Source: Rhodocyclales bacterium (GTDB lineage Bacteria > Pseudomonadota > Gammaproteobacteria > Burkholderiales > Rhodocyclaceae). From it: 64,000 bases of DNA. Where the stretch lies: assembly GCA_043743785.1 (NCBI GenBank), contig JAYTVW010000161.1:35063-99062 (forward strand), given 5' to 3'. Position numbers and translations under genes: made by a program. Under the pieces are notes generated by a model. The model ran no database searches. It was not told the origin of the DNA and saw nothing but the letters and a program-made list of their open reading frames with translations. Shown piece after piece: positions 1-64,000 of the stretch; position 1 is the stretch's first letter, and each line of letters opens with the position of its first letter.

Positions 1-463
1 TCTCGACATCCAGCTTGCGGAAAATATTTTCATTACAACCAAAAGGAAAATAGATGGCATTGAGCAAGCCAATTTCGCGATACTTTACTTCTCCACGCAG
101 ATCCGGGGTGGAGAAATAGTCAAAGCGTTCAGCCCAGTATTTTGAATACTCTACACGCCAAGTATCATCGTGAAAGAAACAGAACGTTCTGGTATGTTTT
201 CTCAGCGATAAAATAATTTCCGCATCAAACTGGTCGGTATATAGTGAAAATATTGCAACATCCGGCTGCCATTCACATGCCTTGGACAAAAGTTTCTGGT
301 TCATGGCAGACTTGCCTACATCGGCGATCTCCGCCATATAGTCGAACAAATCCACCTCATGTCCCATCTCCTGCAGAACGAGGAAAAAATTGAAATACTC
401 ATAGGAGAGCTCCCGTTTCGGATCTCCATAGGAGTGACGCATGCACGCCAACAGTATTTTCAC
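1..463 (-). CDS. glycosyltransferase-like protein, 5' part only (3' end lies beyond the window start)
   Basis: Minus-strand frame open to the window edge. GTG at 463-461 overlaps the TGA of the flippase gene (GTGA coupling). Begins MKILLACMRHSYGDPKRELSYEYFNFFLVLQEMGHEV, like N-termini of CgeB/DUF3880-type glycosyltransferases. AT-rich like neighbouring O-antigen genes. Confidence 0.5.
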   Translation of the reverse strand, partial: MKILLACMRHSYGDPKRELSYEYFNFFLVLQEMGHEVDLFDYMAEIADVGKSAMNQKLLSKACEWQPDVAIFSLYTDQFDAEIILSLRKHTRTFCFFHDDTWRVEYSKYWAERFDYFSTPDLRGEVKYREIGLLNAIYFPFGCNENIFRKLDVE

Positions 464-1893
464 GTACGCCCCCCGTCCGTGAAGTGTTGCCGCAAAAACA
501 GATATTGAAATATCAAGTAGGTACTACCCACCAAAGCCATCACTCCCCCGATGTAATACCATCCCCAAGTTCCAAAAACAGCACGCGTACCGATGGTCAT
601 GCCCCACATCAGAGCTGCCGCAGCGGATGCCAGGGCCACCGGGCGCATCGACGGCCCGCCTCCCACATGTCTTGCGAGCGACCCATGCATGGTTGCGACC
701 ACCGCAAAACCCGCCAACACCAACCCCAGGCCCGCGCCCGCGGCGCCAAGCGTCGGTACAAAGATGATGACCAGGGTGATCGACAATGCGGCGCCGACAA
801 TGCTGGGCACCACGAGCCAGCGTGTCCGCATCAATACGTGAGCAATCAGGGAATAGATGCCCATCAAGACCCGGGCAGCCTCCGCGAGCGCACCCCACAA
901 TACGTATTCGGACGCCGACTGAAACTTTTCCCCAACCAACACATGGGTCAATTCAGGTGCCAGTATGATTACCAAGGCGACTGTCAAAATCAATGAAGGG
1001 ATAACTGCCGCCGCGTAGCGGTGCCAGGCGCGTGCATGGCCATCCGCATCCTGAATACACACATCCCGATATAGTCTGGGCTGAAAATACGTCGTCACCA
1101 CAGACTCGAATGCGGAAATCATTCCGGCACTTATCCCGTATCCAGCTGCAAACAACCCCAACTGGGCCAATCCTAAATGCCCATGAATCACAAAGCGATA
1201 ACCCTGCCCCTGAACCCACCCCAATCCTGCAGAAATGGCGATGGGCCATGCGAAGTTGAACAATACCTGCAAATGCCCGACCTGTATTTTCGGGTTTTTA
1301 TATACCTGCGCCTTGGGCTGGATATTCCGAAACAGGATTTCTGCCCCCACAACACCAATTACCGCCTGTCCAATTATCAGCCCAAGCATCCAGTATTGCG
1401 CTGCAGGCTGAACAATTTTAGCAAGCGCTAACGCGCCGGCAAAACTAGCCGTCATTGTAGCAAGCGACAGTAGAACAAAGGTCAAACTGTTTCCCAGTAA
1501 ATTCAATGAAGGAATCGCAGTCTGGTTTAGCGTATTAAAAAGCAGAGAACCGCACACAATAACAATCAGCCATGTAAGCGACAGCCCAAAGTCAACCGCG
1601 CCAGAGATGCAAATAGCCACAACACCGACGCTCGCAATCATCGAGGTCATCAGCAAATATCCGATGTAGTTCTTCAGATAACAGGCGGCAACACCGCTTT
1701 GCTTCCAGGCATGCAGTCGCCGATTAATGAACATCCCAACTGGATTTATCAGGAACATGGCGAAGAACGACACCGTGGTCATAACCAGGGATATCCGCCC
1801 CATTTCTGCCGGCGACAGCATCGTCGTCGCCACACGCATCATCGCAAACGCTATAAGAAACTGCGCCAATCTGCCCAATATTATTGTTATCAC
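460..1893 (-). CDS. polysaccharide/O-antigen flippase (MOP superfamily, Wzx-like)
   Basis: 477-aa ORF that is hydrophobic throughout (many predicted TM segments). N-terminus IILGRLAQFLIAFAMMRVATTMLSPAEMGRISL is typical of polysaccharide-biosynthesis flippases. Lies in the O-antigen cluster. Confidence 0.8.
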   Translation of the reverse strand: MITIILGRLAQFLIAFAMMRVATTMLSPAEMGRISLVMTTVSFFAMFLINPVGMFINRRLHAWKQSGVAACYLKNYIGYLLMTSMIASVGVVAICISGAVDFGLSLTWLIVIVCGSLLFNTLNQTAIPSLNLLGNSLTFVLLSLATMTASFAGALALAKIVQPAAQYWMLGLIIGQAVIGVVGAEILFRNIQPKAQVYKNPKIQVGHLQVLFNFAWPIAISAGLGWVQGQGYRFVIHGHLGLAQLGLFAAGYGISAGMISAFESVVTTYFQPRLYRDVCIQDADGHARAWHRYAAAVIPSLILTVALVIILAPELTHVLVGEKFQSASEYVLWGALAEAARVLMGIYSLIAHVLMRTRWLVVPSIVGAALSITLVIIFVPTLGAAGAGLGLVLAGFAVVATMHGSLARHVGGGPSMRPVALASAAAALMWGMTIGTRAVFGTWGWYYIGGVMALVGSTYLIFQYLFLRQHFTDGGRT

Positions 1894-2835
1894 CTACTGA
1901 ATACCCGGGTGTCGTTTCAACATCTCAGCCGACTCCTTCAATATTCCTTCCAGAGAAGTCAGAGAGGGTACATATCCAAAACCAGAGGCGTGGGTGTTTC
2001 GTGAGAAATAATTTCTCTTGCTACCCGTCGCGTCAATGGCAACTGGCGTTTCTGCCACTTCATAGTACAATCCGAATTTCTCTTGCATAACGCCGAGGAG
2101 TTCCATCTTTCCGACGGGGGCTCTACTATAAGTATCAACGACGTCATTGCAGACGGGTGCTTTCAGCAAGGCGCAGACCATGCTGTAAAAATCCAGCGGA
2201 TGGATATAATCGCGAACAATATTTTCGTATGAAGTGATTAACAGCGTCCGGTCCCGTATGGCCCGAAGAATATCGGTTATCAGAAATCGTGCCTTGATGT
2301 CTTGCGTGTGACTGATGTAACTGAATACACGGACATCAACAATCGGCAGATGGGACAAGGACCTGTGACGGCATTCAGCGTGAAGTTTTGCAATGCCGTA
2401 CCAGTCCTGCGGGTGCAGATCGTTCAGGGCGATGACCGCCCGGGTATCTCTGTCGGCTGGTTTGTCGAATCCTGAACCATAGGCTGCGCCACTGCTCAGA
2501 AATATATAGCGGCACTGCGGATGCTGTTGCAGGTAGTTCAGGGCCAGTTGATCGTAGGTCAGTGTCACATCAAATATCGATGCCCCCATCGCAACCGCCC
2601 GCGCGGGATCTCCAACACCCACAAAGTTCAGAATGGCATCAAAGTGAGTCGTGTGCCCAAACGCCTCAAAATCGCAAATGGAATGCCGTCCGTCGAGATC
2701 AAGGCCGGCCAGCCATTGCTGCACAGCGGTCGGTCTGCGCGCGAACAGAACCAGTTCGTGCTCCCGTTGCACAGTGAATGACAGGATCAGATCCTTCGCG
2801 ATCTGGCTCGTCGCTCCAAGTATGGCTATGCGCAT
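1894..2835 (-). CDS. NAD-dependent epimerase/dehydratase-family (SDR) protein
   Basis: 313 aa. Rossmann-like N-terminus MRIAILGATSQIAKDL and a YGIAK (YxxxK) motif. Directly downstream of the split transketolase genes. Confidence 0.8.
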   Translation of the reverse strand: MRIAILGATSQIAKDLILSFTVQREHELVLFARRPTAVQQWLAGLDLDGRHSICDFEAFGHTTHFDAILNFVGVGDPARAVAMGASIFDVTLTYDQLALNYLQQHPQCRYIFLSSGAAYGSGFDKPADRDTRAVIALNDLHPQDWYGIAKLHAECRHRSLSHLPIVDVRVFSYISHTQDIKARFLITDILRAIRDRTLLITSYENIVRDYIHPLDFYSMVCALLKAPVCNDVVDTYSRAPVGKMELLGVMQEKFGLYYEVAETPVAIDATGSKRNYFSRNTHASGFGYVPSLTSLEGILKESAEMLKRHPGIQ

Positions 2836-2838
2836 GAC

Positions 2839-3756
2839 TCAGCTTGTGGCGAGAAATTCCGCCGTTCGTTTCTCGATAGAAGCTCTGTCCAGGCCGTGTT
2901 CGCTGAGCAAATAGTCGTATGTTCCGCAATGCTGCGAAAATCTATCTCGGACGCCTAATCTCAAAATTCGTACGGGAGCGCGTTCCGATGCTATTTCGGC
3001 GATGGCAGCGCCCAATCCCCCCAGAACAGAATGTTCTTCGAGAACAATGAGCGCCCGGCTTTGTTTGCATATATCTTCCACCTGGCGGGCATTGATTGGC
3101 TTGATGCAAGGGACACTCCACACGGCCGCGTCGGGATACGCGGCTTTCGCGACATCTACGGCCGTACGTACCATGGATCCGGTGGCGAGAAAGGCGATGT
3201 CTCCTGCCCTGCCCGGCCTGACCTCCAGCAAGCGCCCAGCCTCCGGACTTGGCAAAGCGGCATGAACGTCACCCCGGTCGGATTTCCCCATCCGAAAATA
3301 GACGGCACCTTGTGCCTGGTATGCCATTTCCATGCACGCGGCCACCTCAAAATGGTCTGCAGGAGAATAGATGGATAAATTCGGTATCGCTCTGGTGCAG
3401 GCGATATCTTCCGTGGATTGATGACTGGTACCGAGGTGGCTGTAGACAAATCCGGCACCATCGCCGATGAACACAACCGGGAGCTTGTCGTGTGCGACAT
3501 CCAGTTTTATCTGCTCGATGACTCGTACCGGAATGAATGCACTCAATCCATATACAAAAGGCCGGAAGCCCAGCCTCGCAAGACCCGCAGCCATGCCGAC
3601 CATGTTCTGTTCCGCAATTCCGGCATTTATGTATTGCCGAGGGCACTCCTTGCGGAATTCATCGAATAGCGCATAGCCATGGTCCCCGGTCAGAAGCAGC
3701 ACATTGGGGTCGGCCTGGGCAAGTCGAACCAGAGCACTCGAGAAGGCATCTCTCAT
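2839..3756 (-). CDS. transketolase, C-terminal (pyrimidine-binding) subunit
   Basis: 305 aa. GIAEQNMVGMAAGLA motif and overall resemblance to the C-terminal half of transketolase. Overlaps the upstream N-terminal subunit gene by 4 nt. Confidence 0.85.
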   Translation of the reverse strand: MRDAFSSALVRLAQADPNVLLLTGDHGYALFDEFRKECPRQYINAGIAEQNMVGMAAGLARLGFRPFVYGLSAFIPVRVIEQIKLDVAHDKLPVVFIGDGAGFVYSHLGTSHQSTEDIACTRAIPNLSIYSPADHFEVAACMEMAYQAQGAVYFRMGKSDRGDVHAALPSPEAGRLLEVRPGRAGDIAFLATGSMVRTAVDVAKAAYPDAAVWSVPCIKPINARQVEDICKQSRALIVLEEHSVLGGLGAAIAEIASERAPVRILRLGVRDRFSQHCGTYDYLLSEHGLDRASIEKRTAEFLATS

Positions 3757-4574
3757 TTGGAGTTCCCCCCGATGGCGGACAATGCCTGAGCATAGGTGCC
3801 CACATCCAGCCGCGTGTAATGCCAGATGTTGTTGTTTTCCATGAACGGAACGCCTTTCCCCTTGACGGTCTTGGCAATAAGCGCCCTCGGGGATTTCGAT
3901 TCGCTTTGCCAGAGGCGTCGAATGGCGCTGTCAATCGCGCCTTCGTCGTGGCCATCTATGGTCACGGCTTCAAAACCAAAGCTCTCGAATTTTGACTGGA
4001 TCGATCCGAGCTTCAGCACTTCCTGGGTGCTTCCCATGGCCTGGTATCCATTTTCGTCGACAATCACCATGAAATTTCGGAGCTCATGGTGCGCCGCAAA
4101 AAGAGCGCCCTCCCAGATAGGGCCTTCATTGATCTCACCATCGCCAACCAGAGCATAGGTTTTTTGATCCGTGCCGCGGAGCTTTACACCCATTGCCATG
4201 CCGACACCGACCGAGAAGCCGTGCCCCAGGGACCCCGACGTCACTTCCAGGCCCGGTACGCGCGAATCCGACAGGCCTTTCAGATCGCTGCCGTCGGAGA
4301 AATATCCCGAAAAGGCAGCATCGCTCAGCCATCCCAGTTCACGCATACAGGCATACTGGGCCATGACGCCGTGGCCCTTGCTGAGCACCAAATAGTCCCG
4401 GCCTACCGCAAGCGGATCATTTCCGGGATACCGCAGATGATGGCGATACAAGACGGCCAGAAGCTCTATGATCGAAAACGCACATCCGATGTGCACCGTC
4501 GAACCAGCGTAAGCCATGTCCAGCACGGTCTTACGCAAGGTTTTCGTATCGAAACGGCTGATCAGGAAGCTCAT
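3753..4574 (-). CDS. transketolase, N-terminal (ThDP-binding) subunit
   Basis: 273 aa. GSLGHG and GDGEINEG thiamine-diphosphate binding motifs, as in split transketolases. Confidence 0.85.
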   Translation of the reverse strand: MSFLISRFDTKTLRKTVLDMAYAGSTVHIGCAFSIIELLAVLYRHHLRYPGNDPLAVGRDYLVLSKGHGVMAQYACMRELGWLSDAAFSGYFSDGSDLKGLSDSRVPGLEVTSGSLGHGFSVGVGMAMGVKLRGTDQKTYALVGDGEINEGPIWEGALFAAHHELRNFMVIVDENGYQAMGSTQEVLKLGSIQSKFESFGFEAVTIDGHDEGAIDSAIRRLWQSESKSPRALIAKTVKGKGVPFMENNNIWHYTRLDVGTYAQALSAIGGNSK

Positions 4575-4585
4575 TCTCTGTTCAC

Positions 4586-5902
4586 CTAAAAGTTCACACC
4601 CAAAAATTCCTCGATCTTGCTAACCGAGAATTCCATCATCTCCTCGGTCAGGGCCGGTTGCACGCCGATCCAGAAAGTGTTGTTCATGACGATGTCGGTA
4701 TTGGTCAATTCGCCGCTCACCCGGAACCCCCGGCCGATCATGTACGGCTGACGCGTCAAATTTCCGGCGAACAACAATCGCGTGCCAATCTTGTTCTGGT
4801 CCAGGTACTGCAGCAGATCCACCCGCGTAACCGGTGCGTCATCGCGCAGGGTAATGGGGAAACCGAACCAGGACGGCTCCGAATTTTCCGTGGCTTCCGG
4901 CAGGATGAGGAACTCCTCGCAGGACTTGAGGCGCGCCTTCAGAAATGCAAAGTTGTCCTTGCGCTGTTGGATGAAAGCCGGGGCCTTCTCCAATTGCGCC
5001 AGGCCACAGGCTGCCTGCATGTCACTGATCTTGAGGTTATATCCCAGGTGGCTGTAGGTGTACTTGTGGTCATAACCCTGAGGCAACTCCCCCAGTTTCT
5101 GGCAGAAGCGCTTGCCGCAGGTGTTGTCCTTGCCCGGTGGGCAATAGCAGTCGCGGCCCCAGTCCCGAAAGCTTTCGGCAATCTGCCTGAGTTTGGCGTT
5201 ATTGGTGAACACGGCGCCGCCCTCTCCCATGGTGATGTGGTGGGCCGGGTAGAAACTCAGGGTTCCGATGTCGCCAAAGCTGCCCACCATCCTGCCGCCG
5301 TAGGTGGAGCCGAGAGCATCACAACAATCCTCGATCAACCACAGATTGTGCTTCCGGCACAGGGCGACGATGGTGTCCAGATTGTAAGGATTGCCCAGGG
5401 TGTGGGCCAGCATGATGGCCTTGGTCTTGGGACTGATCGCCGCCTCGAGCTTGCTGGCATCGATGTTATAGGTGCCCAGTTCCACGTCCACGAACACGGG
5501 TACGGCGCCGAACTGCAGGATCGGATTGACCGTGGTGGGGAAACCGGCGGCCACGCCAATGACTTCGTCGCCCGGCTTGATGGCCCGCTCGCCCAGTTTG
5601 TGGGATGTCAGCGCGGAGAAGGCCAGCAGATTGGCGGATGAGCCGGAATTCACCGTCATCAGGTGCTTTACGCCGAGGAACGCCGCCAGGCGTTTTTCAA
5701 ACTCGTCGTTGAAACGCCCGGTGGTCAGCCATCCGTCAAGGGAAGCCTCCACCATGTTCTTGAGTTCGCTGGCGCCAATCACCTTGCCGGAGGGCGGCAC
5801 CACGGAAACACCCGGGGTGAAAGCCTTGGGGGCAAAAGCGAGTGCTGCATATTCATCGACCAGTGCGGCGATCTGCAGGCGGAGTTGTTCAGTTTTTTCC
5901 AT
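4586..5902 (-). CDS. rfbH: CDP-6-deoxy-L-threo-D-glycero-4-hexulose 3-dehydrase (E1, RfbH/DdhC)
   Basis: ATG 5902 ([10 protein letters not shown]) preferred over the upstream in-frame ATG at 5959. DegT fold with [14 protein letters not shown] (His where aminotransferases carry the Schiff-base Lys). Carries the Fe-S motif [11 protein letters not shown]. Confidence 0.9.
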
Positions 5903-5907
5903 AATAT

Positions 5908-6987
5908 TCAGGCGTTCGTTGTTTCGTACATGGCAATTTGCGCAAGCGTGAAGGCGCACATGTCGGCGTGCTTAAGATACGCCTTGTGCCACGCCACAAT
6001 ACTGGCCAAGGTATCCGGAAGCGCCCATCGAGGGTGCCATCCCAGCTTTGCCCTGGCCTTGGAACAGTCCAACTTCAGATAGTGAGCTTCGTGGGGCTGG
6101 ATGTCTTGATCCAGGCACCAGGTGGCGCCGTCACCCCACCGCTCGGTCAATTGCTCCACTATCCATTGAACAGGCCGCGCATCCTCGTCCGCAGGACCGA
6201 AGTTCCAGGCCTCGGCAAAGGCAGGGCCTTCGGTACAGGCTTTTTCCGCCAGGGCAAGATAGCCACTCAGGGGTTCCAACACATGCTGCCAGGGGCGGAT
6301 GGCGTGGGGGCTGCGAATCCGAACGGCCTCGCCTGCTTCAATGGCCCGCAATATATCCGGAATCAACCGATCCTGGGCCCAGTCGCCGCCACCAATGACA
6401 TTTCCGGCCCGAGCTGTCGCCAGGGTCACACCGTGATCGCCGTGGGTCAGGGGATTGAAAAAAGAACTCCGGTAGGCTGCGCTGACCAGTTCGGCGCAGC
6501 CTTTGCTGTTGCTGTAGGGGTCATAGCCCCCCATGGGTTCGTTTTCACGGTAACCCCAGGGCCATTCCTTGTTTTCATAACACTTGTCGCTGGTGACATT
6601 GACCACCGCGCGTACACTGTCGGTTTGCCGCACGGCTTCCAGCAGGTTGACTGTCCCCATGACGTTGGTGGCGTAAGTTTCCACAGGGGCTTTGTACGAA
6701 TAACGCACCAGCGCCTGGGCTGCCATGTGGATGACGACGTCGGGCCTGGCCTCCTTCATCGCCCGGGCAAGGGTTTCGCCGTCCCGAATGTCACCGATGA
6801 TGGACCGCATGCCGCCCTCTATTTGCGCCTCCTCGAATAGACCAGGCTGGGTCGGCGGATTGAGGGCATAGCCGGTGACTTCAGCCCCCATGCGCTGCAG
6901 CCACAGGGACATCCAGCCCCCCTTGAAGCCGGTGTGCCCGGTCAGGAAAACGCGCTTACCCTTCCAGAATGCCGGGTTCAAGGCCAC
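5908..6987 (-). CDS. rfbG: CDP-glucose 4,6-dehydratase (RfbG/DdhB)
   Basis: [20 protein letters not shown]-terminus. GTG 6987 gives 359 aa. The track start at 7017 is TTG and would overlap rfbF by 40 nt. Confidence 0.9.
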
Positions 6988-7751
6988 ACCTTCCAGGGCG
7001 CCTCGCCCGATTGCCAAAGCTCCTCGAGATACATCTTGTCCCGCAAGGTATCCATGGGTTGCCAGAAGCCTTCGTGTTGATAGGCCGCCAGTTGCCCCTC
7101 CTCCGCCAACCGCTCCAGAGGCTCACGCTCCCAGATGGTTTGGTCGTCTGTTATGTAGTCGATGACCTGCGGCGACAGAACGAAATAGCCGCCGTTGATC
7201 ATGGCGCCATCGCCCTGGGGCTTCTCGCGAAAGCTGTTGACCCTGCCATCTTTCAGCTCCAGGGCACCGAAGCGCCCGGGCGGAACGGTGGCGGTCAGGG
7301 TTGCCTTGACGTTCTGCGCCCGATGGAATGCGATCAACTCGGTGATATTTACATCAGCCACGCCGTCACCGTACGTAAGGCAGAACGCCGCCTCATCCTT
7401 GACGTAATTGGCCACCCGCTTCAGGCGACCACCGGTCATGGTGCCCTCTCCCGTATCAACCAGGGTAACGCGCCATGGCTCGGCGTGGCGCTGATGCACT
7501 TCCATCCTGTTTTCCTGCATATCGAAAGTGACATCCGACATATGCAGGAAATAATTGGCGAAATACTCCTTGATGACATAACCCTTGTACCCGCAGCACA
7601 CCACGAATTCGTTGATGCCATGGGCTGAGTAGGTCTTCATGATGTGCCACAAAATGGGCTTGCCACCAATGTCCACCATGGGCTTTGGCCGGGCAGACGT
7701 TTCTTCGCTGATGCGCGTCCCCAGACCTCCTGCGAGAATGACGGCTTTCAC
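6978..7751 (-). CDS. rfbF: glucose-1-phosphate cytidylyltransferase (RfbF/DdhA)
   Basis: 257 aa. [18 protein letters not shown] nucleotidyltransferase N-terminus. Position upstream of rfbG-rfbH. Confidence 0.9.
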
Positions 7752-7762
7752 TGGATTTCTCC

Positions 7763-8929
7763 TTACAGTTCTGCAAGCGCGGCAAAAGCGCCCGGAATTG
7801 GAAAATGATGATTTCCGACAAACAGTCCGTTCTGGTCCACATGTTCGGCATTCTTCAGCGAGCCGTGGACCTCGGAGTCGAAATATTTCACCACTTCATT
7901 TTTGGCGAAGTTGCCCGCCACAATGGGGCGGCATTCAAAGCCCAAGACTTCAAGTCTGGTTACCAGCGCCTTGCGCGTCAGTTGGCTGCCAGGGCGGATC
8001 ACCAGGCTGAATCCAAACCAGCTGCTTTCGCCAATCTCCTGCTGGATGATCACCTCCGGGTGATTGGCCAGGGTCGCCTGCAGCAACTTGCCATTCTTGC
8101 GGCGCTCTTCGATCAAGGAGGGCAAACGCTTGACCTGCTCGATACCCAATGCGCCTTCCATTTCCAGGGGACGGACGTTGTAGCCGGGCAGCACGAAGCG
8201 GAATGACTCCTCGAAGGGATCATCGCTCTTCTCGCCGCACACCCGGTTGTGCTTGGGCAGATTTCTCGTCCAACCGTGGGCACGCAGCGACAACAGTATC
8301 TGGTACAGCTCCTCATCATCGGTGACGATAAGGCCCCCCTCCATGGTGGAAATATGGTGGCTGAAGAAAGTACTGAAGCTGCCCATTACACCGAAGGTGC
8401 CGGCTTGCTTGCCCTCATAGGTCGCGCCCATGGACTCGCAATTGTCTTCGATCAGAACAATATTGCGTCGCCCGATGATTTCCTGGATACGACCGAAATC
8501 ATTTGGATTTCCCAGCAAATTCACGGCCATGATGGCGCGGGTCTTGTCCGTTACCGCGTCTGCCAATGCATCCAGATCGTAGTTCAGGGTGTTCAGATCG
8601 ATGTCGACGAACTTGATCTTCAGCCCGTACTGGTAGAGGGGATAGTAAGTGGTGCTCCAGGAAACCGCCGGCACAATGACCTCGTCCCCACGCTCCAGCT
8701 TCAAGGCGGCATTCTGGGTATAAAACAAGGCCGCCACCATCAACAGGTTGGCTGACGAACCGGAATTCACCATCACGCAATGCCGGCTACCCACGAACCG
8801 GGCAAAGTCGCCTTCGAAGGCGAGCACGTTCGCCCCCATGGTGAACATGCCGGAAGCAATCACCCGCTGCATGGCGGCGATTTCTTCCGGTCCCCAGGAA
8901 GCCGTGGCCAATGGAAATTTGACGCTCAC
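7763..8929 (-). CDS. colD: GDP-4-keto-6-deoxy-D-mannose 3-dehydratase (ColD-like, PLP-dependent)
   Basis: 388 aa, DegT fold. [12 protein letters not shown] has His in place of the Schiff-base Lys. Strings such as [22 protein letters not shown] and [10 protein letters not shown] match my memory of E. coli ColD. Sits next to gmd. Confidence 0.8.
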
Positions 8930-9858
8930 TGCGGAGCTCCCTTCAAGTAAAAGTCATAGGTTTTTTCGATGCCCTCGCGCAGGCTGTGCTGCGCCTTCCA
9001 GCCCCAGGCGTGCAGACGCTCCACACTGACCAATTTGCGTGCCATGCCGACGGGCTTGCCAAGATCGTGTGTGAAGCCCCCTGTGTAGCCCATCACCGTG
9101 GCTGCCGCCTGGTAGTACTCGTTGATGGTGTAATCATGGCCCAGTCCCACATTCAGGTAAGTGGGCAGGGCATCGAACACTTTCACCGCCCGCAGGATGG
9201 CGTCTGCCAGATCCCCTGCGTACATGAACTCCCGACGGGCCGTGCCGTCACCCCATATTTCAACATTCTGTTGCCCACTTTGCCTGGCCTGGTGCACTTT
9301 ATGAATAATCGCCGGTACAAGGTGCGAATGGGCAGGATCAAACTTGTCGTGGCGGCCAAAGATATTGCAGGGAATCAGGGTCTTGTACTGATACGCGGGA
9401 TTCTCCTGCATGATGTATTGGCAAAGCCGCGCGGTCACCACCTTGGCGAGCGCATAGCCTTCGTTGGTCGGCTCCAGTTCGCCCTTGAGCACCATTTCTT
9501 CCCGCAGAGGCTCGGAATGGTTGCGCGGGTACATGCAGGAGCTGCCCAGGTTGATCAGTCGCTTGACACCCGCCTGGCGTGCGGCCCAGACAATATTGCG
9601 GCCCATGTCCAGGTTATCCATGAGGAAACCCACGGGTTCGCGCATATTGGCTTGAATCCCCCCCACTTTGCCGGCGGCGTGGATCACCATATCCGGCCGG
9701 TGTTCGCGCAAATAGGCCGCTACAGCATCGAAATTCCGCAGGTCCAGTTCACTGCTGCGAGGCGCCAGAACATCAAATTCGGCAATGGCGGCATGTTCAA
9801 GCACATTGCGCCCCACCATGCCGCCACCACCCGTCACCAAGAGTCGAATTTTATTCAT
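8926..9858 (-). CDS. colC: GDP-L-colitose synthase / GDP-fucose-synthase-family reductase-epimerase (ColC-like)
   Basis: 310 aa SDR (LLVTGGGGMVGRN, SSCMYP, YALAK) of the Fcl/WcaG family. Its location between gmd and colD argues for ColC function. Confidence 0.7.
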   Translation of the reverse strand: MNKIRLLVTGGGGMVGRNVLEHAAIAEFDVLAPRSSELDLRNFDAVAAYLREHRPDMVIHAAGKVGGIQANMREPVGFLMDNLDMGRNIVWAARQAGVKRLINLGSSCMYPRNHSEPLREEMVLKGELEPTNEGYALAKVVTARLCQYIMQENPAYQYKTLIPCNIFGRHDKFDPAHSHLVPAIIHKVHQARQSGQQNVEIWGDGTARREFMYAGDLADAILRAVKVFDALPTYLNVGLGHDYTINEYYQAAATVMGYTGGFTHDLGKPVGMARKLVSVERLHAWGWKAQHSLREGIEKTYDFYLKGAPQ

Positions 9859-9870
9859 GCCCTGACGGAA

Positions 9871-10956
9871 CTATTCGTTGTAGTTGAAAGTCGTGTAGCC
9901 GTGCTTCTTCACCAGCTCATCACGCTCCGCCGTCTTGAGGTCTTCCCGCACCATCTCACTCACCAAGGCCTCAAAGCTGATCTGGGGTGTCCAGCCAAGC
10001 TTCGTTTTTGCCTTGCTGGCGTCCCCAAGCAGGGTTTCCACTTCCGTTGGCCGAAAGTAGCGCGGATCGACCGCAACGATGCATTTCCCCTCTGCATCAA
10101 GACCCTTTTCTTCCACACCCGCGCCCTGCCAGGTAATGGCAATGCCCAGTTCCCGGGCTGCGGCATTGACAAAATCCCGCACGCTGTATTGCACACCGGT
10201 GGCAATCACAAAGTCTTCCGGCTGGTCTTGTTGCAACATCAGCCACTGCATTTCGACATAATCCTTGGCATGCCCCCAGTCCCGCAGGGCGTCCATGTTG
10301 CCCAGATAGAGGCAGTCTTGCAGGTGAAGTTTGATGCGTGCCAGTGCGCGGGTAATCTTGCGGGTCACGAATGTTTCGCCGCGCACAGGGCTTTCGTGAT
10401 TGAACAGTATGCCGTTGCAAGCATACATGCCGTATGCTTCCCGATAATTCACGGTAATCCAATAAGCATACAGCTTGGCGACCGCATAAGGACTGCGCGG
10501 ATAAAAGGGGGTGGTTTCTTTTTGGGGAGTTTCCTGCACCAAGCCATACAGTTCGGAAGTGGACGCCTGATAGAAGCGCGTCTTCTTCTCCAAACCGAGA
10601 ATACGAATGGCTTCCAGGATGCGCAGCGCCCCCAATGCGTCCGAATTGGCCGTGTATTCAGGCTCTTCGAATGAAACGGCAACGTGGCTCTGGGCCGCCA
10701 GGTTATAAATTTCGTCCGGCTGCACTTTCTGGATGATGCGCGTCAGACTGGACGAGTCTGTCATATCGCCGTGATGCAGAAAGAATGGCCAGCCTTTTTC
10801 GTGAACATCATGAAACAGATGATCAATCCGCGCGGTATTGAACAAGGAACTGCGACGCTTGATGCCGTGCACCGCATAGCCTTTGCCCAACAAAAACTTG
10901 GCCAAATACGAGCCATCCTGACCGGTCACCCCGGTAATAAGTGCAACTTTTTGCAT
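9871..10956 (-). CDS. gmd: GDP-mannose 4,6-dehydratase
   Basis: [23 protein letters not shown] from ATG 10956, with full-length Gmd-like sequence. The upstream extension to 10983 is not conserved-looking. Confidence 0.92.
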
Positions 10957-11137
10957 CTGAAAACCTTCCTGGCATGACGGCAAACGCCGAAATAAACTTT
11001 TTTATCACCCCCTCGAACAATCAGCACGAGGGAGCTTCACTGAATACGGATTACATCAGCTTACGTAGGGCAAGCCCGGCCATCTCTCGTTTCTGCTGCG
11101 GCGCCACAGCTTCGCTTCAATGCGCTCTTCTTACCGT

Positions 11138-11219
11138 GAAAGTCGGCACAGCCGACTCACGACGCTTCCCTCTCCCCCCGGGAGAGGGATTGAGGGTGAG
11201 GGAAGCCGACATGGCTTTC
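11138..11219. repeat. palindromic PLPPGEG-type element (family B), intergenic copy
   Basis: GAAAGTCGGCACAGCCGACTCACGACGCTTCCCTCTCCCCCCGGGAGAGGGATTGAGGGTGAGGGAAGCCGAC..CTTTC. The central palindrome CCCTCTCCCCCCGGGAGAGGG is at 11168-11188. Confidence 0.75.
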
Positions 11220-13200
11220 ATACTTTGGGGGTGGATTCCAAAGCCATGTTGGTTATCGAAGCGGCACACGGGCCGACCCTCGTTTTGGACGGGCAGGCAC
11301 TTAAGGTAGACGGGGTGGCCCCCTCCAGCAGGCAGGCTTGACGCGGGGCATACTCCGGCACCCAGCGTCGCAAATCACACCTGACTTCGGCATCATCCGG
11401 CATATGCTGCTGATGCAACCAAGCCAACAAATCGTCCAGCCAGCCCGGGGCCACCTCCCTGGCCCGCGCGATGCGAAGCTTCGGGTGGTGCGTGGGTCGG
11501 GTCTCTTCGTTGTCAGCCAGCAATTCCTCGTAAAGCTTCTCTCCGGGGCGAAGGCCCGAAAATTCGATACGGATGTCCTCTTCCGAGAAACCGGAAAGCC
11601 GAATCATGTTCCGCGCCAGATCTACGATCTTCATGGGCTCCCCCATATCCAGCACAAAAATCTCGCCTCCCTGCCCCATGCCGCCTGCCTGTAACACCAA
11701 TTGGGCGGCCTCCGGAATGGACATGAAATAGCGAATGATGTCCGGATGAGTAACCGTGACCGGACCACCCCTGGCTATCTGTTCGCGGAAGGTGGGAATC
11801 ACACTGCCGGTGCTGCCCAGCACATTGCCAAACCGGACCATCTCGAAGCGGGTTGGCGATCCCTGCTGCAGCGCTTGGCAGATCATCTCGGCCAGGCGTT
11901 TGCTGGCCCCCATGACGTTGGTTGGATTCACCGCCTTGTCCGTGGATATCAGGACAAACTTTTCCACACCATGAACCGAAGCCGCCTGAGCTACCGTCCA
12001 GGTACCCAACACATTGTTCTGCACGGCCTCCCAGGTGTTTACGTCTTCCATCATCGGCACGTGCTTGTAGGCTGCCGCGTGAAAAACAAGCGCAGGGCGA
12101 TAACGCGCCAGAATCTGGGCGATGCGTGTGCCATTCTTTACGTCCCCGATGACACAAACGATCTCCTGCCCCGGAAAGCTCTCACGGAACTCCTGCTCCA
12201 AGCTATACATGGCAAATTCGTTGGCTTCGAAAAACACCAGCAGGGCAGGCTTGTAAGCCGCCATCTGTCGGCAGAGTTCGGAACCGATGGAGCCACCCGC
12301 CCCGGTCACCATCACGACTTTATCCGCAAGCAAGGCATGCAGGCTGGCACTGTCCAGGGACACGGGTTCCCGTCCGAGGAGGTCATCCAGCTCCACCTTG
12401 CGCACCTGGGAAATGGACACCTTGCCGGAAAGAAGATCGTCGAAACCAGGTACCGTCATTACGGATAGCCCCGCTGCTGCAGCCAGTTCCACGGCCCGTC
12501 GCCGTACAGTAGGAGAGGCAGAAGGCATGGCAACAATAATCTTTTCAACACCCAATTCCTTCGCGAGCTTGCCAACCTGATCCAGGCTGCCCAGGACCGG
12601 CAAACCATGCAGCAGCTGCCCCTTTTTACTCCGGGCATCATCCAGCAGTCCCTTGACACACCAGTCCGGATGAGGAGACAGATCCCGCAGGAGCAGCGCC
12701 GCTGCAGCGCCCGCTCCCATCACCAGGACGTTGGATTTACCCGTCTCACCCCATGAAAATATGTGCCCATCTTTCAGCGCCCGGTAGAAGAAACGGCTGC
12801 CCCCCATCAGCAGAAGCAAGAGCATGGGATTCAGCACCAGGACGGAACGCGGCACCAATAACAAGTGCCTGACAATGTACAAGACTTCCGGCCCCGCCAT
12901 TGCCGCCACACCGATGGCCATGAGGATGCGCTTCAGGTCCGGCAGACTGGCAAAACGCCACATGCCCCGATACAGGCCGAAGAGCCAGAAGATCAGGACA
13001 TTCACTGGCAACACCAGCGCCACGGATTCCCACAAGGAATGGCTGAATTCACCGGGTATTTCGAAATTGAAACGCAGCAGATAGGCGAACCACCAAGCCA
13101 GAATTGTGGCGAGCCCATCGTGAATCAATATCAACAAAGTTCTAAAGCTCACCGCCCACCTCCATGGAGCCGGCACTTTCGTAGTTTCAGTTGTGCACAC
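11218..13200 (-). CDS. membrane-anchored UDP-GlcNAc 4,6-dehydratase-type polysaccharide biosynthesis protein (WbpM/CapD/PglF family)
   Basis: 660 aa. N-terminal TM segments, then VMVTGAGGSIGSELCRQ, HAAAYKHVP and MVRFGNVLGSTGSVIP, as in WbpM. GTG start. The last ~40 codons run towards a repeat element that supplies the stop. Confidence 0.85.
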   Translation of the reverse strand: MCTTETTKVPAPWRWAVSFRTLLILIHDGLATILAWWFAYLLRFNFEIPGEFSHSLWESVALVLPVNVLIFWLFGLYRGMWRFASLPDLKRILMAIGVAAMAGPEVLYIVRHLLLVPRSVLVLNPMLLLLLMGGSRFFYRALKDGHIFSWGETGKSNVLVMGAGAAAALLLRDLSPHPDWCVKGLLDDARSKKGQLLHGLPVLGSLDQVGKLAKELGVEKIIVAMPSASPTVRRRAVELAAAAGLSVMTVPGFDDLLSGKVSISQVRKVELDDLLGREPVSLDSASLHALLADKVVMVTGAGGSIGSELCRQMAAYKPALLVFFEANEFAMYSLEQEFRESFPGQEIVCVIGDVKNGTRIAQILARYRPALVFHAAAYKHVPMMEDVNTWEAVQNNVLGTWTVAQAASVHGVEKFVLISTDKAVNPTNVMGASKRLAEMICQALQQGSPTRFEMVRFGNVLGSTGSVIPTFREQIARGGPVTVTHPDIIRYFMSIPEAAQLVLQAGGMGQGGEIFVLDMGEPMKIVDLARNMIRLSGFSEEDIRIEFSGLRPGEKLYEELLADNEETRPTHHPKLRIARAREVAPGWLDDLLAWLHQQHMPDDAEVRCDLRRWVPEYAPRQACLLEGATPSTLSACPSKTRVGPCAASITNMALESTPKV

Positions 13201-13327
13201 CCGCTAGCAGGAACGCAGCCCGGGGATGCAGACAACATCAGCGCTGTCCGCTCCCCGCGGAAGAAAACCGCTCTTTCTACGTGGCGGCCGGAGAAAGCCA
13301 GCCCGGATGGAAGGTATTCGCCCCGGG

Positions 13328-13882
13328 TCACGCGAAACACGCAGCATCGGCCAGCACGGCGCCCTTGGCGTCCTTGGCGGAAACAAGAGGCACATTCCCC
13401 ACCCCCTGCGGCCACGCAATAGCCAGACTTGCATCGTTCCAGGCAATGCAGCGCTCATGCTCCGGATACCAGTAATCGGTGGTCTTGTAGAGGAATTCCG
13501 CGGTATCGGAAAGCACCAGGAAGCCATGGGCGAAACCCGGCGGAATCCACAATTGGCGCTTATTGTCGGCGGAAAGTTCCACGCCCACATGCTGGCCAAA
13601 CGTCGGGGAGGACTTGCGGATGTCCACCGCCACGTCCCACACCGCCCCCTGAGTCACCCGCACAAGTTTTCCCTGGGGATGCTGTATCTGGTAATGCAGG
13701 CCACGCAGGACATCCCGTGCGCTTCTCGAGTGGTTGTCCTGGACGAACTCCACATCCAGCCCGGTGTCCTCCCGGAACATCTTGCGGCTGTAGCTTTCGA
13801 AGAAGAAACCCCGTTCGTCGCCAAAGACCCGGGGTTCAAGGATGAGCACATCCGGAATGAAAGTTGGAATGGCTCGCATCAA
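13328..13882 (-). CDS. rfbC: dTDP-4-dehydrorhamnose 3,5-epimerase
   Basis: 184 aa. [12 protein letters not shown] and VLRGLHYQ motifs. Confidence 0.92.
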
Positions 13883-14763
13883 AACAACCTTTCCTGAATC
13901 ATGGCTTGCAAATATTGGCCATAGCCATTCTTCGCCAGGGGCGCGGCGAGGCGCAGGACTTGTTCGGCGTCAATCCAGCCTTGTCGCCAAGCGATTTCTT
14001 CCGGACAGGACACTTTCAGGCCCTGGCGCTTTTCAATGGTCTGGATGAAGGTGGACGCCTCGATGAGGGATTCGTGGGTACCCGTATCGAGCCAGGCATA
14101 GCCACGGCCCATGATCTCCACGCTGAGTTGCGCCCGTTCAAGGTAAACCCGGTTCAGGTCGGTGATCTCCAGTTCCCCCCGCAGCGAAGGCTTGAGATCG
14201 GCAGCAATGTCCACAACCTGGTTATCGTAAAAATACAAGCCCGTGACCGCATAGTTGCTCTTCGGCTGCGTTGGCTTTTCTTCCAGACTGGTGGCGCCGC
14301 CCGTGGCATCAAAGGCCACCACGCCGTAGCGCTCCGGATCCTGCACCCGATAGGCAAATACCGTCGCGCCCTGCTCCCGCGCCATGGCCTGAGCCAGCTT
14401 GGCGTGCAGATCATTGCCGTAGAAAATATTATCGCCAAGCACCAGGGCGCAGGGATCCTTGCCAACGAAGTCCTTGCCGATAATGAAGGCCTGGGCCAGG
14501 CCATCCGGGGATGGCTGAACCGCGTATTGAAGATTGAGCCCCCAGGCGCTGCCATCACCGAGCAACTGCTGGAAACGCGGCGTGTCCTGGGGGGTGGAAA
14601 TAATCAGGATGTCCCGGATGCCCGCCAGCATGAGAGTGCTGAGCGGGTAATAGATCATGGGCTTGTCGTAGATCGGCAGCAGTTGCTTGGACACCACCAT
14701 GGTGACCGGATGCAGACGGGTGCCGGAACCTCCCGCGAGGATGATGCCTTTACGCTGAGTCAT
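13879..14763 (-). CDS. rfbA: glucose-1-phosphate thymidylyltransferase
   Basis: [21 protein letters not shown] from ATG 14763. The long N-terminal extension in the ORF track is Arg/Gly-rich read-through overlapping rfbD. Confidence 0.93.
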
Positions 14764-14765
14764 GA

Positions 14766-15662
14766 CTATTTCCCGATAGTTTCTGTAAGCATGCGGACAA
14801 CCCCGGCTTGCCACTGGGGCAATTCCAGGCCGAAGGTGTTGCGAAGCTTGCCGGTATCCAGCCGCGAGTTTCCCGGACGCGGGGCGGGCAAGGGAAACGC
14901 ACTGGTAGGCACGGGCCGGATCGCCTCCGGTGCCACCTTGATGTCGAGGCCGGACTGGCGCGCAAACTCGATGACAAACCGGGCGTAGTCGTACCAGGAG
15001 GTATGCCCCCCGGCCACCAGGTGATACAGACCCCCGACTTCCGGACGCTGCAGGGCCGTTCTGACGGCATGGGCCGTCACGTCCGCGAGGAGATCCGCCC
15101 CGGTGGGCGCGCCGATCTGATCGTCGATGACGGTGAGGACATCTCGCTCCCGGGCCAGCCGCAGCATGGTCTTGGCGAAGTTGCCACCCCGGGCGGCATA
15201 CACCCAGCTTGTCCGAAAGATGAGATGCCGGCACCCCGCCGCCCGGATGGCTTGTTCACCTTCCAGCTTGGTCTTGCCATACACACTCAAGGGGCCGGTG
15301 GCATCGGTTTCCCGCCAGGGACTGTCGCCACTGCCGTCAAACACATAATCCGTGGAGTAATGCATGAGCCAGGCGCCGCTGCGAGCGGCTTCCCGGGCCA
15401 GAACCGCCGGGGCCAGGGCGTTAATGGTGCGAGCGAGTTCAGGTTCGCTCTCAGCCTTGTCCACGGCGGTATGGGCCGCCGCATTGACAATGATATCGGG
15501 CGCCACGCTACGTACGGTTTGAGCCAAGCCATCCAGCTTGGTGAAATCAGCGCACAGCTCCCGGCTGTCCGAATCCAGCGCCACCACTTCCCCCAGGGGG
15601 GCCAGGCTGCGCTGCAACTCCCAGCCAACCTGACCGCCTTTTCCCAGCAAAAGAATTTTCAT
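14766..15662 (-). CDS. rfbD: dTDP-4-dehydrorhamnose reductase
   Basis: [20 protein letters not shown] from ATG 15662, which overlaps the rfbB stop (ATGA). Confidence 0.9.
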
Positions 15663-16729
15663 GCACCACGCTCGTCGTAATTCCGCGCCACCCAATCCCG
15701 ATACCCGCCACTCAGCACATTCGCCACCCAGGGCTGGTTTTCCAGGTACCACCGGACGGTCTTGCGAATACCGGTCTCGAAGGTTTCCGCCGGCTTCCAG
15801 CCCAGCTCCCGCTCCAGCTTGCTGGCGTCGATGGCGTAGCGGCGGTCGTGGCCGGGACGGTCCGTCACATAGGCAATCTGCTCCCGATAGCTCTTGCCGT
15901 CCGCGCGGGCTTGGAACTCGTCCAGCAGGGAACACACTGTATGCACGATGTCCAGGTTGGGTTTTTCATTCCAGCCGCCCACGTTATAAACCTCGCCAAC
16001 TTTACCGGCTTCGAGCACACGACGGATGGCGCTGCAATGATCCTTCACATACAACCAGTCCCGGATCTGCTGTCCGTCGCCATACACGGGCAGGGGCTTG
16101 CCCGCCAATGAATTGACGATCAACAGCGGAATGAGCTTTTCCGGGAAGTGATAGGGGCCGTAATTGTTGGAACAATTGGTGGTCAGTACCGGCAGCCCGT
16201 AGGTGTGGTGATAGGCCCGCACCAGATGGTCCGAGGCCGCCTTCGAGGCCGAATAGGGGCTGTTAGGCTCGTAGCGATGGGTTTCCGTAAAGGCCGGGTC
16301 ATGCGCCCCCAGGGAACCGTACACCTCATCGGTGGACACATGCAGGAAGCGGAAGGCCGCCTTCTCCTCTGCCGCCAGGCCGCTCCAGTAGGCGCGCACC
16401 GCCTCCAGCAGCCGGAACGTGCCGACGATGTTCGTCTGGATGAAGTCTTCCGGGCCGTGAATGGAGCGATCCACGTGGGACTCCGCGGCAAAATTAACGA
16501 TGGCCCGGGGCCGATGTTCCGCCAGGAGCGCAGCCACGCAGGCCTGGTCGCCAATATCGCCCTTTGCGAAGATGTGTCGCTTGTCGCCGTCCAAGCTGGC
16601 AAGATTTTCCAGATTACCGGCGTAGGTCAATACATCCAGATTCACCACGGGCTCGCCATCGAGTGCCAGCCAGTCCAGGACAAAATTCGCGCCGATGAAG
16701 CCGGCGCCGCCCGTTACAAGAATTGTCAT
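15659..16729 (-). CDS. rfbB: dTDP-glucose 4,6-dehydratase
   Basis: [17 protein letters not shown] from ATG 16729, with full-length RfbB-like sequence. Confidence 0.93.
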
Positions 16730-17039
16730 AAGCCCTAACCATCCGGCCCAGAGGCACGACAGGCGCACCGCCGGAACCCACCTGCTACATCACAAGGCAT
16801 CCTGAAAGGGCTGCCACCCGAGCCTTACTTATTGTTTTAATGACAAAACACAGAAAATCCTAGCCGCGCATTATCTCATAAGCCCCTGTATCCGGCTACA
16901 CGGCCAAAGGTCATACATGCGACGCCCCGAAGTCACGGCGTAGCGCAAGCAATGGCGCCGCCCAATCCCTGCAAGCAAGGCTCCGGATCACATCAATTTT
17001 CTGGGATAATTTCCCTTTCTCGAACCCAGATTTACAGCC

Positions 17040-18419
17040 ATGTCACGAACCCTCGCTCCCGAAATTTTCAAGGCCTACGACATCCGCGGCATCGTGGATA
17101 CCGTGTTGACGCCGGATGCCGTACGCGCCATCGGCCAGGCCCTGGGTTCCGAAGCGATCCAGCGCGGCCAGAAAGCCATCGCTGTCGGGCGGGATGGACG
17201 ACTCTCGGGTTCCTCCCTGGCGGAGGCGCTGATGGCCGGCATCTGCGCCTCCGGCGTGGATGCCATTGATATTGGCTGCGTGGCCACGCCCCTGTCCTAC
17301 TTCGCCGCTTTCCACCTGGGCACGGACAGCGCCGTGAGCGTCACCGGCAGCCACAATCCGCCGGACTACAACGGCCTGAAAATGGTACTGGGCGGACAGA
17401 CGCTCTACGGCGACATGATCCAGGATCTGCGCCGAAGGGTGACGGAGGACGACCTCGCAACTGGCCAGGGTCAAAAGAAGAGCGCCGATGTGCGGGACGC
17501 CTATATCGAGCGCATCGCCGCCGACGTAAAACTGGCCCGCCCCATGAAAATCGTGGTGGATTGCGGCAATGGCGTGGCCGGCGACGTGGCGAGCCGCTTG
17601 TTCCGCACCCTGGGCTGCGAAGTGGTAGAGCTCTTCTGCGAAGTGGACGGCAATTTCCCCAACCACCACCCGGACCCCTCCAAACCGGAAAACCTGCAGG
17701 ACGTAATCCGAGCCCTCAAGGAAACCGACGCGGAACTCGGCCTGGCCTTCGACGGCGACGGCGACCGCCTTGGCGTCGTCACCAAGGACGGCAGCATCAT
17801 CTACCCGGATCGGCAACTCATGCTGTTTGCTGCCGACGTGCTCTCCCGGGTCCCCGGTGGCCAGATCATCTATGACGTGAAATGCACCCGCAAGCTGGCC
17901 CCCTGGATCCGGGAGCGGGGCGGCGTGCCCGTCATGTGGAACACCGGCCATGCCCTGGTAAAGGCCAAACTGAAGGAAACCGACGCGCCGCTGGCGGGGG
18001 AAATGAGCGGCCACGTGTTTTTCAAGGAGCGCTGGTACGGCTTTGACGACGGTCTCTATGCCGCAGCCCGACTGCTGGAAATCCTCACCCGCTTTGCCGA
18101 CCCGAGCGCGGTCCTGAACGGCCTGCCGGATTCGGCGAGCACGCCGGAACTGAACCTGAAAATGCAGGAAGGCGAACCCCACACCCTCGTCGCCGAACTC
18201 AGGGAAACTGCCACCTTCGAGGGCGCCCGGGAAATCATCACCATCGACGGCCTGCGGGTGGAATACGCGGACGGCTTTGGCCTGGCGCGGCCATCCAACA
18301 CCACGCCGGTGGTGGTGCTGCGCTTCGAAGCCGACACGCCGGAGGCTCTGGAGCGCATCCAGGCGGACTTCCGGCGCGTATTCACCACCGCACGGCCCGG
18401 CATTGCACTGCCGTTCTGA
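17040..18419 (+). CDS. algC: phosphomannomutase/phosphoglucomutase
   Basis: 459 aa. IFKAYDIRGIV N-terminus and the phosphoserine loop TGSHNPPDYNG. Confidence 0.9.
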   Translation: MSRTLAPEIFKAYDIRGIVDTVLTPDAVRAIGQALGSEAIQRGQKAIAVGRDGRLSGSSLAEALMAGICASGVDAIDIGCVATPLSYFAAFHLGTDSAVSVTGSHNPPDYNGLKMVLGGQTLYGDMIQDLRRRVTEDDLATGQGQKKSADVRDAYIERIAADVKLARPMKIVVDCGNGVAGDVASRLFRTLGCEVVELFCEVDGNFPNHHPDPSKPENLQDVIRALKETDAELGLAFDGDGDRLGVVTKDGSIIYPDRQLMLFAADVLSRVPGGQIIYDVKCTRKLAPWIRERGGVPVMWNTGHALVKAKLKETDAPLAGEMSGHVFFKERWYGFDDGLYAAARLLEILTRFADPSAVLNGLPDSASTPELNLKMQEGEPHTLVAELRETATFEGAREIITIDGLRVEYADGFGLARPSNTTPVVVLRFEADTPEALERIQADFRRVFTTARPGIALPF

Positions 18420-18437
18420 TCGACCTGGAGGGGCAGC

Positions 18438-18493
18438 GTAGGTCGGGTTTCAACCCGGCAGTCATGGTGCTGTCGGGCTGAAACCCGACCTAC
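18438..18493. repeat. GTAG-type REP pair, family 1 (GTAGGTCGGGTTTCAACCCG / CGGGCTGAAACCCGACCTAC)
   Basis: Inverted pair between the convergent algC and manC genes. Confidence 0.8.
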
Positions 18494-18516
18494 GCATGAT
18501 CCCCAGAAGGACTGGC

Positions 18517-19959
18517 TCAGCCCCTGCCGTAGGTATCGTCGAAACGCACGATGTCGTCCTCACCCAGGTAAGCCCCCGACTGGACTTCGATCATCTCCAG
18601 GGGAATCCGGCCCGGATTCTCCAGTCGGTGAGTGGTGCCGAGGGGAATGTAGGTGGATTGATTCTCCCCGAGGAAGAACACTTCCTCGCCACGGGTGACC
18701 CGGGCGGTGCCGCTGACGACGATCCAGTGCTCGGCCCGGTGATGGTGCATCTGCAGGGACAGGGTCGCGCCCGGATTGACGACGATGCGCTTGACCTGGA
18801 AGCGGGCGCCCAGATCGATGCTGTCGTAATAGCCCCAGGGCCGGTAGATCTTGCGGTGGGCATCACTTTCGGAGCGCCCGGCGGCCTTGAGGGCCGCAAC
18901 CACTTCCTTGACCTTCTGGATCTGGTCCTTGTGGGCCACCAGCACCGCGTCCGGCGTTTCCACGATAATGGTATCGGAAAGGCCGATGCAGGCCACCAGG
19001 CGGCTGTCGGCCCGCACCAGGGTGTTGGTGTTTTCCAGCCCGATCACATCGCCGGAGAAGACATTGCCAGCCCCGTCCCGAGGTCCGATCTCCAGCAAGG
19101 CGCTCCAGGCCCCCACGTCCGACCAACCCGCGGACAAGGGCAGGACCGCGCTGGCACCCGCTTCCCCGGAAAGCCGCTCCATGACCGCGTAGTCGATGGA
19201 ATCGGCGGGACAAGCCGCGAAGGCCTCCCGGTCCACCCGCAGGAAATCCCGGTCACGGCTCGCCCCGGCCATGGCCTGGCGGCAGGCCGCCAGAATATCC
19301 GGCCGGAAGCGGCCGATATGGTCCAGCCAGACGCCAGCCTTCAGGACGAAGATGCCGCTGTTCCAGAAATAGCCGCCGCACTCAAGGTACTCGCGGGCCT
19401 TGTCCACGTCAGGTTTCTCGACAAAGCGGGAAAGGGCCAGGGCCGGACCGTCGCCGATGGCCGCGCCGCCCTGGATGTAGCCATAGCCGGTTTCCGGCGC
19501 CGTCGGCACGATGCCGAAGGTCACGACCCGCCCGCCTGCCGCCAGCTTTGCCGCCTGCACGACACCATCCCGGAAAGCCGCCTCGTCGGTGATGACATGA
19601 TCCGCCGGCATGACCACCAGTACCGGATCCTCGCCTTCCACCATGGCCTCCAGAGCGGCCAGGGTCAGGGCCGGGGCCGTGTTGCGCCCGACGGGCTCCA
19701 GGAGAATGCCCGCGTCGAGAACGCCGGCCTGGCGCAATTGCTCGGCGGAGATGAATCGGTATTCCTCATTGCCCACCACCAGCGTGTCCGACAGCGTCCA
19801 GCCGTCGGGCCAAGCCGCGTGGGTCATACGCAGGGCCGTGGCCTGCAGCATGGTCCGCTCCCCCACCAGGGCCAGCAGTTGCTTGGGATATTGTTCGCGG
19901 GAGAGGGGCCACAGGCGCGTGCCGGAGCCGCCGGAAAGAATGACGGGTTTGATTTTCAT
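18517..19959 (-). CDS. manC: mannose-1-phosphate guanylyltransferase / mannose-6-phosphate isomerase
   Basis: MKIKPVILSGGSGTRLWPLSR from ATG 19959. C-terminal cupin domain (ENPGRIPLEMIEVQSGAYLGEDDIVRFDDTYGR). Confidence 0.9.
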   Translation of the reverse strand: MKIKPVILSGGSGTRLWPLSREQYPKQLLALVGERTMLQATALRMTHAAWPDGWTLSDTLVVGNEEYRFISAEQLRQAGVLDAGILLEPVGRNTAPALTLAALEAMVEGEDPVLVVMPADHVITDEAAFRDGVVQAAKLAAGGRVVTFGIVPTAPETGYGYIQGGAAIGDGPALALSRFVEKPDVDKAREYLECGGYFWNSGIFVLKAGVWLDHIGRFRPDILAACRQAMAGASRDRDFLRVDREAFAACPADSIDYAVMERLSGEAGASAVLPLSAGWSDVGAWSALLEIGPRDGAGNVFSGDVIGLENTNTLVRADSRLVACIGLSDTIIVETPDAVLVAHKDQIQKVKEVVAALKAAGRSESDAHRKIYRPWGYYDSIDLGARFQVKRIVVNPGATLSLQMHHHRAEHWIVVSGTARVTRGEEVFFLGENQSTYIPLGTTHRLENPGRIPLEMIEVQSGAYLGEDDIVRFDDTYGRG

Positions 19960-20094
19960 GAGGAGGCCTTCGGCGGGGACACCGTTGCAGAAATATTTTG
20001 AAGTCCGCACCATACCTGAAAATCCATGGATCCTGAATATCACCTTCGGTTGGGTGCCAAATCGGGCAAACAAGGTTATGCGCTACAATCGGCC

Positions 20095-20850
20095 ATGCTT
20101 TCCGTCATCATCATCACCAAGAACGAGGCCCAGAACCTCGGCGCCTGCCTGGACTCCGTGGCAGAGCTGGCGGGCGAAATCGTGGTGGTGGACTCGGGCA
20201 GCACGGATGCCACCCGGGATATCGCCCGCAGCCACGGCGCCATGCTTGTCGAGACCGCCGACTGGCCCGGCTTCGGCCCCCAGAAGAATCGCGCCCTGGA
20301 TGCGGCAAGCAGGGAATGGGTTCTCAGCCTGGACGCGGACGAGCGCCTTACGCCGGAACTGGCCGAAGAAATTCGCCAAGTTCTGGCCGCCCCTGGCCAA
20401 ACCAGCTGTTTCGCCTTGCCCCGGCTCTCCTGGTACTGCGGGCGCTTCATGCGCCATTCCGGCTGGTGCCCGGACTATGTGGACCGCCTGTTCCGCCGAG
20501 GCAGTGCGCGCTTTTCGGATGACAAAATACATGAGCGCCTGCTGCCGGACGGCCCTACGGCGCGGCTCACCAAGTACCTGCTGCATTACAGCTTCCGGGA
20601 TTTCTCCAGCGTGCTGAAGAAAGTGGACGCCTACTCCACGGCCTCGGCGGAAGTAGCCTATGCCCGCGGCAAGCGCAGCTCCGTGTGGGGCGCCCTGGGC
20701 CACGGCCTGTGGGCCTTCATCCGCACCTACGTCTTCAAGGCCGGCTTCCTGGACGGTAGCCAGGGTCTGGCCCTGGCCATTTCCAATGCCGAGGGCAGCT
20801 ATTACCGCTACCTGAAGATCTGGCTCATGCAGCAAGGCCAGTCCAAGTGA
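20095..20850 (+). CDS. family-2 glycosyltransferase (LPS core, KdtX/WaaE-like)
   Basis: MLSVIIITKNEAQNL ... VVDSGSTD ... SLDADE are GT2 signatures. Lies upstream of waaC/waaA. Confidence 0.8.
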   Translation: MLSVIIITKNEAQNLGACLDSVAELAGEIVVVDSGSTDATRDIARSHGAMLVETADWPGFGPQKNRALDAASREWVLSLDADERLTPELAEEIRQVLAAPGQTSCFALPRLSWYCGRFMRHSGWCPDYVDRLFRRGSARFSDDKIHERLLPDGPTARLTKYLLHYSFRDFSSVLKKVDAYSTASAEVAYARGKRSSVWGALGHGLWAFIRTYVFKAGFLDGSQGLALAISNAEGSYYRYLKIWLMQQGQSK

Positions 20851-21641
20851 GAATCAGCGTCATCGTTACCACCTACAACCGGGTGGACGCGCTGGACCTG
20901 GTGCTGCAATCCCTGTCTGCCCAGACCGACCGCAACTTCGAGGTCATCGTCGCCGACGATGGCTCCAAGGCTGAAACCGGCACCTTCGTGCAGAACTTCT
21001 CCCGCCGCTGCCCCGTGCCGGTGCGCCATATCTGGCAAACGGATTTAGGCTTTCGCGCCGGGCGCATCCGCAACCTGGCCAGCCAGGCCGCCAGCGGCGA
21101 CTATCTCATTTACCTGGATGGGGACTGCCTCGCCCAGGCGGATTTCGTCGCCCGCCACCGGGCCTTGGCCGAACCGGGCCGGACGGTCACCGGTAGCCGC
21201 ATCCTGCTGGAACAGGCACTTACCCAATCCCTGCTCCACACCCGGCACTGGGACGAAACCACCTTCCGCCGTCAGGCCTGGCGCTACCGCCTGGGAGGCC
21301 AGATGAACAAGCTGCTGCCCCTCTTGCTCAAGGTGCCGGACAACCGCCTGCGCCACTACCGGGATTTTGTCTGGCGCCGCATCAAGAGCTGCAACCTGGC
21401 CTGCTGGAAGACGGACGCGGCCGCCATCGGTGGCTTCAGCGCGGATATGGACGGGGGCTGGGGCCACGAGGACGCGGATTTCGTCTTCCGCCTGCACCAG
21501 CACGGCGTGGGGCGCAAGTCCGGCGCCTGGGCCACGGAAGTGCTGCACCTGTGGCACCCCATGGCGAGCCGGGAAAAGACCGAGCCCAACCGCCTGCGCC
21601 TGCAGGCCAAAATTGACGCCTGGCGCGCCAGTGAGCGGTGA
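20847..21641 (+). CDS. family-2 glycosyltransferase
   Basis: GTG start overlapping the previous stop (GTGA). ISVIVTTYNR ... VADDGS ... LDGDC are GT2 motifs. The stop lies inside a heptad-repeat hairpin. Confidence 0.75.
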   Translation: MRISVIVTTYNRVDALDLVLQSLSAQTDRNFEVIVADDGSKAETGTFVQNFSRRCPVPVRHIWQTDLGFRAGRIRNLASQAASGDYLIYLDGDCLAQADFVARHRALAEPGRTVTGSRILLEQALTQSLLHTRHWDETTFRRQAWRYRLGGQMNKLLPLLLKVPDNRLRHYRDFVWRRIKSCNLACWKTDAAAIGGFSADMDGGWGHEDADFVFRLHQHGVGRKSGAWATEVLHLWHPMASREKTEPNRLRLQAKIDAWRASER

Positions 21642-21697
21642 GCGGTGAGCGGTGAGCGGTGAGCAAATCATGTCGCTCACCGCTCACCGCTTACCGC
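21631..21697. repeat. heptad-repeat hairpin (GTGAGCG)n - loop - (CGCTCAC)n
   Basis: Five GTGAGCG/GTGAGCA units, an 8-nt loop, then three CGCTCAC-type units. Overlaps the stop of the GT2 gene. Confidence 0.85.
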
Positions 21698-21761
21698 CTC
21701 TCTTACCCCTGGCTTATAATCCCGGCTCGCCTGAAACCCCGTGTCGAACCACCGCTTTCCG

Positions 21762-22727
21762 ATGACATCCATCCTGCTGGTCAAAGTCTCGTCCCTGGGC
21801 GATGTCATCCATAACCTGACGGTCGTCAGCGACCTGCGCCGACGTTTCCCGGAGGCCCGTATCGACTGGGTGGTGGAAGAAGCCTTCACGGATTTCCCGC
21901 GCCTGCACCCGGGCGTCACCGAAGTGATTCCCTTCGCCCTGCGGCGCTGGCGCCACCACTTGTTCGATCAATCCACCTGGCAGGAAATGCGTGCCTTCAA
22001 AAAGCGCCTGCAGTCCCGCCATTACGACGTCATCCTGGACACCCAGGCCCTCCTGAAGACCGCAGCCATCTGCAAGCTGGCCCGGGGCGAAAGCTGGGGC
22101 TTCGCCGCCGACACGGCCCGGGACCCCCTGGCCTCCCGCTTCTACGACCACACTGTATCACTGCCCCGGGGGCTACATACCGTGGAGCGCTACCGCGCCC
22201 TGGCCGCCGCCGCCCTGGGTTACAAGCAGGATCTGCCCCTGGAATACGGCCTCGCCGTCACGCCCCTCAAGGCCGACTGGTTGCCGAAGCGCCCCTACGC
22301 CGTGCTGTGCACCGCCACCAGCCGGGACCCCAAACTGTGGCAGGAAGAAAAATGGCTGGCGCTGGCCGCCTGGCTGCACGACCGGGGCTATGCCTGCGTA
22401 CTGCCCGCCGGCTCCCCGGTGGAACGGGAGCGGGCCGCCCGCCTGGCGGGCGCCATGGCGGATGCGGTGACCGTGCCCCCCATGAAACTGACCGACCTGG
22501 CCGCCGTCATCAAGGGTTCCGCCGTCGTCGTCGGCCTGGATACCGGCCTGACCCACATCGCCGCCGCCCTGGACCGCCTGACCCTGGCCATTTTCACGGA
22601 TTCCGATCCGGGCCATGCCGGCGCCTATGCGGGCGAAAAGGGCCTGAGCATTGGCCATCGCGGCTATTCTCCCAGCGTGGCAGAAGCCATTGCCGCCCTG
22701 GAAACCCTGTTCAAGGTCCACGCCTGA
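21762..22727 (+). CDS. waaC: lipopolysaccharide heptosyltransferase I
   Basis: MTSILLVKVSSLGDVIHNLTVVSDLRRRFPEARIDWVVEE is typical of GT9 WaaC. About 321 aa from ATG 21762. Confidence 0.85.
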   Translation: MTSILLVKVSSLGDVIHNLTVVSDLRRRFPEARIDWVVEEAFTDFPRLHPGVTEVIPFALRRWRHHLFDQSTWQEMRAFKKRLQSRHYDVILDTQALLKTAAICKLARGESWGFAADTARDPLASRFYDHTVSLPRGLHTVERYRALAAAALGYKQDLPLEYGLAVTPLKADWLPKRPYAVLCTATSRDPKLWQEEKWLALAAWLHDRGYACVLPAGSPVERERAARLAGAMADAVTVPPMKLTDLAAVIKGSAVVVGLDTGLTHIAAALDRLTLAIFTDSDPGHAGAYAGEKGLSIGHRGYSPSVAEAIAALETLFKVHA

Positions 22728-23980
22728 TGTCGCGTCTTGTCTACACCCTGCTGTGCTACCTGCTGCTGCCCCTGATTCTCCTGCGCCTGTGGAAGAAAGG
22801 GCGGCGCCAGGCCGCCTACAAGAAAAACATCGGGGAACGCTTTGGCAGCTACGGGCACGCCGTGGACGCCCCGGTGATCTGGATCCACGCGGTCTCCGTC
22901 GGCGAGACCCGGGCCGCCCAGCCCCTGGTCAAGGCCCTGGCGGACCGTTACCCCCAGGCCCGCATCCTCATCACCAACATGACACCCACCGGCCGCGCCA
23001 CCGCCGAGCAGCTTTTCGGCAACAAGGTGTTGCGGGCCTACCTGCCTTACGACTACCCCTTTGCCGTGGCCCGCTTCCTCAAGTATTTCCGCCCGGCCAT
23101 GGGCATCGTCATGGAAACGGAACTGTGGCCCAACCTGGTGGCCGCCTGTTACGCACGACGCATTCCCCTGGTGCTGGCCAACGCCCGCCTGTCCGAACGT
23201 TCCGCCGCCCGCTATGCCCGCTTCCCGGCCCTGACCCGACAAATGCTTGGCCGGCTCTCCGCCGTCATCGCCCAGACCGATGCCGATGCGGACCGCCTGG
23301 CCGCCCTGGGTGCCCTCAACGTGCAAGTAGCGGGCAACATCAAATTCGACGCCGTGCCGCCACCGGACCTCTTATCCACCGGTGCCTTCCTGCGCCGCCT
23401 CATCGGCCCGCGCATGGTGCTGCTGGCGGCCAGCACCCGGGACGGCGAAGAACGGGAGCTCTTGGACGCCCTGGCGCGGACGCCACTGGAAGGCGCCCTG
23501 CTGCTCATCGTGCCGCGCCACCCGGAACGCTTCGACGAAGTGGAAACCCTGGCCATCTCCCGCGGCTTCAAGGTTCAGCGGCGCAGCCTGGAGAAGCCCG
23601 TGGAAGCCGGCACCCAGATCCTGCTGGGCGACAGCATGGGCGAGATGTTCGCCTATTACACGGCTTGTGACGTGGCCTTCGTTGGCGGCAGCCTCCTGCC
23701 CCTGGGCGGGCAGAACCTCATCGAAGCCTGTTCTGTTGCCAAGCCGGTGCTGGTGGGCCAGCACACCTTCAACTTCCTCGAAGCCACGGAAGAGGCCATC
23801 GCCGTCGGCGCCGCCCTGCGGGTGGACAGCGCGGACCAGCTGATTTCCCTCACCCGGGTGCTCTTCTCCAATGCCAACGCCCGCCAGGCCATGGGGAGCG
23901 CCGGCCATGATTTCGCCGGACGCCACCGGGGCGCCACGGCCCGCACCCTGGAAATCATCGGCCATCTGGCCGGCGCCTGA
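22727..23980 (+). CDS. waaA: 3-deoxy-D-manno-octulosonic acid (Kdo) transferase
   Basis: ATG 22727 overlaps the waaC stop by 1 nt (the A of TGA at 22725-22727). MSRLVYTLLCYLLLPL ... IWIHAVSVGETRAA motif. The 140-codon upstream extension in the track is out of character. Confidence 0.88.
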   Translation: MSRLVYTLLCYLLLPLILLRLWKKGRRQAAYKKNIGERFGSYGHAVDAPVIWIHAVSVGETRAAQPLVKALADRYPQARILITNMTPTGRATAEQLFGNKVLRAYLPYDYPFAVARFLKYFRPAMGIVMETELWPNLVAACYARRIPLVLANARLSERSAARYARFPALTRQMLGRLSAVIAQTDADADRLAALGALNVQVAGNIKFDAVPPPDLLSTGAFLRRLIGPRMVLLAASTRDGEERELLDALARTPLEGALLLIVPRHPERFDEVETLAISRGFKVQRRSLEKPVEAGTQILLGDSMGEMFAYYTACDVAFVGGSLLPLGGQNLIEACSVAKPVLVGQHTFNFLEATEEAIAVGAALRVDSADQLISLTRVLFSNANARQAMGSAGHDFAGRHRGATARTLEIIGHLAGA

Positions 23981-24013
23981 GATTCAGGCTCCCTTCCCCC
24001 CTTGCCGCCCACA

Positions 24014-24682
24014 ATGAATAAACTCCTCATCGCTGTCCTGCTCATGAGTGCCGCCATCGTGGCCGCGCCTTTCCTCTTTCACCCGGGCGATAAGCCGGCC
24101 GTTACCCAGACCCCTGGCATGCCTTGGCAAATCGAGGTTCTGCCGGAAGGAAAATCCCGGGTCTTCGGCCTCACCCTGGGCAGCAGCGTGCTGAACGAGG
24201 CCACGGCGGCTTTTGGCGACGCCCCGCAACTGGCGGTGGTGGCCAGCTCCGGCCAGGCCGGCAGTATGGAAGCCTATTTCGAACGGGTGGCCCTGGGCCC
24301 CCTCACGGGCAAGATCATCGTGGTGGTGAACATGCCCGATGCCCGCTTGCTGGACATCCAGAAACGCGCCGACAAAACCGAACCCCTGGAGAGCGGCAAT
24401 CGCCGCTTCAGCCTCGCTGCGGAAGACCGGCAGGCGGCCGGCCTGGCCTTGGTACGGACCCTCACCTTCGTGCCCGCAGGCAAGCTGGATGCCCAGGTCG
24501 TACAGGATCGCTTCGGCCGTCCCGGCGAAAGACTGGCCGTCGGCGATATGGAGCACTTCCTTTACCCGGACAAGGGCCTGGACCTGGCCCTCTCCAGGGA
24601 GGGCAAGGCGGTCCTGCAATACGTGGCCCCCGCCGGCTTCGCCAAGCTCCGGGAACCGCTGCTGAGAGCAGGCAAGCAGTAA
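24014..24682 (+). CDS. hypothetical exported protein
   Basis: Signal-peptide-like N-terminus MNKLLIAVLLMSAAIVAAPF. Coding-like composition. No family recognised. Confidence 0.6.
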   Translation: MNKLLIAVLLMSAAIVAAPFLFHPGDKPAVTQTPGMPWQIEVLPEGKSRVFGLTLGSSVLNEATAAFGDAPQLAVVASSGQAGSMEAYFERVALGPLTGKIIVVVNMPDARLLDIQKRADKTEPLESGNRRFSLAAEDRQAAGLALVRTLTFVPAGKLDAQVVQDRFGRPGERLAVGDMEHFLYPDKGLDLALSREGKAVLQYVAPAGFAKLREPLLRAGKQ

Positions 24683-24765
24683 GCGGTGACGGGTAAGCGC
24701 GCTGCTCACCGCTCACCCATCACCGCACATCGCTCACCGCTCACCCATTACCGCTCACCGTTTTC
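24680..24765. repeat. heptad-repeat hairpin region (degenerate GTAAGCG / CGCTCAC units)
   Basis: GTAAGCGGTGACGGGTAAGCG ... CTCACCGCTCACCCATCACCG ... CGCTCACCGCTCACCCATTACCGCTCACCGTTTTCC. Starts at the stop of the 24014-24682 gene. Confidence 0.7.
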
Positions 24766-24777
24766 CCGGAGACCTGC

Positions 24778-25008
24778 ATGCCTCAATCCAACCTGAAACA
24801 GCAAAAAACCTTCACCACCATCCGGGTGGTCGGCGGCCTGAGCGCAGCCGTGGTGCTGGGCTATTCCACGTTTTCCAACTGGCTGGCCGGCGCGCCCCTG
24901 AAGGGTCCCCTGCTGGGCGTCGCCCTGCTCACCCTGGCGGCCATCGCCTATGCCGGCTTTTTTACCTGGAAACTCGGCAAGCTGGTGGAAGAAGAGGGTA
25001 AGCAGTAA
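24778..25008 (+). CDS. small hypothetical membrane protein (76 aa, two hydrophobic segments)
   Basis: GGAGA 8 nt upstream of the ATG. Two TM-like stretches. Bracketed on both sides by heptad-repeat hairpins. Confidence 0.5.
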   Translation: MPQSNLKQQKTFTTIRVVGGLSAAVVLGYSTFSNWLAGAPLKGPLLGVALLTLAAIAYAGFFTWKLGKLVEEEGKQ

Positions 25009-25088
25009 GCGGTGAGAGGTGAGAAAATCATCGCTCATCGCTCATCGCTCATCGCTCATCGCTCATCGCTCACCGCTCACCGCTCACC
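24998..25088. repeat. heptad-repeat hairpin with an 8-unit (TCGCTCA/CCGCTCA) tandem array
   Basis: Left arm GTAAGCAGTAAGCGGTGAGAGGTGAGA. Right arm is five TCGCTCA units (25031-25065), then one further TCGCTCA unit and two CCGCTCA units, ending 2 nt before ATG 25089. Confidence 0.85.
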
Positions 25089-25874
25089 ATGTCCTCCGAT
25101 CCCCTGCTGGAAGCCGTCCTCAAGACCGGCGTCACCCTGCCGACGCCCAGCATCGCCTTTGCCCGTCTGCAGGCCCTGTCGGTGAGTGAGCGGGCCGGTC
25201 CAAGGGAAATGGCGGACGTGGTGGGCAAGGATCCGGCCCTCACCGGCGCCCTCATGCGGGTGGCCAATTCCCCCGTCTTCGGCTGCCGCAGCAAGCCCCG
25301 CTCCGTGCAGGACGCCATCACCCTCCTTGGCCGTACCCGCACCCTGGCGGTCTGCATCAGCACCGCCCTGCGCAGCCAGGCGGAAGGCGTGGACACCCGT
25401 ACGCTGGAAGCGGTATGGGGCGGCAGCCAGAAGGTGGCCGAAGGCGCCTGGCGCTGCGCCCAGGCCAGCCCGGCACGGCGACTGGCGGACCAAGCCTACC
25501 TGGCGGCCCTGTTACACGAAGTGGGTATTCCCATCCTGCTCAAGCGCTACCCCATCTACCTGTTTCTGTTTCAGGACCCCAAGCGTGGGCTGGAAGAATC
25601 CTCCCGGAAACTGGATGAAATAACCCAGGCGGACCACGCTGCCGTCGGCGCCATGGTGGCGCGCAACTGGAAGCTGCCAGTGGAGATTTCGGAAGCCATC
25701 CGCTGCCATCACGACGCGGCCACCGCCGGCCGCCTGCCGGAAGAGGCCGGCACCCTGGCCACGCTCATCGCCTTTGGCCGGCTGCTGCGGGATGGTCCCA
25801 CGGAGGATTGGCTCCCCTGGGCGCCCCTGGCGGATCGCTATCTGAAACTCGACCCGGCGGGGCTGGGGGATTGA
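25089..25874 (+). CDS. HDOD domain-containing signalling protein
   Basis: LPTPSIAFARLQAL ... DPALTGALMRVANSPVFG ... HEVGIPIL ... DHAAVGAMVARNWKLP pattern is typical of HDOD domains. Confidence 0.75.
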   Translation: MSSDPLLEAVLKTGVTLPTPSIAFARLQALSVSERAGPREMADVVGKDPALTGALMRVANSPVFGCRSKPRSVQDAITLLGRTRTLAVCISTALRSQAEGVDTRTLEAVWGGSQKVAEGAWRCAQASPARRLADQAYLAALLHEVGIPILLKRYPIYLFLFQDPKRGLEESSRKLDEITQADHAAVGAMVARNWKLPVEISEAIRCHHDAATAGRLPEEAGTLATLIAFGRLLRDGPTEDWLPWAPLADRYLKLDPAGLGD

Positions 25875-25881
25875 AACTACC

Positions 25882-25945
25882 GTAGGGTGGGCAGGTTTCA
25901 TCTGTCCACGCAGGCGGTGGACACGCTACGCTTTGCCCACTCTAC
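25882..25945. repeat. GTAG-type REP pair, family 2 (GTAGGGTGGGCA...)
   Basis: GTAGGGTGGGCAGGTTTCATCTGTCCAC ... GTGGACACGCTACGCTTTGCCCACTCTAC. Lies between the convergent HDOD and MBL genes. Confidence 0.75.
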
Positions 25946-26907
25946 ACGGGAAAAGGGTAGCCTCTGGCTTCCAGGTCCAGCCAGACTTCCAGGCCCTGGG
26001 CGTTCAGCTCCAGGTCCGTATCCCACAGGGCCAGCAGATCGGCATCCGGCAGGGTGCAACCGAAGGCACGGGATTCCACCAGCAAGAGTTCCTGCAGGCC
26101 AGCCACAATGTTGGCGTGGCGCGCCGTACCCGCCCCCCTCTGCGCCAGGGCGATGTCGCAATGGGAGGCAATGAAACGCTGCATCTCCGCCGCCAGGGCT
26201 GGCACTTCACCGACCCGGCTGAAATGGGTCAGGTAGAGAAATTCAGGTGCGAAGTCGAGCAGGCGCTTGATGGTGGCCACCATGGCGTCCGGCTCGAACT
26301 GGGTGGGCGTGGTGCTCGGAAATATGAACTTCCGGCTATCCGTATCCATCTCCCGGTAGGAAAGTCCAAACACGTCGCCGGTGAAAATGCCCCGGCTCTT
26401 CCGGTCCACGATGGCGATGTGATGGCGGGCGTGGCCCGGCGCATCCACGCACAACAGTTCCCGCCCCGCCAGATCCAGCCTCAGGCCATCCACCGCGTCG
26501 ATGATGCGCGCCGCCGGCACGGGCACGATCTCGCCATACACCCGCTGCACATATTCGGCGCCATACACCGCCGTGACGCCGTCCACCAACCGGGCCGGCG
26601 AAGCCATGTGGCGCGAACCACGGGGATGCACCACCAGACGCGCATTCGGGCAAGCCTGCATGATGCTGCCGGCACCGCCCGCATGATCCAGGTGGATGTG
26701 GGTCAGGATGACGTAATCCACCGCCTCCGGCCCCAGGCCGATGCGCCCCAGGGCATCCAGCAGATGGGGCAGCGCATCGTTGCTGCCGGTATCCACCAGA
26801 GCCACCCGGCCGTTTTCCACCACCAGGTGAATGGCAGCCAACAGGGGGCGCACGTAGTTGGCGCAAAAGGCGTAAACGCCGTTGTTGTAGTCGATCCAGC
26901 GGTGCAT
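25942..26907 (-). CDS. MBL-fold metallo-hydrolase
   Basis: ATG 26907 (MHRWIDYNNGVY). THIHLDHAGG metal-binding motif. The upstream extension in the track was discarded. Confidence 0.8.
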   Translation of the reverse strand: MHRWIDYNNGVYAFCANYVRPLLAAIHLVVENGRVALVDTGSNDALPHLLDALGRIGLGPEAVDYVILTHIHLDHAGGAGSIMQACPNARLVVHPRGSRHMASPARLVDGVTAVYGAEYVQRVYGEIVPVPAARIIDAVDGLRLDLAGRELLCVDAPGHARHHIAIVDRKSRGIFTGDVFGLSYREMDTDSRKFIFPSTTPTQFEPDAMVATIKRLLDFAPEFLYLTHFSRVGEVPALAAEMQRFIASHCDIALAQRGAGTARHANIVAGLQELLLVESRAFGCTLPDADLLALWDTDLELNAQGLEVWLDLEARGYPFPV

Positions 26908-27158
26908 GGGGGAAATCTCCCGACAGGGGAGCGGCATTATAGCGAGAATGATTCCGCAGGAAGGCCGTTCATTCGACTCTGTCGTAATCAATTTAGGCCC
27001 ACGACCAAATGTTTGCGGCCCCCCCCAAGCCATCGGCGCCCATGCCGAAGGCACGCTTGTGGCAGGCCAGCGCACTCAAAATTCACATGCCCTTGCCAGG
27101 CTAGGGTTTGCGATCCCGCATTGCCTCACCTGCCGGAATGGCTTATCTTGCCCCGGCC

Positions 27159-28391
27159 ATGAGAATTATTGCTTTTACCGCCCTGCTCGCCAGCCTGCTG
27201 ACAGGCTGCGTCAGTACCGGCCCACTGGTCACCCAGCGGCCCCAGCCTGCCCAGCCCGCAGTCCCGGCGCCACCGACCGGCCAGTCCGCACCAGCGCTGC
27301 CCACTCCGCTGCCCCCGCCGCCAGCAACGCCCCGGGCCGGACCGGCGCCGATCCCGCCCGCCTACCCCGCCGAGACCGAAGGGCGCGGCAAGATCATGCG
27401 GCTCCTGCCCGCCAACGCCCCCGACCGGGCCGGCTGGGCGGCGGATATTTTCAGCGCCTTCGCCACTCTGCACTTGCCGCTGACAACGGAAAACCTGTGT
27501 TCCGCCATTGCCGTCATCGAGCAGGAATCCAGTTTCCAGGCGGACCCGGTGGTGCCGGGCCTGCCCCGCATCGTCTGGAGCGAGATCGAGAAGCGCCGCC
27601 AGAAGTACCTCATCCCGAAGCTCCTGCTGGATGCCGCCTTCCTCAAGCGTTCGCCGGACGGCAAGAGCTATAAGGCCAGGGTGGACGCCCTGCGCACGGA
27701 ACGGCAGATGAACCTGCTCTTCCAGGACATGATGGCCGAGTTGCCCTATGGCCGCACCCTGCTGGCGGGCTACAACCCCATCCGCACCGGCGGCCCCATG
27801 CAGGTCAGCGTGGATTTTGCCGAGGGCCACACCCGGCTGAAGGGCTATCCCTATGCCGTGGGCGGCAGCATCCGCAATGAAGTGTTCACCCGCCGCGGCG
27901 GGGTGTTTTTCGGCGTCGCCATCCTGCTGGATTACCCGGCTCCCTACACCCAGCCGGTGTACCGCTTCGCCGACTTCAATGCTGGCCGCTACTCCAGCCG
28001 CAACGCCGCCTTCCAGGCCGCCGTGACCAAACTCAGCAAGAAGCAGCTCGACCTGGACGGTGACCTCTTGATCTACGAGAAGGGTGAGGCCAGCCCGGAG
28101 CCATCCGCCACCCTGAACGCCCTCAAGCCCCTGGCCCCACGGCTGGGCCTGGGCAGAAACGAAATACGCCGGGACCTGCTGCTGGAAAAGACCGCCGGCT
28201 TTGCCGACACCCCGCTCTACCGCCAGGTTTTCGCCCTGGCGGACGGGGCCGGCCGGACGCCACGGGAAACTCTGCCCCGCATCGTGCTGAAAAGCCCCAA
28301 GATCACCCGCCACCTCACCACCGAATGGTTCGCCAAAAAGGTGGATACCCGTTACCAGACCTGCCTGAATCGCGGCCGGCAAACCGGCTAA
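27159..28391 (+). CDS. lipoprotein (DUF1615-like)
   Basis: MRIIAFTALLASLLTGC lipobox from ATG 27159. Pro/Ala-rich linker, then a conserved-looking domain (LLDYPAPYTQPVYRFADFNAGRYSSRNAAFQ). Confidence 0.7.
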   Translation: MRIIAFTALLASLLTGCVSTGPLVTQRPQPAQPAVPAPPTGQSAPALPTPLPPPPATPRAGPAPIPPAYPAETEGRGKIMRLLPANAPDRAGWAADIFSAFATLHLPLTTENLCSAIAVIEQESSFQADPVVPGLPRIVWSEIEKRRQKYLIPKLLLDAAFLKRSPDGKSYKARVDALRTERQMNLLFQDMMAELPYGRTLLAGYNPIRTGGPMQVSVDFAEGHTRLKGYPYAVGGSIRNEVFTRRGGVFFGVAILLDYPAPYTQPVYRFADFNAGRYSSRNAAFQAAVTKLSKKQLDLDGDLLIYEKGEASPEPSATLNALKPLAPRLGLGRNEIRRDLLLEKTAGFADTPLYRQVFALADGAGRTPRETLPRIVLKSPKITRHLTTEWFAKKVDTRYQTCLNRGRQTG

Positions 28392-28392
28392 T

Positions 28393-29526
28393 TCACTTCG
28401 GCCGGTAGGCCACTGCGGAGGTGAAGATACCGGACAGGCGCTGGACCTTGGCCCGGTCCCCCTGCCGCACCTCGCCCGCGTCCACCTTGTCGTGAATCAC
28501 GTAGCGCCGCTGGCCCAGGGCCTGGACCACGTGCTGCGCGGCGACGAACTCGATCACCCCGCGCCACTGGTTATCGCCCTCCTCTGTCTTCGAATAGGAA
28601 TACTGCTCGCAGGCTGCCGTGTTGCAGAAGCTGATACAGGCGTTCAGGCTATCCGCCGCCTCGTCCTGGCGGGCCGGCACCTTGGCTGAAGCAGGGCGCG
28701 GCACGGCAGCGACCGGGAGCGGCACAGTCGGCACCGCAGCGGCAGGCCGGGGCACTTCGACCGGAACGGCAACAGCCGCCGGTAGCACAGGGGACGCCGC
28801 CGGCACCGGAGCCACGGCGGCAGGCTGGAGACGCGCTGCGGGCGGCGTCACGACGGGGGGACGAGGAGGCGCGAAAACAGGGGGACGCAGGAGAGCAGGC
28901 GCTGCCGCCACCGGCTCCGCTGTCGGCCTCTGCCGCACCGCCGGCACACTGGCAGGCCCCGGCAGGCTGGCCAGGGGCGCCACGGCCCGCACCGGACGCG
29001 GCGGCGCCTCCGGTAGCGGAAAACTGGCCCCCATGCGGGCAGCAGCCTGTACCAGACGCACCAGGGCCAGGCTGCTGTCCTCGCCGGGCACCCGTTCGCC
29101 GATGCAGCCCACCAGGCGCACCGAGCCTTGCTCACTCTCCTTCACCGCCCCCGCGTAGCCGCTGCCGTCGCCCCCATCCAGCATGCTGACCGGCGTCGCC
29201 TCCGCGAACCAGCGGGACAGCATGGGGTGCACCAGGTTCGGCTCCACTTCCACCAGCCGGTCGATGCGGAACATCTTGGTCCAGCGATCCTGCCCCGGAA
29301 TAGCCCGCACGGCACCCAGCCAAGGCGGCAGAGTGGCCTTCGCCCAGGCGCTCAGGTCGACGATCTGCCCCGCCGGCAGCAGCACCGTCAGAGCGCGCAG
29401 AATGACCCCAGCCAGATCCGCCACCGCCGCTTCCCGCTGCCGGTCCACGTCCCGGGCCAAGGCCAGGGCCGCCAACGCCCGCGCCTCCATGTCCGTACCG
29501 ACCTCCAGCATCCTGTCAGTTTTCAT
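28393..29526 (-). CDS. hypothetical protein with long Pro/Ala/Val-rich central linker
   Basis: 377-aa ORF with globular-looking N- and C-terminal parts joined by ~115 aa of P/A/V-rich low complexity. No family recognised. Confidence 0.6.
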   Translation of the reverse strand: MKTDRMLEVGTDMEARALAALALARDVDRQREAAVADLAGVILRALTVLLPAGQIVDLSAWAKATLPPWLGAVRAIPGQDRWTKMFRIDRLVEVEPNLVHPMLSRWFAEATPVSMLDGGDGSGYAGAVKESEQGSVRLVGCIGERVPGEDSSLALVRLVQAAARMGASFPLPEAPPRPVRAVAPLASLPGPASVPAVRQRPTAEPVAAAPALLRPPVFAPPRPPVVTPPAARLQPAAVAPVPAASPVLPAAVAVPVEVPRPAAAVPTVPLPVAAVPRPASAKVPARQDEAADSLNACISFCNTAACEQYSYSKTEEGDNQWRGVIEFVAAQHVVQALGQRRYVIHDKVDAGEVRQGDRAKVQRLSGIFTSAVAYRPK

Positions 29527-29632
29527 TGTTTCACCCGCTCATTCATGCCCGCCCTCACAACGAAATCCGCCACCGGAAACCCATAGGGGGAAAAGATGCC
29601 GAGTAAAGCACAAAGCCTCGGTCGCCACCAGG

Positions 29633-29669
29633 GATATATCTTGATATATGCCACGCTCTGACCTAGACT
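29633..29669 (+). promoter_or_regulatory. putative sigma70 promoter and operator of vapBC
   Basis: TTGATA (29641-29646), a 17-nt spacer, then TAGACT (29664-29669), 30 nt before the vapB ATG. Overlapped by the 10-bp-phased direct repeat GATATAT (29633-29639, 29643-29649). Confidence 0.45.
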
Positions 29670-29699
29670 TTGGCATCACCTTTCCCAAAGAATGCCGTC

Positions 29700-29960
29700 A
29701 TGAGCCAGGTCGCCAAATTATTCACCAATGGCCGCAGCCAGGCGGTGCGCCTGCCGGCCGCCTATCGTTTTGACACCACGGAAGTTTTCATCCGCCAGGA
29801 TCCGGCAACCGGCGACGTGATCCTGTCGCGCAAACCAGACAACTGGGATGGGTTCTTCGCCAACCTGAAGACGGCCGGGATACCAGCGGATTTCCTGGAT
29901 GAAAAAGAACGCCAACAAGACAGCAAGGAGCGGGATCCTTTCGAAGGCTGCGGCGAATGA
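29700..29960 (+). CDS. vapB: type II antitoxin VapB (AbrB/SpoVT-like)
   Basis: MSQVAKLFTNGRSQAVRLPAAYRF looped-hinge-helix N-terminus. ATGA overlap with the downstream PIN gene. Confidence 0.8.
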   Translation: MSQVAKLFTNGRSQAVRLPAAYRFDTTEVFIRQDPATGDVILSRKPDNWDGFFANLKTAGIPADFLDEKERQQDSKERDPFEGCGE

Positions 29961-30355
29961 AACCCATCCTGCTGGACACTAACACCGTCAGCCATCTGCT
30001 CAAGGGCCATCCGGCTGTCGCCCAGCACGTGCAGGCCGCCCCCATGGCGGCCCTGTGCATTTCCGCCGTCACCGAAGGCGAACTGCGCTTCGGCCTCGCC
30101 AAACGCCCGGAGGCGAAACGCCTGCATCTCGCCGTGGCGGAGTTCCTCCGCCGTGTGGACGTCCTGCCCTGGAGCAGCGACGTGGCCCAGACCTACGGCC
30201 CCCTGCGCGCCGACCTGTCCCGCCACGGCAAGACCCTCACCCCACTTGATCTCCTCATCGCCGCCCACGCCCTCTCAGTCGGTGCCACCCTCGTCACCAA
30301 CGACCAGGCCTTCCGGCAAGTTAATGGACTACAGGTTGAGGATTGGACGGCGTGA
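29957..30355 (+). CDS. vapC: type II toxin VapC (PIN-domain ribonuclease)
   Basis: 132 aa. MKPILLDTNTVSHLL ... ISAVTEGEL ... DLLIAAHA ... LVTND acidic PIN signature. Confidence 0.88.
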   Translation: MKPILLDTNTVSHLLKGHPAVAQHVQAAPMAALCISAVTEGELRFGLAKRPEAKRLHLAVAEFLRRVDVLPWSSDVAQTYGPLRADLSRHGKTLTPLDLLIAAHALSVGATLVTNDQAFRQVNGLQVEDWTA

Positions 30356-30360
30356 ACCGC

Positions 30361-30450
30361 GTAGGGCGTCAATAAGCGCAGCGCATTGCGCCGATTTCCC
30401 CGGGTGCGGGCCGCCCAGCGGCGCAATGCCCTTCGGTTATTGCGCCCTAC
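30361..30450. repeat. GTAG-type REP pair, family 3 (GTAGGGCGCAATAAG...)
   Basis: GTAGGGCGTCAATAAGCGCAGCGCATTGCGCCG ... GGCGCAATGCCCTTCGGTTATTGCGCCCTAC. Lies between the convergent vapC and hicB genes. Confidence 0.8.
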
Positions 30451-30453
30451 CCA

Positions 30454-30843
30454 CTACCCTCGCAAGGCCAAGTGCGCGATATAGCCTGAACGGGATTCAT
30501 TGGCCGCCTTGGCGGCGGCATCGATGCGGCGCAGGACCCGGGCCGGCAGGGTGATGTTCACCCGCTCGGCCTTGTCCGAGAGTTGCGCCAGATCCACTTC
30601 CACCACGGCCCACACCCAGCCGGCGAATTCCGCATTGGCCTGATGTTCGGCCAGGGTGCCGGCCTCCGGCACCGGGCCGCCATCATCAATGACCGTTTCC
30701 AGCCACAACTCAATGGACTCCCGGGCATTGTCCAGCGCCTCGTCGAGCGTATCGCCCGCCGAAAAGCACCCCGGCAGGTCCGGCACCGCCACCCCCCAGG
30801 CCTGTTGTGCGTTGCCCGGCTCAAGCGCAATCGGATACCTCAT
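30454..30843 (-). CDS. hicB: type II antitoxin HicB
   Basis: YPIALEPGNAQQAWGVAVPDLPGCFSAGDTLDEAL RNase-H-like N-domain plus a C-terminal RHH (RVNITLPARVLRRID). Downstream of hicA. Confidence 0.85.
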   Translation of the reverse strand: MRYPIALEPGNAQQAWGVAVPDLPGCFSAGDTLDEALDNARESIELWLETVIDDGGPVPEAGTLAEHQANAEFAGWVWAVVEVDLAQLSDKAERVNITLPARVLRRIDAAAKAANESRSGYIAHLALRG

Positions 30844-30856
30844 GACCGCCTTCCTT

Positions 30857-31039
30857 TCATTTCAAACCGGCCTGTTTCAGAAGCTTGTGCACCAGGCCAA
30901 CGCCCATGTCCTTCTTCGGATGGGGCACGCTGATGTGGCCGCCGTGCGCTGGGTGCGTGTAGATGTGATGCGGCCCCTTCACACCCCGCAGCACCCACCC
31001 CGCCTGCTCAAGCCTTCTGATCAAGTCCGCGCTGTTCAT
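30857..31039 (-). CDS. hicA: type II toxin HicA (mRNA interferase)
   Basis: MNSADLIRRLEQAGWVLRGVKGPHHIYTHP...ISVPHPKKDMGVGLVHKLLKQAGL from ATG 31039. Confidence 0.85.
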   Translation of the reverse strand: MNSADLIRRLEQAGWVLRGVKGPHHIYTHPAHGGHISVPHPKKDMGVGLVHKLLKQAGLK

Positions 31040-31257
31040 GGGCGGACTATACACACCTTACACACGAATTTGAGCAAGTTGCCGTGATAACTCGTCTTGG
31101 CGACCGGCCACGCCTATCCACAGGTTTATGCGACAGCGCAGCACAACGCCCACCTCTTCGCCCAACGCGGTATGATTACAACATTTTGCAAAACAATAGT
31201 CCAGAACAGTCCAGATTAGACAACTGTTAACACTTGAAAAAGAAAGCTAGGCGAAAT

Positions 31258-32925
31258 ATGTCTGCGACTCAAATAACTTTATACCCTGCAATAAGGACCA
31301 AGCAACCCCACATTAAGCGCCCAAGTGAAGCCATTTCGGAAAGAAAATCTAAAGAACTTGTAATTGCATTTGCTGGACCTATTGGCTGTGGCATTAAAGC
31401 AGTCAAAGAGCGCTTAATTGAACAACTGAAGGCGTCTGGTTACTCAGTTAAGGAAATAAAGATAAGTGAATATTTGGAAGAGTGCGTCATCCAAGGGCTT
31501 ATCCCCAACACGGAAGCTATCAAACAAACCAACAAGGCTGACAGATATATTCAATTGCAAGATGCCGGCAACTCCTTAAGAATATCTCAAAGTGACATTC
31601 TTGCAGAGTATGCAATAAAGAGAATCGCGGAGACAAGAACAAAAGAAATAAAAGACGAAACAGAAAGCGTGACGGATTACATCCCCATTCGCACCGCCTA
31701 TATAATTGACCAATTAAAACATCAAGACGAGGTAAGTTTACTTAGGGCTGTATATGGAAATCTATTTTATCTTTTCGGTGTATTAAGCACATCTACTCGC
31801 CGCTCTACTCGTCTAAAGACTGACGGCATCCCACCGGACAGAATCCCTGAATTGGTTGAACGCGATCGAAAACAACGGGAAAAAAATGGTCAGCAGTTGG
31901 ACAAAGCTTTACAGTTGGCGGATTTTTTTATCCGCAATGACCATGCGAATGCAGAAGCAATTGAAAACCAGATTATTCGGTCGGTACACTTGATCCACGG
32001 AGCAAATGGCATTTCCCCAACAAAGGAGGAGTACGGAATGTATTCCGCCTACGCATCAGGCTTGCGTTCTGCTTGTTTATCTAGGCAAGTAGGAGCATCT
32101 ATCATGAACAACGACGGTATAATCATAGCTACAGGGCGAAATGACGTACCAAAAGGCGGAGGTGGTTTATATGGCCCAGAAGACGGCATAGGCGATGCTC
32201 GCTGTGTCAAACTGGAGAATGCTCAATGCCACAATGATTTCCACAAACAAAAACTAGTCAACAACATAGAAGAAATAATAAGAACCACGCTAAACAGTGC
32301 CATCACAGACATCTGTGGGAATGCTACGGAAGATCAGAAGGCTTTCCTTCAACAAATACATATTGATGAATTATCTAATAAAATCGCTTGCTCTGCGTAT
32401 GATGACACTCGCCTTGGCGGACTTATAGAGTTTTCCAGGTCAATTCATGCAGAGATGGATGCAATTGTCTCCCTCGCATCAAAGGGAGGAGGCGGCACGA
32501 AAGGTACTACGCTCTTTACCTACACATTTCCTTGCCATAACTGCGCCAGACATATTGTTGCAGCAGGAATTAGACAAGTCTATTACTTAGAACCATATGA
32601 AAAAAGTCTAGCCGTTGAGTTACACGGAGATGCAATCAATGTAGATGGCCAACGAGGGGGCTTGGGCGATGAACTTGAATCGAGAGAACAGGTGGAGTTT
32701 TTACACTTTGAAGGCGTTGCGCCAAGGCAATACCTCAACATGTTTACTCCATCAGGAGAGCGGAAAGACGGTAACGGCAAGGCAGTGAAGACCAATGTTC
32801 GCACCGCAGAGAAGAAAATTCCCGAGTACCTCGACGACTACAGAGAGTATGAGCTAAAAGTCGTCGCTCACTTGTTGAATGTAATCAACGAGTTAAAAGA
32901 AAAGGGGTTGCCGAAAAAAGGCTAG
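31258..32925 (+). CDS. avcD: P-loop nucleotide-kinase-like / deoxycytidylate-deaminase fusion protein (AvcD / dCTP-deaminase defence family-like)
   Basis: N-terminal IAFAGPIGCGIK P-loop. C-terminal zinc deaminase motifs ACLSRQVGA, HAE (32446-32454) and PCHNC (32530-32544), separated by a long insert. AT-rich relative to the flanks. ATG 31258 preferred to TTG 31234. Confidence 0.8.
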   Translation: MSATQITLYPAIRTKQPHIKRPSEAISERKSKELVIAFAGPIGCGIKAVKERLIEQLKASGYSVKEIKISEYLEECVIQGLIPNTEAIKQTNKADRYIQLQDAGNSLRISQSDILAEYAIKRIAETRTKEIKDETESVTDYIPIRTAYIIDQLKHQDEVSLLRAVYGNLFYLFGVLSTSTRRSTRLKTDGIPPDRIPELVERDRKQREKNGQQLDKALQLADFFIRNDHANAEAIENQIIRSVHLIHGANGISPTKEEYGMYSAYASGLRSACLSRQVGASIMNNDGIIIATGRNDVPKGGGGLYGPEDGIGDARCVKLENAQCHNDFHKQKLVNNIEEIIRTTLNSAITDICGNATEDQKAFLQQIHIDELSNKIACSAYDDTRLGGLIEFSRSIHAEMDAIVSLASKGGGGTKGTTLFTYTFPCHNCARHIVAAGIRQVYYLEPYEKSLAVELHGDAINVDGQRGGLGDELESREQVEFLHFEGVAPRQYLNMFTPSGERKDGNGKAVKTNVRTAEKKIPEYLDDYREYELKVVAHLLNVINELKEKGLPKKG

Positions 32926-32958
32926 TCCGCTACAGTTCGGCCCAAGGAGGATTTTAGA

Positions 32959-33165
32959 ATGTCACGGAAAAACGAGCGCAAAGACCGCCAACTGCCACTG
33001 GATTTTGAAGCCGTAAGCGCCCCCACGCCTGCAGTGTGCTTAGAACAGAAGGAATCATCGGTGGTTTGTTTCGCCTCTTACGTTCGCTCTAAATTGCCTC
33101 CTTCATCCAGCCGTGACCCTGTTTTGGATCGCCTGCTTCGTGAAGCAACACGACTAAGTTGGTAA
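32959..33165 (+). CDS. hypothetical small protein (68 aa), co-oriented with the deaminase gene
   Basis: AAGGAGG (32944-32950) 8 nt upstream of the ATG. Starts 33 nt after the deaminase stop. Followed by a hairpin terminator. No family recognised. Confidence 0.5.
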   Translation: MSRKNERKDRQLPLDFEAVSAPTPAVCLEQKESSVVCFASYVRSKLPPSSSRDPVLDRLLREATRLSW

Positions 33166-33190
33166 GAGCTGAGGCTCGTTGATCGTACGA

Positions 33191-33220
33191 AAAAGGCCAG
33201 CGGTGTTGGCCTTTTCCTTT
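33191..33220 (+). terminator. rho-independent terminator (bidirectional-looking) after the small ORF
   Basis: AAAAGGCCA-GCGGTGT-TGGCCTTTT stem-loop followed by a T-rich run. The A-tract on the other side would serve the convergent U32 gene. Confidence 0.75.
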
Positions 33221-33279
33221 AGCTAGTTTCTTAGCCCAGCTCACCGACCTAGCGGAATAAGCGTTTTATCTTTCCTTCC

Positions 33280-34587
33280 TCACACAAACCTCGCCAAAAA
33301 CGCCCCTTCGCAGCCCGCCAGCAGCGGAATCCTCACCTTGTGGCCGTTGCCCGGCGCCACGGAAATGGCCGCGCCATCCTTGTTCAGCATGGACTCGATG
33401 ACCATCTCGGTATTGCCCGCCGGGTGCAGCACCTCGATGCGATCCCCCACGGCAAAGCGGTTCTTCACATCGATCTCGGCCCAGCCGTCCGCCCAGCCCA
33501 GCACGTCGCCGACGTAGAGGCTGCGGCCTGACACCGAATTGCCCCTTGTGTAGTTCTGCAGGATGGCGTCGCCCTCCGCCGCCCAGTCCCTATCCTTGTT
33601 GCGCATGAAGAAACCGTCCGTGTAGCCCCGGTTGGCCAGGCCGTCCAGTTCCTCGATGAGGCGCTTGTCGAAGGGCCGACCGGCCACGGCGTCGTCAATG
33701 GCGCGGCGGTAGCTCTGGGTGGTGCGGGCGGCGTAATAGGGGGACTTGGTGCGGCCTTCGATCTTCAGGGAATCCACGCCGATGTCCACCAAACGCTGGA
33801 CGTGCTCGATAGCCCGCAGGTCCTTGGAGTTGAGCACGTAGGTGCCGTGCTCGTCTTCCTCCACCGGCATGAGTTCGCCGCTGCGCTGGCCCTCTTCCAG
33901 CAGCCAGGCCTTGTGATTGGCCTCGACGGCAGGCACCACGTCGCCGTCCGGCGTGTCCACCGTGTCGTGCAACTGGTAGCCCCAGCGGCAGGCATTGGTA
34001 CAGGAACCCTGGTTGGCGTCCCGGTGGTTGAAATAGCCGGAAAGCAGGCATCTCCCTGAGTAGGCGATGCACAGGGCACCGTGCACAAACACCTCCAGTT
34101 CCATGTCCGGGCATTCCTGGCGGATCTCGGCCACTTCGTTCAGGGACAGTTCCCGGGAGAGGATGACGCGACTCACACCCAGCTTCTTCCAGAAGCGCAC
34201 CGCTGCGTAATTCATGGTGTTGGACTGCACCGACAAGTGGATCGGCACCTCGGGCCAGCGTTCCCGCACCATGTCGATGAGGCCCGGGTCCGCCATGATG
34301 AGGGCGTCAGGTTTCAGCGCGATCACCGGCGCCATGTCCGCCAGGTAGTTCTTGATCTTGCTGTTGTGGGGATAGATGTTGCTCACCACGTAGAGTTTCG
34401 AGCCGACGGCGTGGGCGGCAGCGATACCTTCCGCCAGACTTTCCAGGTCGCCGAAGTCGTTGTTCCTAACCCGCAGGCTGTAGCGGGGCTGGCCGGCGTA
34501 CACGGCATTGGCGCCGAAGGCCAGGGCGGTGCGCAGCATGGCGAGGGAGCCGGCGGGGGCGAGAAGTTCGGGGGCGGGCTTGGACAT
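33280..34587 (-). CDS. U32-family peptidase (YegQ/TrhP-like)
   Basis: ATG 34587: MSKPAPELLAPAGSLAMLRTALAFGANAVYAG ... EVFVHGALCIAYSGRCLLS are U32 signatures. The 388-codon upstream extension of the track ORF overlaps the OMP gene and is Arg/Gly-rich junk. Confidence 0.88.
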   Translation of the reverse strand: MSKPAPELLAPAGSLAMLRTALAFGANAVYAGQPRYSLRVRNNDFGDLESLAEGIAAAHAVGSKLYVVSNIYPHNSKIKNYLADMAPVIALKPDALIMADPGLIDMVRERWPEVPIHLSVQSNTMNYAAVRFWKKLGVSRVILSRELSLNEVAEIRQECPDMELEVFVHGALCIAYSGRCLLSGYFNHRDANQGSCTNACRWGYQLHDTVDTPDGDVVPAVEANHKAWLLEEGQRSGELMPVEEDEHGTYVLNSKDLRAIEHVQRLVDIGVDSLKIEGRTKSPYYAARTTQSYRRAIDDAVAGRPFDKRLIEELDGLANRGYTDGFFMRNKDRDWAAEGDAILQNYTRGNSVSGRSLYVGDVLGWADGWAEIDVKNRFAVGDRIEVLHPAGNTEMVIESMLNKDGAAISVAPGNGHKVRIPLLAGCEGAFLARFV

Positions 34588-34683
34588 GGGGCGGTACGGC
34601 GGCAAAGGGAGCGCAAGGGTAAGCGCTACGGGCGGAATTTTCAAACGGCGGGCCACCCCGGGGCACCGTTGCAGATGCCGAAC

Positions 34684-34767
34684 GTAGGGCGCAATAAGCG
34701 CAGCGCATTGCGCCGCTGGTTTCGCCACGGCATCGGCGCAATGCGGCTTCGCCTTATTGCGCCCTAC
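34684..34767. repeat. GTAG-type REP pair, family 3
   Basis: GTAGGGCGCAATAAGCGCAGCGCATTGCGCCG ... GGCGCAATGCGGCTTCGCCTTATTGCGCCCTAC. Its terminal CTAC contains the TAG stop of the OMP gene. Confidence 0.8.
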
Positions 34768-36218
34768 TCCCAGCCCCCCCCCAACGCCTTGATCAACCCC
34801 ACGCTTGCCGCCATGCGGCGGGCGCGCAGGGCGCTGGCGGTGCTTTCCGCCCCCAGGGCGGCGGCCTGGGCCGTCACCACATTGAGATAGCTGACGACGC
34901 CGGCCTTGTACTGGTTGGTGGCCAGTTCCAGGGATTTCTTCGCTGCCTGCAAGGCCTCGTCCTGCACTGACGCTTCCCGCTCCAGGATACGCAAGGCCGC
35001 CAGGTTGTCTTCCACGTCCGAGAGTGCGGCCAGCACCGTCTGCCGGTAGCTGGCCACCGTGCCTGCCCAGGCCGCCATGGCCTGGTCCTGCTTCGCGCTC
35101 CTCAAGCCGCCGTCGAAAACCGTCTGGGCCAGGGCCGGACCGAAGGACCAGAAGCGGCTGGGGGCCGAGATCCAACCCACCAGCGCCGAGGACTGCCAGC
35201 CGCCGTTGGCGGAGAGGCTCAGGTCCGGAAAGAAGGCCGCCTTGGCCACGCCGATCTGGGCGTTGGCCGCCGCTACCCGCCGTTCCGCCGCAGCCACATC
35301 CGGGCGCCGTTCCAGCAGCGTCGAGGGCAGGCCGACGGGGATGGCCGGCGGCGGCGCCGTGAGCAGGGGCATGGGCGCAAGAGCAAAGGTGGACGGGGCT
35401 TGCCCCACCAAGAGGGCGATGGCGTGTTCCATCTGGGCACGTTGCACGCCTACATCGAGAGCCTGGGCCTGGGTGCTCTTCAACTGGGTTTGGGCCTGGG
35501 CCACGTCGGCGGCAGCGGCGACGCCGGCCCGGTAGCGGTTCTGCGTCAGCTCCAGGGATTTGGCGTAGCCCGCCACCGTGTCGTCCAGCAACTTCTGTTG
35601 GGCATCCAGGGCGCGCAAGGCGTACCAGTCCTGGGCCAGGGTCGCCTGGAGGGACAGCTTTGTCGCCGCCAGGTCCGCCGCGCTGGCCTCCACCCCCGCC
35701 GCCGCCGCCTCGACAGCACGGCGCACGCCGCCCCACAGGTCCGTTTCCCAACTGGCTTGCAGGGACAGGCTGTGGCTGGTGGCCACGCCGCTGGACGACG
35801 ACGTACGGCTGGACGCCTCGGAACGTATCGACGAGGCGTTGGCGCCCACGCTGGGGAACTGGCCGGCCCTTGCCTGGGCTGAGAGGGCCACCGAAGCCCG
35901 GTACTGGGCTTCCGCGAGACGCAGGTTCTGGTTCGACACCGCCACCCGCTCTTCCAGGGCATTCAGGCCCTCGTCACCGAAAACTTGCCACCACTTGCCC
36001 CGGGGCAAGGCATCCGCCGGTACCGCCGGCTTCCAGCCGACCGCTTCCTTGAACGCCGCCGGCACCTCGCTCGTCGGCTTCACGTAATCGGGGCCGACGG
36101 TGCAGCCGGCCAGCGAAAGCAATAAAGCCAAATTAAACGCCGAGGCGCCGAGGCGCCGAGGAAGGCATGAGAACGACGAATCTTGGCAATCGTCCACGAC
36201 CGCAGATATGTTGTCCAT
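34764..36218 (-). CDS. RND efflux outer-membrane lipoprotein (NodT/OprM family)
   Basis: Lipobox LLLSLAGC, TolC-like repeats and a C-terminal ALGGGWE. The start is uncertain because the 5' end lies inside a repeat element. The TAG stop lies in a REP. Confidence 0.85.
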   Translation of the reverse strand: MDNISAVVDDCQDSSFSCLPRRLGASAFNLALLLSLAGCTVGPDYVKPTSEVPAAFKEAVGWKPAVPADALPRGKWWQVFGDEGLNALEERVAVSNQNLRLAEAQYRASVALSAQARAGQFPSVGANASSIRSEASSRTSSSSGVATSHSLSLQASWETDLWGGVRRAVEAAAAGVEASAADLAATKLSLQATLAQDWYALRALDAQQKLLDDTVAGYAKSLELTQNRYRAGVAAAADVAQAQTQLKSTQAQALDVGVQRAQMEHAIALLVGQAPSTFALAPMPLLTAPPPAIPVGLPSTLLERRPDVAAAERRVAAANAQIGVAKAAFFPDLSLSANGGWQSSALVGWISAPSRFWSFGPALAQTVFDGGLRSAKQDQAMAAWAGTVASYRQTVLAALSDVEDNLAALRILEREASVQDEALQAAKKSLELATNQYKAGVVSYLNVVTAQAAALGAESTASALRARRMAASVGLIKALGGGWE

Positions 36219-36255
36219 CGAGGTTTTCTCCGCGCCTCGGCGCCTCGGCGTTTCA
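36135..36255. repeat. octamer-armed inverted-repeat element (family A), copy 1
   Basis: AAACGCCGAGGCGCCGAGGCGCCGAGG ... CTCCGCGCCTCGGCGCCTCGGCGTTTCAA around a ~65-nt loop. Fills the mdtC-OMP spacer. Confidence 0.85.
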
Positions 36256-36265
36256 ATACAGACTT

Positions 36266-39200
36266 TCATATTCCGTTCTCCACCGGTTCCTGCACGGGGC
36301 CAGCCTTCTTGCCGCGGGCAAGCCACAGGCGGAAGCGGTCCATGTAGAGATAAACCACCGGGGTGGTGTAGAGGGTCAGGAGCTGGCTCACCGCCAGGCC
36401 ACCGACGATGGAAATGCCCAAGGGTTGGCGCAGCTCCGAGCCTTCGCCACCCCCCAGAGCCAGGGGCAGGGCGCCCAGCATGGCCGCCAGGGTGGTCATC
36501 ATGATGGGCCGGAAACGCAGCAGACAGGCCTGGCGGATGGCCTCCCGGGGGGGCAGGCCCTGGCTGCGCTCCGCCTCCAGGGCGAAGTCGATCATCATGA
36601 TGGCGTTTTTCTTGACGATACCGATGAGGAGCAGCACGCCGATCATGGCCATGACGGAGAACTCACTGCCGAAGGCCATCAGGGCCAAGAGCGCCCCCAC
36701 CCCCGCCGAGGGCAGGGTGGACAAGATAGTGATGGGGTGGATGGTGCTCTCGTAGAGCACGCCCAGCACCAGGTAGAGCGTCACCAGAGCCGTCAGGATC
36801 AGGATGGGCTGGCTGGCAAGGGACTGCTGGAAGGCCTTGGCCGTGCCCTGGAAGCTGCCCTGCACGGTAGACGGCGCCCCCACCTGGGCCATGGCGCCCT
36901 GGATGAGGCGGGTAGCGTCCGAGAGGGAGGTGCCAGGCACCAGGTTGAAGGAAATCGTCGAGGCGGCGAACTGGCCCTGGTGATTCACCGACAGGGACTG
37001 GCTGGCCGGGCCGAAGCTCGCCACCGCCGACAGGGGCACCTGGGTCGGCAGCGTGCCGGCGGCACCGGGCACGCTCAGCCACAGCTTGGACAGGGAATCC
37101 GCGTTCTGCCAGTAGCGGGGCGCCGCCTCCATGACCACGTGGTACTGGTTGAGGGCCGCGTAAATGGTGGAGGCCTGGCGCTGGCCGTAGGCGTCATTCA
37201 AGGTGGCATCCACCAGCCGGGGCGACACCCTCAGGCGGGCGGCGGTGTCCCGGTCAATGGTCACAAAGGTGGACTGGCCCTTGTCCTGCTGGTCCGTATT
37301 CACGTCCGCCAGTTGGGGCAGGTCGGAAAGAGCCTTTCGCACCTTCGGCTCCCAAGTGCGCAGTTCCGTCAGGTCGTCCGCCTGCAGGGTGAATTGCCAC
37401 TGGGCATTGCTGGCCCGCCCGCCCATGCGGATATCCTGGACCGGCTGCAGGAACAGGTTGGCCCCCGGCTCCTTCGAGAGCTTGCCGCGCAGGCGGTTGA
37501 TGACCTGGTCCGCCGACACCTGGCGTTCGCGCAGGGGCTTCAGGGCGATGAACATCATGCCGGTATTCTTCTGACCGCCGCCGGTGAAGCCCACCACGTT
37601 ATCCACCGCCGGATCCTGGCGCACGATTTCCATGAAAGAGGTGAGTTTGCCGCGCATGGCCTGGAAGGAAATGCCCTGGTCCGCCTGGATGTTGCCGGTA
37701 AGCCGCCCTGTGTCCTGCTGGGGGAAAAAGCCCTTGGGCACCACGGCGTAGAGATAGAAGTTGAGTCCCACGGTGAAGAGCAGAATCAGCATGATGAGGG
37801 GCCGGTGATCCAGAGCCCAGCCCAGGCTCCTGCCATAGCCGGCCTGCAAGCGGGCAAAGCCCTTTTCGGTCCACCGGGAAAAGCCCCCCCATCGATTACG
37901 CGGAGCATCGCGACGCTCGACGCTCCCCTCTCCCCCCGGGAGAGGGGCGGGGGGTGAGGGATCTGACTTCCGAATCGGTTTCAGCCAGCGGGCACAGAGC
38001 ATGGGCGTGGCGGTGAGGGACACCACCAGGGAAATCAGGATGGCCGAGGACAGCACCACGGCGAATTCCCGGAACAGCCGCCCCAGGATGCCCCCCATGA
38101 ACAGGATGGGAATGAACACCGCCACCAGGGACACGCTCATGGACAGCACGGTGAAGCCCACTTCCCGCGCCCCCTTGAGGGCAGCGTCGAGGGGCGTTTC
38201 CCCTGCTTCGATGTGCCGCATGATGTTTTCCAGCACCACGATGGCGTCGTCCACCACGAAGCCGGTGGCCACGGTCAAGGCCATGAGGGACAGGTTGTCC
38301 AGGCTGTAGCCGCACAGGTACATGACGGCGAAGGTGCCCCCCAGGGACACGGGCACCGCCACGGCGGGAATCAGGGTGGCGGGCCCGTTGCCGAGAAACA
38401 GGAACACCACCAGGATCACCAGGCCGAAGGAAATCATCAGACTGCGTTCCACTTCCCGCAGGGACGCCCGAATGGTGGTGGTACGCTCCACGGCCACGTT
38501 CACGTCGATGGAACCCGGAATGGAGGCCTTGAGGGCCGGCAGCAGCGCCTTCACCCGCTCCACGGTTTCGATGATGTTGGCGCCGGGCTGGCGGTTGATG
38601 ATGACCAACACGGAGGGCTGGGCGTTGGAGAGGCCGGCGTTACGCAGGTCCTCCACCGAATCCACCACTTCCTCGGAGACATCCGCGAGGCGCACGGCGG
38701 CGCCGTTCCTGTAGGAAATAATCAGGGGCAGGTATTCGGCGGCGGTGCGGGCCTGGTCATTGGCGGTGATCTGCCAGTGCTTGTCACCCTCCTCCAGGTC
38801 GCCCTTGGGGCGGTTGGCATTGGCAGCGGCCAGGGCCGTGCGCACGTCCTCCAGGCCGATGCCGTACTTGTGCAGGGCCAGGGGATTCAATTCCACCCGC
38901 ACGGCGGGCAGGGAACTGCCCCCCACGGACACCTGGCCCACGCCTTCGATCTGGGCCAGCTTCTGGGCCAGGATGGTGGAGGCGGCGTCATAGATGCGCC
39001 CCTGGCTGAGCGTCGGCGAGGTCAAGGCCAGGATCATCACCGGTGCATCCGCTGGATTCACCTTGCGGTAGGTGGGATTGCCCGGCATGCCGGTGGGCAG
39101 GAGACTCCTGGCGGCGGCGATGGCGCCCTGCACATCCCGGGCCGCACCGTTAATGTCCCGGTCCAGGTCGAATTGCAGGGTAATGCGAGTGTTGCCCAGG

Positions 39201-39454
39201 GAGCTGGAGGACGTGATCTCCGTGATGCCGGCAATGCGCCCCAGGGATCGCTCCAGGGGCGTGGCCACCGTGGCCGCCATGGTCTCCGGACTGGCGCCGG
39301 GGAGCGACGCCTGCACCGAGATGGTGGGGAAATCCACCTGGGGCAGGGGTGACACGGGCAGCAACTGAAAGCCCAACAAGCCCGCCAGAAAAATCGCCAG
39401 CGTCAGCAAGGTCGTCGCCACCGGCCGGTGGATGAAGGGCGCGGAGAGGTTCAT
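36266..39454 (-). CDS. mdtC: RND multidrug efflux permease (MdtC-like)
   Basis: ATG 39454: [18 protein letters not shown]. 12-TM AcrB/MdtC architecture. Second of two tandem RND permeases. Contains an in-frame repeat insertion near 37.9 kb. Confidence 0.9.
37900..37971. repeat. family B element inside the mdtC coding sequence
   Basis: CCCCTCTCCCCCCGGGAGAGGGG (37925-37947) followed by CGGGGGGTGAGGG, alignable with the 11.2 kb copy. Read in frame as [22 protein letters not shown]. Confidence 0.75.
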
Positions 39455-39488
39455 GCCGCAGCCATCCTTGAACCCGAAAAACAAAAGG

Positions 39489-39609
39489 CTTCACCGCAAA
39501 GGCGCAGAGGACGCAAAGTCTCGCAAAGGAAAACCAAAACAAGGCCAGGAAAAGCCTTGCTCTTGCAGTTCTTCGCGGCCCTTTGCGCCTTTGCGCCTTT
39601 GCAGTGAGG
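39489..39609. repeat. octamer-armed inverted-repeat element (family A), copy 2, CAAAGG variant
   Basis: TTCACCGCAAAGGCGCAGAGGACGCAAAG ... CTTTGCGCCTTTGCGCCTTTGCAGTGAGG. Fills the mdtB-mdtC spacer. Confidence 0.8.
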
Positions 39610-39620
39610 TTTTTCGGCCT

Positions 39621-42600
39621 TCATTCTTCCTTCCCCCCCCGAAAGCGCCGGGCCAGGCGGTCGAAGGCCAGGTAGATGACGGGGGTGGTGAACAGGGTCA
39701 GGGCCTGGGACACCAGGAGGCCGCCCACCATGGTGATGCCCAGGGGGTGACGCAGTTCGGAACCCACGCCGTTGCCCAGCATCAGCGGCAGGGCGCCCAG
39801 CAGGGCCGCCAGGGTCGTCATCATGATGGGGCGGAAACGCAGGAGGCAGGCCTGGTGGATGGCTTCCCGGGGCGACATCCCCAGGTTCCTCTCCGCGTCC
39901 AGGGCGAAGTCGATCATCATGATGGCGTTCTTCTTGACGATGCCGATCAGGAGAATGATGCCGATGATGCCGATGATGCCCAGGTCGTTGCCGGAAACCA
40001 TCAGGGCCAGCAGCGCCCCCACGCCGGCGGAGGGCAGGGTGGACAGGATGGTGATGGGATGGATGTAGCTCTCGTAGAGCACCCCCAGCACGATGTACAT
40101 GCTCACCACCGCCGCCAGAATCAGCAGTAACTGGTTGTCGAGGGAGGCCCGGAAGGCGGCGGCTGCGCCCTGGAAGCGGGTCTGCAGGCTGGCGGGCATG
40201 CCGATTTCCGCTTCCGCCGCCTCAATGGCCTTGACCGCCGCCCCCAGGGAGGCCCCCGGGGCCAGGTTGAAAGACAGGGTCGCCGAAGGGAACTGGCCCT
40301 GGTGATTCACCACCAGGGCTGCCGGCCGCTCTTCCACATGCACCAGGGCCGACAGAGGCACCTGGCCGCCGCTGGCGGTGGTGAGGCGCAGGTTGTCAAT
40401 GGCAGACAGGCCTTTCCTGAATTCCGGCTTCACTTCCAGCACCACCCGGTACTGGTTGGACTGGGTGAAGATGGTGGACACCAGGCGCTGGCCGAAGGCG
40501 TCGTAGAGGGCGTTGGAAATGGCCGCCGGGGTGACGCCTAAGCGCCCGGCGGTATCCCGGTCAATGGAGATATAGGCCTGCAGGCCCTGGTCCATCAAGT
40601 CGCTGGCCACTTCCCGCAGTTCCGGCACTTTGGCCAGCCGCTCCACCAGTTTCGGCACCCACAGGGCCAGTTCCACGGGATTCGCGTCTTCCACCGAGAA
40701 CTGGTACTGGGTGCGGCTGACCCGGTCCTCAATGGTCAGATCCTGGATAGGCTGCATGAACAGGGTCACACCCGGGGTGGCTGCCAATTTATCCTGCAGC
40801 CGCGCCATGACCACCTGCACGCTGCCCCGCTCTTCCCTGGGCTTCAGGTTGATGAGCAGGCGCCCGCTGTTCAAGGTGGTGTTCACCCCATCCACGCCGA
40901 TGAAGGACGACAGGCTGTCCACCCCCGGATCTTTCAAGACCACCGCCGCCACGGCCTGCTGGCGTTCCGACATGGCGGCAAAGGATATGGACTGGGGCGC
41001 CTCGGTGATGCCCTGGATCACCCCCGTGTCCTGCAGCGGGAAGAAGCCCTTGGGCACATAGACGTAGAGCAGCACCGTCAGCAAAAGCGTGCCGACGGCC
41101 ACCATCAAGGTGGCGGTCTGGTGATTCAGCACGCGAATCAGCAGGCGGTCGTAGCCGGCAATGACGCGCTCGATGAAGGCACCGCTGGCGTGGTAGAAGC
41201 GGCCCTGCTTTTCTTCCGGCACATGGGTGAGCAGGCGCGCGCAGAGCATGGGCGTGAGGGTCAGGGACACCACGGCGGAAATCAGGATGGCCACCGCCAG
41301 GGTGATGGCGAATTCCCGGAACAGCCGCCCCACCACGTCCCCCATGAACAACAGGGGAATCAGCACGGCGATCAGGGAAATGGTCAGGGAAATGATGGTG
41401 AAGCCGATCTGCTTGGCCCCCTTGAGGGCCGCCTGCATGGGTGGATCACCGGCCTCCAGGTAGCGAGCGATGTTCTCGATCATCACGATGGCGTCGTCCA
41501 CCACGAAACCGGTGGCAATGGTCATGGCCATCAGGGTCAGGTTATTGATGGAGAAACCCGCCAGATACATGACGCCAAAGGTGCCCACCAGCGAAAGCGG
41601 CACCGCCACGCTGGGAATAAGCGTGGCCGGCAGGTTCCGGAGGAACAGGAAGATCACCATCACCACCAGCACCACGGCGAGGAAAAGTTCCACCTGCACG
41701 TCGTTCACCGAGGCCCGGATGGTCACGGTGCGGTCGGTCAGGGGCGTCACCTCAATGGAACCCGGCAGGGTGGTACGCAACTGGGGCAGGAGCTTCTGGA
41801 TGCGGTCTACCACCTCGATGACATTGGCGCCGGGCTGGCGCTGGATGTTGAGGATGACGGCGGCGGACTCGTTGGCCCAGGCGGCGAGGCGCACGTTCTC
41901 CGCGTCCTCGATGACATCGGCCACGTCGAGAAGGCGAATGGGGGCGCCGTTTTTATAGGCGATGATGACTTTGCGGTAGTCCTCGGCAGAGCGGATCTGG
42001 TCATTGGCGTCCAGGGTGGAAGCCCGGGTCGGGCCGTCGAAACTGCCCTTGGCAAGATTGACGTTGGCGTTGCCCAAAGCCGTGCGCAGATCCTCCAGGC
42101 TCATGCCGTAGGCCGACAGAGCCTTGGGATTGGCCTGCACCCGCACGGCGGGACGCTGGCCGCCGCTGATGCTGACCAGCCCGACGCCGGGCAGTTGGGA
42201 AATCTTCTGGGCCAGGCGCGTGTCGGCGAAGTCCTCCACCTTGGACAGGGGCAGGGTCTTCGAAGTGAGGGCCAGGGCCATGATGGGGGCGTCCGCCGGA
42301 TTCACCTTGCTGTAGATCGGCGGCATGGGCAGATCCGTGGGCAGATAGGTGCCGGAAGCATTGATGGCCGCCTGCACCTGCTGCTCCGCCACGTCCAGGC
42401 TCAGAGCCAGGGAGAACTGCAGGGTGATGACGGAAGCCCCGCCAGAACTGGTGGACGACATCTGGGACAGCCCGGGCATCTGGCCGAACTGGCGCTCCAG
42501 GGGCGCGGTAATGCTGGACGTAACCACGTCCGGGCTGGCACCGGGATAGAGGGTGGTGACCTGAATGGTGGGGTAATCCACCTGGGGCAGGGCCGAGATG

Positions 42601-42698
42601 GGTAAGAGCCGATAGGCCACCAGCCCGGACAGCAGGATGGCCAGCATCAGCAACGTCGTCGCCACCGGCCGCAGGATGAACAGGCGGGAGGGGTTCAC
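39621..42698 (-). CDS. mdtB: RND multidrug efflux permease (MdtB-like)
   Basis: GTG start, [18 protein letters not shown]. 1025 aa with AcrB-family architecture. Follows the MFP gene. Confidence 0.9.
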
Positions 42699-42726
42699 CA
42701 GACGATCCCTCTTTGCAAAAAGCTAT

Positions 42727-42879
42727 TTGAAACGCCGAGGCGCAGAGGCGCCGAGAACACCAAAGAAACATCCGCGGGAGCCCTTCGTAGGTCGGGTTTT
42801 AACCCGACATTCAATCTCGCTGTCGGGTTAAAACCAGACCTACGATTTTCCTCGGCGCCTCGGCGCCTCGGCGTTTCAA
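42727..42879. repeat. octamer-armed inverted-repeat element (family A), copy 3, with a nested GTAG-REP pair
   Basis: TTGAAACGCCGAGGCGCAGAGGCGCCGAG ... CTCGGCGCCTCGGCGCCTCGGCGTTTCAA. Fills the mdtA-mdtB spacer. Confidence 0.85.
42787..42843. repeat. GTAG-type REP pair, family 1, nested in family-A element copy 3
   Basis: GTAGGTCGGGTTTTAACCCGACA ... TGTCGGGTTAAAACCAGACCTAC. Confidence 0.8.
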
Positions 42880-42894
42880 TCAGTTTTTCCGGCT

Positions 42895-44262
42895 TCATTC
42901 CCCGCCCCGGCGCTTTTTCCATTCGGCGGGTTTGCCATCAGCGGAGGCAGCATTCGCGGGGGCTGCATTCGTGGGGCCGGCTTCAGCCGGCCTTGGGCCT
43001 GCAGGCTTGCCCTCCGCAGGCTTACCCTCTCCCGGCTTGCCGCCCTTCCTGCGTTCACCGCCGCCTGCGGCCTTGCCGGCGCCCGGCATCTGGGGTTCCA
43101 CCTTGGCACCTTCCCGCAGCTTGTCGGCGCCGTCGGCCACTACGGATTCGCCCGGGGCCAGGCCTTCTTCCACGGCGGTGGTTTCCCCCTCCGCCGGGCC
43201 CAGCTTTACCGGCCGCACCGTCACGCTCTTGTCGTCCTTGATGACGTAGACGAAGACATTGTTCTGTTTGCCACGCTGGATGGCGGAGGTCGGCACCAGT
43301 ACCACATCCCTCTTCACGTCCAGGGCCAGGCGCAGGTTCACGAACTGGTTGGGAAAGAGGGCGGCATCGTCGTTGGCGAACTTGGCCTTGAGCTTGACCG
43401 TGCCGGTAGCCGCATCGATCTGGCTGTCCACCGCCAGCAGGCTACCCTCGGCCAGCTTCACTTTCTGCTCCCGATCCCAGGCCGTCACCGCCAGTTTCTC
43501 CCCGGCGGCAAGTTTCTTCATGACGGCCGGAATGCTGTCCTCCGCCAGGCTGAACAGGGCGGCGATGGGCTGGGTCTGGGCGATGACCACCAGACCGTTG
43601 GCGTCCGAGGCATGCACAATGTTACCGGCGTCCACCTGGCGCAGGCCCGCCCGGCCGGCAGCCGGTGCCGTGACGCGCGCATAGGAAAGCTGCAGGCGGG
43701 CATTGTCCACCTGGCCCTGGTCCACCTTGACGGTGCCCTCGTACTGGCGCACCAGGGCCTCCTGGGTATCCAGCTGTTGTTTGGGGATGGAATCCTGGGC
43801 CACCAGGTTGCGGTAGCGTTCCTGATCCAGTTTCGCGTTCTTCAGCAAGGCCTGGTCCCGGGCGAACTGGCCTTCTGCCTGGGTCAGCAAGACCTGGAAG
43901 GGCCGCGCATCGATCTCCGCCAGCAAATCGCCGGCCTTCACCACCTGGCCCTCCTTGAAATGCACTTTCATCAACTGGCCGTCCACCCGGTATTTCACGG
44001 TGACACTGGACAAGGGCGTCACGTTGCCCAGGCCATTGAGGAAGACCGGCATGTCGCCCTTCTTCGCCGTGGCCGCCAGCACCGGCGTGGGCCGCCCGCC
44101 GCCCTTCTTGCCGGCGGCGGCCTCATCGGTAGCGCCCCCCCGTCCGGCCACAAACCAGTAGCCCGCGCCAATCACGGCCGCCACGGCCAGCCAGACCGAG
44201 GGGCGGCGCATCAGCGGCGGGATGCGGGAAACCCCAGCGTGCTTAACAGGTATCTTGTCCAT
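42895..44262 (-). CDS. mdtA: RND efflux periplasmic adaptor (MdtA-like membrane fusion protein)
   Basis: ATG 44262 (MDKIPVKH). TM anchor, lipoyl/beta-barrel MFP core ([11 protein letters not shown] ... [13 protein letters not shown]). Gly/Lys/Pro-rich C-terminal tail. Confidence 0.88.
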
Positions 44263-44466
44263 GGGGAATCGTGTACGCAGCGACGTAAAAGAGCGGGCAA
44301 TGATAATGAAAATCCCGGCGGCGCCAGGGGCGATTTTTGTATCCCAATGTACCCCGCAGTGCACAAACCAGCCCTTGCCGGCCTCCGGCGACGCCTGGCA
44401 CCGGCTGGGGCTTCAGGATCATTTACACTTTCTTGATGATTATCACGCCCCGGATACTTGTAACGC

Positions 44467-47145
44467 ATGGTTTCCCGCGCTACCGTGGGCGCTCTTCTTG
44501 AGGGATGTTCATTCATCCACCATCCCACCCACACCATGCCCCCCTCACTGCCACCGGCACCAGCCCCCCTTCCCCCGGGCCTGTCCATCCGGACCCTGCT
44601 GACGATCCTCGCCGCCCTGGTCATCCTGCCCCTGGGTTTTGATTTCTTCTACGAAACCTGGGTGGAGGAATCGGAAGGCTATGAACGGGCAAACGATGCG
44701 GCTTTGCAGATGGCCAAGGTGGCCAGTGCCGATGTCACCCGCTTCCTCAAGCAGTCCGACACACTCATGGACAGCCTGGCCCGGCGCCCCCGGGTCCAAG
44801 CCCTCGATCCAGACCACTGCGACCCGCTCCTGCAGGATATCCCGACACTGTTCCAACGCTATGAAGTGCCGTCCACCATGGACCTGAACGGCCATTTCAT
44901 CTGCCACAGCGTCCCCCTGGCCCGGCAGCCGGCAGACCCGGGGGCCGAAATCCGCGGACGCCTGGCGCAAATGCAGGCGCACCCAGGCTTCGTACTCGGC
45001 CACTTGAAACGGGGCATTCTCACTGGCAACTGGATCGTGCCCCTGTCCCGCCCCATTCTGGACGAACGGGGCACGCTGAAGGGCATGCTCAATCTGACCG
45101 TGGATCTGAAACGTTTCAGCGCCCTGGCCGCTGGCCCCCAGCCCGGCGCCCGCTACGCCATCGCCCTGGTGGATGGCCGGGGCTACATGCTCACGGGTTC
45201 CGGCGGCATGGAGCGCTTCGTCGGCCGGGACCACGCCGGGGTTCCCTTGGGCACCTGGCTGGCACGGCACCAGGAAGGCTCGGCCCGCAGCCGGGGCCTC
45301 GACGGAGTGGAACGCCTGTTCAGTTTCACGCCGGTGGAAGGCTCTAACTGGATGGTGGCCGCAGGTGCCCCGGCGGAAGACATTGATCGCCAGGTGCGGG
45401 ACAACCGGCTGCTGCATGCCGGCATCGGGCTGTTGCTGCTGGGCACGGCAGTGGCGCTGCTCTCCTACCTGAACCGGCGCATCGAGCGCCCCATCTCCCG
45501 GCTGCTGGCCACCACCCGGGCCGTGGCCGAAGGCGACACGGACGTGCGGGCGGAGTCCACCCGGGTGCCGGAATTCGCTGAGGTAGGGCGGGGCTTCAAC
45601 CTCATGCTGGATGCCCTGCAACGCCAGCGCCACGCCATCGAGGTGTCCCGCCACCAACTGGAAAGCGTGCTGGCGGCGGTGGAGGAAGTCATCTATTCCT
45701 GGTCGCCCCGGGAGCACAAGGTACATTTCGTCAGCCAGTCGGTGGAACGCCTCTACGGCATCACCGTGGCGCAAGTCCACGCCGACCCGACCCTCTGGAT
45801 GGCGGCAGTACATCCGGAGGACAAGGCCCGCGTCAAAGCGGGGCTTCAGGCCTTGCTGACCAACGTCAGCTACGACATGGAGTACCGGACCCTGCTGGCG
45901 GACGGCACGGAGCACTGGGTGCATGACCGGGCCCGCCCGGTCCGGGGACCGGACGGCAGCATCGAACGGGTGGATGGCCTGGCGATTGACATTACGGCGC
46001 GGCGCCAGGCGGAAAAGCGCATCCGGGAAAGCGAAGCCCGTCTCTCCGGTTTCATCAGTACCGCCCTGGACGGCATCGTCATGATCGACGGCAATCATCG
46101 CATCAGCCTCTTGAATCCAGCGGCGGAGCACATCTTTGGCTGGAAGGCCGGGGAACTGCTCGGCAAGCCCCTGAACGAGCTGATCCCCCAGACGGGCCGC
46201 CACGGCCACGACCATCTGATGGACCATTTCGGCGACACCAGCGAACCGGCCCACCGGCTCTTCCGTCCCGGCCAGGTCCAGGGCCTGCGCAAGAACGGCG
46301 AAGCGTTTCCCCTGGATGTCTCTGTTTCCCACATGAAGCTGGCGGGCCGCAGCTATTTCACCGCCATTTTGCGGGACCGCACGGACCAGGAAAAAGCCGA
46401 TCAGGCCATCCGCAGTCTCAACGAACAACTGGAAAAGCGCGTCGAAGACCGCACGCTCAAGCTGGAACAGGCCATGCGGCAGCTGGAATCCTTCTCCTAT
46501 TCCATATCCCATGATCTGCGGGCGCCCCTCAGAGCCATCAACGGCTTCTCCCATATTCTGCAGGAAACAGAAGCCAGCCAGCTCAGCCCGGAAGGCGCCG
46601 GCCTCTTGGAGCGCATCATGAAGAACGCCGACCGCATGGGGGAACTCATCGACGACGTCCTGGCCTACTCCCGCGTCACCCGGGCGGAACTGCGTCTGAC
46701 GGATGTTTCCATGGCTGGCCTGGCCAGCGCCGTGGCCAAGGAACTGGGCGAACAACACCCCGCAGCCAGGATAAGCATCGGTCCCTTGCCGCCCTGCCGG
46801 GGCGACGCCGCCATGCTGCGCCAGCTATGGAGCAACTTGATCGACAACGCCCTGAAGTTCTCCGAGGGCCGGACGGCGCCCGTGGTGGACATCGGTTTTG
46901 CCCGCAATCCACAGACCGGGCAGGACGAATACTTCATCCGAGACAACGGCGCCGGCTTCGACATGCGCTATGCGGGCCAGCTCTTCGGCGTGTTCCAGCG
47001 CATGCACGGCGCCCAGGCCTTTCCGGGTACCGGCGTGGGCCTGTCCATCGTCAAGCAGATCATCGAACGCCACCGGGGCCGGATCCGCGCCGAAGCCTCC
47101 CCGGGCGAGGGCGCGACGTTCTACTTCAGCATCGGCCGGCCCTAA
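44467..47145 (+). CDS. sensor histidine kinase (TM - Cache-like periplasmic domain - HAMP - 2x PAS - HisKA - HATPase)
   Basis: Two TM segments. H-box SISHDLRAPLRAINGF, N-box LWSNLIDNALKF, G-boxes DNGAGF and GTGVGLSIV. No response regulator adjacent. Confidence 0.85.
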   Translation: MVSRATVGALLEGCSFIHHPTHTMPPSLPPAPAPLPPGLSIRTLLTILAALVILPLGFDFFYETWVEESEGYERANDAALQMAKVASADVTRFLKQSDTLMDSLARRPRVQALDPDHCDPLLQDIPTLFQRYEVPSTMDLNGHFICHSVPLARQPADPGAEIRGRLAQMQAHPGFVLGHLKRGILTGNWIVPLSRPILDERGTLKGMLNLTVDLKRFSALAAGPQPGARYAIALVDGRGYMLTGSGGMERFVGRDHAGVPLGTWLARHQEGSARSRGLDGVERLFSFTPVEGSNWMVAAGAPAEDIDRQVRDNRLLHAGIGLLLLGTAVALLSYLNRRIERPISRLLATTRAVAEGDTDVRAESTRVPEFAEVGRGFNLMLDALQRQRHAIEVSRHQLESVLAAVEEVIYSWSPREHKVHFVSQSVERLYGITVAQVHADPTLWMAAVHPEDKARVKAGLQALLTNVSYDMEYRTLLADGTEHWVHDRARPVRGPDGSIERVDGLAIDITARRQAEKRIRESEARLSGFISTALDGIVMIDGNHRISLLNPAAEHIFGWKAGELLGKPLNELIPQTGRHGHDHLMDHFGDTSEPAHRLFRPGQVQGLRKNGEAFPLDVSVSHMKLAGRSYFTAILRDRTDQEKADQAIRSLNEQLEKRVEDRTLKLEQAMRQLESFSYSISHDLRAPLRAINGFSHILQETEASQLSPEGAGLLERIMKNADRMGELIDDVLAYSRVTRAELRLTDVSMAGLASAVAKELGEQHPAARISIGPLPPCRGDAAMLRQLWSNLIDNALKFSEGRTAPVVDIGFARNPQTGQDEYFIRDNGAGFDMRYAGQLFGVFQRMHGAQAFPGTGVGLSIVKQIIERHRGRIRAEASPGEGATFYFSIGRP

Positions 47146-47217
47146 GGCCGTTATAATCTCGGCCTTGATGCAACCCCGCGCGGGGCAGCAAGGCCCGCGC
47201 GCAACACCGGCGAACAC

Positions 47218-48558
47218 ATGACCAAGAAAGTCTATATCCGCACCTTCGGCTGCCAGATGAACGAGTACGACTCGGACAAGATGGTGGACGTTCTCGTCCA
47301 GCAAGCCGGAGCCGACGGCCTGGAAAAGACGGACCGCCCCGAAGACGCGGACATCATCCTGTTCAACACCTGTTCCATCCGGGAAAAAGCCCAGGAAAAG
47401 GTCTTCCACGACCTGGGCCGGGTACGCACCCTGAAACTCGCCAAGCCAAGCCTGATCATCGGCGTCGGCGGCTGCGTGGCCAGCCAGGAAGGGGCCGCCA
47501 TCATTGGCCGGGCGCCCTATGTGGACGTGGTCTTCGGGCCGCAAACCCTGCACCGGCTGCCGGAACTCATCCAGCAGCGGCGGGCCACGGGCAAGGCCCA
47601 GGTAGATGTGTCCTTCCCGGAAATCGAGAAGTTCGACAACATGCCGCCAGCCAAGGTGGAGGGGGCCACGGCCTTCGTTTCCATCATGGAAGGCTGTTCC
47701 AAGTTCTGCACTTACTGCATCGTGCCCTTCACCCGAGGTGACGAAGTCTCCCGCCCCCTGGCGGACATCCTCACCGAAATCGCCGGACTAGCCCAGCAGG
47801 GCGTCAAGGAAATCACCCTCTTGGGCCAGAACGTGAATGCCTGGCGCGGTCTCATGGACGACGGCAGTACCGCCGACCTGGCCTTCTTGCTGGAAATCGC
47901 GGCCGACGTGCCGGGGATCGAGCGCCTGCGCTTCACCACTTCCCACCCACGGGAATTCAACGCCCGGCTGGTGGACGTGTATACCCGGGTGCCCAAGCTG
48001 GTGAGCCACCTGCACCTGCCGGTGCAGTCAGGCTCTGACCGGGTGCTGGCGGCCATGAAGCGCGGCTACACCGTGCTGGAATACAAGAGCCTCGTGCGGA
48101 AAATCCGCGCCGCCCGGCCCGACATCTGCCTGTCCTCCGACTTCATCGTCGGCTTCCCCGGCGAGACCGAGGCCGACTTCGAGGCCACCATGAAGCTCAT
48201 CGAGGATGTGAGGTTCGACGCCTCCTTCAGCTTCATTTTCAGCCCCCGCCCGGGCACTCCGGCGGCGGACATGGCGGACGACACGCCAGCGGAAGTGAAA
48301 TCCGCCCGCCTCAAGCGCCTGCAGACGCGCATCGAGGAACTGGCCCAGGAAGTGAACCAGTCCATGGTGGGCAGCATCCAGCGGGTGCTGGTGGAAGGCC
48401 ACGCCAAGAAGGATGCCCTGGAACTGGCGGGCCGCACCGACAACAACCGCATCGTGAATTTCGCAGGGAATGCGCGCCTGCTGCACCAGTTCGTGGACGT
48501 ACGCATCACCTCCTCCCTGCCCCACTCCCTGCGCGGCGAGATCCTGGTAAAGGAATGA
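47218..48558 (+). CDS. miaB: tRNA-2-methylthio-N6-dimethylallyladenosine synthase
   Basis: [17 protein letters not shown]-terminus and the radical-SAM motif [12 protein letters not shown]-terminal TRAM domain. Confidence 0.93.
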
Positions 48559-48559
48559 C

Positions 48560-48690
48560 TTTGAAACGCCGAGGCGCCGAGGCGCCGAGAAACCCGAGAA
48601 CAATGCCGGTGCTGGCATCCCCGCATCCCGAGTCCGCGCATACGGGGCAGCCCTTGTCTTTCCTCTGCGCCTCTGCGCCTCGGCGTTTGA
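48560..48690. repeat. octamer-armed inverted-repeat element (family A), copy 4
   Basis: TTTGAAACGCCGAGGCGCCGAGGCGCCGAG ... CCTCTGCGCCTCTGCGCCTCGGCGTTTGA. Lies in the miaB-phoH spacer, starting 2 nt after the miaB stop. Confidence 0.85.
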
Positions 48691-48730
48691 GAACAGCTTT
48701 TCAACAGAACTCACTCCCGTCGCAGGCGCA

Positions 48731-49693
48731 ATGAACCCCCAATTCCTCCAACTCACCCTCACCCCTCTGGACAATGCCCAGCTGGCCACCCTGTGCGGGC
48801 CCCTGGACGAAAACCTGCGGCAGATCGAGATGGCCTTCGACGTGGAAATCGCCCGCCGGGGAGAGAACTTCAGCGTCCATGGCACCCTGAACCAGGCCCG
48901 GGGCGCCGCCAATGCCCTGGAGCACTTCTACGCCAAGGCGCAAAGCGGCCTGTCCATTGAGGATATCCAGCTGGGGCTGGTGGAACTGCTATCCACCCGC
49001 CAAGCGGCGGCGCCGGCCCCCGTGCTCCTCACCCGCAAGTCGGACCTGCACGGCCGCACGCCCAACCAGACTCAGTATCTGCGCCAGATCCAGGCCCATG
49101 ACATTACCTTCGGCATCGGCCCGGCGGGCACCGGCAAGACCTACCTGGCGGTGGCCTCGGCGGTGGACGCCTTCGAGCGGGACCAGGTGAGCCGCATCGT
49201 GCTGACCCGGCCGGCCGTCGAAGCTGGCGAACGCCTGGGCTTTTTGCCCGGCGACCTGTCGCAAAAGGTGGATCCCTACCTGCGGCCCCTCTACGACGCC
49301 CTCTACGACCTGATGGGTTTCGACAAGGTGGCGAAGATGTTCGAGCGCCAGGCCATCGAGGTGGCACCCCTGGCCTACATGCGCGGACGCACCCTGAACC
49401 ACGCCTTCATCATCCTGGACGAGGCCCAGAACACCACGCCGGAGCAGATGAAAATGTTCCTGACCCGCATCGGCATCGGCGCCAAGGCCGTCGTGACCGG
49501 CGACGTCACCCAGATCGACCTACCGAAGAACCAGAAGAGCGGCCTCATCGAGGCCCGGCGCATCCTGGCGGAAGTTCGCGGCATCGCCTTCACCGACTTC
49601 GACGCCGCCGACGTGGTGCGCCACCCCCTGGTGGCCCGCATCGTGTCGGCCTACGAGAAGGAAGAAGCAGCCCGCAACCCAAGGCCGGCTTGA
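48731..49693 (+). CDS. phoH: PhoH-family ATPase (YbeZ)
   Basis: Walker A GPAGTGKTYLAV. PhoH-like sequence. Conserved position between miaB and ybeY. Confidence 0.9.
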   Translation: MNPQFLQLTLTPLDNAQLATLCGPLDENLRQIEMAFDVEIARRGENFSVHGTLNQARGAANALEHFYAKAQSGLSIEDIQLGLVELLSTRQAAAPAPVLLTRKSDLHGRTPNQTQYLRQIQAHDITFGIGPAGTGKTYLAVASAVDAFERDQVSRIVLTRPAVEAGERLGFLPGDLSQKVDPYLRPLYDALYDLMGFDKVAKMFERQAIEVAPLAYMRGRTLNHAFIILDEAQNTTPEQMKMFLTRIGIGAKAVVTGDVTQIDLPKNQKSGLIEARRILAEVRGIAFTDFDAADVVRHPLVARIVSAYEKEEAARNPRPA

Positions 49694-49700
49694 ATCCGGC

Positions 49701-49724
49701 CTGACAACTGACAATTGACAACTG
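49701..49724 (+). repeat. tandem heptamer (CTGACAA)3 directly upstream of the ybeY start
   Basis: CTGACAA CTGACAA TTGACAA CTG then ATG 49725. Preceded by the hairpin AGGCCGG-N7-CCGGCCT spanning the phoH stop. Confidence 0.7.
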
Positions 49725-50180
49725 ATGCCCACCAAACTCTCCCTCTCCGTGCAATACGCCTGTAACGATGATGCCTTACCCTCCCGACCCCAGGTTCGGC
49801 GCTGGGTGACCCGGGCGCTGAAGGCTGCGGAACCCGCCACGGCCCTGGTGACGGTGCGCTTCGTCGATGCGGAGGAAGGCCAGCAACTCAACCGGGATTA
49901 CCGGGAGAAGGACTACGCCACCAACGTGCTGACCTTCGCCTACCTGCCAGGTCCAGAGCTGGCCGGCGATCTGGCCTTGTGCCTGCCGGTGGTTTTGAAG
50001 GAAGCGGCGGAGCAGGGCAAGACGCCGGAAGCCCATTTCGCCCATCTGGTGGTGCATGGTATTCTCCACCTCCAAGGTTTCGACCATCTCGAAGATGAAC
50101 AGGCCGAAGTCATGGAAGCCGCCGAAAAGGAACTCCTGGCGAAGATGGGCTTTGCGGACCCCTATGCGGCAGAACGGTAA
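49725..50180 (+). CDS. ybeY: rRNA maturation endoribonuclease YbeY
   Basis: 151 aa. [15 protein letters not shown] zinc-binding motif. Confidence 0.9.
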
Positions 50181-50183
50181 ATT

Positions 50184-50249
50184 GTGAGGTGTTAGGAATG
50201 AGGAGTCCGGGGTCGTTCCCCCCTCACTCCTCACCCCTCACCCCTCACG
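50184..50249. repeat. heptad-repeat hairpin, GTGAGG/CCTCAC variant
   Basis: GTGAGGTGTTAGGAATGAGGAG - loop - CTCACTCCTCACCCCTCACCCCTCAC. Lies immediately after the ybeY stop. Confidence 0.75.
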
Positions 50250-50259
50250 CATTACAAAT

Positions 50260-51102
50260 ATGGACCTACCCAGTAGTCGACCTTCCCTTCTTGAACGCCT
50301 CTCCTCCCTGTTGACCCGGGAGCCTGAAGACCGGGAGCAACTTGTCGAGTTGCTTCACTCCGCCTTCGAACGCAATCTCCTCGACGCCGACGCCCTCTCC
50401 ATCATCGAGGGGGCCATGCAGGTTTCCGACATGTCGGTGCGGGACATCATGGTGCCCCGAGCCCAGATGGACACCCTGGACGTGGACTCGCCCCTGGACG
50501 CCATCGTCAAGCGGGTGGTGGACACCACCCACTCACGCTTCCCCGTCATTGGCGACAACAAGGACGACGTGATCGGCATCCTGCTGGCCAAGGACATGCT
50601 GAAACTGTTCGCTGGCGAGGATCTGAGCCTGCGGGACATGCTGCGGCCGGCGGTGTTCATCCCCGAATCCAAGCGCCTGAACGTATTGCTGCGGGAATTC
50701 CGCATCAGCCGCAACCACATGGCCATGGTGGTGGACGAGTACGGCGGCGTGGCAGGCCTGGTGACCATCGAGGATGTACTGGAGCAGATCGTCGGCGACA
50801 TCGAGGACGAGTACGACTGGGACGAGGACAGCGACAACATCCGGCCGGACCAGAACGGGCGCTTCCGCGTGAAGGCCACCACGGAGATCGAGGACTTCAA
50901 CGAAGCCTTTTCGACCACCTTCGACGACGAGGAATACGACACCGTGGGCGGCCTCATCATCCGCAAACTCGGGCGCCTGCCCAAGCGCGGCGAAATCGTA
51001 ATCCTGGACAACATGCGCTTCCAGGTCCTCCGCGCCGACAGCCGGCGGGTGCATACCTTGCTGGTGGAGCCGCGCCCCCCTGTCCCGGCGGGGTCGGATT
51101 GA
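50260..51102 (+). CDS. corC: CBS-pair / CorC_HlyC transporter-associated protein (CorC/YbeX)
   Basis: 280 aa. Two CBS repeats plus a C-terminal transporter-associated domain. Conserved position before lnt. Confidence 0.9.
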   Translation: MDLPSSRPSLLERLSSLLTREPEDREQLVELLHSAFERNLLDADALSIIEGAMQVSDMSVRDIMVPRAQMDTLDVDSPLDAIVKRVVDTTHSRFPVIGDNKDDVIGILLAKDMLKLFAGEDLSLRDMLRPAVFIPESKRLNVLLREFRISRNHMAMVVDEYGGVAGLVTIEDVLEQIVGDIEDEYDWDEDSDNIRPDQNGRFRVKATTEIEDFNEAFSTTFDDEEYDTVGGLIIRKLGRLPKRGEIVILDNMRFQVLRADSRRVHTLLVEPRPPVPAGSD

Positions 51103-51120
51103 GCCCGGTTTCAAAAGCAT

Positions 51121-51265
51121 TTTCACCGCAGAGACGCAGAGGCGCAGAGGAAAGCCAAAGCTGTCGTAGGTCGGGTTTCAACCCGACAGGCACGCGGGCA
51201 TGGACTTGTCGGGCTGAAGCCGGACCTACCGTTCTTCTCTGCGCCTCTGCGCCTCTGCGTTTCAA
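51121..51265. repeat. octamer-armed inverted-repeat element (family A), copy 5, CAGAGG variant with a nested GTAG-REP pair
   Basis: TTTCACCGCAGAGACGCAGAGGCGCAGAGG ... CTCTGCGCCTCTGCGCCTCTGCGTTTCAA. Lies in the corC-lnt spacer. Confidence 0.85.
51166..51229. repeat. GTAG-type REP pair, family 1, nested in family-A element copy 5
   Basis: GTAGGTCGGGTTTCAACCCGACAG ... TTGTCGGGCTGAAGCCGGACCTAC. Confidence 0.8.
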
Positions 51266-51280
51266 TCCGGCTTTTCAAGC

Positions 51281-52861
51281 ATGAAGTCCTCGGCCCATTT
51301 CGCCCGGGCCTTCGGCCTGGGAGTTCTGTCGGTGGGCGGGTTTGCCCCTTTCGGGCTTATTCCCCTCACGCCCCTGGCCCTGGCCGGCGTGTTTTTCCTC
51401 TGGCGCAGGCACCCGGAAAAAGCGCCCCTGGCGGGATGGAGCTACGGCTTCGGCCTGTTCCTGGCCGGCGTTTCCTGGATCTATGTGAGCCTGCACCAGT
51501 TCGGCGGCATGGCGGCGCCCCTGTCGCTGCTAGCCGTGGCACTGTTCGCCGCCGTCATGGCCCTCTACCCTCTAATTGCGGGCTGGCTGTTCCGCCGCTT
51601 CCAGGGCACAAGCTGGCTGACGGACGCCCTGTTGGCCGCAGCCTGCTGGACCCTGATGGAGTGGGTGCGGGGCTGGATGTTCACCGGCTTTCCCTGGCTG
51701 GTGGCCGGCTATTCCCAGACGCCCCCCAGCCCCCTGGCCGGCTTCGCCCCCCTCTTCGGCGTGTACGGCATCACCCTGGCGCTGACGCTTGCCGCAGCGC
51801 TCATCGCCTTCGCGTGGGGCGAACGAGCCCATCTGCGCACCAGCGGCGGCTTCCTCGGCTTATTGCTGCTGGCGGGCGCCCTGCTGCTGCCCATTGCCTG
51901 GACCACACCCCGGCCCACGGCGATTGAAGTGAGTCTGCTGCAGGGCAACATCGAGCAAAGCCTGAAATGGCGCCCGGAACTCCTGGATCTATCCCTCAAC
52001 ACTTACCAGAAACTGGCCCGGGAGAATCCGGCGCGTATCCTGGTGCTGCCGGAAACCGCCCTGCCCATCGCCCTGGAACGCCTGCCCCTGTCCTATCTGG
52101 AGACCCTGCGGGGCGGCAAGGGAGCGGGCTCGACTTTACAAGACGCCCCTGAGCATGAAAGTCGTGCCCGTTCTCCCTCCCCCCCCCGCCCCTCTCCCCT
52201 GAAGGGCGAGGGGAGCGTCGTGAGTCGCTCCGCGACTTTCGTAGAACGGGACGTGATCATCGGCGCCATCACTTTCGACCAGGCGGGCAACCCGTATAAC
52301 GCCGCCGTGAGTTTCGGCGCCGCCCCCAGCCAGCGCTACGCCAAGTCCCACCTGGTGGCCTTCGGCGAATTCACGCCGCCCCTCTTCAAATGGACCCTGG
52401 ACTTGCTGTCCATCCCCATGTCGGACCTGTCCCGGGGCACCCTGAACCAGCCGCCCCTGGCCCTGGCCGGGGAAAAGATCGCCGTGAATATCTGCTACGA
52501 GGATGTCTTCGGCGAGGAAATCATACGCGCCCTGCCGGAGGCGACCATCCTGCTGAACCTCTCCAACACCGCCTGGTTCGGGGACTCCTTCGCCCAGCCC
52601 CAACACCTGCAGATTTCCCGCATGCGCGCCCTGGAAACCGGCCGCCCCATGCTGCGCGCCACCAACACCGGCATGACGGCAGCAATCGCCCCTGATGGCA
52701 CCGTCCTGGGTGTCCTGCCCCCCTTCACCGTCGGCGCCCTGAAAGTAACGGTGCACGGCTATGAGGGCCTCACCCCCTACGCCCGCTGGGGCAACTGGCC
52801 GGCCATCCTGGCCTGCCTGGGGATGCTGGGCTACGCCGTCTGGCGCAAACGCAAGGCGTAG
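51281..52861 (+). CDS. lnt: apolipoprotein N-acyltransferase
   Basis: N-terminal TM region plus a nitrilase-like domain with LPETA, KSHLVAFGE and NICYED (catalytic Glu/Lys/Cys contexts). Contains an in-frame 84-nt repeat element at 52157-52240. Confidence 0.9.
   Translation: MKSSAHFARAFGLGVLSVGGFAPFGLIPLTPLALAGVFFLWRRHPEKAPLAGWSYGFGLFLAGVSWIYVSLHQFGGMAAPLSLLAVALFAAVMALYPLIAGWLFRRFQGTSWLTDALLAAACWTLMEWVRGWMFTGFPWLVAGYSQTPPSPLAGFAPLFGVYGITLALTLAAALIAFAWGERAHLRTSGGFLGLLLLAGALLLPIAWTTPRPTAIEVSLLQGNIEQSLKWRPELLDLSLNTYQKLARENPARILVLPETALPIALERLPLSYLETLRGGKGAGSTLQDAPEHESRARSPSPPRPSPLKGEGSVVSRSATFVERDVIIGAITFDQAGNPYNAAVSFGAAPSQRYAKSHLVAFGEFTPPLFKWTLDLLSIPMSDLSRGTLNQPPLALAGEKIAVNICYEDVFGEEIIRALPEATILLNLSNTAWFGDSFAQPQHLQISRMRALETGRPMLRATNTGMTAAIAPDGTVLGVLPPFTVGALKVTVHGYEGLTPYARWGNWPAILACLGMLGYAVWRKRKA
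52157..52240. repeat. family B element inside the lnt coding sequence
   Basis: GAAAGTCG...CCCCTCTCCCCTGAAGGGCGAGGGGAGCGTCGTGAGTCGCTCCGCGACTTTC, the reverse orientation of the 11.2 kb copy. 84 nt, starting on a codon boundary. Confidence 0.8.
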
Positions 52862-52887
52862 TGCCTTCGCCCCACATTGGAACCTCC

Positions 52888-53103
52888 ATGGACCCCGCCA
52901 GCCTCGAACTGCTCGTCACGAGAACCATGCCCTACGGCAAGTACAAGGGCCGCCTGATCGCGGATCTGCCGGGGAACTATTTGAACTGGTTCGCCCGGGA
53001 AGGTTTTCCGTCGGGGGAACTGGGGCGCTTGCTGGCCCTCATGCAGGAGTTGGACCACAACGGCCTCGGGCACCTGCTGACGCCGCTGAGAAAAGGCAAT
53101 TGA
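52888..53103 (+). CDS. DUF3820-like small protein
   Basis: MPYGKYKGRLIADLPGNYLNWF motif. ATG 52888 preferred. GTG 52861, overlapping the lnt stop, is an alternative. Confidence 0.6.
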   Translation: MDPASLELLVTRTMPYGKYKGRLIADLPGNYLNWFAREGFPSGELGRLLALMQELDHNGLGHLLTPLRKGN

Positions 53104-53104
53104 C

Positions 53105-53220
53105 TAAACGCCGAGACGCCGAGGAATACTTGAGAAACCAATCAGCCTCACCCATTTGGTGAGCCCACGATTGTTGCCATATCTTTGTTTTCTCGGCGCC
53201 TCTGCGCCTCGGCGTTTCAA
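53105..53220. repeat. octamer-armed inverted-repeat element (family A), copy 6
   Basis: TAAACGCCGAGACGCCGAGG ... CTCGGCGCCTCTGCGCCTCGGCGTTTCAA. Starts 2 nt after the DUF3820 gene stop. Confidence 0.8.
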
Positions 53221-53225
53221 ACAGT

Positions 53226-54032
53226 TCAGCGCGGGAAGTTCAGGGTGGTGGGGAAGGTCAGCTCATAGATGCGGTAGCTGCCGGAGCCCTGGGCGCTGGC
53301 GAGTTTGTAAGCACTCCTGGCTGACTGCAGGAGCAATTCGGCCTCCACCCCATGCTCGGGAAACAGGCTGATGCCGATGGCGGCGCCCACATGGACGGCG
53401 CTTCCGTCCGCCAGCGTGAGGGGCGTCTGAAGCAAGCGAATCATTTCCAGCGCCAGGGACTCTGCATCCAGGGAGGCGGCCAGGTTTTCCAGCACCAGAA
53501 CAAAGTGATCGCTGTCAATCCGCGCCAGGGTATCCAGTTCCCGCCAGCGCTGTTTCAGGCGTTGGGCCACCCCCTGCAACACCTCCTCCTGGGCGCCGAA
53601 ACCCCGTTGCCCATCCGGTCCGATATATAGCACGGCACCAAGCTCGCCATTGCGACGCACCCGCGCCAGGGTATGGTTCAGGCGAATGGAGAGCAGCAAG
53701 GGGCTGGGCAGGTCGGTCACGGCGTCGTAGAGGTCCGCATGTTCCTCGGGTCTGGTCTCGGCAAGCGCCGTGGGCATGGCCCGGTCAGGCGCCGTGTCCC
53801 CCCCTTCTTTCCCCGCAGCAGGCGCTATTGGCCCCGCGCCGTGAGGAAGGGCCGTTCTGCCCTCGAGCATGCTGACAATTCCGCCGTGAGCACCTTTGGC
53901 CGTTGCGCCATAGGGCGACTCCAGCAGCAGGGGAACATAGGTTTGGAAAGCGTCCAGCGCCTCCTCCCTTGAGAACACCTCGAAGGTAAATCGCAGATCC
54001 GGATTTGAGTCGGAAGAAACGGTGATCTTCAT
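53226..54032 (-). CDS. degenerate GGDEF-domain protein
   Basis: C-terminal half aligns with diguanylate-cyclase domains (DAVTDLPS ... LARIDSDHFVLVL ... IGISLFPEHG), but the GG[DE]EF site reads IDSDHF. Confidence 0.65.
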   Translation of the reverse strand: MKITVSSDSNPDLRFTFEVFSREEALDAFQTYVPLLLESPYGATAKGAHGGIVSMLEGRTALPHGAGPIAPAAGKEGGDTAPDRAMPTALAETRPEEHADLYDAVTDLPSPLLLSIRLNHTLARVRRNGELGAVLYIGPDGQRGFGAQEEVLQGVAQRLKQRWRELDTLARIDSDHFVLVLENLAASLDAESLALEMIRLLQTPLTLADGSAVHVGAAIGISLFPEHGVEAELLLQSARSAYKLASAQGSGSYRIYELTFPTTLNFPR

Positions 54033-54062
54033 AGGGATTTTCGGAAAATTCGTGTTCCACCC

Positions 54063-54146
54063 GTAGGTCGGGCTTCAGCCCGACCCACAATTGAGCGCGC
54101 AGGATGCGCAGGGAATGCTGGGCACGCTGCGCTTTGCCCACCCTAC
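54063..54146. repeat. chimeric REP pair (family 1 left unit, family 2 right unit)
   Basis: GTAGGTCGGGCTTCAGCCCGAC ... GGGCACGCTGCGCTTTGCCCACCCTAC. Confidence 0.7.
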
Positions 54147-54150
54147 AACA

Positions 54151-54486
54151 TCAAACGCCCCAGGTCACCGGGGTGTCGTCCTTCAGGGAATATTCCATCA
54201 GCTCGATGAGGGGAATGGCCCGCTGGAAGAGGCTGACGTTGTCGATATCCGCCTTCAGCTTGGCCTTGTCCGCGTCCCGGTCCAGGGCTTCGCGGCGGGC
54301 GCGGGCTTCCGCCAGATCCTCTGCCGCTTCCGCCTTGAGAAGGGCAATGGCCTCCGGCAGTTGTGCCACCGTGAAAATACCCTTGGGCTCTTCCGGATCC
54401 TTGCCGGCAATTTTCAAGAGCTTCTTGCCCACGTGGGCAAAGGTGATGACGTCGCCGGATGCCCTGGATTTGAAAATGATCAACAT
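54151..54486 (-). CDS. DUF1840-like protein
   Basis: 111 aa. MLIIFKSRASGDVITFAHVGKKLLKIAGKD N-terminus, as in DUF1840 proteins. Confidence 0.65.
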   Translation of the reverse strand: MLIIFKSRASGDVITFAHVGKKLLKIAGKDPEEPKGIFTVAQLPEAIALLKAEAAEDLAEARARREALDRDADKAKLKADIDNVSLFQRAIPLIELMEYSLKDDTPVTWGV

Positions 54487-54540
54487 GTGCTCACCCCCTT
54501 GGAATTAAGCCGTCCATTCTAGCCCTTCGGCAGCCAATCA

Positions 54541-54574
54541 AGACACAAACAAAACGGGGCACCAGGCGCCCCGT
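54541..54574 (-). terminator. rho-independent terminator after the VOC-family gene
   Basis: Stem ACGGGGC / GCCCCGT (54554-54574). On the minus strand it is followed by TTTTGTTTGT. Confidence 0.6.
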
Positions 54575-54599
54575 TCTTTCTTGCCCCGCTGCCGAAAAA

Positions 54600-55076
54600 T
54601 CAGCTGGCGAATTTGGCGAAGGCTTCCACCACTTCCGGCGGCGCCTGCACCAGTTCGATGAGCACGCCTTCCCCGGAGATGGGGAACTGCTCATTGGACT
54701 TGGGATGCAGGAAGGTGATGTCGTAACCCGCCGCACCCTTCCTGATACCTCCGGGGGCGAAGCGCACGCCCTGGGCGGTGAGCCATTCCACGGCCACCGG
54801 CAGGTCGTCCACCCACAGGCCCACGTGGTTGAGGGGCGTGGTATGCACGGCGGGCTTCTTGTCCGGGTCCACCGGCTGCATGAGGTCCACTTCCACCTTG
54901 AACGGGCCCTTGCCCATGGCGGTGATGTCCTCGTCCACATTCTCCCGTTCGCTGACGAAATTGCCCGTCACTTCCAGGCCGAACATATCCACCCACAGGG
55001 TACGCAAACGGTCCTTGCTGGGGCCGCCGATGGCGATCTGTTGAACACCAAGAATCTTGAAAGGACGCTGGCTCAT
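54600..55076 (-). CDS. VOC-family (glyoxalase/bleomycin-resistance fold) protein
   Basis: 158 aa. Paired beta-alpha-beta-beta-beta modules ([10 protein letters not shown] ... [10 protein letters not shown] ... VLIELVQ). Confidence 0.8.
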
Positions 55077-55322
55077 GCTTGCTCCGTAATTATGAATAAC
55101 GACAGCCCGGAACTATAGCCGAAGCCGGGATGCGCGTCATCTTTCGAAACGCTCCACACCTCCCTCCTCAAGTTCACCGCGATACGGGACGTAGAAGAAA
55201 GGCTACCGCACGTCGTCGCCAGCGCCATGCATTCAAGGCCAGCCGCAAAGGGGCTATCATCCCCTTGCTTCAGGCAAACGGTTTAGAGACACCGCCGCAA
55301 CAATAAAAACAGGGGATACACC

Positions 55323-56447
55323 ATGGAAACAAAAATTCAGGAAGCCACCGAGCCTGCCGCCACGCCGGCCAAGAAATCCACGCCGACCAGGAAACGCGCC
55401 CCCCGGGCACGAGCCACTGCCGCCGGCGACATTGGCCCCATCGACAGTCCGGAGCATGTTGAAAGCTTCGCCATTGAAGAAGCCATCGATGCGGCCCGGG
55501 CCACCCGCCTCAGCGCCATGAAAGACGTGCTGACCGGCGTCAGCTCCGAAGAAGCCACCACCCTGCTGAAGGCTCTCCTCAAGCAGCAGCAACCCCGCAT
55601 CAAGCCGCCCCAGACCCCAGACGATGAGCTCTCGCCGGACTGGCGCAAGGGTGGCTACCCCTACAAAAACCTCATGTCCCGCAGCAACTACGAGCGGCAG
55701 AAATACCGCCTGCAAGTAGAGTTGCTCAAGTTGCAGGCCTGGGTCAAGGAGACCGGCCAGAAGGTGGTGATCCTCTTTGAAGGGCGGGACGCGGCGGGCA
55801 AGGGGGGCACCATCAAGCGCTTCATGGAACACCTGAACCCCCGGGGCGCCCGGGTGGTGGCCCTGGAAAAGCCCAGCGAGATCGAGCGGGGCCAGTGGTA
55901 TTTTCAGCGCTACGTGCAGCACCTGCCCACCGCCGGGGAGATCGTACTGTTCGACCGCTCCTGGTACAATCGGGCCGGCGTCGAACGGGTCATGGGCTTC
56001 TGTACCGACCAGGAATACCAGGAGTTCATGCGCCAGGCGCCGGAATTCGAACGCATGATGGTGCGAAACAACATCCACCTCATCAAGTTCTGGTTCTCGG
56101 TGAGCCAGGACGCCCAGCGCCAGCGCTTCAAGGAACGCAAGGTGCATCCGCTCAAGCAATGGAAGTTGAGTCCCATTGACCTGGCCTCCCTGGACAAGTG
56201 GGACGACTACACCACGGCCAAGGAAGCCATGTTCTTTTACACGGACACGGCGGATTCCCCCTGGACGGTCATCAAATCCGACTGCAAGAAGCGGGCGCGC
56301 CTCAACGCCCTGCGCTACATCCTGCACCGCCTGCCCTACGAAAAGAAGGACACGGACCGCATCGGCGACCTGGACCCCATGATCGTGGGCCGCGCCAACG
56401 TGGTGTACGAGCGGGGCGAAAAGAAGATCGGCGTGCCGCTGATCTGA
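55323..56447 (+). CDS. ppk2: polyphosphate kinase 2
   Basis: FEGRDAAGKGGTIKR Walker A, YFQRYVQHLP and FDRSWYNRAGVERVMGF are PPK2 signatures. Basic Ala/Pro-rich N-terminal extension. Confidence 0.88.
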   Translation: METKIQEATEPAATPAKKSTPTRKRAPRARATAAGDIGPIDSPEHVESFAIEEAIDAARATRLSAMKDVLTGVSSEEATTLLKALLKQQQPRIKPPQTPDDELSPDWRKGGYPYKNLMSRSNYERQKYRLQVELLKLQAWVKETGQKVVILFEGRDAAGKGGTIKRFMEHLNPRGARVVALEKPSEIERGQWYFQRYVQHLPTAGEIVLFDRSWYNRAGVERVMGFCTDQEYQEFMRQAPEFERMMVRNNIHLIKFWFSVSQDAQRQRFKERKVHPLKQWKLSPIDLASLDKWDDYTTAKEAMFFYTDTADSPWTVIKSDCKKRARLNALRYILHRLPYEKKDTDRIGDLDPMIVGRANVVYERGEKKIGVPLI

Positions 56448-56472
56448 ACCGGCCTTACAAATTCGCAAGATC

Positions 56473-56558
56473 GTAGGGCGCAATAAGGCGAAGCCGCATT
56501 GCGCCGATTTCGTGGCAAAGCATAACAGGCGCAATGCGCTGCGCTTATTGCGCCCTAC
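56473..56558. repeat. GTAG-type REP pair, family 3
   Basis: GTAGGGCGCAATAAGGCGAAGCCGCATTGCGCCG ... GGCGCAATGCGCTGCGCTTATTGCGCCCTAC. Its terminal CTAC contains the TAG stop of the EamA gene. Confidence 0.8.
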
Positions 56559-57502
56559 TTTCGGCTGATGATCAATATCCCGCCAATCACCAGCACGGCA
56601 CCCAGCAACTGCCACAGGGACAGGCTTTCCCCCAGCAGCAGCCAGCCAAAGAGAATGGTGGCCAAGGGACCTACCATGCCCACCAGGGACGCCCGCCCCG
56701 CCCCCAAGGCCTTGATGGCCGCCGACTGCATGAACACCGGCAGCACGGTAGACACCGCCGCCATGGCGAAGGCCAGGGCGTACACGGGCCAGCTCTGGTG
56801 CAGGATGTCCCCCAGAGGCCGGGCCAGCAGGTAATGCAGCAGGGTACCGAGTGTCGCCACCGCCATGGCCAGGGCCGTGAAGCGGGCGCTGCCCAAGCGA
56901 GCGATGAACTGGCCGCCGCCCGACAGATACACGGCGTAGGACAGACTGGAGGCGAACACCAGGCCGGCCCCCGTCCACACGGCGACCGCATCCGCCGCCT
57001 GCTGCAGGTCGTGGGCGAAGGCCGCCGCCACCCCCAGGTAGGTGAGCAGAATGGCCAGCACCTCCTTCCGGTGCAGGGTCTTGCCGAAGAACAGCACCCC
57101 CATGAGTACCGTCAGGGTCGGGTAGGTAAACAGGATCAGGCGCTCCAGGCCCGCCGTGATGTACTGCAGCCCCCAAAAATCCAGGATGCTGGCGCCGTAG
57201 TAGCCCGCCAGGCCCACCACCACCAGGGCCAGCCACTGCCGGGGCGTGAGGCTGGCGCCGCTCCGGGTGCGTAGCGCCGCGATGCCGAAGACCGGTGCGG
57301 CAAAGGCCATGCGCAGGGCCAGCAGGGTCACTGCATCCACCGGCACGCCCCCCGGCACCCGGTAGGCCAGCTTCACCAGGATGGCCTTGAACGAAAAGCC
57401 AAAGGCCGCCCCCACCGCCAGCCAGAAGCCCCGGCGATACACCGCCTTGCGCTCTGCGGCGACGTCAGGCGCTAGTGTGGCAACAGGGGCGGGAGCGGAC
57501 AT
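56555..57502 (-). CDS. EamA/DMT-family transporter
   Basis: 315 aa, about 10 TM segments in two EamA-like halves. The TAG stop lies inside a REP. Confidence 0.8.
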   Translation of the reverse strand: MSAPAPVATLAPDVAAERKAVYRRGFWLAVGAAFGFSFKAILVKLAYRVPGGVPVDAVTLLALRMAFAAPVFGIAALRTRSGASLTPRQWLALVVVGLAGYYGASILDFWGLQYITAGLERLILFTYPTLTVLMGVLFFGKTLHRKEVLAILLTYLGVAAAFAHDLQQAADAVAVWTGAGLVFASSLSYAVYLSGGGQFIARLGSARFTALAMAVATLGTLLHYLLARPLGDILHQSWPVYALAFAMAAVSTVLPVFMQSAAIKALGAGRASLVGMVGPLATILFGWLLLGESLSLWQLLGAVLVIGGILIISRK

Positions 57503-57574
57503 GGCGGGTAATAACGAAATGGCCCCGCATTACGCCACAGGCGGCGCGGCAGCACAATGGCGGGGCCATCGCCT

Positions 57575-57649
57575 GTAGGGTGGGCAAAGCGTAGCGTGCC
57601 CACGTTTCCCCGGAACTTCCCGTGGGCAGATGAAGCCTGCCCACCCTAC
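57575..57649. repeat. GTAG-type REP pair, family 2
   Basis: GTAGGGTGGGCAAAGCGTAGCGTGCCCAC ... GTGGGCAGATGAAGCCTGCCCACCCTAC. Lies upstream of both eamA and yebC. Confidence 0.8.
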
Positions 57650-57705
57650 AACTGCAGGGTGCAGCAAATCGTCGGATCAACGGCGCCCTCCCACAAGGGC
57701 TTGGG

Positions 57706-57711
57706 TATAAT
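57706..57711 (+). promoter_or_regulatory. candidate -10 element for yebC
   Basis: Perfect TATAAT hexamer 47 nt upstream of the yebC ATG in the intergenic region. No good -35 seen. Confidence 0.3.
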
Positions 57712-57758
57712 GTGCGGTTAATTCAGCTCTTTTCATCAACCGTATTCTCGAGGTAACT

Positions 57759-58484
57759 ATGGCCGGCCATTCCAAATGGGCGAACATCAAGCACAAGAAA
57801 GCTGCCACCGACGCCAAGCGGGGCAAGATTTTCACCCGGATCATCAAGGAAATCACCGTGGCGGCCCGCCTGGGCGGCGGCGACCCGAGCATGAACCCGC
57901 GCCTGCGCCTAGCCATGGACAAGGCCTCCGGCAACAACCTGCCCAAGGACACGGTGATGCGCGCGGCCCAGCGCGGTGCCGGTGAGCTGGAAGGCGCGAA
58001 TTACGAGGAAATCCGCTACGAAGGCTACGGCATTGGCGGCGCGGCCATCATGGTGGACACCATGACCGACAACCGCACCCGCACGGTGGCGGAAGTGCGC
58101 CACGCCTTCAACAAGTACGGCGGCAACATGGGCACCGACGGTTCCGTGGGCTTTCTCTTCAAGCATTGTGGTCAACTGGTGTTCGCCCCCGGTACGGACG
58201 AGGACGCCCTCATGGAGGCGGCCCTGGAAGCCGGCGCCGACGACGTGCTGACGAACGATGACGGCAGCCTGGAAGTGGTGACGCCGCCCTACGAATTCGT
58301 GGGCATCAAGGAGACCCTGGAAAAGGCCGGTTTCAAGGCCGAGTTCGGTGAAGTCACCATGAAGGCCGCCACCGAAACCGAGTTCACCGGCGACGACGCG
58401 CTGAAAATGCAGAAACTGCTGGACGCCCTGGAGAACCTGGACGACGTGCAAGAGGTCTACACCAACGCCGTCATTGAGGAATGA
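57759..58484 (+). CDS. yebC: YebC/PmpR-family transcriptional regulator
   Basis: [26 protein letters not shown] hallmark N-terminus. 241 aa. Confidence 0.92.
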
Positions 58485-58506
58485 GCGGCATACCCCGCTT
58501 TTTTGC

Positions 58507-58530
58507 AACGCCCGCTGACGCGGGCGTTTT
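58507..58530 (+). terminator. rho-independent terminator-like hairpin between yebC and ruvC
   Basis: AACGCCCGC-TGAC-GCGGGCGTT followed by TTC. Confidence 0.6.
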
Positions 58531-58533
58531 CGT

Positions 58534-59076
58534 ATGAAGCCGCAAGCAGCCCCCATCCGCATCCTGGGCATCGACCCGGGCTTGCGCATCACCGGCTTCG
58601 GGGTGATCGACAAGATTGGCAGCAAGCTGTCCTACGTCAGTAGCGGCTGCATCAAGAGCGATGCGGCGACCGACCTGCCAGCGCGCCTGGGGGTGATCTT
58701 CGCCGGCTTGACGGAACTCCTGGCCCTGCACCGGCCGGACCAGGTGGCGGTGGAAAAAGTCTTCGTGAACGTGAATCCCCAGTCCACCTTGCTGCTGGGC
58801 CAGGCCCGGGGCGCCGCCATCTGCGCCGCTGTAGCCGCAGGTCTGCCGGTGGCGGAATACACGGCCCTGCAGGTGAAACAGGCGGTGGTGGGCAATGGCC
58901 ACGCCGACAAGGAACAGGTGCAGCACATGGTGACGCGCCTCTTGGCCCTGGCGGGCGCCCCGGGGGCTGACGCTGCCGACGCCCTGGCCTGCGCCATCTG
59001 CCACGCCCACGGTGGTCAGGGCCTGGGGGCGCTGGCCACCGCCGGCTTCCGGGTCAAGGGCGGAAGACTGATCTGA
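58534..59076 (+). CDS. ruvC: crossover junction endodeoxyribonuclease RuvC
   Basis: [18 protein letters not shown]-terminus with catalytic Asp. 180 aa. Follows yebC, as in many proteobacteria. Confidence 0.92.
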
Positions 59077-59228
59077 CGCCGACCTTGCGCCCACCATTCC
59101 GCTGCCGATTCCATGGGCAGGTGCCGTCGCCTCCGCGACGTGCGGCCGGGGGTGGATTCTTGATCTGTATCGCGGCGCAAGCCGACGCGGGCCGGCACAA
59201 TCGGGCGCCTTTCTCCCTGGTCCCGATC

Positions 59229-60170
59229 ATGCCGCGCTCCGCCTCGCACCTCGCCCGTTTAGCACTGCTCGTGCCGAGCCTTTGCCTGCCCCTGACTGCA
59301 ACAGCCACCGAGGGGGGAGGAAGTTCCTATCCCGTGGGCGTGGAGACGAATTTCAGCGGGGCCATGCTGCCGGAAGGTATCCATGGCCTGGTGTATTACC
59401 AGCACTACACGGCGGAGCGAAATCGGGACAACAGCGGACACGACAATCCCCGCTTTGCCTATTTCAAGAGTCAGGCAGACGTACTGGCCCTGCGCTTCTC
59501 CAAAATATGGCCGGAGATCCGGTTTGCCGGAGCCCAAGTGGAGAGCCGGCTGGTGCTGACCCTGCCGACCCTGGACCTGCATGCGGGGCTGAGCCGGACA
59601 GCCCCCCTCCCCCCCTTGGATCGCAGCGGCTCCGCCCAGGCCCTGGGGGATACCACCCTGGCGCCGGTGCTGCTCGGCTGGCACGGGGAAAACTGGCACC
59701 AGCTTGCCGGCGTGGAGATCATCGCGCCCAGCGGCGACTACCGGGTGGAGCGTCCGGTCAACGCGGGCCGCAACACCTGGCAAACGGCGCTGCTCTACGG
59801 CGTAAGCTGGCTGCCGGGCACCTGGGAAGCCTCGGCCCGCTTGCGCATGGGTCACAACAGCCCCAATACCGCCACCGATTACCATTCCGGCGACGAATTG
59901 AGCCTGGAGTTCAGCGCGGGCCGAAAACTGGCACCGGGCTGGTTCGCGGGCATCAATGGCTACCTGTATCGCCAGCTCAGCAATGATGTGCAGCACGGCA
60001 CCGTCGTCAATGGCAACGGCAACCGGGGGGCTGCCAACGCCCTGGGGCCTTATGTGGCCTGGAGTGCTTCGCGGCAGGCCAGCCTGGTGGGCAAGCTGCA
60101 GCAGGAGTTCGATAACCGCAACCGGGCGGAAGGTCTGCGCCTGTGGCTGCAAGCCCGATATTCCTTCTAG
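59229..60170 (+). CDS. outer-membrane transporter (MetA-pathway phenol-degradation-like beta-barrel)
   Basis: ATG 59229. Signal peptide MPRSASHLARLALLVPSLCLPLTATA, then GGGSSYPVGVETNFSGAMLPEG, typical of this family. Ends in an aromatic residue (YSF). Confidence 0.7.
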   Translation: MPRSASHLARLALLVPSLCLPLTATATEGGGSSYPVGVETNFSGAMLPEGIHGLVYYQHYTAERNRDNSGHDNPRFAYFKSQADVLALRFSKIWPEIRFAGAQVESRLVLTLPTLDLHAGLSRTAPLPPLDRSGSAQALGDTTLAPVLLGWHGENWHQLAGVEIIAPSGDYRVERPVNAGRNTWQTALLYGVSWLPGTWEASARLRMGHNSPNTATDYHSGDELSLEFSAGRKLAPGWFAGINGYLYRQLSNDVQHGTVVNGNGNRGAANALGPYVAWSASRQASLVGKLQQEFDNRNRAEGLRLWLQARYSF

Positions 60171-60243
60171 CCCCACAGTTTCTTACACACCCTCGCCGGG
60201 GTTTACGGCATGCTGCCGGCCTCGCCATGAAGACGAACCGCAC

Positions 60244-60801
60244 ATGAAACGCTTGCTGCGCCGCATCCTGACTCCGCCGCTCATGCTGCTGGCGGCCCTC
60301 TTCATGTTCTTCGAGGAGTGGCTGTGGGAGCGGCTGAAGGCCCTGATGGCGGCCTTCGGACAGCTACCCCTGGTGCGGGGCCTGGAGGCCCGCATTGCCG
60401 GTCTGTCGCCGGGGCCGGCCCTGGCGGTGTTCCTGGCCCCCGCCACCCTGCTGCTGCCGGTGAAGTTGGGCGCCCTGTGGCTCATTGGCCACGGCCACGC
60501 CGTCCAGGGCATCCTGTTGATTCTGGGCGCCAAGGTGGTCGGCATGGCGCTCTTTTCCCGCATTTTCGTGCTGTGCAAACCCACGCTGCTGACCGTACCC
60601 CGTTTCCGCCGTTTCCATGACTGGCTGCTGGGCTGGAGCCTGCGCCTGCACGCCTGGATGGACAGCATCCCCGCCTGGGTCGCCGCCAAAGCCCGCATGC
60701 GGGCCTGGCGCGAGGCCTTCCGCGCCTGGCGTGCCCGCCAGGGCTCGGGCTTTCTCACCCGCCTGTGGCGCGCCATCCTGACGAAAAACCGCCACTCCTG
60801 A
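60244..60801 (+). CDS. hypothetical membrane protein
   Basis: ATG 60244 (MKRLLRRILTPPLMLLAALFMFF). Several hydrophobic segments. The upstream part of the track ORF overlaps the previous gene. Confidence 0.55.
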   Translation: MKRLLRRILTPPLMLLAALFMFFEEWLWERLKALMAAFGQLPLVRGLEARIAGLSPGPALAVFLAPATLLLPVKLGALWLIGHGHAVQGILLILGAKVVGMALFSRIFVLCKPTLLTVPRFRRFHDWLLGWSLRLHAWMDSIPAWVAAKARMRAWREAFRAWRARQGSGFLTRLWRAILTKNRHS

Positions 60802-60812
60802 TTTCGCTCGCC

Positions 60813-63800
60813 GTGCCCCTTTCCGCCCAAATCGATTCCCTGCCCCCCGACGAGCGCCAAATCCTGGACGCTCACGCCCTGTTCTGGGCTTACGCCACCC
60901 GCAGCACGCTGCTGGAGCTCTTGCGCCCGCTGTTTACCTGGAACGCCGAAGGCCGGGCTTTTTCCCACGACAGCATCAAAACCAGCAGCAACGCCTTGAT
61001 CAAGCGCGAGCTACTGGAGCAGCACCCTCAGCGACAGGGCTACTGGCGGGTACGGGAACCGGAGCGCAGCGCCGCCTATCTGGCCTTGCTGGAAAGGCTG
61101 CCGGGCGACCAACTGCGCCGGGTGGTCTTTGGCGTCGCGCACTATCAAACGGGCGCGAACATTCGCTACTGGCCGGTGGCGGACGAGGCGGCGTCCGCTG
61201 CGGTGCTGCGCGTTGCCCTGCTGACCGACACACCCGAAGCTGAATTGACGACCCTGCAGTACCTGCTGGCCCGCAGGTACGCACCGGACAACATCCTGGC
61301 CAGCGCCTTCGATGGGGATCTGGACGACGCCACCCTGAAACGCTTGCCGCCCCGGGTGCGCTGGGAAATGGTCCTGGGCCGACTGGCCGGGCTCAGCACC
61401 CATTGGGCCGCCAGGAACCTGCCCATCCTGGCCTGGGTGAAGACGGAATTGCACAGACCTGGCGCGAATTTGCCCCTGGAAGTCCGCTACCAGACGGCGG
61501 AAGTCCTGTTGCACGGGGGCGACCGGGAAGGTGTGGCGCAGCTGCTGGAAGGCGTGGACACAGCGGACGCCCAGGCCCTGCGGGCAGCCAGCATGGTCCA
61601 GCAGGGGCGCTGGCAGGAGGCCCAGGCCGGTTTCGAGGCCGCCCTGAAGGCCCTCAAGAAGGAATTCGGCGCAAAAAAAGAACTGCTTCCCCCCAACCTG
61701 GCCATGTACTACGTACTGGCCCTGCTGGCCCAGCAGACGCCCAAGTGCATCGAGACGGCACGAAAATTCTGTCTTGCCGAGTCCGGCTCCCGCAAACCCT
61801 CCCCCGCAGACGGCTGGGGCCTGTGGGTGCACGCTGCGGACGTGCGCCTGGGCAATACCCCCCTTGAACATCCCTTCACCCTGCGCTCCACCGGCAAGTA
61901 CGGCATCTACAAGGATGACCTGTGGCGCTGTCTCGTGCGGGCCTGGCTGGGGGCTTCCGTGGTGAAACCTCCGGCGACCCAGGCCGCCCGGGAAGTGGAG
62001 GCGGCAGCCCTGGCTCTGTTGCGTGAACGCCTGCAAGCCTGCGGTTTCGCCTGGCTGGATGCCCAGATGGCCGCCGCCGAAACCGTCTATCAGGGTGGAG
62101 AAGCCCCTCCCAATTTCTTCGCCCCCGGCAGCAGAGACAGCTGGCGCAGCGTCCTCACTTCCCTGCAATCCCTGGCGGGGGACCTGGTCGCCAGTGAAAA
62201 AGCCGAGGCCAGCCGCATCCTGTGGTGCCTCACCCTGGGCAGTGATGGCGGCGTAGCGGATATTCATCCCCTGGAGCAGAAACGGGGCGTGCGCGGCTGG
62301 AGCAAGCCCAAAGCCTTAAGCCTGTCCAAACTTCACGGCAACGAGAAACTGGAGCCTTGGGACGCCCGGGTGGCCCGGGCCGTGCGGGGAGATCGCTTCC
62401 ATGCCAGCCGTTACCTCCTGGACAAGGCCGTGGCCATCATGGCCCTGGTGGGCCACCCGGCTGTGGTGCTGGAGGGTGCAGAAGATCAACTGGTGGACGT
62501 GGTGGAAGGCTCTCCCGAGATGGAGGTGATACGCCAGGGCGACGGCTACGTGATGCGCATCACGCCGGCCCTGCGGGAACCGCTGCCGGCGGACCCCTAC
62601 ATCCTCGAAGCCGAGCAACGGCGGGAAATCGAAGCCCTCAACCTTATCACCGTGCTGCAGGACAGCCACCAGCGCATCCGCGTGATCCGCTTCACCCCGG
62701 CCCAGCGGCGGGCCTCCGTGCTGGTGGCAGACAAGCTGAAGATTCCCGCCAATGCCGAGGCGGAATTGCAGAAAACCCTGCAGGCTCTCACCGGCCACTT
62801 CCAGATCCAGTCCGACCACGCCGCTGCGGCCCGGGAAGTGGCGTCGGTCTCCCGCCTGCGGGCCGAGTTGGCGCCGGCCGGTGACGGCCTGGTGCTACGC
62901 CTGGTGGTGGCGCCCTTGGGCGAAGAGGGGCCGCGCCTCATGCCCGGGGCCGGCCGGGAACAGGTCATGGCCGCCGTGAAGGGCGAGGCGGTGGGCACCC
63001 GACGCGACCTGAAGGCAGAACGCCGTCACCTGAACGCCGTGCTGGACGCCCTGCCCTTCCTGGATCCGCCAGCCCGGGGTGACATGGTGGCCGAATGGAC
63101 CCTGGAAGAACCGGAACAAGCCCTGGGCCTGGTGGAGCTTCTGCCCCAAATCCCGGGGGTGGAGGCGGTGGACTGGCCCAAGGGCAAGCCGGTGCGGGTC
63201 ATCACGGTGGACTCGAAGCAACTGGGCCTGAAGGTCGCGAGCGAACACGACTGGCTGCGCCTCTCCGGCCAGGCCCGGGTGGACGAAGGCCTGGTAATTG
63301 AATTGGAAAATCTGCTGGAATGGTCCGGCAGCGGCCGCGGGCGCTTCCTGCCCATGGGGGCCGGTGTGTATGCGGCCCTGACGGATCGCCTGCGCGCCCA
63401 GCTGGCGGACCTGGCGGCGGTGGCGGAAATGGGTGACGGAGATCCGCGCATCCCCCAACTGGCGGCGGCCTGGTTGGAGGAAGCCATTCAGGGCACGGAT
63501 GTCAAACTGGACAAGGCCTTCCGGGAGCGCCTGGAACGCCTGCGGGCGGCCCAGGATCAGCAGCCACGCCTGCCCCGCAGCCTGCAGGCGGAATTGCGCC
63601 CCTACCAGGAAGACGGCTACGCCTGGGCCATGCGCCTGGCGGGGGCCGGTTTTGGCGCCTGCCTGGCGGACGACATGGGCCTGGGCAAGACCCTGCAGGC
63701 CCTGGCGGTGATGCTGAGCCGGGCCGCAGGTGGCCCCACCCTGGTGGTGGCCCCTACCTCTGTCTGCGGCAACTGGCTGGCGGAAGCGGGCCGCTTCGCC

Positions 63801-64000
63801 CCTTCCCTGTCCGTGCAGATCTACGGCGAAGGGGAGCGGGCCGGCATGATCGAGGCCGCAGGCCCCGGCGACGTCATCCTGGTTTCCTATACCCTCATGC
63901 AGCAGTCGGCAGAGGCCTTCGGCGCCCGCACCTGGCACACCTTGGTGGTGGATGAAGCCCAGGCCATCAAGAACGCCGCGGCGAAGCGCTCCCAGGCCCT
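60813..64000 (+). CDS. SNF2-family helicase with very long N-terminal region (partial, continues past window end)
   Basis: No stop in this frame from 60813 to the edge, so it is absent from the ORF track. LRPYQEDGYAW (63594), DDMGLGKT (63669) and DEAQAIKN (63951) are SNF2 motifs. GTG 60813 is tentative; the first in-frame ATG is at 61368. Confidence 0.8.
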   Translation, partial: MPLSAQIDSLPPDERQILDAHALFWAYATRSTLLELLRPLFTWNAEGRAFSHDSIKTSSNALIKRELLEQHPQRQGYWRVREPERSAAYLALLERLPGDQLRRVVFGVAHYQTGANIRYWPVADEAASAAVLRVALLTDTPEAELTTLQYLLARRYAPDNILASAFDGDLDDATLKRLPPRVRWEMVLGRLAGLSTHWAARNLPILAWVKTELHRPGANLPLEVRYQTAEVLLHGGDREGVAQLLEGVDTADAQALRAASMVQQGRWQEAQAGFEAALKALKKEFGAKKELLPPNLAMYYVLALLAQQTPKCIETARKFCLAESGSRKPSPADGWGLWVHAADVRLGNTPLEHPFTLRSTGKYGIYKDDLWRCLVRAWLGASVVKPPATQAAREVEAAALALLRERLQACGFAWLDAQMAAAETVYQGGEAPPNFFAPGSRDSWRSVLTSLQSLAGDLVASEKAEASRILWCLTLGSDGGVADIHPLEQKRGVRGWSKPKALSLSKLHGNEKLEPWDARVARAVRGDRFHASRYLLDKAVAIMALVGHPAVVLEGAEDQLVDVVEGSPEMEVIRQGDGYVMRITPALREPLPADPYILEAEQRREIEALNLITVLQDSHQRIRVIRFTPAQRRASVLVADKLKIPANAEAELQKTLQALTGHFQIQSDHAAAAREVASVSRLRAELAPAGDGLVLRLVVAPLGEEGPRLMPGAGREQVMAAVKGEAVGTRRDLKAERRHLNAVLDALPFLDPPARGDMVAEWTLEEPEQALGLVELLPQIPGVEAVDWPKGKPVRVITVDSKQLGLKVASEHDWLRLSGQARVDEGLVIELENLLEWSGSGRGRFLPMGAGVYAALTDRLRAQLADLAAVAEMGDGDPRIPQLAAAWLEEAIQGTDVKLDKAFRERLERLRAAQDQQPRLPRSLQAELRPYQEDGYAWAMRLAGAGFGACLADDMGLGKTLQALAVMLSRAAGGPTLVVAPTSVCGNWLAEAGRFAPSLSVQIYGEGERAGMIEAAGPGDVILVSYTLMQQSAEAFGARTWHTLVVDEAQAIKNAAAKRSQA

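Follow-up and report, generated by a model that had tools for sequence, protein, structure and literature searches.

How a palindromic repeat of high copy number can come to lie in an open reading frame, in the middle of a conserved envelope enzyme's catalytic domain, is the question raised by the lnt gene (apolipoprotein N-acyltransferase) of an uncultured member of the Rhodocyclaceae. The gene is contained in the window analysed here, a stretch of 64,000 nucleotides (C161:35063-99062) of a metagenome-assembled genome of 171 contigs (4.6 Mb, 62% G+C, 92.5% complete). A first-pass annotation, made from the sequence alone, had described a segment of 84 nt within lnt as a member of a repeat family inserted in frame. 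Whether that segment is an insertion, where it begins and ends, and what has become of the enzyme are considered below, together with the other genes in which the repeat is found and the known elements that it recalls.

The family was delimited with an iterated nhmmer profile seeded by BLAST, which returned 134 matches in the 4.6-Mb assembly, 129 of them non-overlapping; the genome contains about 125 copies of the repeat. The consensus is some 121-122 nt long, which is also the commonest length, begins with TAAC and finishes with TAA, and these edges of conservation (TAAC 5', TAA 3') are sharp when longer flanks are included. It can be written as TAAC-cGnCATGGCttt-(loop)-aaGCCATGcCgG-TTTCCCTCACCC-..-CCCTCTCCCg..GGGaGAGGG-AGCGTcGTGAGTCGc-loop-gCGACTTTCACg.TAA and comprises three hairpins. 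Across the family, all four Watson-Crick pair types occur at one stem position of hairpin 1 (paired in 24 of 30) and three pair types at a second (paired in 28 of 30), while in hairpin 3 an extra G:C pair is present in 22 copies and absent from 33, an extra base in one arm only being never observed. These compensatory changes in hairpins 1 and 3 indicate that the repeat's own structure is under selection, as is expected of a repeat that is mobile or depends on its structure. The source genome and the one other genome of its genus are rich in full-length copies, which are sporadic elsewhere in the family Rhodocyclaceae; the central palindrome alone is spread more widely across the Rhodocyclaceae and is the part most widely shared. 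Rfam gave no match at gathering thresholds over the whole window and chance-level matches only in a permissive search with the reference copy, and a literature search for the repeat family in Rhodocyclaceae returned nothing relevant. The repeat resembles a non-autonomous element of the MITE or composite REP kind, and it is probably mobile now or was so formerly.

Within lnt, the segment recognized at first is indeed a member of this family, the lnt copy being matched by the nhmmer profile at E = 4.7e-15. It reads GAAAGTCG...CGACTTTC, starts in frame on the boundary of codon 293, encodes ESRARSPSPPRPSPLKGEGSVVSRSATF (residues 293-320) and forms a far more stable fold than shuffled controls do (z = -4.5). 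However, it is the inner part of a longer element of about 122 nt, because hairpin 1 has its 5' arm (CGGGCTCGACTTT, from 52125) ahead of 52157, and the codon boundary on which the element had been said to begin is a point internal to the repeat. The distance of about 25 residues from the glutamate of LPETA that had been given for it does not fit the 84-nt segment, which starts 35 residues past Glu258; the boundary of the full repeat lies about 23 residues past it. The whole copy folds as three hairpins (-65.3 kcal/mol, z = -4.3), is flanked by GAG and GAA of lnt, and has TCC as the loop of hairpin 3 in place of the common TGAC, which introduces an in-frame TGA. It is unlike every other copy in the genome, the closest match having about 90% identity over 67 nt. 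The features of the locus, and the two other copies of the window referred to in the text, are collected in the table.

Table. Positions in the 64,000-nucleotide window of the lnt gene, the parts of its repeat copy, and two further copies of the repeat.
Feature	Position	Strand	Basis or remark
Reference copy of the repeat, full-length, intergenic, 122 nt, TAAC...TAA	11137..11258	-	
mdtC-like RND permease, partial in-frame copy, frame as in lnt	37900..37971	-	ACR_tran, 1064 bits
lnt (apolipoprotein N-acyltransferase), 526 aa	51281..52861	+	only full-length copy in assembly
Catalytic Glu258 codon (LPETA)	52052..52054	+	invariant alignment column
Full repeat, in frame in lnt, ~120-126 nt, residues ~281-322	52122..52246	+	boundaries +/-3 nt; consensus alignment, orthologue gap, codon log-odds
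Hairpin 1, CGGGCTCGACTTT / AAAGTCGTGCCCG, 12/13 pairs intact	52125..52170	+	RNA fold
84-nt segment first annotated, inner part of repeat from hairpin 1 3' arm to hairpin 3 end	52157..52240	+	
Hairpin 2, central G+C-rich palindrome CCCCTCTCC...GGGCGAGGGG, coding for the Pro/Ser ... GEG part of the peptide	52187..52208	+	RNA fold
Hairpin 3, GTGAGTCGC TCC GCGACTTTC, CGTC directly 5'	52219..52241	+	RNA fold
Catalytic Lys355 codon (KSHLVAFGE)	52343..52345	+	invariant alignment column
Catalytic Cys405 codon (NICYED)	52493..52495	+	invariant alignment column

That this segment was added to lnt is shown, at the level of sequence comparison, by its relation to all orthologues examined. The nearest Lnt sequences belong to Rhodocyclaceae such as Zoogloea, Dechloromonas, Azonexus and Accumulibacter, and in 40 of the 40 relatives with a match the Lnt match is broken at residues ~279-322 (pieces ~10-278 and ~323-516); in a genome of the same genus (G001) the two pieces are only 6 nt apart. 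Alignment with 23 database homologues reveals 40-42 residues missing from them at the repeat site, an excess that equals the length of the full-length element and so fits the insertion of a whole element. At the site, the Lnt of the source genome reads LRGGKG-AGSTLQDAPEHESRARSPSPPRPSPLKGEGSVVSRSATFV-ERDVIIG, that of G001 reads AALRP--AGSDLILG, and that of P0002, the database homologue closest to it at 79% identity, reads LRGNGKDTDVVIG. Codon log-odds, computed with a model trained on 806 long ORFs of the source genome, are -1.30 in the insert vs +0.55 and +0.73 in the lnt flanks. The converse possibility, that a native loop of lnt was the origin of the repeats, was rejected on account of this non-coding codon usage and of the absence of the segment from every orthologue examined. 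The first annotation of the segment as inserted holds. No empty-site allele of the source species was found, and JGI metagenome contigs gave 0 matches to the empty-site allele and 0 to the filled junction, a result that has no bearing on polymorphism.

Other genes of the same genome have been entered by the repeat in a comparable way. For around 14-16 of the 129 copies, an open frame runs through the repeat and codon usage is gene-like on either side, which places about 11-12% of copies within genes. Counting lnt, 12 genes carry in-frame copies, the Pfam-supported hosts being argJ, purL, uvrD, a fadB-like gene, 2-oxoacid dehydrogenase E2, an AraC-type regulator, the mdtC-like RND pump, an alpha-2-macroglobulin (2051 residues, with several repeat copies), a GT9 heptosyltransferase, an Eco57I-like gene and a PD-(D/E)XK nuclease; five (lnt, argJ, the AraC-type gene, uvrD and mdtC) were compared with orthologues. 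A 952-codon ORF on contig C121 that spans a repeat copy was initially scored as coding and was then set aside, having no Pfam match and lying antisense to the lolF-type gene, and copies near MltA and MFS genes were not counted as intragenic, being upstream of the Pfam-supported parts of those ORFs. In argJ, the copy adds exactly 30 residues (90 nt) in the opposite element orientation and is absent in 8 of 8 relatives searched; in G001 the flanking pieces of argJ abut (2880/2881), and comparison of the junction with G001 revealed no clear target duplication. The AraC-type gene has ~37-43 extra residues, read in another frame of the same strand (...PHPLSRRGRGERSESLRD...) and absent from its homologues in G001 and G002. 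In mdtC, by comparison, a diverged in-frame insert is found at the same place in the G001 orthologue (TPSPRLRGEGDVVSRG), and the protein is shorter by 27-30 residues in two orthologues from other genera; the pattern in uvrD, judged by length, is like that of mdtC.

The agreement in element strand and frame between the mdtC and lnt copies had suggested at first that only one orientation and one frame are tolerated. The agreement itself is real, but the generalization is refuted by the wider survey of all copies: several frames and both orientations are in use, not only in argJ and the AraC-type gene, as other frames or orientations also occur in the E2, GT9, Eco57I-like, PD-(D/E)XK and alpha-2-macroglobulin copies. 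The commonest frame, ...PSPPxPxPxGEGSV..., is shared by lnt, mdtC, purL, uvrD, the fadB-like gene and one of the alpha-2-macroglobulin copies. In a set of 28 full-length copies, most of them intergenic, just 7 have this lnt-type frame open. An in-frame TGA is given by the usual TGAC loop of hairpin 3.

Retention of such inserts could be positive rather than neutral if they had been co-opted, either as a loop (a flexible periplasmic tether or a protease-sensitive switch) or as mRNA hairpins controlling translation or mRNA stability. The nearly perfect state and the stability of the three hairpins in the lnt copy speak for such a role, as do the inserts in mdtC, and apparently uvrD, that have been kept in frame across two species. 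However, intact hairpins are equally expected of a young insertion, the peptide varies by gene, frame and orientation, which argues against a common protein-level function, and both the same-genus genome and the closest homologue have an Lnt without the insert. Co-option in lnt is thus regarded as unlikely.

Turning to the enzyme itself, the lnt ORF matches the membrane domain LNT_N (1.4e-36) and CN_hydrolase (2.1e-27) in Pfam and possesses the Glu-Lys-Cys triad, features that together define an Lnt. All invariant columns of a 24-sequence Lnt alignment are kept, E258, K355 and C405 included, in agreement with the first-pass annotation, which had found the contexts of the Lys and the Cys intact. 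A second lnt, which would have marked this one as decaying, was not found in the assembly, where seven other matches proved to be translated repeat copies, although at 92.5% completeness one may lie outside it. In an AlphaFold2 model (mean pLDDT 83.8, pTM 0.85), the sole stretch with pLDDT below 50 is residues 282-319, which has no secondary structure and is located between a helix (270-276) and a strand (324-332) in an otherwise confident Lnt fold. The model superposes on the E. coli and P. aeruginosa Lnt structures, the best match being that of E. coli (TM-score 0.83 by query length, 0.88 by target), and by sequence the insertion site falls just past the residue aligned to position 286 of the E. 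coli chain. The loop at this site varies in length in other Lnt proteins, two of which (P0003, P0005) have larger, unrelated Lys/Gly/Asp-rich inserts and two others (P0006, P0007) smaller ones. The insert is predicted from the model to form a disordered surface loop, and it is presumably translated; most likely, an Lnt with ~40 extra residues is made, in which they would form a disordered periplasmic loop, and the enzyme is active. Altogether, an in-frame repeat insertion in lnt that adds a disordered loop to an enzyme most likely still active is held to be the very probable explanation of the locus.

It may also be asked whether lnt is becoming a pseudogene, the enzyme having been crippled by the insertion and its loss tolerated in an organism able to export diacylated lipoproteins. 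The genome contains one LolC/E-family gene above the cut-off, and a single gene of this type is the LolF arrangement, known from Alpha- and Betaproteobacteria, in which lnt was found to be dispensable in the species tested (PMC7240156). The description of lnt as normally essential is therefore questionable here. Selection on the gene may be weaker than in E. coli under a LolF-type system, and the open frame is accordingly weaker proof of function. The position of the insert within the catalytic domain points in the same direction. Against this, the 526-codon frame is wholly open, no invariant column has been lost and the catalytic triad is kept, codon usage is strongly gene-like in both flanks, the loop that received the insert is one whose length varies in other Lnt proteins, the rest of the structural model is confident with the insert modelled as a disordered excursion, and independent assemblies are identical in sequence. 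Decay of lnt into a pseudogene is therefore very unlikely.

A repeat-induced misjoin would be a concern in any metagenome-assembled genome consisting of 171 draft contigs and containing a repeat family of more than 100 copies. However, unique lnt sequence is found on both sides of the repeat in a single frame, the identical protein is encoded on 3 contigs, a separate ENA assembly (L021) includes the insert and agrees at 99.97% identity over 7.6 kb, and the lnt copy differs from all other copies of the genome, which makes an assembly artefact highly improbable. Absence of the insert from the mature product, through ribosome skipping or removal at the RNA or protein level, has the very stable structure of the insert as its sole hint and is barely credible, since an open frame would be needless if it were skipped, intein and intron signatures and an Rfam match are lacking, and the inserts of the family elsewhere use differing frames and orientations.

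The in-frame insertion favoured here can be pictured as follows. A three-hairpin repeat of ~122 nt would have inserted into the periplasmic nitrilase-like domain, at the turn that leads from helix 270-276 to strand 324-332. The added length would have been a multiple of three (120-126 nt), so that the lnt frame was kept, and the copy would have been free of stops in the frame in which it landed. Its G+C-rich palindromic core would then give rise to a Pro/Ser/Gly/Arg-rich, non-folding peptide, which would loop out of a position already length-variable among Lnt proteins. Since a copy can survive in a gene only if its length is divisible by three, if it is a variant lacking stops and if the loop that receives it is permissive, the outcome points to selection after insertion rather than to a designed frame.

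In-frame insertion of a repeat is already a known kind of event, described best in the Rickettsia palindromic elements (RPEs); what is new here is this repeat family, with no new mechanism. RPEs (Ogata et al. 2000, Science 290:347) are outlined in PMC10969869 as elements of ~150 bp that insert recurrently in frame in metabolic genes and are judged fold-compatible. RPEs and the lnt repeat are both palindromic repeats of ~100-150 bp, present many times per genome and in frame in unrelated housekeeping genes, with a peptide judged compatible with the fold, and the recurrent frame-preserving insertion in unrelated genes that characterizes RPEs is found here in 12 genes. However, RPEs belong to an A+T-rich, obligate intracellular alphaproteobacterium, whereas the present host is a free-living betaproteobacterium. 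The intragenic share of about 11-12% found here is lower than that of RPEs, nearly half of 44 RPE insertions in R. conorii in the count given in PMC10969869, and the use of several frames and both orientations means that there is no single conserved peptide, the peptides here being rich in Pro, Ser and Gly and predicted to be disordered. The lnt repeat thus resembles RPEs in behaviour rather than by membership, and homology is improbable given the host lineage and the 62% G+C.

Another point of comparison is provided by CGTC-tagged REPs, short hairpins (stem 8-9 bp, loop 4-5 nt) with CGTC on one side, which have been reported in coding regions (Di Nocera et al. 2013, PMC3733652). Among the elements classed with them are RPE-4 and RPE-6 of R. 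conorii, and no dedicated transposase is known for the class (PMC3733652). Hairpin 3 of the repeat similarly lies directly after CGTC, its stem measuring 7-9 bp and its loop 3-4 nt, its consensus outline being AGCGTC followed by GTGAGTCGC-loop-GCGACTTTCAC. However, this hairpin makes up no more than the 3' third of a unit that is 122 nt long and has three hairpins, and the A/T found at the first two stem positions of most published families (PMC3733652) is absent here. The comparison being one of outline, kinship with CGTC-tagged REPs may be taken as a lead.

In size (below ~300 bp), lack of coding capacity and number of dispersed copies, the repeat fits the description of a MITE. The termini, TAACCG... 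and ...CGGTAA, are ~5/6 complementary, and the strong inverted repeats are the internal hairpins rather than the ends. A 5' TAAC is combined with a 3' TAA in 31 of 71 copies, with no empty site carrying a single TAA. The search for Y1 transposases found one gene (C86:2760-3119), on a contig with no repeat-family match in the nhmmer list. Membership among MITEs is therefore incomplete: size and copy number fit, but neither a target duplication nor terminal inverted repeats could be made out clearly. The repeat also does not correspond to the GTAG-tagged REP/RAYT type, which is a palindrome of 20-40 bp with a GTAG head, since it is 122 nt long, has three hairpins and lacks a GTAG head. REPs of the GTAG type occur separately in the window (family D10).

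The Correia elements (NEMIS) of Neisseria are, like the lnt repeat, betaproteobacterial repeats of ~100-155 bp with high copy number and RNA hairpins. They act mainly between genes and are marked by terminal inverted repeats of 26 bp, an IHF site and a TA duplication, none of which was observed in the lnt repeat. ERIC/IRU sequences were reportedly treated by Delihas in 2007 as intragenic MITE elements. Intragenic MITEs and REPs have also been reported in Coxiella and other bacteria (PMC5896051, PMC3733652), and sporadic intragenic MITEs include QMITE1/2 of Coxiella (PMC5896051) and the MITEs of Anabaena (PMC10969869). All of these MITEs (ERIC/IRU, QMITE1/2, Anabaena) share with the present family a small size, a non-autonomous nature, a mostly intergenic location and occasional in-frame fusions to, or extensions of, host proteins. 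However, most of these cases are C-terminal extensions or concern hypothetical proteins, rather than the middle of a domain in a core enzyme, target duplications and clear terminal inverted repeats have been documented in them but not in the lnt repeat, and they have no known sequence relationship to it.

The lnt gene of this free-living betaproteobacterium of high G+C content provides a clean, orthologue-checked case of a repeat that is open in frame within a catalytic domain, that of a conserved enzyme of the envelope. Around a dozen more cases in the genome, at least one of them retained across species, suggest that RPE-like colonization of genes is broader than Rickettsia. A more far-reaching reading, which is considered doubtful for now, is that the family is a betaproteobacterial, coding-compatible counterpart of RPEs: its core would give disordered Pro/Ser/Gly peptides in nearly every frame and would furnish core proteins (Lnt, ArgJ, PurL, UvrD, RND pumps) with new surface loops, some of these loops being then kept through speciation and possibly co-opted. 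If this were true, loop innovation in free-living bacteria would regularly draw on repeat insertion, which would then be no rickettsial oddity. The finding also accounts for odd Pro/Ser/Gly-rich inserts in the annotated proteins of metagenome-assembled genomes, and points to loops tolerant of insertions of 30-40 residues in Lnt, ArgJ, UvrD and RND pumps.

The three-hairpin element inserted in frame in the window's lnt, which encodes the apolipoprotein N-acyltransferase Lnt, also interrupts other coding sequences. The insert in an mdtC-like RND pump gene (window 37900-37971) is absent in orthologues from other genera and has an orthologous counterpart in a sister species of the same genus (G001:C56:9200-9700, L041), diverged and with its frame open. 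The comparison of sequences shows long-term retention of the repeat, which is predicted to be translated. Copies and fragments of the element are also found in frame in a bacterial alpha-2-macroglobulin ORF, where their frames and orientations differ.

Other inserts were seen in the alignment of the window's Lnt with 23 homologues (A1). Six proteins (P0080, P0098, P0102, P0108, P0117 and P0119) have in common a 20-residue, SGITPASRALASSETPGRFH-like insert (A1 columns 323-342) immediately ahead of the periplasmic domain, lacking in the remaining homologues, and this is possibly another repeat-derived insertion. At the loop that received the window's lnt repeat, P0003 and P0005 carry unrelated Lys/Gly/Asp-rich inserts (A1 columns 440-490). 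With a single LolC/E-family gene above the NCBIfam cut-off, lipoprotein export in the window's genome is implied to be of the LolDF type. A 952-codon ORF antisense to this gene (L036) had no match in a Pfam search and looks spurious.

Two further kinds of repeat were detected in the window. Arrays of 7-nt units occupy three sites inside 3.5 kb. In the second family, tandem octamers of the CGCCGAGG type make up the arms and TTGAAA/TTTCAA forms the caps, with GTAG-type REPs (CGTAGGTCGGGTTT...) nested inside some copies; one copy of this family directly precedes lnt upstream.

Coordinates of repeat arrays and genes
Feature	Location	Remarks
Tandem 7-nt units, GCTCACC / GCTCATC and complement	window 21631-21697, 24692-25110	families D1, D5, I12-I20
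Second repeat family	window 36124-36268, 42718-42891, 48553-48703, 51113-51277, 53182-53232	families D4, D7, D10, D17
Alpha-2-macroglobulin ORF, 2051 residues	G000:C126:7607-13759 (L024)	at least 4 in-frame element copies/fragments
LolC/E-family gene	G000:C121:14087-15343 (L036)	sole gene above cut-off

Genome-wide, stop codons of adjoining genes frequently overlap the conserved termini of the three-hairpin element, for example at window 11137-11258. Its 5' TAA is the stop of a coding-like upstream ORF in eight copies, and its 3' TTA(A/G), read on the opposite strand, ends a converging ORF in six. The element may target TAA, or may itself supply the stops.
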